DNA of 60,257 nucleotides from Octopus bimaculoides. Lineage: Eukaryota. How positions within the stretch are numbered: position 1 is the stretch's first letter; the number at the start of each line of letters is the position of its first letter. The notes beneath the pieces were generated by a model. It saw only the letters and a program-made list of their open reading frames with translations. It made no database searches and was not told the origin of the DNA. Shown one piece after another: positions 1 through 60,257 of this stretch. Location: NCBI RefSeq assembly GCF_001194135.2, contig NC_068994.1, positions 30,043,444-30,103,700 on the forward strand, given 5' to 3'. Made by a program: the position numbers and the translations under genes.

Positions 1-214
1 TAAACACACCAACATTGGTTGTCAAGCGATGGTAGGGGACAAACACAGACACACAAACATATACACACATATATATATACGACCAGCTTCCTTCAGTTTC
101 CGTCTACCAAATCTACTCTGGTCGGCCCGAAGTTATAGTAGAAGACACTTGCCCAAGGTGCCACACAGTGGGACTGAACCTGGAATCATGTGGTTGGGAA
201 GCAAGCTACTTACC
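1..214 (-). mobile_element. SINE family 1, 5' half (runs off the window start)
   Basis: Reverse-complement match to 24221-24450. Confidence 0.8.
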
Positions 215-424
215 AAAAATCCAAAAAGAAAAACAAAGAAAGAAACAACAACTCGACGATGTGGTGTATGTAAAGTATTAAGAGACACTCAGGGAAGGAA
301 AGAAAGGTTGTTTTAGATTTCAAGCAAAGCTCTTCTTCAGAAACAGGAGACAGAAGAAAGTCTAAGAGAAAAGAAGACGGAGGAAAAAAATCACCAACAA
401 TCCACATGTAGCTACATTTTGATC

Positions 425-785
425 TTTTTATCTTTTTACAGTCAATATACTGCGGCCATGCTGGGGCACCACCTTCAGAAATTTAATCAAACAAATTGAC
501 CCGGTGTCTTTTTCTTTCAAAGCCTGATACCAATTCTACTGGTCTCTTTTGTCCAACTGCTGAGTCATAGTGATGTAAACACACCAACACCAGTTGTCAA
601 GTGGTGGTGGAGGGGACAAACATACACACATATACACAACAGGCTTCTTTCAGTTTCCAACAACTAGATTCACTTACAAGGGTTTGATCAGACCAAAGCT
701 ATAATAGAAGATGTGCCCAAGATGCCACACAGTATGGCTGAATCTGGAACCATATGGCTGAGAAGGAAACTGCCTACCACTCAGC
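425..785 (-). mobile_element. SINE family 1, near full length
   Basis: Reverse-complement match to 24221-24598 along its length. Confidence 0.8.
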
Positions 786-2818
786 TTCACACACACACAC
801 ACTTACACACACACACACACACACACACACAGATAGATAGGAATAAAGTATCCAGGTAGATACCATTCGAGCACTCAGTAATGGCAAACCACATTGAGTG
901 TTAAGGAGCACCTAGGAAGGATTACTTAAGGTAAGCACTCCCAATGTAATTTATCTGATGGGTAAATCCTGGGTCACTTCACTGGATTATAAACATAGAC
1001 ATCTTGCAATTGCATTAGTACCCAATTACATTCATTTGGTTATTAGTCTATGCAACTTTATTCAAGGTCCAACCAGATGAATGTAACTGGATGCAGATGC
1101 AATTGTGAGATGTCTATGCAGCAGAAACATGCTTCAAACACATTTAAATAAAAAATGCTGTGGAATTGACTACAGAAAAAAAAAACCATGTAGATGTTTA
1201 AAAGCTGAATTCATTGTAATTGTCTTGTATGTATATATATATATATATATGCTCACACACTCACACATGTAGTGGGATGTGTAGCAAAAGGTGTTGTTGA
1301 TGTAGTAGATGAAGATAGGCATGTTGAATGACATCAAAGTAAAAAAAAACGAGGAAAGCATCAGAATGTAGTTTAAATAATTTATTTGATCAACATTTGC
1401 ATTTACGTGTTGGATACTCAAGGTTTGATTCACAATATCAATGAAGGCTGCTACATGAAGTTACCAACTGCTTCGAGTTGGCAATGTAAAAAGAAACAAC
1501 AGGAGGAATGGTATGTCGATGTGATGAGGTAGTACAAGACATGTTTTGTGTCTGTGTGCATGTTGGTCATTTGGTCGTGTCATGTTGTCTTTCTGTCCTG
1601 TCTGTTTGTATTCTGCTGGTCACTGCTTCCTCATGGCCTGCCATTTGGCTTTCTCTCTTGACTGCTTGCCTGTTGCTAGTTGTCTGCCTATCTGTCATGT
1701 ATCTGACTGTATTTATAATGGTCATCCTAGCTAGAACAGACGTACCATAGGAGTAATTTTTACCTGCATAGGTCTTCTGCTGTCCAGTTCAACCTTCAGT
1801 GACATAGTTCAGGTCAGAGGTCACATGGAAATCTATCCATCACTTTTTGACAGGACAAAGAAATTTCTTTCAGGCTTGTTCAGCCAGTGGTGGATTGGGC
1901 GAGCAAGAATCCTTAGATTCAGTTTCAAATCTCAGCTTGGAAAATGAAATGTTAACTTTTTTGTAGTGTAGGGACCTCACTTAGCTCTGCCTGGGATTTG
2001 AAACCAAATCCACCTGCTTGTTGCTTATTAAAACAAGCAGGAAAATCCTTTGTCTGCATCTCCACACCAAATGATTGATGGGGAAACACTTGACCCCAAG
2101 AACCTATGCTGATCAAGGAAACCCTTTGGTTAGGGTTTGACTTACATTACTGACCATAGTCTATATAACAGAGAGCATTTCATATCTCTCTCTTTTGTAT
2201 CAGCCAGACCAAGGAGCAACACCCTCTTTTGCATCAGCCATGATCAAGAGCAGCACTTTCCCCTTTGCCCTCACTTGACATACAAAGTGAAGCTTTGGGC
2301 CACAAAAAAGACGATGCCACCTTTATCCTTTCTAGTCAGCACTGTGCATTCCTTACTGTTTCCCTCTCTACTGGCAGACAGCAACTTCTACACTATCAAC
2401 TAACAACCAGTGAGCAAACTTGTTGTCACTGCCACTACAATTACTGCTGTATCTCTAACTACACGTTGGGCAAATGAATAAAATATATGTAAATAATATT
2501 TCTTCCTTTTTGGTGTTGATTCTTTGATTTTTACTGGTTACTCCAATGCAAGAACCTACAAGCATTACAGCTACACGCTATATTTGGTAGTCAGCTGCAT
2601 CATATCGACATGATATGGCATGTCATTTCAGCCCACTACAATTGGTGACCCCAACATGATTCTACATGTTCTGTATCCATTACATTGCACATCATTTCAC
2701 TGCATCGCATGACGTTGTGAAAACAAATAAAACATCATATGCCCATTACATATATATATATATATATATGCTAACATATATACATATATATCTTCTAATA
2801 TATAAAACAGAGATGTCT

Positions 2819-3265
2819 GTGTATTCGCTTTTCACGTGAAATCGACTTCACCAAATGCTTCCATACTTGTGATGCATGAATAATTTGACCTCAGATAAAT
2901 GTTAGGCTCTTTATTTGATTTTTTAAAATTAAAAATATATAATATTACTTTATATTTATGATTCACTTCTTTAAAAAGGTTCCTCAATGCCAACTTCCGG
3001 TATTGACGTAACAACGGCAAAAAGCTTCACCCTCTATTTTGACGTTTTTGTACCAAATGCTTACATACTTGTGATGCAATGTCAACTTCCATTATTGATG
3101 TAGCAATGGCAAAATCTTCACTCACTATTTTGACGTTTTTGTGTATTCGCTTTTCAAGTGAAATCGACTTCACCAAATGCTTCCATACTTGTGATGCATG
3201 AATAATTTGACCTCGGATAAATGTTAGGCTCTTCATATTTATGATTCACTTCTTTAAAAAGGTTC
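2819..3265 (+). repeat. Local direct duplication (~125-bp unit, two copies plus short internal repeats)
   Basis: gtgtattcgcttttca..gttaggctc..tatttatgattcacttctttaaaaaggttc occurs at 2819-2982 (with a ~40-bp AT-rich insertion) and at 3141-3265. Confidence 0.85.
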
Positions 3266-3365
3266 GAAATATTTACTAAGTCCACAAATTTAAACATTCC
3301 GTACAAGAGCTTTTATTTATACGGCTTTTTCATTTCATGTTTATTTCATTCATTCTTCGCAATAT

Positions 3366-3406
<41 letters not shown>

Positions 3407-3841
3407 ACACGCGCGCGCACATATACACGTGTGTCTTTGTAAATATATTTGTATACCTTTATGTATATGTGTGTTTGTAAGAGACAGAGTGTGAGTGAGT
3501 CAAGGGGTGTGTTGTCATATGCATCCATCATTTTTGGATGTATGTGTGCATGTGTGTGTGTGAGACAGAGTGAGAGAGCGGTGTGTATGTAGTATTTACT
3601 CTCTCTCTCTCTCATACACACGCACACANNNNNNNNNNTGAGACAGAGTGAGAGAGCGGTGTGTATGTAGTATTTACTCTCTCTCTCTCTCATACACACG
3701 CACACACACACACTCACACACAAAGATGTATGCATATTTATGCATGTACGTATACATGACAACAAACCTCTCTCTATCATTCTCTCTCTCTCTCTCTGTC
3801 ACACACACACACAAACGTCCATTTCATCTGATGTGTGATAC

Positions 3842-3883
<42 letters not shown>

Positions 3884-5665
3884 NNNNNNNNNNTCCATCT
3901 ACAGAATGTCCTCAAATTTCTATACAGCATATTTTGCTTTCTTTCTTCCAGTATATAAGCAGCAATTTCATTCCCAGGCAACGCTGGGTGCCTCTGCTAG
4001 TATATATATATTTATAGTTGAGTTGAGATGTATTCTATTAGGAATGTATTAGAGTACAAAATAGAGCTCATTCACCTTTAGAATTACCAAACAGCTGGCA
4101 GTATTATGGTATACTACCAATTCTAGGCTTAGGCATTCCTCATGTATGAAAATAAAAAGGAAAGAAAAGTAGAGTCGAAAAGAAGAGGGAGTATGATTTG
4201 ACAGCTGTTTCATAACCACTACACATGTTTCAATACAACATAGATCCACATATATACAGGATTTAAATTTAAATTAAGTAACGTTTTACCTGTATAATAG
4301 GACCTAGTTGTATCTTCTCAGGTGATATATAATCACTGTCTCTCATAAGTAAATGTTTGATTTCGATGCTATCACATTCAACTGCTTCCTATATGGAGAT
4401 ATACAAGTAAAACACACGGTGAAAAAATGTATAAATATGAAGTCAACAATTACAATCAAAGAATGTGTACAATAAAAATCAACACATCAACAAAAGAAGT
4501 GGAAGAGGAGCTACCATTTCAGAGTAAATCTTTTATCAAAGATGAGTAAAGGAATAAGAGACGTTGATGAAAAATAGAAATGATACCAAATTTATGATGT
4601 TTATATTGCAGCTTAGTGTAAAAAGGAAGTTGGAGTGTGGGATAGGAGGGGAGGCAGTGGAGACACAATCTGGTTTATAGTGAAAGTAATTAGGGAAGAG
4701 AGAGTATGAGTGAGTGAGAAAGAGAGAGGAGGGAGTAAGTGGGAAGAGAATGCAAGAGGAAACATGGAAGAGGAGAGATGACGAGATAGAAGATAGAGAG
4801 AATGAGATTCTTGGGGTATTTCATTGAGGCAAACGTTTGGACCATAATCCATATTCAGTTGCATAAAATATTTCATGTTTTCGTGGATTTTGGTATTTTT
4901 GCTCATAATGTAGAACCAATCTCATTAATATGAATTTTTTTGCATAAGTCAGATTAAAATATGCGTCAAGTAGACCTTTTCTTTTGTTATTCATTTGCGT
5001 ACATGTAGTAACATGTTTGTCAAAATATCTGTGATTTAGTTCAGGAGTTCCATCAATTTGGAAACCTTGAGATGAAAATCTCAGGCATTTAGGTAATTTA
5101 TTTCAAATTATAACTGTTCTAGAAGCAGCTTTACTTGGATTTCATTCCATTTAACATTGCAGAGTAAGGAAAAGATTGCAATAATAAACATTCTGTATAT
5201 AAGCTACAATATTCTACATTCTCTAACACATATATTACACGCTTCTGGTAAAACTGTGTCAGAGTATAGCTAGTTGTGGGAGCTGTCCTAACAATAACAT
5301 TGTCAATGCCATCTTGTAAGTGTATAAGGACTTTGAATGTAGTTCTATTTGATACATATAGCACAACTGACTAAATTTCAACATGCACATCAAAAACATA
5401 CAGGTGAAGGACATGTAATGTTTTGGCACAGCCACTTTAGTACTGCTTATTTGGCATCGCTTATTCAACACCGATTTTATTTGACATCAGATGTTATAAT
5501 GTTTCTCTCATTCTCTCTGTTTACTTGTCTGAGCATATTTCTCTTTATATGTATGAGGAGAGGGAAAGTATTTATGTTAATAATGTTCAATTAATAAATT
5601 ATAATTTCTCTTTCTATATGTATGTGTATATTTCTGCTCATGTGTGTAGTGTATGAGTGTTTACC

Positions 5666-6270
5666 TCTATTACCAAAATGGGATCTTTTTTAAAACGGGG
5701 GCCACATTTTTCATTAACAAAACACTTTGAAACTTGGAACACTGGTAGAATGTGTCATATAAAACATCTTTTTCTCTTAGTCTTCTTAAAAAAAAAGAAA
5801 TCCATAAGTTATTCCATGTGAAAGTTGTCGTATTTCTGTAATTTCAACCAATCACTGACGTCCATTCAGCCGATATACATTAAGTGCCGACTACATAAAC
5901 AAACGATTCTGAAACAATTAACCCTAACCCTAACCCTAACCCTAGGGTTAGGGTTAGGGTTAGGGTAAAGCAAATTTAAAATGAAAAAAGCAAATAAAAC
6001 GAAGGTATGGAGATTAAATACGCTTTACATCGCTTAATCAGCCAAAGGAGTAAATATAAACAACTGAATACTTGTCAGTGATTGGTTGAAATTATCAAAA
6101 TAAGACAATTTTTTACATGAAATAAATTCGAATACAAAAATATTTTTCTGTTCTATAACACAAAATAGATAAGTATACAAAGTTTGAAAGTCTTTCAGTA
6201 CCAAAAACACTACATAAAACATTAAGGAAAAATGTGGCCCCCATTTTAAAATAGATCCCCAAAATGTAGT
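5666..6270. mobile_element. Fold-back (MITE-like) element with ~200-bp imperfect inverted arms and a central telomeric palindrome
   Basis: gggatctttttaaaacgggggccacatttttc pairs with gaaaaatgtggcccccattttaaaatagatccc, and aatttcaaccaatcactgac (about 5840-5859) pairs with gtcagtgattggttgaaatt (about 6073-6092). The centre 5921-5966 is a (CCCTAA)/(TTAGGG) palindrome. Confidence 0.75.
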
Positions 6271-6949
6271 CACCAAAACAGGTCGTATGTCCAGTCAACT
6301 GTGCTAAATCAGCAGTGTCCAAACAGCTGCACCCAATTACTAAATTCTGTCTGGTGAAAAAGAACTTGAGAGCAATAAAAATGGTTAAAAAAATTATTTG
6401 CAATCATCAATTGCAAAGCATAATATTTTCCATATGTTATACAGTTTTGGGAAATGAAGGGATTCTCACCATCTTATGGTACATCAAAGTAGTATACGTC
6501 TTCATAAGCAAAAAGCAAAGGATGCTGTAAGACATCAGATGAACAATGAGATTCATTGCAGAATTTTATACTGCTGTTACAACACTTCCAAAACAATATC
6601 TCATATACCATGATCATTTGCAACAATAATAACTGTTACTGTTTTACACTCAGAAACCTTAAATCAATGGAAGTGCTATCTGATCTTTTTTTGGTGTTGA
6701 TGGAACTTAAAAATTCAGAGTTGAAGTACATTTTAAAGCATACCAAAAGCATCTGACAAAAATTCTTTATATGAAGCACTTGATGAAATATCTTCTAAGA
6801 CTGTGCATGGGCAGCTCTTGTTGAAACACTGTACTTCTTTTTGACATATATATACATATATTTATGTTTGTTTTTATGTTCAGTTATAATAAAAACAAAT
6901 TTACATTAATCTGATGGGTCGCTCTGTACTTTTGTAGAGACCAAATTTA

Positions 6950-7108
6950 TTACTCTTAAATAAGAATGTTGATTACAGTGACTTCAAAGTTTTGGCCAGC
7001 TCACCCAAAGGCTACATAAAGGCAAGACGAACTCTAATGCATCAAGACGATGGCTTAGCTGGCTGAAACTTTGAAGTCACTGTCAACAAAATTCTTGTTT
7101 AAGAATAA
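6950..7108. repeat. Small inverted repeat / MITE, ~50-bp arms
   Basis: ttactcttaaataagaat..acagtgacttcaaagttttggccagct pairs with agctggctgaaactttgaagtcactgt..attcttgtttaagaataa. Confidence 0.7.
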
Positions 7109-7300
7109 TATACGTATATATATGTGTGTGTGTAAAAACTGTGGCTTTTTATTTTGTAAAGGGTGGAGAGAACACCAATATTCTGTGATAAATTTGTCCT
7201 TGTGCTTTAAAAATTGTTGTAAACTCACTGTCCCTGAAAATTTTTGCACCAAATGAAGCCATTTGCAAAGCACATTTGTATGCTTGAATATTTTGATTCT

Positions 7301-7518
7301 TAAGAAAGGCAGTGGGCTGGCAGAATCGTTAGCACACTGGGCAAAATGTTTAGTGGCATTAGTGGCATTTTCATTTTGAGTTCAAATTCTGCTGAAGTTG
7401 ACTTTGCCTTTCATTCTTTTGGGGTCAATAAAATAAAGTACCAGTTGAGTACTCGGGTCGATGTAATCAACTCATTCCCTCCCCCAAAATTGCTGGCCTT
7501 GCACCAAAATTTGAAATC
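7301..7518 (+). mobile_element. tRNA-derived SINE family 2 (MetaSINE-like) with a 14-bp TSD
   Basis: gctggcagaatcgttagc head and gttgactttgcctttcattc..ggggtcaataaaataaagtaccag central domain. aatattttgattct is duplicated at 7287-7300 and 7519-7532. Confidence 0.85.
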
Positions 7519-8336
7519 AATATTTTGATTCTGAAGTGGTGTGCAAAAATTTTGTTCATATAAATTCCAAGTTCTGGTAACTCAATCAGAAGCAAATGAA
7601 CAACGTATGCCTAATGATTCCTTGTCACATTTTGTACAGAAAGTCCAGGGGTACAATTTTCTCAGACGCATAATCAAGATTAGGATCAGACTGTTGTGCT
7701 AATGCTGCTTCTACTGCTGCTGCTGCTTTAACAATCTTCATTCAATCAATATATTCAGTAAAAATGGCAATGGAACAGCCTGCTTGTGAAATTAATGTGC
7801 AAGTGGCTGAGCATTCCACAGACATGTGTACCCTTAATGTAATTTTCAGGGAGATTCAGTGCGACAAGGCTGGCCCTTTGAAATACAGGTACTACTCATT
7901 TTTGCTAGCTAAGTGAACTGGGAAATAAAGTGTCTTGCTCAAGGACACAACGTATCACCGGGAGTTAAACTCACAAACTTACAATTATGAGCTGAATATC
8001 CTAACCACTTAGCCACATGCCTTTACCAGCCAATATATGCTAAAGTATAACAAGGTAGTCACTACGTGGTCACTCAACATGTTGGAAATAGCAGCCAAAT
8101 TTTTCTCAGAAAATGACATACAATATATCTCTCAAATAACATGGGATGATTGCATAGGTGTTTGATCAGGGACAGCATGTCACTAAACAACAATCCTACG
8201 GCTGCTGCTCCTTCTCCACCATCACTATTTACTATTACTACAACATTCAGTACAATAGAAAAACAAGTACAAAACACAAATGTTATAAACAATCCTTTTC
8301 TTTTATTCAAGGAAAATAATAATAATGATAATAATC

Positions 8337-8374
<38 letters not shown>

Positions 8375-8531
8375 GATGAAAATAATTCAACAATTCTGAG
8401 TTTATAGGTTTAACAATGAGAAATATTAAACTTCCATTTATATATGTTGCATTGTGTTTGTTTCGAGGTGTTTTAGCCACTGAGACTAAGGCCATGCAGG
8501 ATTACTACTGTCATATATATTTGTGTGTGTG

Positions 8532-8577
<46 letters not shown>

Positions 8578-9260
8578 NNNNNNNNNNNNNNNNNNNNNNN
8601 NNNNNNNNNNNNNNNNNNNNNNNNNNNNNNNNNNNNNNNNNNNNNNNNNNNNNNNNNNNNNNNNNNNNNNNNNNNNNNNNNNNNNNNNNNNNNNNNNNNN
8701 NNNNNNNNNNNNNNNNNNNNNNNNNNNNNNNNNNNNNNNNNNNNNNNNNNNNNNNNNNNNNNNNNNNNNNNNNNNNNNNNNNNNNNNNNNNNNNNNNNNN
8801 NNNNNNNNNNNNNNNNNNNNNNNNNNNNNNNNNNNNNNNNNNNNNNNNNNNNNNNNNNNNNNNNNNNNNNNNNNNNNNNNNNNNNNNNNNNNNNNNNNNN
8901 NNNNNNNNNNNNNNNNNNNNNNNNNNNNNNNNNNNNNNNNNNNNNNNNNNNNNNNNNNNNNNNNNNNNNNNNNNNNNNNNNNNNNNNNNNNNNNNNNNNN
9001 NNNNNNNNNNNNNNNNNNNNNNNNNNNNNNNNNNNNNNNNNNNNNNNNNNNNNNNNNNNNNNNNNNNNNNNNNNNNNNNNNNNNNNNNNNNNNNNNNNNN
9101 NNNNNNNNNNNNNNNNNNNNNNNNNNNNNNNNNNNNNNNNNNNNNNNNNNNNNNNNNNNNNNNNNNNNNNNNNNNNNNNNNNNNNNNNNNNNNNNNNNNN
9201 NNNNNNNNNNNNNNNNNNNNNNNNNNNNNNNNNNNNNNNNNNNNNNNNNNNNNNNNNNNN
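8578..9260. other. Assembly gap (N run)
   Basis: Other large gaps: 14550-15323, 20282-20726, 35850-36350 and 38565-39438, plus several short ones. Confidence 1.
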
Positions 9261-9396
9261 NATATATTCCAAAGAATTATTATCAAAATTTACTTCTTTT
9301 CATTTAACTTTTTGAATTTTTTTTTTACTGTACCTCTGCTCCATAATAAGGATAAAAAAGGCAAACAAAAAATATTGAAAATAATATTGATATGGT

Positions 9397-9398
<2 letters not shown>

Positions 9399-9454
<56 letters not shown>
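9399..9454. repeat. (AAT)n microsatellite
   Basis: Pure AAT run; another lies at about 8320-8370. (TA)n, (CA)n and (GA)n tracts occur throughout, many at gap edges. Confidence 0.95.
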
Positions 9455-9457
<3 letters not shown>

Positions 9458-9847
9458 GGAAAGGGGAAAAAAATAAATATCTACAAGAATATATGTTCAT
9501 AAATATTTTGATTGCTCGGTGCGTATTTAGAATTTGGTTGGAACCATAAGAAGAATGTGGTGCCATTTCTCTACACAATGGCAGTATTACTAAATATTTT
9601 AATGCAGGACTATATAAATATACACTTCTATTTTAATGAGGGAGGCAGAACCATTCCATAGATAGGGCAGCAAAAAAGGAACAGGGTGAGGACATTTCAT
9701 GATTTCATAGATACATGGAACACATAATTCCTCATAGAAATTCGACTGAGATTGAACTCATTTATGATACAGGTAACATATAAAGATTTATATCTACATA
9801 CATAATTATATGTAAGTGTGCATACACCCATATAACATATTTACAAA

Positions 9848-9897
<50 letters not shown>

Positions 9898-9907
9898 NNN
9901 NNNNNNN

Positions 9908-9954
<47 letters not shown>

Positions 9955-10165
9955 AAGAGAGAGAGATAGATAGATAGATACATACATACACATATAAGTG
10001 CCAGTGGATGAAACTCTTGGCCTATAAAAATTATATACTCATGTTTCAAGATATATTTTCCTGTTTGCATCACCAAACCTATATATATATATATATATAT
10101 ATATATGTTACACCGTATGTAAACAAACAAGTCTGTTTTTGAAGAGTTGAAATGTGTTGTAGAAC

Positions 10166-10325
10166 ATGTAGAAAGATAAATTTTATTCAATGCATAGATA
10201 CTGAACAGTATATATATATAAAGGATAAAATCCTTTTTTCTGCTTTTAAAGAAAAAAAGATTTTATCCTTTATATATATATACTGTTCAGTATCTATGTG
10301 TTGAATAAAATTTATCTTTCTACAT
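10166..10325. repeat. Near-perfect 160-bp palindrome (75-bp arms, 10-nt loop)
   Basis: Arms 10166-10240 and 10251-10325 are complementary apart from 3 positions. Confidence 0.9.
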
Positions 10326-10739
10326 TTTCTTTATATATATGCACTTCTACAAACATATGTGTGTATAGAAAAGTAAATGGACCCTCCATTGATTTCAGTG
10401 ATGAGTAATTCAGTCATTTTATAAACTAAAGTATCTCCCCAATTTAGTGTTAAATAGAGTATTCCAAAACAAACATGACAGTGCAGGTGACAAGACTAAC
10501 TCTTTGAATTACAGGGACATCTACCCAGCAGACATCTCACAAATTCGATAAACCCAAGTTCTATTCACATGGTTTGGTCAACCTAAAACTAAGGCAACAG
10601 TTAGTCACTCGCCAAAGTATGCTGTATAGCTAGATCAATGCCAGGATTTCATGTTTGCAAACCAAAATTCTTAACTATTCAGCCAAGGACTTTTTTTAGT
10701 CCACTGAGCCAGACTACATATTTCAAGTATCACCAATTA

Positions 10740-11540
10740 ATATTCACTTTTCCATGCTTGCATGGGTCAGACAAAATTTGTTGAAGGAGATTTTCTATGA
10801 CTAGAAATCATTCCTCTGATCTGTTTCCAAACAAGGTAATATTTCTCTATGACTAGATATGCTCTTCAAAGGAGACTGGAAACAAGTATTGCTTGTATGA
10901 TGATGGTATGATACAATCATCGCATAATATTAAGACAAAGCTACACACAAACAAATACATGTATACTCACATACATACATAAATATATGCATGTGTGTGT
11001 ATGTGTATATCCATCATCTTTTATTTGTTTCAGTAATTGGACTGTGGCCATGCTGGGGCACCACCTTGAAGAATCTTTAGTCAAACGAATCAACCTCTGT
11101 ATTTATTTTTTTTTTAAAGCCTGGTACTTATTCTATTGTTCTGTTGCAAAACTGCTGAGTCATAGGGACCTAAACACACCAACACCAGTTGCCAAGCAGT
11201 GATGAGGAACAGACATAAAGACATGCATGCATATATACAACAAGCTTCTTTTCAGTTTCTGTCTATTAAATCCACTCACAAGGCTTTGATCGGCCTGAAG
11301 TTACAGTAGAAGACACTTGCCCAAGGTACCATAAAGTGGGATGAAATCTGGAACCATCTGGTTGGGAAACAAACTTCTTACTACACAGTCCACCCCTCCA
11401 CACATATATGATGGACTTCTTTCAGTTTCCATCTACCAAAGCCATTCATGGGCTAAAGTAGAAGACACTTACCCAAGGTGTCGTACAGTGGGACTGAACC
11501 CATAACCACATGGTGGGGAAGCAGGCTTCTAAACCACATT
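10740..11540 (-). mobile_element. Nested SINEs: a family-1 copy (about 11018-11395) inside an older SINE with a family-1 head and an RTE-type tail
   Basis: Head at 11400-11540, complete inner copy at 11018-11395, and body/tail at 10740-11010 homologous to 47520-47760. Confidence 0.6.
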
Positions 11541-11839
11541 TAACACAATGTACAGGAAACATGACAAAAACTAACAAATGGTAAAATTTGCCTTAATTCA
11601 CTCTAAGGGATGTATATCTACCTTGGCTTCATTATCCCATGGGATAGAAATCTGAAGAAAAGTGATCAAAAGACTGTAATTTTAGCATGCCACTGCTGAT
11701 TGTAAGCATTGAACTAAATGTTGATATGTTAACCATTTAAATATACAAAGGCAGACCTGTTGTTCTTATTCTAGATGGACTTGGTATATCGCCATGATTA
11801 TGGATACAAAATGGAAAGCCTTTACCCTGAGGAAGGGAA

Positions 11840-11950
11840 CTTTGCCAGATCAGATTGGAGCCTAGTGCAGCCTTCTGGCTTGCCAGCCCTCAAGTCAAGC
11901 CGTCCAACCCATGCCAGCATGGAAAACGGACGTTAAACAATGATGATGAT
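11840..11950 (+). mobile_element. RTE-type 3' tail fragment
   Basis: tgccagatcagattggagcc..gtccaacccatgccagcatggaaaacggacgttaaacaatgatgatgat. Further copies lie at about 19035-19250 (+), 30700-30900 (-), 36645-36760 (-) and 59420-59610 (+). Confidence 0.75.
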
Positions 11951-13324
11951 ATATATATATATTATATNNNNNNNNNNNNNNNNNNNNNNNNNNNNNNNNN
12001 NNNNNNNNNNNNNNNNNNNNNNNNNNNNNNNNNNNNNNNNNNNNNNNNNNNNNNNTATATATATATATATATATATATGTCTGTGTGTATGTGTGTGTGT
12101 CATTGTGAATCACTGAACTTTTGAATACCCAAATTAAAATTGTTACTCTTCAAATGTATTGAGTTCTTTGAAGTAGTTGTCCATACTGGGCTCATATATA
12201 TTTATTTATATTATACATATATAGTTATTGTGTGAGTGTGGGTTTCTTTTTTTTTTTGTAAAATTGTCACAACCATAATATTCCACTTTCTGTTCAGTGC
12301 CAGATTAACCACAGAGCAGCAATGCAAGCCACTTTTGAAAATAAATTAGAAAAATTTTAAATAAAAAACTATGAAATGATAAAGTGACATTTAATTGCTG
12401 AAATTTCATGAAACACAGGAACACTGGCAGTTAAAATTGGTTCTCTCCACCAGTGTACATATACATACATACTTATATATTCTTGACTGTACAATGTCAA
12501 CACAGTGATATATATATATGTGTGTGTATGTATTTGCTATCAGCAACAGAAGCAGATTTAGTAATGACTATTAATTAGCACATCCAACCTAACCTGAATG
12601 AGTTGTTAAAACACTGTAGATTGCAATAAACACTAAAATCACATAATTCAGTCAAGTGATAAAAATTCGATGCTTTTTAGCATTTGTTATTTACACAAAA
12701 CGATTCTTTGGAATGTTTACTGTAGTCTACAGTGTTATAAACAACACATCCTGGCTAGTGAGATGTGCTAATGTGTAAATATATATATACACATTTGGAA
12801 GGTTGTTTGTTATGGCCACTGGTTTCACACCGATAAAACACTTAGCTGTATAGGTGTCTATACATTTGAACGTGACATGTTGCTTATACAGTGAAGCACT
12901 TTACAGGTCTGAAACTAATGGTCACTCTCTGACCAGCCTTCTAAATATATTACTGCATTAATGTGTGCTTCTTATTCAGATACATGAACTACTGATGAGA
13001 TATATATACATACACACATATGCATGCATATTTATGTTTATGTTTTTGTGCAAAAATGCCAAGTGTTCAAGGCACATCTGTTTCAGAAGAATGTAGAGTC
13101 AGATATAATTGAGTGTTGCTCATATCTAAGGATTTCATGTAGCTCACTCACATTAGCCAACCATGCTCACTGATGAGTCTGAAACCAACGACGGGCAGTT
13201 GATGTTAGTCAACAGAATGAAGCCTTCAAGTGTGAGGAAATAATATAGTTTGCCAGTACACAATGATATATATNNNNNNNNNNNNNNNNNNNNNNNNNNN
13301 GTAATGGGAGCTCATTAGCCTGAA

Positions 13325-13700
13325 AAGGCAATCAATCTAGAAGAAAAACTCTGATTCCAAACCCTCAGCTGCCTTGCTATGGGAGTAAACCCTGAATAAA
13401 AAATTGGGAGTCAGAGCCCCCAAAGCAGTTCAACAATGTCTACAACTTTGTTCTGGCAACACTGGTGACAATACTGATGTCAGATTTTAATGGCCAAACT
13501 GTTCCTTTGGATCCATCAGTGACATGGAGTGGGGACACATACTGCATGGGCAACAGCCTGTTCTCCAAACCATACTACTCAGGTTTGGATCCTACCGAAC
13601 ACCCTATGCTGGAGAAATAAAACCCGACAATACACTGGAGAGGATGCTCCAGCCTCACCTACAGCATCAACACAATATGGGGACCAAAAGTTTCCACTTA
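13325..13700 (+). mobile_element. Probable RTE-type LINE 5' region remnant
   Basis: Contains ggcaatcaatctagaagaaaaactctgattccaaacc..gctgccttgc and ctgcatgggcaacagc, resembling RTE 5' sequences as recalled; not verified by search. Confidence 0.4.
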
Positions 13701-13844
13701 TAAGTCATTGCTACAACTCAAACAGTACTGTGGTTTGTATGGCAAAGACTGCCACTCATGTGTTTGGACTTTCTGATCACAATGCTGTTCCAGTCAGGCA
13801 GGCAACTAGGACCTTCATCCATGACCTTTACTAACAGACAGAGG

Positions 13845-13912
<68 letters not shown>

Positions 13913-14518
13913 ACACATATATATATGTATGTATGTTATAGCTACAATAACAATAATTACATTGTGCATTTTTATGTACACACACACACACATACATACA
14001 TACTTTAATTCAAGTATATGAAGTGTATATAATATGTTTAAGTGTACGCATAATTGTGTGAGTGTGCTTTCCAAACTTTGTACAAAAGCCTTTGACTGAA
14101 TCTACACCTTTAATGGTAAGAAAAAACTCATCAGAAAGGCAGTTTACTTGTGATTTTCATGGAAAATAGCAGATATTAGTGATAGAGGGGGACTGTTATA
14201 TCCTTTGTCTAATAGTTTGTGTATATAACTGAGTGTGATGCTACACCTAAGGGGACTGGGGTAAACAGAATATAAACTACTATGCTTTAATTTATTAACC
14301 TTAGCATCATGTAGTTCAGCACAGGTGTGTCAAGACTTTGTATAGAATGAACAGAAGGAGAAACAGTCTGGCAAGAAGAGAGGAAGAGAAAGTAGGAGAA
14401 ATGAAAAGCATAAGTGGGAAAAAGTGGAAGATGTGAGTAAAGAAATATGAGAAAGAAAGAGAGAAAGAGAAACAAACAGGCAGAATCTAGCATGTGTGTG
14501 TGTGTGTATATATATGTA

Positions 14519-14549
<31 letters not shown>

Positions 14550-15834
14550 NNNNNNNNNNNNNNNNNNNNNNNNNNNNNNNNNNNNNNNNNNNNNNNNNNN
14601 NNNNNNNNNNNNNNNNNNNNNNNNNNNNNNNNNNNNNNNNNNNNNNNNNNNNNNNNNNNNNNNNNNNNNNNNNNNNNNNNNNNNNNNNNNNNNNNNNNNN
14701 NNNNNNNNNNNNNNNNNNNNNNNNNNNNNNNNNNNNNNNNNNNNNNNNNNNNNNNNNNNNNNNNNNNNNNNNNNNNNNNNNNNNNNNNNNNNNNNNNNNN
14801 NNNNNNNNNNNNNNNNNNNNNNNNNNNNNNNNNNNNNNNNNNNNNNNNNNNNNNNNNNNNNNNNNNNNNNNNNNNNNNNNNNNNNNNNNNNNNNNNNNNN
14901 NNNNNNNNNNNNNNNNNNNNNNNNNNNNNNNNNNNNNNNNNNNNNNNNNNNNNNNNNNNNNNNNNNNNNNNNNNNNNNNNNNNNNNNNNNNNNNNNNNNN
15001 NNNNNNNNNNNNNNNNNNNNNNNNNNNNNNNNNNNNNNNNNNNNNNNNNNNNNNNNNNNNNNNNNNNNNNNNNNNNNNNNNNNNNNNNNNNNNNNNNNNN
15101 NNNNNNNNNNNNNNNNNNNNNNNNNNNNNNNNNNNNNNNNNNNNNNNNNNNNNNNNNNNNNNNNNNNNNNNNNNNNNNNNNNNNNNNNNNNNNNNNNNNN
15201 NNNNNNNNNNNNNNNNNNNNNNNNNNNNNNNNNNNNNNNNNNNNNNNNNNNNNNNNNNNNNNNNNNNNNNNNNNNNNNNNNNNNNNNNNNNNNNNNNNNN
15301 NNNNNNNNNNNNNNNNNNNNNNNGAGAGAGAGAGAGAGAGGGAGGGTGGAGCAAGGGAGAGAGAGAGACAGAGGGAGAAGGGGGGATTTATTTAGTAAAG
15401 GAAAATATCATGTTGCAAGAATGGAGAGAGATGGGAGAAAATATCTATGGATGTATGAAAATACAAAAATGCCAGCTAGAAAGAGTGAGAGAAATTGTGT
15501 GTGTGTTTGTTTGAAATGGAAAATGAGAGAATGTGTTAGATTAAGAAAGAGAGAGAACAGAAAATATACATGAACAAAAGAAAGAGATAGAGAATAGCAA
15601 TAAAGAAAGTTTGTAAGAGCAAAAAAAAAAAGAGAGAAAGAGAAAGAGAGAAAGAGAAAGAGAGAGAGAGAGAGAGTGAAAAGGTGAAGAAATGCAACTC
15701 ATTTATAGTAATGGACGGCAAGCAGTTTTTAAAGCATCAGATATTCATCACTCTCTCTTTCTTTCTCTCTAACTCTCTATTGCTCCCTTTCTCTTTTCCT
15801 TCTCCTTTCTTGCTCCCTTCTCTTTTCCAACAAT

Positions 15835-17190
15835 TCAGTCACTGGGCTGAGTATGAGAAGGGGTTGTTTGTCCTTGGGTGCTGGAGTCAGTAATCTTTGG
15901 GTTCATATTCGACTGGTTTGACATGCCAAGCCCTGCTGCAGGGAACATTTGCAGAGCATGATAAATATGTGTGGTGTTAGCTGGCACTTGAATAGAAGGG
16001 AAAATCTGAGCAATTGGATACATTGGTGTAGCAGCATTCTGAAATATCTGACCACTTCCAGAGACTGCAGTTGCATTAAGAGACTGTGATGTACCAGCAA
16101 TGTTGAGTGTGTGAAGGACTTTTACTTGTTCATCATGTTGTTCTTGATGATGATGATGGTGGTGGTGGTGATGCTGATGATGATGATCATGCTGTTCCTT
16201 TTCAAATGTCTGGTTATCATCAATGCTTTCATTGTCCTTCTGAGGAACGCAGCTCAGCTTTCGTTCCCCCTTGTTTGGTCGATTATGTCTGATAAGGTGA
16301 TCATTGCGGGCAAATGCATAGCCACAGATCTTACATTTGAATGGTCTCTCACCAGTGTGAATTCTTTTATGAATTTTCAGGTGGTCCTTCCTTGAAAGCG
16401 CTTTGCTACAGATGTCGCAACTGAACATCTTATCTGGTTGATGGCTGGTCATGTGGCGTATCAGGTGGTCGTTGCGTGCAAATGCATAGCCACAAGTTAG
16501 ACATCGATACGGTCGCTCACCAGAGTGGATTCTCTGATGTACTTTAAGGTGATCCCTACGAGATAGTGCTTTATTGCAGATATCGCAGGTAAATAGTTTC
16601 TGGTTGCTGTGAATACGTATATGGCGCACAAGATGATCGTTTCTGGCAAATGCAAAACCACATGTGGGGCATTTAAAAGGACGTTCTCCAGTGTGGATGC
16701 GTTTGTGCACTTTCAAGTGGTCACGTCGAGTTAAAGTCTTGTTGCATATGTCACAGCTATAAAGTTTCTCTGGTGCAACAGCTGCTTGTGTTAGTGTTGT
16801 TACAGTTGGTGTGGTGATGGTGGTGGTGGTGGTGGCGGTGGTATTTACATGAGAATGGCAATGATGGTGATTGTGATTGTGCTGCTGGTGATGATGATGG
16901 TGGTGATGGTGTAGGTGAGGTTGATGAGACTGATGGATGTGAAGGCCAGCATGACTGTTGGAAATGTTTGTGATGGCTTTTCCATCAACATTAGACAAGG
17001 TAGCAGAGGTTGAAACATTAGTTGTGAGAGGAATAGGGTTTGATGGTGTGACAAAAGGACCACTTCCCCACACATCATAGGGTGTGCTCTTCTCAACAGA
17101 AGAACCAGAAGTTACTGTGAAGCTGGAAGTGGCCTTGTTCTCAATAGTTTTAGAAGAGGACTCAACATCGGTATTAGCCATTGAATTCAT
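15835..17190 (-). CDS. C2H2 zinc-finger transcription factor (ZNF-A): 6 fingers in three pairs, His-rich tracts on both sides of the array
   Basis: The ORF has six C-x2-C-x12-H units with (T/S)GERP linkers; the sixth lacks the second His. The ORF track starts at a TTG (17211). The first ATG is at 17190, preceded by ttgctttattttaattcag|ac ATG, a 3' splice acceptor, so an upstream exon (UTR or coding) is likely. Confidence 0.93.
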   Translation of the reverse strand: MNSMANTDVESSSKTIENKATSSFTVTSGSSVEKSTPYDVWGSGPFVTPSNPIPLTTNVSTSATLSNVDGKAITNISNSHAGLHIHQSHQPHLHHHHHHHHQQHNHNHHHCHSHVNTTATTTTTITTPTVTTLTQAAVAPEKLYSCDICNKTLTRRDHLKVHKRIHTGERPFKCPTCGFAFARNDHLVRHIRIHSNQKLFTCDICNKALSRRDHLKVHQRIHSGERPYRCLTCGYAFARNDHLIRHMTSHQPDKMFSCDICSKALSRKDHLKIHKRIHTGERPFKCKICGYAFARNDHLIRHNRPNKGERKLSCVPQKDNESIDDNQTFEKEQHDHHHQHHHHHHHHHQEQHDEQVKVLHTLNIAGTSQSLNATAVSGSGQIFQNAATPMYPIAQIFPSIQVPANTTHIYHALQMFPAAGLGMSNQSNMNPKITDSSTQGQTTPSHTQPSD

Positions 17191-17192
17191 GT

Positions 17193-17212
17193 CTGAATTA
17201 AAATAAAGCAAA
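17193..17212 (-). promoter_or_regulatory. 3' splice acceptor just upstream of the ZNF-A ATG
   Basis: The minus strand reads ttttgctttattttaattCAG|acATG: a pyrimidine-rich tract plus CAG two bases before the start codon. Confidence 0.65.
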
Positions 17213-17586
17213 ATGGTTTAAAATGTCATTATGAAAATTTAGTCAGTCACAATTAGATACTACATGATACCAAATACCACTATGCTGGATAGCAGATTGA
17301 CTTGGTTAAAACATCAACATAATCCTCATCAGTGTTATAATCATCTTCACCATCATCATCAAAATCTTATCTTTCTTTTTTCCATTTATTTTGAATTAAG
17401 TACTTGCCTCCAATGGGCTTTTTTCCTCTTTGGTAACAGCAAATCTAAAATAAACTCTTTGACTCACAAATATGAACTTATGTCATGAAAACAGATAAGC
17501 ATTGAGTTCATATCACATCAACAACAACAAGAATAACAATTAAAAAAATATATAAATATAACTACATATATGTGTATGTGTGTGTG

Positions 17587-17622
<36 letters not shown>

Positions 17623-19830
17623 TAGATACATAGATACATAGATACATAGACAGATAGAGAGAGATATTAAAAAGAGTCTAAAACATAGTACGCAAATTAG
17701 TAGCTGCAGTTCTCTTGAAGCTACTAGATTTGATGTGTATATAAACAGATTCGCTACTTGTTTCCCTGTGATTGGTCAAATGATGTAGACACATCTGAGG
17801 AGACCCCAATAAGGGCCAAAAACTGATTAAGGTTGTCCATTATGTTTTTCAATTTACAAAGAAACAGGTAAATTTGACATGTTTACAGATGTGTATATAA
17901 ATGCAGATTACATAAAAAAAAGTAAGGATGGGAAAGATGGTAACCTCATGTTTGATGTTAAAAATGTAATGAAAACTTTCAAAGCTACCAAGTGGAAATG
18001 GAGTTGTACCTCTAACGATATTTTGTGGTGTGATTATTATTTATGTTATAGTATTTGTGCAGTTTATATTTTGAGAACGGATACAAGGAAATGACAGTTG
18101 TATTGGTGACTAGAATATAGGGAAAGAAGCAAACCACAAAATAATAATAATAAAAAGTGAAAATAATTACTAAATGAGTTTTTCACTCTAATTATTGCAA
18201 TTAACAATTAGCATTTTTAAAGACTCTACTTTTAAAACTGCATTTTGCCACTTTTGTATGTGTTGTGATGATCATTTTCATTGTTATCATCGATGTTATT
18301 AGTTAATGCTTCATACAGTTTCTAATAACTTTATAATACTGTGGAATAATATGAATAACTAAAAATGTAGCTCCCTCAGAATGTGATGTAACAATTACAA
18401 AAGATTAAACAAAATGAATAAACTGAAATGACAAGTTAGAGAGAAGTTGACAAAGCTGGTTGGGGGTCAAAACATGCCACCCTAGAGGATCCATTGTGGA
18501 AAACCAAAAACAAACAAAAAAAAAATGAAGAAGAAAAGGGCCAGAAAATGTTTCAAATTCTCAGGTTCTAAATCAACTTCAAGGTGTTCTGAAAATTGCA
18601 GAGATGGAAATATTCAGTTGAAGGTGACTGGTACCATGGTGAACCACAGACAGGAGCATAGATGGAGCCATTTGGAGATGTGGTACCCCTATAGAGAAGA
18701 AATTAAATAAAAAAGAATCAGTTATAGAGCTGACATCACTATCTCAAATTCGAAAATATATTTTTGTGATATTTTATGCTGCTGCATACCTCGATTAGAC
18801 GAATTTAAGGTGTAACTTGTGAGCTTCATACTCTCCTGATTAACACAGTCAAACACACACATCTTTTTTGGCTTTTTTCTCCCACGTGTTTCAGTCATTG
18901 GATTGCAGCCATACCAGGGCACTGCTTTGAAGGCTTTAGCTGACCAAATCAAACCCAGTAATTACTTTAAGTCAGGTACTTATACCAAACCTGACAAAGG
19001 ACTGGGATATCTGGTACCTTGCTGTACTCAAGAAGATCCAGCTGCCACAGCAGGACTGATACTGGTGCCACATAAAAAGCACCAAGTACACTTTGTGGAG
19101 TAGTTGGCATTAGGAAGGACAACCAGCCATAGAAACCATGCCAGAGCAGACAACGGAACCTGGTGTCACCCCTGGCCTTACCAGCTCCAGTCAAACCATC
19201 CAATCTATGCCAGCATGGAAAATGCATGTTAAATGATGACAATGATGATTAAGTCAGAGGAAGATAAACAAACATCAGTCATCAAGGTGCACATTTATAT
19301 GGTTGGCTTCTGCAGTTTCTCATTCACAAAACATTGATCAGCCAGAGGCTGAAGAAGACACATGCCCAAAGCATTATCAAGTGAGACTGAACCCAGGACC
19401 ATGTGATCGTGAAACAAACTTCTTAACCACACTGCTATCCCAGTGCATGTGTGAGTATGTGTGTTCATGTGTGCATTAAGATATATTTGTATGTATAAAC
19501 ACTTTGTATATACTACACTCAAAAAATAATTATTTAATTATTCCATAAAAATAATTACTGAAACATGAATATCATGAGATAGTCATTAGTTAGACTCATG
19601 GAATTTAAGATGCACAGGAGCATGCCTAGATTGATTTGTCTCATGAATTACCCAAATTAAATGAGCTGTAGATAAACCAATTCTCTTCTTTAACACTACT
19701 TTTATGCTATGAGCTATGAGATAATTTTCAAAATAATCTTTTAGTAGGGTCCAAAGTTATGGTTCATCACAATTCTATATTGTAAGTCCATGGGTGGGCT
19801 TCAGATAAACTGGGTTTTTTCAGAGTGATA

Positions 19831-20123
19831 TATAAGTGACAAATTAAAATAATGGCCATTACATATAATTCCTTTATTATAGCAAATTTAGCTTACAGCT
19901 GTTCCCAGTATTCATTATAGATAGGTTTACTCAATTGGTCTATTGATCAATTGAGGTAAACTGAAAGACCTAAGAAAATTAATGCTACCTACGTCAGAGC
20001 TATTACTGGAATAACAAATGGACCAATTGAGTAAACTATCTATAATGACTACTGGAAACAGCTGTAAGCCAATTTTGCTATGATAAAGGAATTATATGTA
20101 ATGACCATTATTTTAACTTGTTT

Positions 20124-20129
<6 letters not shown>
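19831..20129. mobile_element. TA-flanked MITE with ~110-bp inverted arms (Tc1/mariner-type target)
   Basis: Arms 19831-19940 and 20021-20129 are complementary with scattered mismatches; the element abuts a (TA)n tract. Confidence 0.75.
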
Positions 20130-20165
<36 letters not shown>

Positions 20166-20863
20166 CTGAAAAGTATAGTATTATATATCCACCATGGCTG
20201 ATCTTACCATTCAGTTTCGTGTAAAGAATACAATGGAGTATTAGGTAACAATCTGATTATATAACTTTACATTCATCAAAGNNNNNNNNNNNNNNNNNNN
20301 NNNNNNNNNNNNNNNNNNNNNNNNNNNNNNNNNNNNNNNNNNNNNNNNNNNNNNNNNNNNNNNNNNNNNNNNNNNNNNNNNNNNNNNNNNNNNNNNNNNN
20401 NNNNNNNNNNNNNNNNNNNNNNNNNNNNNNNNNNNNNNNNNNNNNNNNNNNNNNNNNNNNNNNNNNNNNNNNNNNNNNNNNNNNNNNNNNNNNNNNNNNN
20501 NNNNNNNNNNNNNNNNNNNNNNNNNNNNNNNNNNNNNNNNNNNNNNNNNNNNNNNNNNNNNNNNNNNNNNNNNNNNNNNNNNNNNNNNNNNNNNNNNNNN
20601 NNNNNNNNNNNNNNNNNNNNNNNNNNNNNNNNNNNNNNNNNNNNNNNNNNNNNNNNNNNNNNNNNNNNNNNNNNNNNNNNNNNNNNNNNNNNNNNNNNNN
20701 NNNNNNNNNNNNNNNNNNNNNNNNNNCATATAGTCGTAATCTACACTCTCTGAAGAACGTTTGTAGAAAATTTCATTAAAAAATATCTATTTTTCTGAAA
20801 GTTATAATAAAACAAAGTCGAAGGGAGGGCACGCTTGTGTAAGTATGCCTATATATGTGTGTC

Positions 20864-20927
<64 letters not shown>

Positions 20928-23900
20928 CGAGGATATATATACCTCATAAAGGGAACTGAAGTTCTATAATAAATTGATATCTATCTGTCGATTTCTCCAT
21001 CTTCATTCCTTACACACACACACGCACACATATAGTACGTTATAATTTCATTCGGATGTTAACACTGGAGTTTATTTTATTAAGCTCACCCACGGATCCA
21101 GTTTATCAAACACACAATAATCCGGAGATTGTTTTATCAAACACATGCCTAAAAATCCACAAATATCCTTAGAGGTTTTACAATTATAAACAAGGGGAAT
21201 GGAGTGAGCAAATCTTTTTATATTGCATTATAAATACATTTGGCACAGTGACGTAGTGTGGGTTTCTGTCACCCTTTGAGAGATTTCTAAATATGTTTGA
21301 CGTTTTAAAAGAATATTACTAAGTAGAGAATGGAGAATCAGATTCCCATGCAAGTAATATAGAAGTTTACGAAATAGAAAAACTTTTAAATGTTATTTAT
21401 TTTTGCAATCATAATTATCCTCCCCCAGCATCATTATCATCAAAGCGCTAAAAAAAAGTCTGCAAGTGGAACCTGGGAGATCGGGTGCAACAGATATCCA
21501 ATATTTTTTCTGTTATTTTGAGTTCAACTCTCACTAAGGTTAAAACTTTCATTTCCCCTCCTCATCTCATTGGAGAAGAAATAATATCCTATATTTAGTT
21601 GATTTTATCACTATACCCTTCCCATATTTAGCACAAATCAATATTGTCAAATGAAATGTTTACAATTATTATTTTATTGCTGTGTTATAACTGCTGTGGC
21701 AAATAAAGAAATCCTAAAAAATTCATGCAGCTGGGGAAAGTACAAGAGTCGTAACATACTGTCTGTGTCTACCTCGCCTATACGTGTGTAGCCTTGTGCC
21801 AAGTGAGAAATAACCACAGCTTACTTTCGTCTACATTTAAACTCTTGACTAACCGAATCTGCGACGTCGTTTCGATTCCAGGTGAAGTCATTCCATTTCA
21901 GTTGCTATAAGTTAGCGAAATTACACGAATACTACATTCATTTCCCGCTCCAAATTATTAATGTTATTATTATCATTACATTCTTTTTAAGCTTAGGACC
22001 AACAAAATAAATTATAACTATGATTCATTTTGCTCAGCGAAAGGTGACAGTCGAGGGATGGAGGGGGTGGAGACAGTGTGTATAGGAAAATTTAGTAAAA
22101 CCTAAGAAGCAATTTGACAACTACTGGGACAGTGAATCGATTATGGGACACAGTGAATATGGAATGAGCACGGGGAAATATTAAAATAAACTCGAAAAAA
22201 TACAGCACCTTGAGTATAAAACGGCTCCATCAAAGGCGTTCAAGGTATCAGACGGTGTATTCGTAGTGAAATCTCTTCTAAATAGAACGTCTTACAAGTG
22301 TTATTCACGTCCAAATCTGTTTCGCGCTCAGCATCTTTTTTTTTTTCCCCTTTATTATTTTCTGGCAGTAACCATTGTGACAAGAATATTCACGGCTTCT
22401 AGATATTACTGCTACCAGAATAATCAGGAGATATGTTGTACTTGTTTTTAAATAGTCATTATTTCTGAATTACCACATCTTTGGATCTACCAATACGATA
22501 ATAGAACTTCAAAAGAGTGGCTAAATGCCAATCAATTCACACGCTACCATCGTTTAAAAAGTAGTAAATATTGTTTAGTATCGATAACTTTAGGTTTACC
22601 AATATATAAAACGGAATGTACCCTTAAATCATATCTAACCGTGAAAACCAGTGAGGATTCTTCCAAGTAACCTCTTAAAAAAGACAGGACTGTTACGTCT
22701 GCAATGTCGTTAGTGTCCTCACTATACTCTCCCCCACCACTGTCATCTCTTTTGTATTATAGTTCCATTGAAATCTAGGGCGCATAATACAGGTTTTGAT
22801 GGATACTTTATGTTATCCATCTCAGAAGAATAAAAGGCTGCACAATTTGGTCTTAGAATAACGGGTTGTAACTAAATGTTCAGGAATTTTTTCAGTTGCC
22901 CTACCGAATATTTCAATGTCATCCAATTGCTTATTCTAATGATTTCATTAACCTTCACCTTAAAAACATCCAAGCCTTATGACAAAATGAAATCATAACA
23001 TCGGGATTAGAGATAGTAATGATGAAGGCTATGACCAGTTGGCGGTTTTGAAGAAAGGGCATCAAAACGAATTTATTTCTTGTATAAGATTTTACTCTTA
23101 TCATTTCTCAGTTCGTTCTGTAGTTTGTTTTTCTTGTCCCTAAGTCTGTAATCTATGCATGGACAACCTTTTTCGGGAAGTGGATCACAAGATACATGGT
23201 TCATCACCAGGTGAACCGTCCAACTAAAAATAATTCTGAAGTAATTTTTCATTTGGCGTGACATTCAGAAAGTCCCGTAGGCCACAGTTTGATGTAATTG
23301 CTCCCTTCACCTTTTCGTCAAGTTTCCTTGTGTCTGTGGTCAAGGTACTTGCTCATAATCCTGTTTATTTATTTATAAAATAAGAACCACTGAATGGAAA
23401 TTGCACATTCAATTGCTTAGTTCTTTTTCTTGTTCATATTATTGTTTAAACCTATGTCAGCTCTGATCAAAGTATTCCAGCGATGACCATCCAACCCCCT
23501 TGCTGGCATAGTGTGTGTCCTTTCTCCTTTAAAATAGTCAGGCATGGTTTATTTTGAAGGAGAGATTGCTATTTCTAGCAAGCTAAGCTACCCACATAGA
23601 GGCTTTTTATTGACTCAAATTCCTTTTGTCTCTGTTCAAAGAGGTAATTTCAGAGAAGTTTCTGAAGAATGATCAGGCAGCATTAGTTTACACACGAGTA
23701 CACAGAAGAGGAACTTCAAGCGTAACGCAATGTTTTTATTATATTTTTCTTTGCTTTTCATAATTTAGTATAGCAATAAGCTGAGGTAGACCAACATTCT
23801 AGCCCAGAGTAAAATAATAGTCTGCATGCTACCGACTGTTTTATACTTCTTGGTTTTTACTGCAATCAAGCTATAATGTTTTTGAAAGGTATCTATAGGA

Positions 23901-24220
23901 AGCACATGGCCCTAATATACTTTTCTATGCCTTTAAAATGGATACATCACAATAATCATTTGACAAAAATCCAACATTTATTATGCACTCTTAGAAATTT
24001 CTTTTCTTATTCTCACTTTCGCAGTTGCTTTACTCAGTCGTGAATCATTCAAAGTTATTTTGTTTCGCCTGCGCCAGTGTTTGCACTGAAGCCACGGGAG
24101 AAGGCGATTAGTAATTTCTGATTTTTCTGTTTTCTCCGTACCTGTTTCAAACCGTTATTTTACAAGTATTGCATCGTCGTTTTGTACTGTTGCATCATCT
24201 TTAAGAGTAAAAATTGGCCT

Positions 24221-24598
24221 TGGTAAGTAGCTTGCTTACCAACCACATGGTTCCGGTTTCAGTCCCACTGCGTGGTACCTTGGGCAAGTGTCTTCTACTA
24301 TAGCCTCGGGCCGACCAAAGCCTTGTGAGTGGATTTGGTAGACGGAAACTGAAAGAAGCCTGTCGTATATATGTATATATATATATGTGTGTGTGTGTGT
24401 TTGTCCCCCCCCACCATCGCTTGACAACCGATGCCTGTGTGTTTACGTCCCCGTAACTTAGCGGTTCGGCAAAAAGAGACCGATAGAATAAGTACTAGGC
24501 TTACAAAGAATAAGTCCTGGGGTCGATTTGATTCGACTGAAGGCGGTGCTCCAGCATGGCCGCAGTCAAATGACTGAAACAAGTAAAAGAGTAAGAGA
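24221..24598 (+). mobile_element. Octopus-type tRNA-derived SINE (family 1, OR/OK-like), young copy
   Basis: tRNA-like head (tggtaagtagcttgc..ggtttcagtcccactgcgtgg), central (TA)/(TG) microsatellite, and a tail ending ccagcatggccgcagtcaaatgactgaaacaagtaaaagag. CpGs are intact. The family name is from memory. Confidence 0.85.
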
Positions 24599-25825
24599 GC
24601 ATAGTGGTTTTTGAAGTTGAGTTTGTAACATAGGTAACAGATACTTTTTTTTTTCAAGAAATTTTTCCACAGCTTTGGCCTAATTACAATTAACAAGATA
24701 TCTGGATAATTTTTGGTTTTTAACAATCAAAATTCTTTTCTCTGTTGGATTCTTGGTCAATTTTTTCCAACACTAATGTCTAATTCGATCATTTTCAATT
24801 TCTCAAAGAATGATATCAAAAATGGGGGCAAAATGAATATTGACTAATTTCAGTAATTTCTTATCCTTAACTGTATGGTGAGTAAATATTTCAGGAAAAG
24901 AACCACACCAGTAGATCGTGTAGAAGTAATAGAGAATATTTTATGTTGAGTTTTTAGATTTAGTCAAGTTTCGGTAGTTTCTTATCATGTACCATTTTTT
25001 CATGACCCTCTTTCATGTGACCCAAATATTATAAATTTTTGTTGCGTTTCTGATCTTTATGATGTTCATGGATGGATATTGATTTGTACGAGTGTTTTTC
25101 AAATGTAATTCTGGAGAAACGAAGATGCAAATTTATCATATTTTGTCTTACTTATTTTGCCCCACCTAAATTTGTCTTTTGTATGCTCAAACAGAACGGA
25201 GATAATTTTATGAGAACGTGTTGTGAATATGCTATAATGTTTTTAATGTATTTAAAGAAGGTCATTTTCTTAGCTAATATAGTTTTTGTAAGGTAGTGAA
25301 CATATGTAAAAAAATATTTTTTCCTCAAAGTCAAAAATGCAGAAAATACTACTCATTGTGTCCTTTCTTTATAAAAGCTTAAGAGAAACATGAATGACGA
25401 GTGAATTACAAAACGATGACAATGTTTAAAAAATCGGCTATTTACAATTTACTACATGAAGAAATATAACTAAATATACTAATATTGTATGAACACAATT
25501 ATTGCTATTATCTTTTTTCTTTTTTTAAGTCCCAAGTTATACTTGTCTGGCAAGAGATTTTATCTAAAATGAGTATGAGACGTTTTGGTACCGCCTATTT
25601 GATATTCTATTCTACTCTAGGCACAAGTACCAAAATTTGTGGGAAGGGAGCCAGTCGATTAGATCGACTCCAGTACGCAACTGGTACTTAATTTATCGAC
25701 CCGAAAGGATGAAAGGCAAAGCCGACCTCGGCAAAATTTGACTGCCTATTTGATATTGCTGATTCGATTCCGACTTATTTCACAGACATTTTAATGTTTC
25801 TCCTGTTCTCTCTATCTACGTTTAT

Positions 25826-26605
25826 TCAGTGTTTGGGCTAAATTTGACGATGAGAAAAAATTAACTTACATGGAAGAGTGGAAGCTATCTGAATATTGGA
25901 AAAGAGTTACCTGTATTATGAGGTTTCATGTCAGGTATCAAAAATGCCGACATCATGACTACTGTTCTGTGAACACTTTAAAAGCTGTAAGACACAATAT
26001 GGACAGCTGCAATGGAGACTATGAAGCTACAGTTGGCAGGAAGGGACACAGCAGGTGTTCTCACTGTGTCTGCATGCCAGCATTCATTCCTACATCTTTG
26101 AACAGGACTTTAGGCTTAATTCAGATGGCTATATGGTCAGTTCCTGACTGTAGAGGGTTGCTGCTAGAAGGCCATATATGTGGCAGCAAGATTCAGCTCT
26201 TTGCCATACTTCCAGAAAGAGTCAGAAGTGGTTGTCTGAGAATTTGTACAACTTTACCAGCACTGATTTCTGGCCTCCCAATCTCCTCCAATTGTAATCC
26301 CATGAATTACTGTGTGGGGTTCAATTGAGAAAAGCATCAACTGCTCTACCTGCAACACCAAGGTTAAGCTGGTGGCCAAGATCAAGGAGGAGTTCAAAGA
26401 TCTTCCCAGAGACATAGTGAGGAACACATGCACCAGGTTCCAGAGCTGTCTTGAAGCCATGATGGCAGCTGCTTTGAGTAAACCGTTATCTCCCAGCCCT
26501 AATCTTGTTGATATTTTTTCTTTCTAAAATACTTTTATTTTTGGATGGGATATTGTTTTCTTTTCCTTTCATGCAAACGGTCAAATTTAGTCCAAATGCC
26601 TTGTG
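25826..26605 (+). mobile_element. Internally deleted Tc1/mariner element, DD37D (maT-like) spacing
   Basis: Imperfect TIRs: gtgtttgggctaaatttgac near 25829 and gtcaaatttagtccaaatgc near 26580. An N-terminal piece (25870-26087) is joined to YIFEQ..RPYMWQQDSALCHTSRKSQKWL..FWPPN/CNPMNY..WGSIE..CTRFQSCLEAM. There are 37 residues between the QQD Asp and the (mutated) third acidic position, with stops and frameshifts. Confidence 0.82.
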
Positions 26606-26699
26606 TGTGTGAGCATATTTCTCTGTGTATGAAGAGAGAGAAAGCTTTTATGTCACTTGTGTTCAATTTATAAATTTCTTGGTATTTATACAAAATAAT

Positions 26700-26910
26700 A
26701 GTTTCAAATTTTGGCTCAAGGCCAGCAATTTCAAGGGTGAGGTAAGTCAATTACATTGACCCCAATGCTCAACTGGTACTTATTTTATTGACCTTGAAAG
26801 GATGAAAGGCAAAGTCAACCTTGGCAGAATTTGAACTTAGAACATAAGGGCAGACAAAATACCACGAAGCATTTTGCCCAGCATGCTAATGGATCTGCCA
26901 GCCTGCTGCC
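26700..26910 (-). mobile_element. SINE family 2 (MetaSINE-like) with a ~21-bp TSD
   Basis: Reverse complement of 7301-7518. ttggtattt(a/g)tacaaaataat is duplicated at 26679-26699 and 26911-26931. A partial copy lies at 25600-25745 (-). Confidence 0.85.
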
Positions 26911-29413
26911 TTGGTATTTGTACAAAATAATGAAATGAATTCTAATTTATAAAAGGTTTTCTTCAATGAAACAAAAAGTTACCAATTTGTGACTCAAATC
27001 CAAAATGTAACTATGGGAAAAACTTGATTTTTCAACTTAGAAAACGATTTAAAGCAAATGTATGAAAATATAAATTGATTAAAAGAAAATAAATTACAAA
27101 TATAGATGACTGAATTATTGAAAAATTCTTCCACTTTAGAAAAACATAAGTGAAGTCAGAAATCAAACACTGAAACAGCAACCCTGAATTACTTCAACAA
27201 GGAAACAAAGATAAAAGAAAATGTCTCTCTCTCACTCTGTAGCTATGTGTATATTTCTGCTTGCAAGTTCGTGTCTGTGTGTTTGCTTCCATTTTAAAAC
27301 AAGCACCTACCAAAAAATGGCTGAATATCCAGTCAACCATACCAAATCATCAACATTCAAACAACTGTGCTCAATCACCGAGACTGTGTTGAAACTGAAT
27401 AGTCATTTTAGCCATCAGGAAACGCTCAAATAATGTTAAAAAATAAAAGGTGAATACAACAGATTTTGTATGTGATTTTTAGATGGTCAAAACAGCTTTT
27501 TCATGATGTAATAATTGATCCTTTATTTCCTCTGTTTCTGTAGAATGCTTGGTTCTTACAGTTTAGATAAGGATTTCCTCTCTCCCATAAATTTTTTAAA
27601 CTATGGGTTCTCAAACCAGTTACACACCAATAGGTATATACAAAGGCTATTACAGGATAATACAAAATTGGTAAAAACTTTGGAGCTATGAAGTAATTAC
27701 AACTAACTACTTTTCAACATCTCTCTTACATTTAGTAAATAATCATCATCATCATCATCATTATTTAGTATCTGTATTCCATGTTGGCATGGTATTTATA
27801 AAAAAATGTTTTTCGAAAGTCATGATTTCCAAATATAATTAACAACAATTATCCATTGTCTGTTTTACAACATCCATAAAATAGCATTCGTTATTGTCTG
27901 TTTATGGAATTCAGCCATTTTCAAAAATTCTTAACAAAGCATACAATAACATTGCCAGCCATGACAGATATGCAGTAAGAAAGTTTGAGAACCTCCAATC
28001 CAGACTGTATTAAAGTAACAAACAACACTAAGAAAAAGAGGCGGGAATTTGCTGGATAGTTGTTTCAACTATTTGGCTGATGTTAGACATGCATATCCAT
28101 AATTTCAGAGTTATGACAATGGGCTCGTCTCAGAGGTAGCCTGCTATCTAACCTGCTTCAAAACTTACCACTTGATGAAGAAGAAAATTTGCTGCTGTGA
28201 AACTTTGGTAAAAGAAGTTACTGTTAAGAAGCAACTTCCTTTTTTCATGTTCCACAATAAAATGGAGAAAGGAAGTTGCTCTTGTGAAACTTATAATTGC
28301 CTTTACTGTAAAATGAACTTTAGTAACTTAAAAGTGAAGAACTAACTGACCTACAGGGTGTAACTACTCTCAGTTTAAAAATGAAAGTCATCAGCTTGAA
28401 TATAAACTAATATGCCCTCCAATGTTACCATTGGTTACCCTGCAAAGACATGTATTGATCAGTTACCAGATGACACTGGATGTCACCAAAAAGGAACACT
28501 CATATGCCATGGAAGATAGAAGAGGACAGAACATCAGAGTGATGCAAATCTAAGCAAACTCAACTTCATGATGAAGATGTACACATCCAAGAATAAGACA
28601 CCTTATGATAATGATATAAAGTTAGAATAGATGTAAATGTTTAAAATTTTGTTTCATCACAAGAAACTACGATATAAATGTACTGAGGAAAAGATATTGC
28701 AGGTGTGAAAACAGAAAATTTCTCTTTGGTAAAATTTTATCTTGCAGCAAACATGAATCATTTATAACTATATTCAAGGAAACTCAATGGGATTAGACCA
28801 CATAGTGATAGGGATGATATGATCCTGAAGTATATGACTAGTAGATGGAAAGGAGATAATCTTATTCATCAAGAAAGAGAATGGAATCAGAATGCTTATA
28901 CTTTATATAGGCATGACTGTGTGGTAAGAAGCTTGCTTCCCGTGTGCACGAGTTTAGTTGGCTTCTTGCAGAGACCAGTGAAGACGTGAGTCTGTGGGCT
29001 CTGTCTTTTGAAGGAAAGAAGAAAACTGTCGAGGTAGGTAACTTTCTTCGTTTGAGCTGGGCATAATTTATTGTTTGTCTATTTTTTCAGTAAATTCTGC
29101 CCAAAGTTGTTTTTTTTGGGGGGGGGGGGTATCCTCTGGAAAAAAAAAAAGAAGAAAGTTGAACTTTTATTTTTGTGCTTATTCTGATCGCAGTGTTCTG
29201 GCTTCATTTTTTTACCAAAAAGGCCTGGAGAAGTTTTTTCACTCTAAGTGAATAATTGTGGAAGTCAGAATAGGTTTCTTGCTATAGAAGCGTTACATGA
29301 CTATTTACATTTTAGATGGGAGAGTGTGAGTGATTTAGTGAAACTGGAAAGCAATAAAAATAGTGGTGATGAGGTGCTAGAGTGAATCTTCTAGGTACAC
29401 ACACACACACTAT

Positions 29414-29661
29414 TAGAAAAAAGAAGTTGAAAAAGCACTGGGATTCATTTAGATTTTCTATTAAAAAATTTTTAAAGACCAGTTTTACAGATTTCTCTGA
29501 TTTTCAAAAGTTGAAATACAAATGTGTGGAGCTATACTACAAATGTCTTTCTGTTTCAACTTTTGAAAATCAGAGAAATTTGTGAAATTGCTTAAGTCTT
29601 TAAAAATTGAAAAATAGAAAATCTAAACCATTCCCAATGCATTTTCAGCTTCTTTTTTCTA
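29414..29661. mobile_element. Fold-back MITE with ~100-bp inverted arms
   Basis: A perfect 26-bp inner match (atttctctgattttcaaaagttgaaa / tttcaacttttgaaaatcagagaaat) extends imperfectly to tagaaaaaagaag / cttctttttcta. Confidence 0.75.
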
Positions 29662-31154
29662 TATTTCTACTTGTGTGGAATAAAACATCTTTGTTTCATA
29701 GAACAGGTATCAGAATTAAAAAAAAAAAATAAAGTACTGGGTTAATTTCAAGACACTGACATAGCTTGGCTGCAATCCAGTGACTGAAACAAGTAAAAGA
29801 ATACAAGAGTAAAAGACAATTACTTATGATTGACACCTCCTGTAATTGATGTACACTGGATTAAGCTTAAAATAACAGAACAGCTCCCAGACATCAGTTG
29901 TGAGACATTGATGATTCTACTGCATGATATAGCTTTAAGCTGTCTGTTGATCATCTAGGTTTTGCTTATTTCATTGGTGTTCTGACTGGCCTGAAACAGT
30001 TTATGGGAGAGAGGGAAGCTACACTGTGGACAGAAAGTGAGCGAGAAAGGAAGAGGAAGGATACATTGTAGACAAAGAGAGAGAGGGGGGGGGAGGAGAG
30101 AAAGAAAGTGAGTGAAAGAATAGGTGCTAAATATTTACTTTTCCTAGGCATTGATACACATAGTCACTCGATATTTTATGATCAGAGATCAAAGGTAGCT
30201 TACCTAGGAGTGACTGCATTATTTAGATGCATGATATTATGTTTCTTATTGGTGAGGTTTTAAAACTTACAAACAAAATTCAAAGTCATATTGCAGAGAT
30301 CTCTACACCACTTGATAATATGAAGGTTACATGCACATATGCATGCTCTCTCTAACAAACACACGATCACCACCACCACCACCACCATCACCATCATCAA
30401 CAACAACATCATTATCATCACCATCATTTTGTGTCTGTTTGTCAATGGTGGCATAAGTTACATGCAACTCACTAAGATCCAGCTACAAACAGCAACAGAA
30501 ACAATTAGCCAACTTTGTTGTGTTTCTTACAATACAGACTGGTTATATTTTATTTATCACCTAACACTAGAGAGGATGTCTGAGGCTATACTAAAGACTC
30601 AGTCATGCCATATAACCAATTCCAATTCACATTCATTTCCCTGCTAAATGAAAAGAGACTATATCTTGTTTATAAAAGCCTTTGATATATTGTCATCATC
30701 ACCATTTAACATCTGTTTCCCATGCAGTCATGAGTTGGACAGTTTAACGTAAGTTGGCTAGTCAGAGGACTGTGCCAAGTTCCTCTGTCTGCTTTGGTAT
30801 AGTTTCTACTGCTGGATGCCCTTCCTGATGCCAGTCACTTTACTGAGTTTACTGGGTGCTTTTTTTATGTAGTAATGGTATTAGTGAAGTCATCAAGTAA
30901 CTTGCAAGACAAGACCCATCAACTGATGTGGGTGAGGAGAATTGTGTTGAGGGCTCAGCTTTTTACCAGGTGATGAGAGGTTAAAGTGTGATAGAAAGAT
31001 AGGAACAGGTGTCTTGCTGTTGGGGAGATACATGGTTACTCCAGTTGGGAAAGAGAAAAGATGGTGAAGATGTATTAGTGCATGCCCTCAAATTACAGTA
31101 AAGTGAATGTAAGAGAAGTGGTACGGAGAATTGGACAGGTGAGATAAATATAAG

Positions 31155-31471
31155 CACAGGATTTAGTGGTTAGAGGCATTTGGCTCACGATCGTGAGGTC
31201 GTGAGTTTGATTCCTGGTGGCGCAATGTGCCCTTTAACAAGATACTTTATTTGATGTTACTCCAGTCCACTCAGCTGATAAAAATGAGTAGTACCTGTAT
31301 TTCAAATGGTCAGCTTTATCACACCCTGTATCACATTGAATCTCCCTTAGAACTGTTTCAAGGGTATGTGTCTGTGGAATGCTCAACCACTTGCACATTA
31401 ACTTCACGAGTTGGTCGTTCTGTTGATCAGATCAACTGGAACACTTGTCATTGTAACCAACAAAGTGCCAG

Positions 31472-31475
<4 letters not shown>
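31155..31475 (+). mobile_element. tRNA-derived SINE family 3 (CORE-like central segment)
   Basis: tagtggttagaggc..gagtttgattcctgg head, tgtgccctttaacaagatacttt core, and gtctgtggaatgctcaaccacttgcac tail. Homologues at about 7765-8020 (-), 53095-53490 (+) and 53950-54102 (-). Confidence 0.72.
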
Positions 31476-31511
<36 letters not shown>

Positions 31512-31719
31512 TTTTACTTGTTTCAGTCATTTGACTGCGGCCATATTGGAGCACCACCTTGAGGGGTTTTAGCCAAACAAATTGACCCCAGGACTTATTT
31601 TTGAAGCTTAGTACTTATTCTATCAGTCTGTTTTGCTGAACTGCAAAGTTACAGGGATGTAAACACACCAACACCAGTTGTCAAGCAGTGATGGGGGGAC
31701 AATTTTTAAAATTTTCAAT

Positions 31720-32750
31720 TGTGTTGAGGAGCCTGAAAAAATATTTAACTACAAAGTTATTTATACACCATTCTTTTAACCCTAATTCACAAAATATCGA
31801 TTCTTGGTTACCAATTTCAAAAGTTGCATTTTTTGCTCTACCCTATGTACAACATGGTAATACCAAGTTTTTGTCAATGCTACCAGCAGTTGAAAGAATT
31901 TTTAGCATTTATATTGGCTTGAAATCTTACTTTTGTTGCCAAGAACACTCTCTAGAACTGATAAAACAATTCTTTGGAAATAATCTTGGAGAAATGTATT
32001 CATGGTCTGTACATGGATAGTGTAGCCTTTTAAACAAATCAATTCTGGTCATGGAGAAGGACAATTCCAATGCAGGAGATATCACTATAGAAATGTAAAA
32101 TCTGATTCCAATATAGAAGAAAGAAAAAACTGTGAACATGTGTCTCAAAATGCAATGGCCTTACTGAGAAAACTTGAAGAGAACAGCAAAAGCATTGAAA
32201 AAGTGAAGAAGAAAATTAAAAGGTTTCATGAAAGATGTCTCTCATGCTTAGTCCTATGGAAAGAAAACTTTTCAGTTGGCAGAAGACTGTGTTTCTGGAG
32301 ACATATTTTGTCCCAGTGTTGGGCAGTCTGCAGCTAAGATTGCCCAAAGGATTGGAAAGCAAATAATAAATTTTGATGAATTATATGATGGAGTTGTTAT
32401 TGCAAAGAGCTAATGCAGAAGTTTGGACAACTCAAACCGTAAGTATGAAGAACAGTGGCAATTTTTTTATTTTTAGTTTATTGAAAAGAATGATAGATAT
32501 GAGTAAAAAATCAGTGCTGTAGTAAGATACATTCTTTGTTCAGCAGTTGAACCAGTGCTTTCTGTAACAAATAATATATCGTCAGATAAGAGGGACAACA
32601 TAACAGAAGCTGCAGTCAGGATCTTCTGATGACTTAAGTATACATTCCACAAAGCAGCTCAGAATTTTTTTAACATAATTTATAAATGACAATACATTTT
32701 TATTTTTATTTTAGAAAAGTAGTTTCAAGTGGAAAATATGAAAATACTAA
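31720..32750 (+). pseudogene. Decayed hAT-superfamily transposase, C-terminal half
   Basis: HGNTKFLSMLPAVERIF..LKSYFCCQE..IKQFF..EMYSWSVHG resembles the hAT H..TRWLSL..ER..LKSYF block. ILCSAVEPVLSVTNNISSDKR (about 32530-32592) and KVVSSGKY (about 32715-32738) resemble the hAT dimerisation domain. Many stops. Confidence 0.65.
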
Positions 32751-33204
32751 TGGTTGAATAAAGTATACCTTGACAATAAAAAACTTGTTCAGTTTAATTC
32801 ATTTTCAAATGCTACTGTTCTACTTGACAATATTTTATATGCATATGCTGCCCAATAAAGAATAGCTGCTTTGTACTTCTGTTTCTCTTCACCATCCTTT
32901 TACGTCTTTCAGCAAGACTCTCAACCTCCTAAGAGATAAAGACAAAGCGTACATCTTAACTCAGAGGTATTATTTTCAACACTTGCAAAAGAAAGGCCTT
33001 CATATCAGAAAGCATGCAACTATATCAATATATTTGCAGTGAAAATTTTCCGGATCCTATGACAAATGGGAGAGGAGGATTACTCTCCGTTAACAATCAA
33101 CTCACATGCTGTGACTTTTTAAACCTAGCATGATATTCCCATTGTTCCCGGCTTCACATTCGAAATTATGGTAAAACAATGCACACACATACATACAGAT
33201 ATAT

Positions 33205-33754
33205 GTAAGTATCTTGAGAGAAAAGCTGAACATTAGAAGCATCAGTTGTGGCATGCAAGAGAGACGATTGCGCTGGTATGGACATGTGGTGAGAATGGAT
33301 GAGGATAGCTGCGTGAAAAAGTGCCACACCCTAACAGTTGAGGGAACCCGTGGAAGAGGTAGGCCCAGGAAGACCTGGGCTGAGGTGGTGAGGCAAGACC
33401 TTCGTACATTGGGCCTCACCGAGGCGATGACTACTGACCGAGACCTTTGGAAATGTGCTGTGCGTGAGAAGACCCGGCAAGCCAAGTAAGATCGTTGCCA
33501 GTGCCCCTGGACTGGCTTGTGCGGGTGGCACATAAAAGACACCATTTCGAGCGTGACCGTTTTCGTGCGGGTGACACGTAAAAGCACCCACTACACTCTC
33601 TGAGTGGTTGGCGTTAGGAAGGGCATCCAGCTGTAGAAACTCTGCCAAATTAGACTGGAGCCTGGTGTTGCCATCCGGTTTCACCAGTCCTCAGTCAAAT
33701 CGTCCAACCCATGCTAGCATGGAAAGCGGACGTTAAACGATGATGATGATGATG
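33205..33754 (+). mobile_element. RTE-clade LINE, 5'-truncated 3' end
   Basis: The ORF end reads RRLRWYGHVVRM..VEGTRGRGRPRKTW..DL..DRDLWK, the typical RTE C-terminus. It is followed by a 3' UTR containing ggaagggcatccagctgtagaaac and a (GAT)n tail. Confidence 0.88.
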
Positions 33755-33899
33755 GAAGGTGACGCCAATGAAAATTTACATTTACTAAAAGCATGTTAAA
33801 CTGACAGTGTTGATTTCAATAAAAACTACGTCGATGGTATCACTCAAACTACCACTTTTTTTTCCCTATCATGGACAGTGACTCTTGTTTCCACCTTAT

Positions 33900-34167
33900 T
33901 TATTTATTTTTTTTAGCAACCTTTAATCAATCTCGTCGTTTTTTCTGTATTTACACAAGGAACACCGGAAGAAACATCACCGCCTATAATTTTACTTCCT
34001 TTCATACGAAGACAACGGACCAGCCTCTCAAAGAGGAAATTTTTTTTTTATTTATGTATATACATACATATATATATTTATATTTATTTATTTATATATA
34101 AATATTTTATGTGTGTGTGTATATATATATATATATATTTGTCTAAGTGCATATACTGATATATATA

Positions 34168-34208
<41 letters not shown>

Positions 34209-35260
34209 TGTATATACATATATATATATGTTGTTTCCGTGCCATTTCGTTAACCATCCATTCTTATACCCTCCCGACAGCATCATCATCAACAGGAACA
34301 GACAATCGATTGTCAAGGTAATTCAGTCTGTTTTGCTTCATAAACTTTTCGTTTCACTTTTTATTTCTTATTTCCTCTGCCTTTGCTTTGAAAATTCTTT
34401 CATGCCTTTCTCTTTTACTTCCTTTTGCAACCAATTGGATAAATTGTCACCGACAGATCGAGCACTTATAATAGTTTTTGTTTGTGTTTATGATTGCAGT
34501 GACATGTAGGGTATTTTGTCGTAATATGAAATCTCACCTCAGAACTGGACTTGGACTTTATCTTAACAACGATTCCGGAAGTTGACCTCGGGAGGGATTA
34601 AACCGGAACATTTTCGACTCAACCGATTCTGCCAGTCCACCCGATTATAAAATGAAATACAGTTTACTGTTTTTTTGTTTTTATTTTGTCTTTGTCTTTA
34701 TTTTCTTTGCAAGAAGAAAAGGCATTTTGAACTGTTAATTACTATCATACAATCATTTCCTTTAGCTTTCTACTCCCCCACCCACTTTTTGTACGCGTGT
34801 GTAATAAATGTGTATGTAGATAGATAGATAGATAGATAGATTTGGTGACGCAAACTGGAAAAATATAACTCAAAACACGAGTATTATAGTTTTTATTAAT
34901 ATTTATCAGAAGCAGCAGAGTGACTCAAGGACAGAGAGTTTCGTGCGTTAGCAATTATGTGTGTATGTATATATATATATCTTCGAACAGTGTATTAACT
35001 AATTATGGCATATAGCTGATCAGAATGTTACGTCGGATTCGCGCCGACTATTGCACTTGGCAGTATTTATTGACTCTTCAGACATGGTGGCCGGACATAA
35101 AATATAAAATGCAACCACTCTACTTCTCATATTGAGTGTGCTTTTTGTTCCGACTTAAGGAAAACTAATGGATAATTGTATGTATGTTTACATGATTGTG
35201 AAGATCCGGTATTCTGTGCCGCCTGTCGGTTTGTTCAGATGGTCGAACGACTTGAATTTC
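33900..35260. promoter_or_regulatory. CpG-retaining region, candidate promoter/first exon (probably of ZNF-B)
   Basis: About 13 CpG in 34981-35250 versus about 2 in 43201-43500. It has ETS-like CCGGAAG(T) near 33965 and at 34575, and a donor-like att|gtatgt near 35177. Confidence 0.35.
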
Positions 35261-35629
35261 CAATCAACTTGATCTTCATAAATTTGGCTCAACTCTCAGT
35301 ATGGAGTCACACCATCAATAAACGATACGTTATTCTTAAACTTTCTTTGGAATAATAATGTATTTTCATATGCACACACACAGTTATTTTGAGATTATTA
35401 AAGCCGATGGTACGCCTTTTTTGTTTACACACACACACACATGTGTGTGTAAAGAGAGAGTGGGGATGAAGAGGAAGGTGAGAGGTTCTGAACTTAATCT
35501 TATTTTGACATATAACTCTGTACATCCTCCCAGTAGCAAATACATTGAGTGACGAGATGATCCTTGAATAAAAATAAAATAACTACAATTTAGCAACCCC
35601 TCCCACCCCCATTTTTCCCCTCCATACTT

Positions 35630-35849
35630 TCATCAAAATATATTTTTTTAATGAAACTTTGTTGAAATTCATTTTGGAGAATGTAGATTACGTGATGTTG
35701 ATATTTCAAAAGCCACGGAAATTGATGGTAAGAAAGTTGATGAGGAAGAAAGATCCGGAACTTCTCAAAAAATTTATCTTTGTTTGAATTTTATCAACAT
35801 AATCGTAATCTACACTCTTTAAAATATCTTACTGTTTATAAGATTTATT
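35630..35849. repeat. Unclassified repeat with an internal inverted repeat
   Basis: gagaatgtagattacg..ttgata (35677) pairs with tatcaac..cgtaatctacactct (ends 35818). A homologous arm lies at 20727-20800. Both copies abut assembly gaps. Confidence 0.5.
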
Positions 35850-36776
35850 NNNNNNNNNNNNNNNNNNNNNNNNNNNNNNNNNNNNNNNNNNNNNNNNNNN
35901 NNNNNNNNNNNNNNNNNNNNNNNNNNNNNNNNNNNNNNNNNNNNNNNNNNNNNNNNNNNNNNNNNNNNNNNNNNNNNNNNNNNNNNNNNNNNNNNNNNNN
36001 NNNNNNNNNNNNNNNNNNNNNNNNNNNNNNNNNNNNNNNNNNNNNNNNNNNNNNNNNNNNNNNNNNNNNNNNNNNNNNNNNNNNNNNNNNNNNNNNNNNN
36101 NNNNNNNNNNNNNNNNNNNNNNNNNNNNNNNNNNNNNNNNNNNNNNNNNNNNNNNNNNNNNNNNNNNNNNNNNNNNNNNNNNNNNNNNNNNNNNNNNNNN
36201 NNNNNNNNNNNNNNNNNNNNNNNNNNNNNNNNNNNNNNNNNNNNNNNNNNNNNNNNNNNNNNNNNNNNNNNNNNNNNNNNNNNNNNNNNNNNNNNNNNNN
36301 NNNNNNNNNNNNNNNNNNNNNNNNNNNNNNNNNNNNNNNNNNNNNNNNNNTTCCTGCATTATTCAAGGATGTGATTTGAAGAAGCTTTAGGCCTAGCTCT
36401 GGCGCCAGAGGCTGACTGAATTAGAAAGAAAGAATAGTATTTTCTAATAGCAAACACCAGTTGAGAATTGAAACCATGTCTGGCACAGTGTTTTATTAAT
36501 TAGAATAAGACAGCAAACATACTACAGCCCTGCTTTCAAGGATTTTAGTCAACTTTAGTATATTTCAGTCTGGTATTAATCAACTGGAAGTAGAAGACGA
36601 ATGACAACAGGGTAAAAGTTGTAAAAGTTCACACACACATATGTCACCATCATCATCATCATTTCCTATCAATCTCCTAGGTCAGCATGGTTGGGCAGTT
36701 TGACAAGATTCAGTGAACTGGAGGACTGTGTTGAGTGCCAGTGTGGGTTAAGGGCTTAGAAAGACTGAGGGACTGA

Positions 36777-37936
36777 TGTAGTATGTTTGCTGTCTTATTC
36801 TAATTAATAATGTTAACTCTAATCAATAACTTCTAATTAATAAAACACTGTGCCAGACATGGTTTCATTTCTCAACTGGTGTTTGTTATTAGAAAATACT
36901 ATTCTTTCTTTCTAATTCAGTCAGCCTCTGGCGCCAGAGCTAGGCCTAAAGTTTCAATTCACCCTAACGTAAACTATTACACTTGTTATTATTTATTACT
37001 TTTAAATTTATTTTTATCTCTATACAATTTCAAGGTGGTGAAACTTATTTTTAAACTTTGTATTATGCATAAATGACATTTTTCTTTTGAATCCGCTTGC
37101 TTCAAGGGCGTTGTTATAAACCGGCGCATGTTGATTCTACATTTGATGATAAATTTGATATTCTAATTGAAACTCCGTTGACAATACTATCTATGGTGGA
37201 CCTTGGGTGATTTGATGAAACATTTATGTACGACACAGATTTGCTAGGTTTACGGAACGGACAATAGAGACCCGTATCCAAACATAATGTCACATCCAGG
37301 AAATTAACCTTTCTGGAGTTAACATCAAATACAATATTTAGGTTGAAGAAATCCTTATGGAAACACCTGAGGGACTTCCTCAACCTATTTAAGGCAGTTT
37401 TAGACTTACCCCGTACTGTTAAAAGCGCATCATCTCTATATAGTCCTCCGGTAAGGAGGGGAAAACTAGCTTACATCTGCGAGAGGAGGTACAGTCCCAC
37501 CAGGTCGGTCACCTGTGCAGAATCAGATGACCCCATAGTAATATCAAAGAAATCTGTTGAATCCGCCCTTTGCCATTCATATTCATTGTAGGATATGAGG
37601 ATCTCCCTAGCAGCTAAAATAATGTCAATGAGTTCGTTTTCAATGGAAAAATACAGTAACACACTCAAGAAGAAGAAGAAGATAAAGTACTCTCTTGAAT
37701 GGTCTATTATAGGGCTCCATACTTTAAGGCAAATATTAGCAAATGTTCTTTATGTATTAGGGAATCCCTTGCGATTCTCAGGTCTTTTGAACCAAAAACC
37801 CTGAATAAGTTCACTGAGGTAGTCCCCTTCTGCAACCATAAGTTTTCCTCCACCTTCTTGAAACAGTATAGAGATAAAAATAAATTTAAAAGTAATAATA
37901 ACAAATGTAATAGTTTGCGTTAGGGTGAATTGAAAC
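36777..37936 (-). mobile_element. Penelope-like retroelement (PLE), 5'-truncated and internally deleted, with an inverted 3' segment
   Basis: Minus strand 37668-37060 translates as FFDITMGSSDSAQVTDLVGLYLL..*..GGLYRDDALL..VNFLDVTL..FRKP..NHP..NVES, then after a frameshift APVYNNALEASGF. These are PLE reverse-transcriptase/thumb motifs, with YRDD at 37429-37440 and one in-frame stop. Plus strand 37670-37870 gives WSII..RAPY..SKCSLCIRESLAIL..LNK..CNHKF, resembling the C-terminus of the PLE GIY-YIG endonuclease region. Confidence 0.8.
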
Positions 37937-38524
37937 CTCGTAGATTGGTTTTGATACTGCAGCCTGTTTGGCTATTCTAAAATGGCACTTTTTTTTTTTT
38001 TTTTTTTTTNNNNNNNNNNNNNNNNNNNNNNNNNNNNNNNNNNNNNNNNNNNNNNNNNNNNNNNNNNNNNNNNNNNNNNNNNNNNNNNNNNNNNNNGTGC
38101 ATGTCATGACTTTGTGTGTGTGTTTACTCTGACGAGGGGGTCATCACCCATTTACACTCTATTGTGTTTTGAAATACAGTGGTGTACCTCTGAAATGGCC
38201 ATAGGTATTGTATGAAATTCGTGAATTTGTTTTTACTGATGGATACCTGTGTTGTGCTGTAATTGTTTTTGACTCGTGTGTGGTGAACCTTTTTTGACAT
38301 GGTGGGCGAAATTGAACTTTTGCCTGTTGATACCTGCTGGGTGTCTGTTGTTTGCTCTTGTGTGTGCCGGATTGGTGCGAACTTGCCTTTTGGTGTCTAC
38401 TGGTTTTGAGGTGTGAAATGTGTCCGAGAGAGTTGAAGAACTTTGAACTTTAATTCTAAGTGGTGTCAAATCACTTCTGTCCTTGTTTTTTCAACCGATA
38501 GACTACTTTATGGTACCTCATTTC

Positions 38525-38564
<40 letters not shown>

Positions 38565-39439
38565 NNNNNNNNNNNNNNNNNNNNNNNNNNNNNNNNNNNN
38601 NNNNNNNNNNNNNNNNNNNNNNNNNNNNNNNNNNNNNNNNNNNNNNNNNNNNNNNNNNNNNNNNNNNNNNNNNNNNNNNNNNNNNNNNNNNNNNNNNNNN
38701 NNNNNNNNNNNNNNNNNNNNNNNNNNNNNNNNNNNNNNNNNNNNNNNNNNNNNNNNNNNNNNNNNNNNNNNNNNNNNNNNNNNNNNNNNNNNNNNNNNNN
38801 NNNNNNNNNNNNNNNNNNNNNNNNNNNNNNNNNNNNNNNNNNNNNNNNNNNNNNNNNNNNNNNNNNNNNNNNNNNNNNNNNNNNNNNNNNNNNNNNNNNN
38901 NNNNNNNNNNNNNNNNNNNNNNNNNNNNNNNNNNNNNNNNNNNNNNNNNNNNNNNNNNNNNNNNNNNNNNNNNNNNNNNNNNNNNNNNNNNNNNNNNNNN
39001 NNNNNNNNNNNNNNNNNNNNNNNNNNNNNNNNNNNNNNNNNNNNNNNNNNNNNNNNNNNNNNNNNNNNNNNNNNNNNNNNNNNNNNNNNNNNNNNNNNNN
39101 NNNNNNNNNNNNNNNNNNNNNNNNNNNNNNNNNNNNNNNNNNNNNNNNNNNNNNNNNNNNNNNNNNNNNNNNNNNNNNNNNNNNNNNNNNNNNNNNNNNN
39201 NNNNNNNNNNNNNNNNNNNNNNNNNNNNNNNNNNNNNNNNNNNNNNNNNNNNNNNNNNNNNNNNNNNNNNNNNNNNNNNNNNNNNNNNNNNNNNNNNNNN
39301 NNNNNNNNNNNNNNNNNNNNNNNNNNNNNNNNNNNNNNNNNNNNNNNNNNNNNNNNNNNNNNNNNNNNNNNNNNNNNNNNNNNNNNNNNNNNNNNNNNNN
39401 NNNNNNNNNNNNNNNNNNNNNNNNNNNNNNNNNNNNNNC

Positions 39440-39740
39440 TGGACCGCTTCCTGTCGGCCTTGACACATTTCCTGTGTCCTTATATTTGAAACTGTTAAAG
39501 CGAAAATATCTGACATTTGAATAGAGAGATGTTATTGTTTCACTTTTGACATGTAATACTGAAATAGTGTAGGAGATATGATATTGTTCTGGGCTCACAC
39601 TAGGCAAAAAGTTAAAATTGTTTTTGGCCTATGGCACTAAGGGATGTGTAAAATTTGAATGAAATTGGTTGTGTAGTTCTGAAGTTTTGGGGATTCACAC
39701 AGTCAGTCACACACACATTCTCATCTTTATATATATAAAT
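39440..39740. mobile_element. Possible non-autonomous Helentron/DINE-1-like element
   Basis: It ends in aaatttgaatgaaattggttgtgtagttctgaagtt..cacagtcagtcacacacacattctcatctttatatatata, resembling the DINE-1/HINE microsatellite-bearing terminus. Recalled similarity only; truncated by a gap. Confidence 0.3.
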
Positions 39741-40797
39741 GTGTGTGAAAGTGTGTCTGTATCAATTTGTGGTTTTATGTTTAACAGCCATTATCATGTG
39801 CCAAACAAATGCAGCTATCACTTGAGTCTGCTTTGTGGACAGGGAAGCGTTTTCCTTTACTTGGTATCTATAAAAAGGGAAATTGTGAGATAGATGCCAT
39901 TGAAAGGTTTGAGGACAGAATTTTACCTCTTAAGCCAAGCCTTAATTAGCATCTTTGGGTACCACTTGAAGAGGAAAGTGATGGTAGAAGTACTGCCCTT
40001 TGTAAATTTTATGTAAGTTTTAAGAGTGGAAAAATTGGCATAGCTAAAAGAGCCTAGTTAAACTATGATACAACAGCTATAGGTTGGCAGCAAGGACTGA
40101 AAGGAAGTACTTACTTTTGTTAGGGTAATCCAGGGTTGTGTATGATGTGTCCCAAATTACTCTAATAAGGAAGGATCCCATTTTAGGGATCTTGTTTCGT
40201 TTGTTCTAGATTACAGTCGTCATTTATTGTTCTTTATTATTATTATTGATTTTACCCCTTTATTTCATATGAATCCTTCGTTACTTTCTTTTCTAGCTCT
40301 TTTTTTAAAAATTCTATCTTTGTGCTGCGCCCAAAATTTTAAGCCTTTGTAGTCAATAGAACTCATTAATATTATCACTTCAATTTCCTATCAATTAATG
40401 TCTTTTTTTTTTTTAATTTCAGTTTTTTCAGTGAGTTTCTAAGATTCCATTGGAGGAGCAAGGAGTATCTACATTGGAGTACAGAAGAAAGATTTGAAAG
40501 ATATTGCTAAACCATCATAAAAACCGAGATATACTTTTATACTTTTAAAGAAGATATTACTGTTCCCTCCACCCATTTTCTCACTAGTTTTGTGAAATCT
40601 AGTAAAAAAAAAGTTGCAGCTTGTAAATATGACTTCAGTTATTTACATAACTTGTGTGTAACAGAACAGTGAATTAGTTGCTTCCAAGCCACTACTTCAA
40701 CCTGTGTATTTTGGGGGGATTGTGACATTTATCATATATATATATATATATATATATTCATCATTAGTTTTTCAGTTTCATCAGTGGAATTTCTACC

Positions 40798-41778
40798 ATG
40801 TACTCCATGCAATCTGTTTACTCCATGAGCGAGCAATTTAGCTGTGATTCATGTGAGAAAACCTTCCAGCTATATGACCAACTTAAGGCTCACAAGAGAT
40901 CTATGCATGCTGGTAGTGGTGAACATAAATCTTTCATATGTGAATTCTGCCACAAGGAATTCAGCCAGATTTCGTCCTTGCGTAACCACGAACGCACACA
41001 CACAGGTGAGAAACCATTCCAGTGCCTGACTTGCAGTAAGTCATTCAGCCAAAGGGGCAATTTGAAACACCATGAACGAATACACACTGGTGAAAAACCA
41101 TTCACTTGCGAGATGTGTGCAAAAGCCTTTAGCCAAGTGTCAAGTCTGCGCAACCATGAGAGGACGCATACAGGCGAGAAGCCTTTCACCTGTCCAACTT
41201 GTTCGAAAGAGTTTAGCCAGAAGGGAAATCTGAAAATACACGAGAGAACACACACTGGCGAGAAACCTTTCACTTGTTCCCTCTGTACCAAATCTTTCAG
41301 CCAGAAAGGAAATTTGAAAACACATATGCGCAACCATGGAGATAAAAAAGAATTCAGCTGCTCCCTCTGTGGAAAAGTATTCTCATGTAAATCATTGCTG
41401 AAATGCCATGAAAAAGCACATAATGTGTCTGAGGCAGGTAGTAGTCAAGGAATTGGCACAGCCATGGGGCAAGAAGCAATAGGGCTGGTCCCAAATACCA
41501 CAACTGCCATTGAGGGCCCAGCAGGCTCCATTGACCTTAGAAAGGACCTATATAACTATCACAGCAACAACAGCAACAGCAACCATAATCACCCACAGCA
41601 CACATCAGCCACCACAAGTGTACAAGCTCAGCAGCCACACTTGTCACAACAGCTGCGCAATCAAACCAACTTTGGTGCTAACTCCAGTGGATTTGATCCT
41701 AGGGATCACCTAGCAGCCTCACAGTTAGATTTAACCACTGATAATCGGCACACTCAAAACAACCGTGTCTATGTGTAA
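40798..41778 (+). CDS. C2H2 zinc-finger transcription factor (ZNF-B): 7 fingers, Asn/Gln/His-rich C-terminal tail
   Basis: 326-aa ORF with seven C2H2 fingers and four canonical TGEKPF linkers. There is an acceptor-like ttagtttttcag ending at 40775 and AATAAA at 41804 and 41820. The frame is open from the acceptor to the ATG, so an upstream coding exon cannot be excluded. Confidence 0.95.
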   Translation: MYSMQSVYSMSEQFSCDSCEKTFQLYDQLKAHKRSMHAGSGEHKSFICEFCHKEFSQISSLRNHERTHTGEKPFQCLTCSKSFSQRGNLKHHERIHTGEKPFTCEMCAKAFSQVSSLRNHERTHTGEKPFTCPTCSKEFSQKGNLKIHERTHTGEKPFTCSLCTKSFSQKGNLKTHMRNHGDKKEFSCSLCGKVFSCKSLLKCHEKAHNVSEAGSSQGIGTAMGQEAIGLVPNTTTAIEGPAGSIDLRKDLYNYHSNNSNSNHNHPQHTSATTSVQAQQPHLSQQLRNQTNFGANSSGFDPRDHLAASQLDLTTDNRHTQNNRVYV

Positions 41779-41803
41779 GGAGCCATACCCACCAAAGCTG
41801 CCA

Positions 41804-41825
41804 AATAAACCATCATTTTAATAAA
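41804..41825 (+). terminator. Candidate polyadenylation signals of ZNF-B
   Basis: Two AATAAA hexamers (41804-41809 and 41820-41825) lie 26 and 42 nt after the stop, followed by T-rich sequence. AATAAA is common in AT-rich DNA. Confidence 0.4.
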
Positions 41826-42480
41826 AACGAACTCTCTTTGGACAACACTTTTACTATTTTTATTATTGTCAAAAGTAATTATTATTATTGTTGATATTGG
41901 CAAGCATCTAAGGACAGCACTCAGTTCTTAAAGAACTGAGTCCATTTCAATTCATGCTTGGAACCACTAAATGCTCTTGGCTAAAGCACAGACTCCATAA
42001 GTTTCTATTTCTTTCCTTCTCCATAAAAATATTGTCTTCATGCCAGTATAAGAAACTATTATTATTATCATCATCATCATCGTCGTCATCATCATCATTA
42101 TCATCATCATCATCATCATCTGTTGTGATTGCAAAGGCTAAGTAGGTGCATTATTGCAGTTCAGGCTTCTGGGAGCTGTAGATCTAAATTCTGCTACAAT
42201 CATTGTGTTGTGTCCTTTGGGGTCAAGATGTTTACTCAATTACTTACCTCTAAAAACTATGGGTCAAGAGGGTTTTTTTTTAACTCTTGCTTTTACTGAT
42301 AAGATATTGACTTCAGGAAATGAGGTCATATCCTATAAATGTCAATATTGATTTTATATAATTCCAGGATCAAGAGGCCAGAGTGGTTTAAAAAATGTGC
42401 CACTAAGATTTACCAGTCAAGTCTTTTTCTTTTCTCTTACAAAAAGGGCCTTGTATTTAGAGAGAGAAGAAATGATCATT

Positions 42481-43290
42481 AAGGTGGTGAGCTGGCTGAA
42501 TCATTAGCACCTCGGCTAGAATGCTTAACCATATTTCTTCCAGCTCCTCTACATTCTGAGTTCAAATTCTGCTGAGGCCAACTTTACTTTTCATCCTTTT
42601 GCAGGTAATATAATAAGGACCAGTTATGTATTGAGGTTGATGTAATCAATTTGCCCCCTCCCTTCAAAATTACTGGCCTTGTGCCAGAATTAGAATTACT
42701 ATTATTGTTATTAGGGTGAATGAATTGCCAGAATCAGTTCAAATCTCTTTGGGGTCAAATTTGCTTTACATTCTCCTTGGATCAATAAAATATAGTACCA
42801 GTTAGTTAAATCAAATTTACTCTTCCCTTAATTTTATGTCATTTGCCAGTGTTGGGTGGCGAACTGGCAAAATGCTTAGTGGTATTTCACCTGTCTTTAC
42901 ATTCTGACTTCAAATTCCACCAAGGTTGACTTTGCCTTTCATCCTTTCAGGGTTAAGACATACCAGTTACGCACTGGGGTCGATGTAATCGACTTGATCC
43001 CCTTCCCCAAGCAACCCTTGTGGCGAAAATTTGAAATAATTGTTATTATTATTACCATTATAAGGCGTTGAGCTGGCAGAATCAGTAAGGATGCCAGGCA
43101 AAATGCTTTGTGGCATTTTGTCTGTCTTTATGTTCTGAGTTAAAATTTCACTGAGGTCAACTTTGCCTTTGGGTTTATGTAATAAACCAATATTTATAGC
43201 TAATTATATATGGCACTGAATTGAAATCATACTAAGGCCAACTTTGTTTTTTATTTTCATGTGAAAAATAAAGCACCGGTCATGTATCCA
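42481..43290 (+). mobile_element. Cluster of co-oriented SINE family 2 copies
   Basis: Copies or partials at about 42481-42700, 42720-42830, 42855-43045, 43063-43175 and 43230-43290. More on + at about 43855-43920, 44630-44800, 46065-46240, 53506-53625 and 53648-53830. Confidence 0.75.
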
Positions 43291-45711
43291 GTCAATCTAA
43301 CCAACTACATCCTTACCTCATTTGATGTGTGCCTATGTGAAAAATCAATTATATACACACATCGCCACACACATACTGGTAAAACTGTTCTCTGCAGAAA
43401 TTAATGTTGGTCTGTGTTAGCATATATTAGATTAAATGTTGATATAAAGTGTTCATTTGATTCCATTGAACATTGTTTCTTTCCCAATTTTCCTGTCTTA
43501 TTTGTTATTGCTCGGGACACAACACAATGTGTCTGTAACAAAGTTTGAGCTCAGTCTCCTAATACAATAATAATAATAATATCACCATCAGCAGTTACAA
43601 CAAATTTTCTCTATAAATTTCACCTTCAGCCTTTATCTATTGTTTTTCCTGTTACCCAGCTTGAGGTGAATACCTGTTACTGCAGAGGTCCACATTGACA
43701 CCAGCATGAAGACTTATAGTTCTCAATTAGAAAGATTTTTTTTTTAACATTCTGTTCTAGTTTTATCTTCCCTCTAACTCAAATGATAACTTATAGTTAA
43801 TCCTGCTACATATCTTTCTTTCCAGTTATAAACAAGAGAGGTGCTTGCAGAGAGCATTTTGGTAAACTTTGCCTTTTTTCCTTTCAGGATCAATGAAATA
43901 TGTACCAATTGATTTATTTCAGCTTGCAAGTTCATTTAATGCAGGTGACATCTTGATGTTCACTATCTTTTCTGTTATTAAATTGTATGTCTAACTCTCA
44001 TTTAGTCCCTACTGACTATCACTTGTACTCATCACTATATTTGCTTTACAAGCAATGCTCCTACCTCCATTCATTTTCACCTGTTGTCCACTACTATCAG
44101 CTGCGGTAGTCTTTGTATTTACTCACTAATAGTTTCTGTATTTTGCATATGGCTCTGAATAGTTGCTGACCTGTTGCTGCAACAGTAGTGCTGATCCTAC
44201 TGGTCACTGATGTTGTCATCTCTGCATCTGCTTAAAGTATCAGCAGTAAGTGAAGATCTTCATCAGCTGATCATTAACTTTAATGATCTCTGTCAGTGCT
44301 GTCCACCACTCGTTTCTGATAACAAACCAAGGGATTTTTTATTTTGTTGTTCGAACTGCAAGAAATAGAAGCTAAATATCCCTCGAATCACACTATTATG
44401 TCTTAATGAGATGAAAGAACTTGTTGGATAGTGTCATCTCTGATACATTCTCTGGAATAAAGATGAGGTGGTCATAGCTTGAACACTTTTGGGCCATAGG
44501 TCAGTCTGGTCAGTTAGAAATGACCTTGGCTGAAATAGCAGCAACCTCTGCTGATCATGTAACTGTTGCCTTAAACAAATTTTTTCAAATACAAGTATAA
44601 TATTTATGTTACAATTTTTTTAGTTATAGCCTGGAGATTAGTGGAGTGGCAGAGATGGTACAGTGTTGAAGTGAACAATTTGCAGTATTCAGTTCTCTCC
44701 CTTATGCTTTCTATATACTGGGTTTCAAACCTCGTTGCCTTTCATTCCTCCAGGGTCATACTGGGCTCAATACACCTTGCCCCCACCCCTCCCCGATAAA
44801 TTTGTGAAGCCATCCTTAATGTTAAAAATCGTTATTCTTTTTCTTCTCAGAAATCTGACATACTCTTCACATCTCCAATGTGCCTCATTTCCCCTCATCC
44901 CTGCAACCTTACACTCAAGTCCATTGCATGTTATTGGCCAATATGGAGAGAGCAGGGGGAGAGAGAGAGAGAAATCAGGTATGCATGTACACCTGTGTTT
45001 AAAAACTGGTTTTCTGATCACTTCCTGCCATAATTTACTATCCAAATCTGAACATGACTATCACCATTAATCACTCTCTGGGGTGACTTCACTACTGCTA
45101 CTTATATTATTACTATCCCCACCACCACTACCAACACATTTATTTCTACCACCCTCACTAATAACTCTACCATCTTCACTTTTTATAACAGCACTAGTAT
45201 TGCTATTTGCACTGTTTCTAAGCAATAACCATCACCACCACCAATATTGCCTACACTATGCTATATACTCATTTATTCTGTTGCTAGGTAACTAACCACC
45301 ACTATCACACTACTCCAACCATTGTTCACCTTAAACCCTCCACTAAACATTACATACCAATATTATATCTCTATATATATTTATGATTGCTGAATTGTAG
45401 AAGATTTAGTAGTTTTTTTTGTTTTTTTTTGCCTAGAAATAATGTTTTTCAAATTTTTTTCTTTTTAATTTTTTTTTTTTTTTTTTTTGCCCCATCCTCA
45501 ATAAAATGGTTATTTACTTCATTCTTTTCATTAATAATATCACTGAGGTTTCTCTCTTTAATTACACCTCAAATCACATCTGCTGAAATGAATTTTTACA
45601 TTTTTTTTTTCTTTTTTTAATAAAACACATTGTCCTTAACTAAAAAAAACAAAAAAACTCCTGTAATTTTTTATAAAATATTCCATGTATTGATGTTGTT
45701 GTTGTTGTTGT

Positions 45712-45930
45712 TTAACCCTTCAACATTCAAACAGGCTATATCTGACCTAAATATTCTACCATTTTTGTGTGGCCAGATCTGGTCTCTCATTCATCCTACA
45801 ATGTCATTCTAAAAATAAGCAATCACACCATGAAAATCTTTTAGCCACAAGATAATGTATGATTAATTAAAAATAATGTGAATAAATAAGCATTAGCTTT
45901 AAGAGAGTAATCTGAATGCTGAAGGGATAA
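45712..45930 (+). mobile_element. piggyBac-type MITE (TTAA-CCCTT...AAGGG ends), copy 1
   Basis: ttaa-cccttcaacattc..gaatgctgaaggg-ataa, about 220 bp, no ORF. CCC termini with TTAA targets are the piggyBac signature. Confidence 0.65.
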
Positions 45931-47399
45931 CCATTGTGTTTAAAGGAGATTAAGTTGAAAAATACCCAGGACTTTGTTCAGCTTGAAAACTAAAGAACAA
46001 TCAGTACTAACATACTTAATGTAATGAGTTAACTTTCAATTAAGTAAAATTACTAATTTTGTAGAAGCTGGCAAAATTGTTAAGCATGTTGGACAAAATG
46101 CTTAGTGGCATTTCCTCCAGTTTTACGCTCTGAATTCAAATCCTGTTGAGGTCTATTTTGTCTTTCATCACAAGTGCAATAAAGTACCAGTTAAGTACTA
46201 GGATCAATGTGTCCCTCCTTTCAAAGTTGCTGGCCTTGAGCCCTGCAATAAGCTGATGTCTCTTTCAGAAGAAATGGTGTGATTTTGTTTACTTATATGC
46301 CGTGGAAACCAGGTGACTGGCCTTATAAATCTTATGGCTAAGGAAAAGAATTTAAAAAATTCCCTTAATCATTAATTCAGCTAGGGGAGTTAATTGTGAA
46401 ATTTTAATTCTTGACAGTATGGTGAAACAACTCGAAGTATGTTTCAGTTTTATTACACCTTTTTAGTGGAATATTACCAATACCAGCCAAAGATAATTTG
46501 AGAAATTTGTTTTACTAGTTTCACTCATTGGATTGTAGCCATACAGTGGTACCACTTCAAGGATTTTAGTTGAACATATCAACTGCAGCTATTTCATTGA
46601 ATCACTAAATTATGTACTTGACATAAAAAAGACAACTCACAACATCCACATCATCAAAATCTTGGAGATGTGAGATAATGCATGATTAATTCCAAACATA
46701 GTGAATAAATAAGCATTACATTTGACAAAATAATCTGAATGCTAAGGGGCTCAAGCAGTAAACATAATCATAGTTGCAGACAAGAAATGGAAATTTAATT
46801 TTCATGCTCACGGAAGAAAATGTGGTCTTTGTTAGCAGGTAAGGGGGACAACTTCAAGTATTTCAGCTTTTTTAGACCTCATTAGCTTGCTTGATCATAG
46901 GTTTTTACACACAGAAAAACATTTAAGCACAATTTTGGTTAACAAACCAAAATTGTTCTTAACTGGTAGACTTAATTCACTGCCCAGTTTAACTCCATCA
47001 TCTAATCCCTTGGATACCTTTAGCAGATTTCATTCTATTGCAAACATTTGTGCCAGGTCTCCAGTTTGAGGATGATTTCCTCCTTTCCTCCCTCTCACCA
47101 GTCATAGAGGCTGTAAAACGTCAGGAGTACTGCTCTTCTATTCTGATTAAAAGGATAAAAACAAAAATAGTAATTTGCATTATTACAAAATGTGAGCTAA
47201 GGGAAATAACTCGTTGATCAATGTTATGGATTTAGTTAAGATAGGTGGTGGTGAATACTGTATGCCAAAAAATTCTCTTGGAGAAAGAAATCAAAAACAG
47301 CAGCTTATCAAAGAAAAGAGAGATAACGTCAACAAATAAGTGTAAAAATTAAATATTTATATAAAATAATTAATTTCTTAAAATTTTGTCCCCGTTGTG

Positions 47400-47760
47400 A
47401 AACCACAAGGTTTCAGGTTCTGTCCCAGTATATGGCACTTTTGGGATGTCTTCTATTATTACCCAAGGCCAATCAATACTTTGTGAGTCAATTAGGGAAA
47501 ACATAAACTGAAAAAACTCATTGTACATATATATATTATTATGCATGTGTTTGTGTTTCCTTGTCTTGACATTGCATGATTGTTGTAAATGAATTCCATT
47601 TCTTTCTAATATTGTGAAAACCTGTCTAGCCTTGAGGAATCAATACCTTGCTTGGAAGAAGGTAAGGGTTGGTAAGGGGAAGGGCATCTGGTTGTACAAA
47701 ATCTGCTTTAATAAACTCTGACTCATACAAGTATGTGAAAGTGGATATTCAATGATAATT
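47400..47760 (+). mobile_element. SINE with a family-1 head and an RTE-type (gaagggcatc) tail
   Basis: ggtttcaggttctgtccc head, TA/TG core, then gggttggtaaggggaagggcatctggttgtacaaaatctgc; degenerate. Confidence 0.55.
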
Positions 47761-48279
47761 TTTTTGTGTGCACCATTCAGTGGTTGTATTGCCATTGATC
47801 TGGATAATCTAACTTAAGTATGCCATTGGCCTGCTTGAGTTACTTCTTATAGCTTACCTTCTTTTAATTTTACACACATGTATATGTGTCTTTGACAGGC
47901 ATCTGCAAGGCTCCCATCTAAATTTCACTTACAAGGTGTTTTTTCAGTCAGAAGTTACAGTAGAAAACACTTGCCTAAGATACTGGAGATACTGGTGAAA
48001 ACAAACCTGTAAAAAGCAGAAGTAGAGATGGGTGATAGGTGGCAACAAAAGTGGTTCAGAGAAAGATTACTAGCTGGCATTATGACGTGGTGATGTTAGA
48101 GAGTATAGGATAGGGAGATGAGAGTGGTCTAATGTAAACTTTATAAATAGGTATACTGAAGGCCAAGTGAGCACAGTGATGAGGATTGTTTGATCAACAC
48201 AGGTGATATGAAGATGAGAGATGGAGGGCTATGAGTGATAAGGAATGGAACACACTTGTTTTTTAACATTTGTTTCACT

Positions 48280-48560
48280 CTACTTCCATAAGTGGATGTC
48301 TTCTCCAGACATGCATGTCATTACTCAACATAGTCCTTTATGGCATGATATGCAGTATCTTGAGACCAATCTTTGTCACTACATTCCATGTCTTCCTTGG
48401 TCTCCTTCCATTGATTTCATTTACTTTGAGCATAGAGCCCTGCTGTACTACAGTTGTCATCCTTCATACACATCATATTGCCACACAAGCACGGTCTTCT
48501 CTTTTGCATACTATGTCTGATTCCTTGAACATGTAGTTTTTCTTTTGACACATTTGTACT
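48280..48560 (-). mobile_element. Old, decayed RTE LINE 3' coding fragment
   Basis: The minus-strand translation (EKLHVQGIRHSMQKRR..MKDD..GRRPRKTW across frameshifts) aligns by eye with the RTE ORF end at 33214-33489. Confidence 0.6.
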
Positions 48561-48994
48561 CTGTGGTTTATGCTCACTTCATATATATTGGGTTAGGGTT
48601 AGGGATGAAACAACTATGAGAGTTGAGCTGTAATCTGTAGATGTGAGAGAGAAGACATCTGTGCTAAAAGATGAACTGATAGAGAATGATAGATAAGCAA
48701 CAGGCTTTGATTTGTGTGACCTAGAATAAAGTGAGTTGGGGTGGGTCCAGTGGATAATGAAAAACAAGGGCATTGTACAGCCTAACTTTATTCTGCTTCT
48801 TCCATTTCATGTTTTTTATAATCTTTCAAATGTTGAAGATGTTAATGAAATTGATGTAGAAATATGTACTCACATAAGTAAAGCTTTTGATATGATAGAT
48901 ACCAATACCAAGTTAATAAGAAAGAGAAGAGTGAAACAGTTTGGTCACTCAATAACTTTGTAGAGCTGGCATTCTGCCAAGATTTCCCAAACTC

Positions 48995-49223
48995 TTTACC
49001 CTTTAGCATTTAAACTGGCAATATCAGCCCCAAATATTTGATCTGTATTATGTTCAAACAGCCCAAAATTTAGCCTCTCATACCTCTTCTACAATGCCAT
49101 TCCAAAAATAAACAATTACATCGTTGAAATTTCAAAGTAATGAGATAACGCATAATTAATTCAAAACAATGTAAATAAATAAGCATTACATATGACAGAG
49201 TAATCTGAATGCTGTAGGGTTAA
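48995..49223 (+). mobile_element. piggyBac-type MITE, further copies
   Basis: ttta-ccctttagcatttaaactgg..gaatgctgtaggg-ttaa. Homologous copies at 50008-50216 and 50433-50656, and a 3' half at about 46646-46749. Confidence 0.7.
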
Positions 49224-49385
49224 GCAAATAATAGATGACATCAAATCAGGAAGAGGTCAACCTTTTATAGTTACTATTAGCAACAGTGGAGGGCAGAGCT
49301 TCAATTAGAGAGAGATTAAGTATATCACCTACCTGACAAGTTTTGAATTCAGAATGAAGAAAAATAAAACTAATATCAGATATAT

Positions 49386-49750
49386 TGCTGCAGAATTGAC
49401 TGTGTGGTAAAGAATCTTTGTAACTATGTACTTTCAGATTCAGTCCCACTGCATGGTACCTTGGGCAAGTTTCTTCTACAATAGTCCTGGACCAACCAAT
49501 GCCTTGTGAGCGAATTTAGTAGATGGAAACTGTTGTGTTTTTATGTCTTCGTATCTGTGTTTATCACTCCCACGCACTACTGCTTGACAATTTGTGTTGG
49601 TTTGTAACTTAGTAACTTGGCAAAAAAGACTGACAAAATAAGTACCAGACTTTAAAAATTAGTACTGGGGCTGATTTGTTTGAGTAAACTCTTCAAAGCA
49701 GTGCCCCAGCATGGCCATAGGCCAATGACTGAAACAAATAATAGATAAAA
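49386..49750 (+). mobile_element. SINE family 1, full length
   Basis: Colinear with 24221-24598. Confidence 0.8.
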
Positions 49751-51454
49751 GGGATACATTTCACATTTCCTACTTTGGTGGTGGGGGCTGAATATTCTTC
49801 TCTTAGCAAGGAAGGGTGAGTTGTGGCCTTCAAACCAATGACTTTTTGTATAACATATTCTTGAATATTTTATGATTTAATAAATATTTCCGAAGTAAAA
49901 GATTTTGTCATCATAACCCTTTCAGTAAATTATACTGCAGCCCAATTTAGCTGTGAGGTATCGTTTTCTTAGAAATAGCAGTCAAATTCTCTTCAAGATC
50001 CTATGCCTTAACCCTCTAGCATTTAAACTGGCCTGAATATTCTACATAATTTATGTTTAAACTGGCCAGATCCAGCCTATCACACCTATTCTACAATGTG
50101 ATTCTGAAAATAAACAATCACATCAAAATCTTAAAGCTGCAAGATAATGCATGGTCATTTCAAAAGAATGCAAATAAATATGCATTACATTTAACAGAGT
50201 AGGGTTAAAGGGTTAAAGAAAGATGGTAAGGTCTTGGCTTGCTTGTCTTTGATCATATCTGCCTCAATCAGAGCTAAATAACCAGCACCAACATTAGATA
50301 TTTGTATCCTGAGTTCAATTTCCACTGTGACTGGTAGATTTAACTTGTCACCCAATTTAACACCACTTGACAACTTGGATGCCTTTAGTAGAATCTAGTC
50401 TGTTGCAAGCATATGGGTCAGGTCTATGGTTGGACCCTTTATCATTTAAACCTACCATATCAGGCCAAGATATTCTATCTGTTTTATGTTCAAACTGGTC
50501 AAATCTGGCATCTCACACCTATCTTACAGTGTCACTCAAAATAAATAATCACATCATCAAAATCTTGAAGCTCTGAAGATAATGTATGATTTATTCTAAA
50601 CAATGAGAATCAACAAGCATCACATTTGATAGAATAATCTGAATGCTAAAGGGTCAGGCATGCCTTCCTCCCTTTCTCCAACTAGTCTTAGAGACCCTCA
50701 AAAGGGTCAAGGGCACTGCCTTCCCTCCTGACTAAAAGACAAAATTATGCCATGTCTTAGGAAATATGACCTGCTTGACTCACAAACACTGATCAGTGTT
50801 TCACTGTAGATCTGTTTCCTTTTATCTATTGACACTTGTTGAGTGTGGTGACAGACTTACCATGAATCTTGTTGATTAGAGGGTTTGTTGGGTGACTAAT
50901 AAGACCTGGCCCGGGAAATGGGTGGTGGGGAGGCAGTCTCTGCACCGGACAGGAATTTTGTGGTTGTTGAGGTTTAACTCCAATGTGAAATTGTTTTTTT
51001 TTAGCAGAGTAAAACATATTTCAAGCATTCAAGCCAGGTCGCTTAACCCCCACCACTTGCAGTTTTGGAATCCTTGAAAAAGGGTTCTGGATATTGCCTT
51101 TCCACTTCTGAGTCTGCCATTAGAAAGAAAAAAGGGAAAACAAAAGACTAAATGTCCCCTAAATTGATTTTGTGCATGTCATCGTCATCATCATCACCAC
51201 CACCACCACCACCATTATCATCTTCATCACATCCTCTTCCTCCTCCTATTCCTTGTCATCATTACCACCATCAACATTGTCATCATAATTGTTATCACCA
51301 TCATCATCATTATCATTGTCATCCTCATAGCTCTAATATTCAATATCCCATGCTAGTATTGATCAGGCCAGTCTACAGTAACAATTTGTCACCATTTATC
51401 TCATTAGCGAGAGTCAACATCCCAAATTCTTTCAGTGTCTTGTCTGAAAGACAG

Positions 51455-51660
51455 TGAGGAAGCCTCTACATGGTTGCTCAATTTGCTAGGCATAGCAGCT
51501 AAATATCTCTGAAATCACAACAGGCTATTTTTTATTTTTTGTTTTCTAAGAAAAGTACATACTGGACAATGAGATATAGAAAAACACCAGATGTGACGTA
51601 GATTGACCACCTTTGATCAGTCTAGTCTGCTGAAACCCAACTGACCTGGGGTTAAACAAT
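51455..51660 (+). repeat. Unclassified interspersed repeat family (gaggaagcctctac..ttgctagaaatagcagccaaat)
   Basis: Similar segments lie at about 8060-8110 (+), 23455-23615 (-), 44340-44530 (+), 49955-50000 (+) and 52985-53070 (+). Confidence 0.55.
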
Positions 51661-51711
51661 TGTAGAAAAGTCAGGTTTTTTTTTTATCCTGATAAAAGGA
51701 AATCAATATAT

Positions 51712-52088
51712 AGGTGCAGGCATGGTTGTGTGGTTGAGAAGCTTGCTTTGCAACTACATGGTTTCAGGTTCAGTCCCAGTGTGGCACCTTGGGTGAGTCT
51801 TCTACTGAAACTTCAGAGTGGTCAGAGCCTTGTGAGTGAATCAGGTAGATGGAAACTGTGGAAACCTGTTGTGTGTGTGTGTCTGTGTGTGCTTATGTTT
51901 ATCTCTCACCATCGCTTGGCAACTAGTGTTGGTTTGCCTATGTGCTTATAACTTAGTGGTTTGGCAAAAGGGAACAATAGAATAAATATTAGACTTAATA
52001 ATAAGTAATGGCATCAATATGTTTGACTAAACCCTTCAAACCAGTTCCCTACTTGGCTGTAGACCAATAACTGAAACAAGTAAAAGAT
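51712..52088 (+). mobile_element. SINE family 1, full length
   Basis: Colinear with 24221-24598; A-box-like tgtgtggttgag and B-box-like ggttcagtccc. Confidence 0.8.
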
Positions 52089-52359
52089 ACATGAGAGATA
52101 TGAGTTGTACTTTTGTTTTTAGTCTTAAATCCACTTTATTCAAGTAGACCTATGATTAAAGGCATTCTAGCCATAACCATTACATCTGATTTTTTAGCCA
52201 CAGGCCATCTTCTAGTAGGCTGAGCAACACATAGACATTTACCTGGTCAGTCTTTCTACTCATGACTCTCTGATCATTTTATCTGTTTCTCTGCAGATTC
52301 ATCAACACAGCCACTCTGTTACAATGTCTAAATCAAAAACATGTTTAAAATATCTGGAC

Positions 52360-52873
52360 ACTAAACTCCACTTGCGAAGACCTGTTGAGGCAAGTGAAAT
52401 CGAAATCGAATTAAATTTGATGACTGGCACCCATGCCAACGTCGTCTCCTTCATTGGAAACGAAACTCTGCTTGCGAAGACCTATTGGGGCAAGCGAAAG
52501 TGAAACCGTCAATGGCACCTGTGCCCAGCATCGCCTTCCTGGCACTTGTGCTAGATGGCACATGTAAAGACATTCGAGTGAGATAGTTGCCAGTGCCACC
52601 GAACTGGCTTCTGTGCAGGTGGCATGTAAAATACACCATTTCGAGCGTGGCCGTTGCCAGTACCGCCTGACTCGCCTTCGTGCCGGTGGCACGTAAAAGC
52701 ACCTACTACACTCTTGGAGTGGTTGGCGTTAGGAAGGGCATCCAGCTGTAGAAACTCTGCCAAATCAGATTGGAGCCTGGTGTAGCCATCTGGTTTCACC
52801 AGTCCTCAGTCAAATCGTCCAACCCATGCTAGCATGGAAAGCGGACATTAAACGACGATGATGATGATGATGA
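52360..52873 (+). mobile_element. RTE-type 3' UTR fragment with tandem subrepeats and (GAT)n tail
   Basis: The last ~200 bp are near-identical to 33570-33754. Upstream are repeated ttgccagt..gtgc.ggtggca.gtaaaa units and two cttgcgaagacc..ggcaag units. Confidence 0.8.
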
Positions 52874-53335
52874 GGTGTTACATTACTGTTGTGATTGGAG
52901 AGTTTTCAACTAGTGTCAAATCTAACATGCAGTGATCCATATACAGAAAGGTCACATCAGCTGTTGGTTAATGAGTTCTTAGAAACCAGTGAGGAAGCCT
53001 CTAAGTGGTTGCTTGACATATTAGAAAAAAAACAATCAAATCCCTCTCAAAACTCCACATTTTACCATCCTGCAATAAAAACAAAAACCAGAGCCATTAC
53101 TTGCAAATGAGTATGATTTAGCATTATATACCATACTAAGGCAGCAAGCTCACCTGGAAAAATTGAGCAGTACTTGTAATTCAAAGGTCTAGCTTTGTTA
53201 CATTCTGTGTCACGCTGAATCTTCCTGAGAACTATGTCAAAGGTGTGCATGTCTGTGGAGTGCTCAGCCACTTGCATGTTAATTTCACAAGCAGGTTTTT
53301 CCACTGATTAGATCAATTGGAACCATCATCATCAT

Positions 53336-53461
53336 CGTCGTTTAACGTCCGCTTTCCATGCTAGCATGGGTTGGACGATTTGACTGAGGACTGGTGGACC
53401 AGGAGGCGACACCAGGCTCCAATCTGATTTGGCAGAGTTTCTACAGCTGGATGCCCTTCCT
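53336..53461 (-). mobile_element. Short RTE 3' tail inserted into a SINE with a 15-bp TSD
   Basis: Reverse complement of the 52740-52865 tail, flanked by aaccatcatcatcat at 53321-53335 and 53462-53476. Confidence 0.8.
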
Positions 53462-54756
53462 AACCATCATCATCATAACTGATGGAATGCAAAAAAAAAA
53501 AAAGACAGTGGTGAGCTGGTAGAGTCATTAGCATCATTTCTTTAGGCTTTACATGCTGGTTTCAAATGCCACTGAGGTAAAGTTTGCTTTTCATCCTTTC
53601 AGGATCAATAAAATAAAGTACTAGCAATTATAAAGAATTATTACAGGTAAAGAACTAGCAGAATCATTAGCTCAACAGACAAAAATGCTTAAGCAACATT
53701 TCATCCATCTTTATGTTCTGAGTTCAAAATCTGCCAAGGTCAACTTTGCCTTTTATCCTTTCAGGTTGATGAAATATGTATGAGGTAAGCACTGAGGTCA
53801 ATGTATCAATCAATTAAGCAACCCCAACCCTCAACATTTCAGGTCAATAGTTAAAAGGAGTATTATACACCATGCTAATTGTTCTGTGTAAGTAAATGTC
53901 AACGTGCTCGTAGTTCTCCTACTTTGGACACACTGAAAGAGCCAGGATGTGCCAGCTGGAAGAAGATAGGGCTGCACCAGTACTGAGTTGGTATTCATCT
54001 TCAGTTAAGTGCCTTGCTCAAGGAGACAGTACACAACTAGGTCCAGGAATTGAGCCCACAACCTTATGAATGTGAGCCTAACATTGTAACCACTAGGCCA
54101 CATACCTAGTGCATTATACTGGAATAACTGTCTATTAATGAGGTAAAGAGGTCATGAATGGAATATTTTGATTAGAATGTACTAAAAACAACAACAGCAA
54201 AAATGGCATCAATAATCTACTGTTAAGAACTGAAAGCAGAGTAAGTTTAACACAAAACACAGTTATGATAAATGAAACAAGAGTTTTATTTTTCAACTGT
54301 AGTCTTATACAGCAGTAAAAGGGGTTAAAACAACAGGGGGTGGGGTGATTGGGCAGGGGTAGGGTTGGGGTGAGAAATAAATATATTTTTTATAAATATT
54401 GTTTTTTTTTGCTTTGTTCTTTTTTTTAAATTTTCGTTAACAAACTTTTGATCCCTGCTCTCAACATTTGAGAAGGAATCAGTAGAACAAACACAACAAA
54501 AACAACCAGTCTAAAAGATTAAAATTTTGACCATATTTGGTAAATGAAACAACAATAACAGCAACAACAACAGCAACAACAGATGTGAACACCAGAAAAC
54601 ATGGTATTTGAACATCTGGAATAAACAACTGACACCAGAAATTACAACATAAACCAATGATTCAGTGTATGGTGCCACCAAAAAAAAAAATAATAAATAA
54701 ACGACCACCCTTCTTTTAATGCCCCCTGCTTCATTTCTTGGGGGTAAGGGAGCATT

Positions 54757-56382
54757 TTATAAAGTCTTGTTTGCTTCAGCAATGTTCTTCGTAGCAACAG
54801 GCTGTGTTGGGCCAATCTGGGTGTTTATTGGGTACATGTGGGTGGCTGCCATTTGAATAGCTGGGAAAATCTGTGAAGTTGATGGAGACATTTGAATAGT
54901 GGGGAATATTTGAGTAATGGGAACACTGGTGATATGATGAAGTTGTTGGTGGCCTGACGCTGCTAACTCTTCAGTGTCTGCAGTTTCAGATGCCAACTCA
55001 GGACCTGGTTGCTGCAAACATGGTGTCAAGTGCTGAGAAATGTTGTTGGCAGTGGTAGTAGTGGTGGTGGTGGGGGTAGTAGTGGTGGTGTTTGCAATGA
55101 TGTTTGGGTCAAAGCTCTCCGAACAAGAAATGTCCGTAGCATTATTGTTACTGTTATTATCAGCTGCTTCTTCATTTGCAATTCTGTTGACATTTTCATC
55201 ATTATTATTTATTTGATCAGTAGAGTCACTCAGATGGTGTTGTAGAAGTTCTTGTGATCCACAACCGACAGAGGAACCTTGATAACCTTCCTTGTTATGT
55301 AATGGGACACAGCTGAATTTTCTTTCCCCTTTATTTGGCCGATTGTGTCGAATGAGATGATCATTTCGGGAAAAAGCATAATCACATATGGTGCACCTAT
55401 ATGGCCGCTCTCCAGAATGTATTCGATGATGCACTTTGAGATAAGAACGTCGAGAGAATGCCTTGTTGCACACCTTGCATGAATAGAGTTTCAACCCTTT
55501 GTGTGTGATGATGTGTCGTTTCAGATTGTCCTGACGGGAGAAAGACTTGCCACACAGATGACATCTATAAGGTAACACCGCTGCGTGGATACGCTTGTGG
55601 ATGTTCACATGGGATGTCTGTGAAAAAGCTTTCCAGCAAATATCACAGTTGAAAGGATTGCTGCCAGCCCGCTGTGCAGATCCCTGGCATGACTGAATAC
55701 TCCGATGAGCTTTGCTATTGCTAGTTACATGCTGGTGTTCTTGTGAAGAGAACTGTCCCATTTCACAGCCCATACTACAGTTGTAAGAGTTTTCTGGACA
55801 GGCTTCTTTACAACTTGAGCAATCATTCACTGGGCACCTACAGGCAACAGCATTTGACTGAAAATGATTGTTGTGATTATTGTTGCAGCTATCCATGCAT
55901 TGGCCGTTTGAAGCACTCTGTCCTGACAATTGTTGATTGGCATGTGTATTGAGACAGCTTTTGCTGTTTGTAACAAATTGTTGGTTAGCATGATGAGTCC
56001 GTATGTGTCGGACAAGGTGGTCACTCCGGCTAAAGGCATAGCCACAAATGTTACATTTGAATGGACGTTCTCCACTGTGCGTTCGCCGGTGAACTTTTAG
56101 ATAGGAACTTTGGGCGAAAGACTTGCTGCATATATCACAGTGATACAGCTTTTCACCTTGGTGAATGCGACGGTGGCGTTCTAAGTTGTCATAACGACTG
56201 AACACTTTGCCACATAAATCACAGCTAGAAGGCTTCTGCCTGCTAGAAGAGACATTTGTCAGAGTAGGTGTTTGTGCAATAAGGGTGTTTCCTGTCAGTG
56301 CTAAATTGGCATTTTGGTTAACATTTTTAGCCAAAGTTTGCAAATCTGTACTTATTTCACTAGAACCTACAACATCCACCAT
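54757..56382 (-). CDS. C2H2 zinc-finger transcription factor (ZNF-C): 3+4 fingers split by a Cys-rich spacer; paralogue of ZNF-A
   Basis: 541-aa ORF with seven C2H2-type fingers and SGERP linkers. It shares the RNDHLIRHNRPNKGERKxSCVP and PIxQIFPxIQ motifs with ZNF-A. Confidence 0.95.
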   Translation of the reverse strand: MVDVVGSSEISTDLQTLAKNVNQNANLALTGNTLIAQTPTLTNVSSSRQKPSSCDLCGKVFSRYDNLERHRRIHQGEKLYHCDICSKSFAQSSYLKVHRRTHSGERPFKCNICGYAFSRSDHLVRHIRTHHANQQFVTNSKSCLNTHANQQLSGQSASNGQCMDSCNNNHNNHFQSNAVACRCPVNDCSSCKEACPENSYNCSMGCEMGQFSSQEHQHVTSNSKAHRSIQSCQGSAQRAGSNPFNCDICWKAFSQTSHVNIHKRIHAAVLPYRCHLCGKSFSRQDNLKRHIITHKGLKLYSCKVCNKAFSRRSYLKVHHRIHSGERPYRCTICDYAFSRNDHLIRHNRPNKGERKFSCVPLHNKEGYQGSSVGCGSQELLQHHLSDSTDQINNNDENVNRIANEEAADNNSNNNATDISCSESFDPNIIANTTTTTPTTTTTTTANNISQHLTPCLQQPGPELASETADTEELAASGHQQLHHITSVPITQIFPTIQMSPSTSQIFPAIQMAATHMYPINTQIGPTQPVATKNIAEANKTL

Positions 56383-57469
56383 TTTATAATAATTTATATT
56401 TTTGGCAACAATTGCAGCTTTTTTAATAAAAAAATTAAATAATTCTCTGCCCTATTTTTTCTAATTTTCTTATGTGACATTCAGAATCTAACCATTCCTC
56501 TCAAATAATTCCATGACCTCAAATGTCCAGAAAAGTCTTTAGAATTTTACTTAATACAGGTTAGTTCATGAACATAACAATTTGTTCAGTAGATATAACA
56601 TTCCAGCATACTATATCAATGATGCCAACAGATTTCCAATTCATAAATAAATACATTATTATTGATGTTATTTTTAACAAAGGCAGATGCTAAAACTAAA
56701 TTTTTTTCTTCTTTTTCTTTTTTGATTTAGAATTAGCATAGCAAAACAAAGACTAGTTGAATACTGACATATAGCCCAAATACCTTGTATAGAGGTATCA
56801 GAAGAAATAACAATTACACGCTTTTTGAAGGATATTTTTAAATAACCCTTCTACCTCATTTAAAAGAAACAAGATGAAAACAATAATATGTAATAAATAC
56901 AGTTGTCATGGCAGTTTCAGTAACTCTTCTATTTTATCTTTAAATGTCATTAAACAGCAAATTATATGGAAGCTGATAAAATTATAGGAGATTCAGTTGG
57001 TAGAAATAAATATTTTCTTGAGGTAAGAAATGGTGGGTGAGATGGACAGGAAGTTGGGGGAATATGGCAGTGATAGAGACAGCTGTCAAGTCTGTAAGTC
57101 TGATATTCCAATGAGATGTTTCTGAAAGGAAATTTTTAGAAAAAATATAAATCAGTTAACGTAAATAATCATTAAGAGCAAATAATTATTTGAAAATGAT
57201 TACTTGTCAATAATTTAAAGTACTAACTACTCATTATGCACTTATTTGTTGTATTTTAGGGATGAGGAGCAAAGTTTATAAATATCAACTTGTTAACAAA
57301 TGAACTCCACACATTCAATATATCAGAAGAAAGTATTTAATGTGTTTCAATATTCATTGAATCCAATCTGGAATAATCAGGAATTAGTTTCATGCCTTTA
57401 GTCTTTAATATTACAAATTCTTCCAAGAACCATTCTAACTAGAATACATTTTCTCCAAAAAGGGTTATC

Positions 57470-57492
57470 ATCATCATCAGCAGCAGCATCAC

Positions 57493-57542
<50 letters not shown>

Positions 57543-57574
57543 GCATCACCATCATCATCATCATCATCATCATT
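57470..57574. repeat. (CAT)n microsatellite
   Basis: Long CAT run with CAG/CAC interruptions; others at about 42060-42120 and 51175-51325. Confidence 0.95.
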
Positions 57575-57720
57575 ATTTTGTAGGCTAGTTGCATTGCTTC
57601 ATAACTAGAGCCTCTTTTTGAAGCCTGACAAAGTTCTAAGATTACATGCTTGTTGAGGTCTTTCCCTGACATTCTTTTACTCATACAGACACACATACAA
57701 ACACACACACACACATACAT

Positions 57721-58110
57721 CACAGGAGTGACTGTGTGGTAAGAAGTTTGCTACCCCATCACATGGTTCTGGGTTCAGTCCCACTGCGTGGCATCTTGAG
57801 CAAATGTTTTCTAACATAGCTTTGGACTGACCAAAGCCTTGTGAGAGGATTTGTTAAACAGAAAATAAAAGAAGCCCATCATATGTGTGTGTGTGTGTGT
57901 GTCGGTGTTTATCCATCCCCTTGACATGGCTTGATAGCTGGTGTGTTTATGTCCCCACAACTTAACAGTTTCACAAAAGAGACTGATAGAATAAGTACCA
58001 GGCTTATAAAAAAAAAGTACTGGGGTCAAATCATTTGACTAAAATTCCTGTCAGTGGTCCCTCAGCATGGCCACAGGCTAACGACTGAAACAAATAATGG
58101 AAATAAAGAA
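57721..58110 (+). mobile_element. SINE family 1, full length
   Basis: Colinear with 24221-24598. Partial copies also lie at about 10480-10680 (-), 18880-19010 (-), 19300-19445 (-), 29700-29810 (+), 31510-31700 (-), 46510-46600 (-), 58225-58380 (+) and 59610-59710 (+). Confidence 0.78.
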
Positions 58111-58145
58111 AGGATGGTGGGAAGGAAGGAAAGAAGTTAGGAAGG

Positions 58146-58199
<54 letters not shown>
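58146..58199. repeat. (GATA)n microsatellite
   Basis: Pure TAGA run; a (TATG)n tract lies at about 60014-60098. Confidence 0.95.
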
Positions 58200-58691
58200 C
58201 TGATATAGAGAGACAGGTGCAGATATAGTTGTGTGGTTAAGAAATTTACTTTGCAGCCAGATGGTTTTGGAGTTTGATCCCACTGCACAGCACCTTGGGT
58301 AAGTCTATTCTACTAGAGTTCTGCTCTGATCAATGCTTTGTAAGGGAATTTGATATCCAAACCCTGCAGGAAGCCAACTGCATATATTTTTATTGTATTC
58401 ATATAACATTGTTCGTTTTTTTACCTCCTTGTTTTTGGATACATTTGCTGCTTTCTTCCAAGGAATCTAATGCTCTTAGCTTAGTTTTTCCTTGGGGCTG
58501 GCCAGATTGGAGCAATCTCAAGTATAACCAGCCGAAATTGCAAAGATAATCTGGAACTTGATTGAGGAAAGAAAACTCCGAATGACCTGTCCTTGTTTTC
58601 TTTGTATCGTCTATCTGGATGTTTTGTTGTCCCTTTCTTGTATCACCTAACTGTCTGGATATTTTGCATTCTTGTCCCATTTTGTATTATT

Positions 58692-58729
<38 letters not shown>

Positions 58730-59373
58730 TATAAAAGTGTATAAAATGATTTTATACACAAAGAGGGGACCATTGACAAGACCCCTTACATACTAAAAAG
58801 GCTAGTTAAAACCTAAACCACGAAAAAAAGAATTCATGAAGCATGCTGTTATAACACAAGAAGGAACAAAAAATGAATTAGTTAATCCCGGACTCGAGTT
58901 TTGCCATTAACTGCCAAATAAACTAATTTGGGATCTGTGACTCATCAGTGAGATCGCTAATTAATGAATAATTATGTAGTCGCAAATATGTGCTGAAAAC
59001 ACATGCACAAGACTTCTACATCTTTATCCATTATGGATCCGAACTTAGTGTCTGAACGTAAATATACAGTCCAGCAGTAAATAAATAAATAAATAAATTT
59101 AAAACTGTGTCCTACACAGTCTCTGGATTATAAGTATTACTATCGTAAATATGAAGGTAATAAATTAAAATAATTTATTGCCAGTGGTTAGCATGCATAA
59201 ATAAAAATCATAAGACATAACATATTTTTGAAATATAAAAGTGTATAAAATGTTTTTATACACAAAGAGGGGACCATTGACAGGACCCCTTACATGCTAA
59301 AAAGGCCAGTTAAAATTTAAATCACGAAAAAAGAGAGTTCATGAGGCATGCTGTTATAACACAAGAATGAACA
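58730..59373 (+). repeat. Pair of ~140-bp direct repeats, 504-bp period
   Basis: tataaaagtgtataaaatg..gctgttataacacaagaa.gaaca at 58730-58868 and 59234-59373, roughly 90% identical by eye. Confidence 0.9.
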
Positions 59374-60012
59374 TATATATATGTTTAGGGGCCAGTGATA
59401 TGTTAAAAGCTCCTGAGCTGGTGACACATAAAGACACCCAGCATACTGTGGAATGGTTGGTGTTAGGAAAGGCATCCAGCTGTAGAAGCTAAGCCAAAAC
59501 AGACTCGAGCCCAGTGCAGCTCTCCAGCTTACCAGCTTACCAGCTCCAGTTAAGCAGTCTTACCCATGCCAGCATGGAAAATGGACACTAAATGATGATG
59601 ATGATATGGCATTTTGGGAAGTTTCTTCTACTATAGTCCCAAGCAGACACAAAGCCCTATGAGTAGATTTGGTAAATGGAAACTGAAAGAAGCCCATTGC
59701 ATGTATGTATGTTTTCCTTTGAGTTCTTCCCAAAAGAGTTCAAGCCAGTTACAAACAAAGCAACAAGACTTTTTTAATTAAGAGAGTTCCAGGTGTTTAT
59801 AAATATGTGTTTGGGTTGGTGTGTTGGTTGAATTGTCGATGCATACACCCAAGTGTGTGCATCTATTCACATAAGAATCTCAGATGAAGAGTTTTCAGAA
59901 CGTCTTACAAATCTTTAGTGTACCACTTGAAGAATCTTCTTTTGCTCTTGTTCTGTATTTCTAAGTTTTTGAGCATATGATGATAGGTACAAATAGAGAA
60001 TTCATAGTCAGG

Positions 60013-60043
<31 letters not shown>

Positions 60044-60063
60044 TGTATGTATGTGTGTGTGTG

Positions 60064-60095
<32 letters not shown>

Positions 60096-60211
60096 TGTGA
60101 CATGCTTCAACAAATCTTAGGAGAAGGTCACTCTGATATAAAACCAGGTGTCTTGGGGAAATTTCGAACCTGGGTTCTCATTCCTAAGGTCTTTTTTGAT
60201 GTTACTATTAC

Positions 60212-60252
<41 letters not shown>

Positions 60253-60257
60253 TCACT

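What the first reader, a model, noticed from the sequence alone, without database searches (positions are those of the whole stretch)
16243..16320. Conserved non-canonical terminal finger shared by ZNF-A and ZNF-C under apparent purifying selection
Both minus-strand genes end their array with YAF(A/S)RNDHLIRH-NRPNKGERK(L/F)SCVP, where the second zinc-binding His is replaced (H-x3-N). Comparing 16243-16320 with 55303-55380 codon by codon gives 26 codons, 15 with synonymous differences and only 2 amino-acid changes. NRPNKGERK is identical despite near-saturated third positions, so the 'broken' finger appears selected rather than decaying. Inference: the downstream Cys may complete a long-spaced C2HC site, or the segment is a capping, NLS or interaction module defining a cephalopod ZNF subfamily.
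Basis: partly seen in the sequence, partly recalled or inferred. Interest (0 to 1): 0.7.

Follow-up and report, generated by a model that had tools for sequence, protein, structure and literature searches.

The report
Conserved broken last zinc finger family
Two octopus zinc-finger genes end in a finger that lacks its fourth zinc-binding residue, yet this finger and a short tail carrying one lone cysteine are strictly conserved across a family of octopus, argonaut and cuttlefish genes, so the feature is real and selected, though it is a variation on the known theme of three-ligand or cysteine-completed fingers.

Summary
Windows 16243-16320 and 55303-55380 (minus strand) give 26 aligned codons: 9 identical, 15 synonymous, 2 replacements. 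Synonymous sites are saturated. Neutral simulation never gave 2 or fewer amino-acid changes in 200,000 trials.

The window is Octopus bimaculoides chromosome CM046614.1. The module C-x2-C-G-[YF]-A-F-x-R-x-D-H-L-x-[RK]-H-x3-N-K-G-x-R-K-L-S-C-V-P ends the finger array in at least 16 protein clusters. Every named one is a coleoid cephalopod (Octopus, Argonauta, Acanthosepion), and several lie in tandem arrays. The second-His position is never His. The downstream Cys is invariant.

The tail keeps the exact spacing of a canonical linker plus the first Cys of a lost finger. Between the two window genes it is the best-conserved segment (dN 0.03, against 0.36-0.45 for canonical fingers).

Most likely this is a working DNA-reading finger with three canonical zinc ligands. 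The fourth would be the lone Cys delivered by a fold-back hairpin, or water.

Naturally three-ligand fingers and Cys-completed fingers are already described, so this is a new lineage-specific variant, not a new kind. One caveat: RefSeq splices the segment out of ZNF-A, while an older annotation keeps it.

The parts
16285..16335 (-). ZNF-A terminal finger core, Cys293-x2-Cys296-x12-His309 (CKICGYAFARNDHLIRH). Recognition helix: R(-1), D(+2), H(+3), R(+6).
   Evidence: The AlphaFold2 core is modelled as a beta-beta-alpha fold (pLDDT 79-86). It superposes on WT1 and Zif268 fingers at 0.5-0.8 A over 20-24 residues.
16243..16284 (-). ZNF-A tail NRPNKGERKLSCVP. Asn313 (16273-16275) sits at the second-His position, KGERK is a fossil linker, Leu is at the aromatic position, and the lone Cys321 is at 16249-16251.
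   Evidence: 13/14 identical to ZNF-C, dN 0.031. One search aligns HLxRHxxxNKGE onto HLLRHQRTHTGE of PRDM9.
55345..55395 (-). ZNF-C terminal finger core, Cys330-x2-Cys333-x12-His346 (CTICDYAFSRNDHLIRH).
55303..55344 (-). ZNF-C tail NRPNKGERKFSCVP. Asn350 is at 55333-55335 and the lone Cys358 at 55309-55311.
   Evidence: Identical in O. vulgaris. 13/14 identical in Argonauta hians with dN 0.046.
15835..17192 (-). ZNF-A main coding exon (open reading frame 15835-17211). It follows the acceptor ttttaattcag| and ends at the stop codon.
   Evidence: The unspliced 451-aa product from Met at 17190 is on record in UniRef and EukProt.
25911..25953 (-). ZNF-A 5' coding exon (MSAFLIPDMKPHNT) of the RefSeq model, with donor ACAG|GTAACT and an 8,718-nt intron.
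   Evidence: Splicing the listed exons reproduces XP_052828547.1 exactly.
16357..16755 (-). ZNF-A canonical fingers 1-5, which together with the terminal finger (finger 6) form three two-finger units. Internal linkers H-SNQKLFTC and H-QPDKMFSC correspond position for position to the terminal N-KGERKLSC.
54757..56382 (-). ZNF-C complete single-exon coding sequence (541 aa). Canonical fingers lie at 55993-56223 and 55417-55647.
   Evidence: This exact product is annotated on GCA_001194135.2 CM046614.1 with the tail included.
15946..16005 (-). ZNF-A C-terminal motifs IFPSIQV and IYHALQM, a second family signature.
   Evidence: Ten of 16 family representatives carry [IVM]FP(T)xIQM repeats.
54850..54909 (-). 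ZNF-C C-terminal motifs IFPTIQM and IFPAIQM.
15987..16334 (-). In-frame 348-nt GT-AG interval (AAT|GTAAGA ... ttttcccttctattcaag|TG). The RefSeq model of ZNF-A treats it as an intron, which deletes the terminal finger, the tail and the first IFPSIQ motif.
   Evidence: The acceptor AG is absent at both homologous sites of ZNF-C (CAA ATG). Transcript support could not be checked.
16770..16955 (-). Second in-frame 186-nt GT-AG interval, removed by the RefSeq model. It covers the His/Thr-rich low-complexity stretch before the fingers.

Best explanation
This is the signature module of a coleoid-cephalopod family of Krueppel-type C2H2 transcription factors. The last finger keeps Cys-x2-Cys-x12-His and an intact recognition helix, but a residue other than His (usually Asn) replaces the second zinc His. 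It is followed by the fossil of a canonical linker plus the first Cys of a finger that no longer exists (N-K-G-x-R-K-L-S-C-V-P). Shown here: the module is translated in annotated genes, it is family-wide, and it is under purifying selection as strong as or stronger than that on the canonical fingers. Inferred: the finger still folds around zinc using its three canonical ligands and reads a G-rich triplet. This follows the standard recognition code for Arg at -1, Asp at +2, His at +3 and Arg/Lys at +6. More speculative: the tail forms a short hairpin, with its turn at N-K-G-x, that brings the invariant lone Cys back as the fourth ligand (Cys-Cys-His...x12...Cys). If not, water fills that position, as in known three-ligand fingers, and the tail caps the shortened helix.
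For: Selection. A versus C: 15 synonymous and 2 replacement codons. No neutral simulation out of 200,000 reached 2 or fewer changes. Tail dN is 0.031, against 0.36-0.45 for the three preceding canonical fingers and 1.4 just after the tail, with dS saturated. Octopus versus Argonauta orthologue: the tail is 13/14 identical with dN 0.046. That equals fingers 1-3 (dN 0.039), while flanking regions have dN 0.51-0.57. The O. vulgaris tail is identical.

Family. An exhaustive profile search found 14 cluster representatives with the tail among its best 150 hits. Named members come from O. bimaculoides, O. sinensis, O. vulgaris, Argonauta hians and Acanthosepion pharaonis. In 16 representatives, counting the two window genes, the second-His position is N (13), T (2) or K (1) and never His. 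The Cys is 16/16, the Gly 16/16 and the Ser 15/16.

Fossil linker. The position-of-His to Cys distance is 7 residues, as in H-TGEKPYxC. A profile of the tail aligns NKGE onto HTGE of PRDM9. ZNF-A's own inter-unit linkers match it position for position. No conserved second Cys or His pair follows the Cys, so its conservation is not explained by a hidden complete finger.

Fold. The AlphaFold2 core is a beta-beta-alpha fold with pLDDT 79-86. The helix stops one residue after His1. Paired beta residues at P25-N26 and K31-L32 imply a fold-back hairpin. The core superposes on WT1 and Zif268 fingers at 0.5-0.8 A.

Precedent. Fingers lacking the last His keep near-normal zinc affinity and DNA binding. 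One example is ZNF711 finger 7; that paper also summarises earlier work by Kluska 2018 and Simpson 2003 (PMC11030341). A finger annotated as degenerate, in ZNF750, turned out to use a downstream Cys (PMC10465944).
Against: No metal-binding evidence was obtainable. The predicted tail is only low to moderate confidence: pLDDT about 50 in the two-finger model and 56-65 in the one-finger model. No coordinates were available to measure the Cys-to-site distance. A spacing of 12 residues between His and Cys is well beyond the spacings listed for described finger-type Cys-completed sites (PMC10465944). RefSeq's ZNF-A model removes the module entirely, so in that gene it may be absent from some or most transcripts. 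The range outside coleoids was not testable, so 'cephalopod-specific' is not proven.
Confidence: 0.5

Rival explanations
1. This is a true three-ligand finger (Cys-Cys-His plus water). The tail is conserved for another reason: capping the shortened helix and touching the DNA backbone with its Lys/Arg residues, a basophilic kinase site (R-K-x-S), a redox-sensitive Cys, or a docking motif for a partner protein.
For: Fingers lacking the last His bind zinc and DNA about as well as canonical ones without any substitute ligand (PMC11030341). The tail is basic, with K/R at -2 from Ser in 16/16 and R or K at -3 in 14/16. The tail has low AlphaFold2 confidence. The His-to-Cys distance of 12 residues has no precedent among described Cys-completed fingers.
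Against: The Cys is the single most conserved tail residue (16/16). It is kept even where Ser is lost (P0145, RKLNC) and where the basic residues diverge (P0188, NAGNTRLSC). A lone invariant Cys next to an open zinc site is most simply read as a ligand. The invariant Gly and near-invariant Asn fit a tight turn.
Confidence: 0.3
2. In ZNF-A the segment is an exon-internal, in-frame intron. The major product would lack the last finger, or the finger would be switched on and off by alternative splicing.
For: RefSeq XP_052828547.1 is reproduced exactly by removing 16334-15987, which has a strong donor (AAT|GTAAGA) and a pyrimidine-rich acceptor. The interval is 348 nt and in frame.
Against: Conservation at the protein level with saturated synonymous sites means the segment is translated and selected. 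The older O. bimaculoides annotation keeps it. ZNF-C, its O. vulgaris orthologue and all Argonauta members are annotated with it. The acceptor AG is not conserved in ZNF-C. Two transcript-like contigs from independent runs carry a family member's uninterrupted reading frame with the tail. This rival is compatible with the best explanation.
Confidence: 0.2
3. The last finger no longer binds zinc. The helix and basic tail act as a nuclear-localisation or protein-interaction peptide.
For: The canonical fourth ligand is lost in all members. The segment is basic.
Against: All three remaining ligands, the core Phe and Leu, and the DNA-contact residues R(-1), D(+2), H(+3) and R/K(+6) are conserved as in working fingers. 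KGERK is not a classical K-[KR]-x-[KR] nuclear-localisation motif. The AlphaFold2 core is a canonical finger.
Confidence: 0.08
4. The similarity is not due to protein-level selection. It would instead reflect neutral decay of a recent duplicate, gene conversion, or a constraint on the nucleotide sequence.
For: None found.
Against: Synonymous sites are saturated. Differences are 14 third-position, 4 first-position and 0 second-position. No neutral simulation out of 200,000 matched. The motif persists across at least 16 clusters and between octopods and a cuttlefish.
Confidence: 0.01

Closest known systems
Naturally three-ligand C2H2 fingers that lack the last His (for example ZNF711 finger 7; PMC11030341, which also summarises Kluska 2018, Simpson 2003 and Merkle 1991)
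   Same: They share Cys-x2-Cys-x12-His with a normal hydrophobic core, and the last His is replaced by a non-ligand residue. Such fingers are reported to fold, to bind zinc with near-normal affinity and to support DNA binding.
   Different: Here the loss is fixed across a whole multi-gene family. It is always in the last finger and is always followed by a conserved 9-residue fossil linker and an invariant Cys. The replacement residue is Asn, whereas ZNF711 has Phe.
Finger-type Cys-Cys-His-Cys domains (ZNF750 finger, FOG/U-shaped, BCL11A, NEMO; PMC10465944)
   Same: A beta-beta-alpha finger in which a downstream Cys, sometimes lying outside the annotated domain boundary, replaces the last His. 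ZNF750 was annotated as degenerate until its structure was solved.
   Different: In those domains the Cys lies a few residues after the His: His43 and Cys49 in ZNF750, and up to His575 and Cys582 in the listed candidates. Here 12 residues intervene, and the Cys derives from the next finger's first ligand. The described examples mostly mediate protein contacts. This finger has a canonical DNA-reading helix.
Classical Krueppel-type fingers with a TGEKP linker (Zif268/EGR1, WT1, KLF4)
   Same: The helix R-x-D-H-L-x-x-H resembles the RSDHL helix of Zif268 and WT1. The predicted core superposes on these fingers at 0.5-0.8 A. The linker length is retained.
   Different: The second His is absent, the linker has degenerated from TGEKP to KGxRK, and no following finger exists.
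Coleoid cephalopod C2H2 expansions (Holzinger et al. 2025, PMC12513265)
   Same: These are lineage-expanded, tandemly arrayed C2H2 genes shared by octopus and decapod lineages.
   Different: That study works at the level of trees and expression. A text search of it found no mention of motifs, linkers, degenerate fingers or C2HC. Which of its clusters, if any, holds this family was not tested.

Membership tests
Classical C2H2 (Cys-Cys-His-His) Krueppel-type finger | Cys-x2-4-Cys-x12-His spacing with conserved Phe and Leu core residues | tested here: met
   CKICGYAFARNDHLIRH and CTICDYAFSRNDHLIRH. The spacing and core residues hold in 16/16 family representatives.
Classical C2H2 (Cys-Cys-His-His) Krueppel-type finger | Second His 3-5 residues after the first | tested here: not met
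   The position holds Asn (13), Thr (2) or Lys (1). There is no His or Cys within 11 residues after His1.
Classical C2H2 (Cys-Cys-His-His) Krueppel-type finger | TGEKP-type linker to a following finger | tested here: inconclusive
   The 7-residue spacing to the next Cys, the Gly and the hydrophobic residue at Cys-2 are retained. However, Thr and Pro are lost and no following finger exists.
Classical C2H2 (Cys-Cys-His-His) Krueppel-type finger | Beta-beta-alpha fold | tested here: met
   This rests on prediction only. The AlphaFold2 model shows a hairpin plus a helix at residues 16-23 with pLDDT 79-86. RMSD is 0.5-0.8 A to WT1, Zif268 and KLF4 fingers over 20-24 residues, with Foldseek E-values not significant for so short a query.
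Natural three-ligand fingers lacking the last His | Three canonical ligands present and no substitute ligand within the helix end | tested here: met
   The nearest candidate ligand is the Cys 13 positions after His1.
Natural three-ligand fingers lacking the last His | Zinc bound by three protein ligands plus water | not testable with these tools
   This needs Co(II)/Zn(II) titration, NMR or EXAFS.
Finger-type Cys-Cys-His-Cys domains (ZNF750, FOG, BCL11A) | Fourth-ligand Cys a few residues after His1 | tested here: not met
   Twelve residues intervene. ZNF750 uses His43 and Cys49, and the listed candidates reach at most His575 and Cys582 (PMC10465944).
Finger-type Cys-Cys-His-Cys domains (ZNF750, FOG, BCL11A) | The downstream Cys actually coordinates the zinc | not testable with these tools
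   Only indirect evidence exists: the Cys is invariant in 16/16 and a low-confidence fold-back hairpin is predicted.
Coleoid-wide C2H2 expansion family | Paralogues in both octopod and decapod lineages, arranged in tandem | tested here: met
   Octopus species, Argonauta and Acanthosepion. Argonauta has an array at 15.56, 15.60, 15.63 and 15.75 Mb of one contig. An O. bimaculoides paralogue lies 0.9 Mb away on the same chromosome.
Coleoid-wide C2H2 expansion family | Absent from Nautilus and non-cephalopod animals | not tested
   Only the best 150 of 6,123 hits were visible, and these were dominated by many-finger proteins. The word-index searches were uninformative.

The most novel reading that the evidence does not exclude
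The module is a new zinc-finger subclass. The fourth ligand would be donated across a 12-residue beta-hairpin by the first Cys of an extinct neighbouring finger (Cys-x2-Cys-x12-His-x12-Cys). That would make it a DNA-reading finger 'stapled' by the fossil of its lost neighbour, fixed for the whole history of coleoid cephalopods. A bolder sub-case is that the Cys is donated in trans, bridging two molecules through a shared zinc.
Probability: 0.4. Interest if true: 0.55.

Novelty: new variant of a known kind. Interest (0 to 1): 0.38.

Why it matters
Databases and gene predictors treat fingers without the last His as degenerate. Here one annotation even splices such a finger out. A family in which the broken finger and its tail are the best-conserved part of the protein is a natural experiment showing that such fingers are functional. 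It also offers a clean test system, in many paralogues, for how a three-ligand zinc site is completed or capped. It gives a simple sequence signature for sorting one coleoid-wide group out of the roughly 1,400 or more octopus C2H2 genes, a gene class linked to the cephalopod nervous system (PMC12513265). The practical value is modest: better annotation, and a candidate new ligand geometry for zinc-finger biochemistry.

Tried and rejected
1. The word-index homology search with the full ZNF-A protein was swamped by vertebrate many-finger proteins. Only the RefSeq model of ZNF-A itself was useful.

2. Word-index searches with the 40-aa module and with a 12-sequence tail alignment returned nothing, although family members exist in the same collection. 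I therefore treat these negatives as a tool limitation, not as evidence of absence.

3. A look-up of the unspliced ZNF-A product in the gene-position index found nothing. The same sequence is nevertheless present in the protein collection from UniRef and EukProt. The chimeric product of exon 1 plus the unspliced main exon is not on record.

4. A profile search of the Protein Data Bank with the tail matched only generic HTGE linkers, plus a chance antibody framework hit.

5. A literal literature search for RKLSCVP, KLSCVP, NKGERK and PNKGER gave one irrelevant antibody hit.

6. Alternative ligand set Cys-Cys-His(+3)-His(+7), from DHLIRH. I rejected it because it would leave only 8 residues between the second Cys and the first His. 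That spacing is described as prohibitive in PMC10465944, and His at +3 is a common DNA-contact residue.

7. A hidden complete extra finger after the Cys. I rejected it because no conserved second Cys or His pair follows in the family.

8. A splice-acceptor explanation for the conserved QIFPxIQ peptide. I rejected it because the AG is absent at both ZNF-C copies.

9. A recent internal DNA duplication in ZNF-A. No tandem repeat of finger-unit length was detected.

10. RNA editing of the Asn codon to His. A-to-I editing cannot turn AAY into CAY. Asn to Asp or Ser is possible but could not be tested.
Full report
**What the window is.** The window has 35.9% G+C and 11 assembly gaps. It carries three intron-poor C2H2 zinc-finger genes:
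- ZNF-A: open reading frame 15835-17211, minus strand.
- ZNF-B: 40798-41778, plus strand.
- ZNF-C: 54757-56382, minus strand.

The exact 541-aa ZNF-C product is annotated on Octopus bimaculoides GCA_001194135.2, chromosome CM046614.1, near 30.10 Mb. The RefSeq protein XP_052828547.1 ('zinc finger protein 239') is a spliced product of ZNF-A.

**Check of the observation.**
- The count is exact: 26 codons, of which 9 are identical, 15 synonymous and 2 replacements.
- Of the 18 nucleotide differences, 14 are at third positions, 4 at first positions and none at second positions.
- Counting from Cys-x2-Cys-x12-His, the Asn of NRP-N occupies the place of the second zinc His.
- Eighteen random substitutions on this segment gave on average 11.5 amino-acid changes, and never fewer than 5 in 200,000 trials.
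- Nei-Gojobori dS is saturated, and dN is 0.031 for the 14-codon tail.

Segment by segment between ZNF-A and ZNF-C:

| Segment | Amino-acid identity | dN |
|---|---|---|
| Three preceding canonical fingers | 46-61% | 0.36-0.45 |
| Terminal finger up to the first His | 74% | 0.13 |
| Tail | 93% | 0.03 |
| 17 residues after the tail | 12% | 1.4 |

The broken end of the array is therefore the best-conserved part of the two proteins.

**Anatomy.** The tail is not an arbitrary peptide. From the position of the missing His to the Cys there are exactly seven residues, as in the canonical H-TGEKP-[FY]-x-C junction between fingers. The Gly is kept, a hydrophobic residue (L, F or W) sits two before the Cys, and the basic residue of the linker is kept. 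ZNF-A's own inter-unit junctions, H-SNQKLFTC-DIC and H-QPDKMFSC-DIC, line up position for position with N-KGERKLSC-VPQ. A profile of the tail aligns HLxRHxxxNKGE onto HLLRHQRTHTGE of PRDM9. So the tail is the fossil of a linker plus the first Cys of a finger that has otherwise vanished. Nothing resembling a second Cys or a His pair is conserved after it.

**It defines a family.** An exhaustive profile search of 1.84 billion representative proteins with the 40-aa module was dominated by many-finger proteins. Even so, 14 of the best 150 hits carry the same terminus.
- Their sources are Octopus bimaculoides, O. sinensis, O. vulgaris, Argonauta hians and Acanthosepion (Sepia) pharaonis. There are also unlabelled contigs from public sequencing runs and one ENA assembly.
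- With the two window genes this gives 16 representatives. Their consensus is C-x2-C-G-[YF]-A-F-x-R-x-D-H-L-x-[RK]-H-x3-N-K-G-x-R-K-L-S-C-V-P.
- The second-His position is Asn in 13, Thr in 2 and Lys in 1, and never His, although Asn to His is a single base change.
- The Cys and the Gly are invariant (16/16). The Ser is present in 15/16.
- Ten of the 16 also share C-terminal [IVM]FP(T)xIQM repeats, which both window genes have.
- Members are arrayed in tandem. In Argonauta, four lie on one strand at 15.56, 15.60, 15.63 and 15.75 Mb of one contig, and a fifth at 10.9 Mb. In O. bimaculoides another member lies 0.9 Mb from the window on the same chromosome.
- The Argonauta gene at 15.63 Mb is the ZNF-C orthologue. 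It is followed on the opposite strand by an 83%-identical orthologue of ZNF-B, so local gene order is conserved.

**Orthologue test.** Between O. bimaculoides ZNF-C and its Argonauta orthologue, the tail is 13/14 identical with dN 0.046. That is as conserved as fingers 1-3 (91% identity, dN 0.039). The flanking non-finger regions are 39-46% identical with dN 0.51-0.57, and dS exceeds 1.5 throughout. The O. vulgaris orthologue has an identical finger and tail.

**Is it translated?**
- ZNF-C, its O. vulgaris orthologue and all Argonauta members are annotated with the module.
- For ZNF-A the annotations disagree. The older O. bimaculoides protein (UniRef/EukProt, 451 aa) keeps it. RefSeq instead removes two in-frame GT-AG intervals, 16955-16770 (186 nt) and 16334-15987 (348 nt). 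The second deletes the terminal finger, the tail and the first IFPSIQ motif.
- The donor (AAT|GTAAGA) and the acceptor (ttttcccttctattcaag|) look good. However, the acceptor AG is absent at both homologous sites of ZNF-C.
- Two contigs assembled independently from two public runs have the same ends and an AATAAA-like signal near the 3' end. They carry the uninterrupted reading frame of another family member, tail included, so they look like mature transcripts.
- I could not examine O. bimaculoides RNA reads, so alternative removal of the finger in ZNF-A remains open.
- The protein-level selection shows the segment is translated often enough to matter.

**How it most likely works.** Everything needed for a working finger except the last ligand is conserved: both Cys, the first His, the core Phe and Leu, and the DNA-contact positions Arg(-1), Asp(+2), His(+3) and Arg/Lys(+6). 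By the standard recognition code (general knowledge, not tested here) this helix reads a G-rich triplet.

AlphaFold2 models the core as a normal beta-beta-alpha finger with pLDDT 79-86. The helix ends one residue after the first His. The core superposes on WT1, Zif268 and KLF4 fingers at 0.5-0.8 A.

The literature shows that fingers lacking the last His fold, bind zinc with near-normal affinity and support DNA binding. It also shows that one naturally occurring example, ZNF711 finger 7, has a stable structure with three ligands (PMC11030341). I therefore take the finger to be functional (about 0.75).

What completes the site is inferred only. The invariant lone Cys next to an open zinc site is most simply a ligand. 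The one-finger AlphaFold2 model pairs residues P25-N26 with K31-L32. This is a hairpin with its turn at K-G-E-R, and it would bring Ser-Cys back beside the end of the helix. It would also explain why the Asn and Gly are conserved. That model has pLDDT of only 56-65 in the tail, the two-finger model was worse, and no coordinates were available to measure distances.

A His-to-Cys spacing of 12 residues has no precedent among described finger-type Cys-completed domains. ZNF750 uses His43 and Cys49 (PMC10465944). I put the Cys-ligand step at about 0.45 and the water-completed alternative at about 0.3. In that alternative the tail would act as a cap, a backbone contact, an R-K-x-S phosphorylation site or a docking motif.

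**Comparison with what is known.** It works like a classical Krueppel-type finger, but it fails the defining second-His test. It meets the sequence definition of a natural three-ligand finger. It does not meet the spacing of finger-type Cys-Cys-His-Cys domains.
- No solved structure contains the tail.
- No paper in the library contains the peptide strings.
- The dedicated study of cephalopod C2H2 expansions does not discuss motifs, linkers or degenerate fingers.

So the phenomenon is known, but this family-wide, tail-bearing version is not described in what I could search.

**Limits.**
- The taxonomic range beyond coleoids is untested. Only the best 150 hits were visible, and the word-index searches were uninformative.
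- The species behind the unlabelled contigs are unknown.
- Metal binding, DNA binding and splicing were not testable.

**Verdict.** The finding is real, statistically solid and correctly read as selected. It is the signature of a coleoid cephalopod zinc-finger family. The mechanism is plausible but unproven. It is a new variant of a known kind and of moderate interest.

Noticed in passing
window 15987-16334 and 16770-16955 (minus strand); exon at 25911-25953: RefSeq XP_052828547.1 for ZNF-A removes two in-frame GT-AG intervals inside the open reading frame. It also adds a 14-codon 5' exon 8.7 kb upstream. The older annotation keeps the reading frame unspliced (451 aa). One of the two models is wrong, or the gene has exon-internal alternative introns.
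   Followed up: partly
window 40798-41778 (+); L001:17195-18199 (-): ZNF-B has seven canonical fingers and a normal last finger. It is 83% identical over its full length to an Argonauta hians gene in the same relative position and orientation next to the ZNF-C orthologue. It is much better conserved than ZNF-A or ZNF-C and does not belong to the broken-finger family.
   Followed up: partly
window 16273-16755 (minus strand): The ZNF-A array is three copies of a two-finger unit: CDICxK[AT]L[ST]R[RK]DHLK[VI]H followed by CxxCG[FY]AFARNDHL[VI]RH. The odd fingers have Leu where the core Phe normally sits. No DNA-level tandem repeat remains, so the triplication is old. All six helices predict G-rich triplets.
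   Followed up: partly
window 15946-16005 and 54850-54909 (minus strand): C-terminal [IVM]FP(T)xIQM repeats are shared by ZNF-A, ZNF-C and 8 other family representatives. They lie 80-200 residues after the fingers and may be a short linear motif for a cofactor.
   Followed up: partly
window 16862-16926 and 16145-16191 (minus strand): Histidine-rich runs (up to 9 consecutive His), encoded by imperfect CAY repeats, flank the ZNF-A finger array on both sides. A Thr-rich run lies at 16807-16842.
   Followed up: no
L001:10001-11422 (Argonauta hians GAB1604234.1): In the Argonauta orthologue of ZNF-C, the fourth finger (CDICWKAFSQTSHVNIHKRIH in Octopus) reads CNVCWKTSSPPPQSDINN and lacks both His ligands. 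This is either a real loss or an annotation or assembly error.
   Followed up: no
P0208 (Geotrypetes seraphini, zinc finger protein 2 homologue), residues 419-450: A caecilian many-finger protein has an internal finger reading HQKTNKGEKLFAC, with the same His-to-Asn change and a KGEK linker. It has none of the other family features and looks like an independent, sporadic decay.
   Followed up: no
window 3629-39438 (11 runs of N): Most of the assembly gaps (10-874 N) are flanked by (TA)n, (GA)n, (TG)n or poly-T microsatellites. The long 'open reading frames' listed across them are artefacts of N translation.
   Followed up: no
tool behaviour: The word-index protein search returned no candidates for the module, although proteins sharing 7-10 consecutive 5-residue words with the query are in the same collection. 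Negatives from that tool for short queries should not be read as absence.
   Followed up: yes
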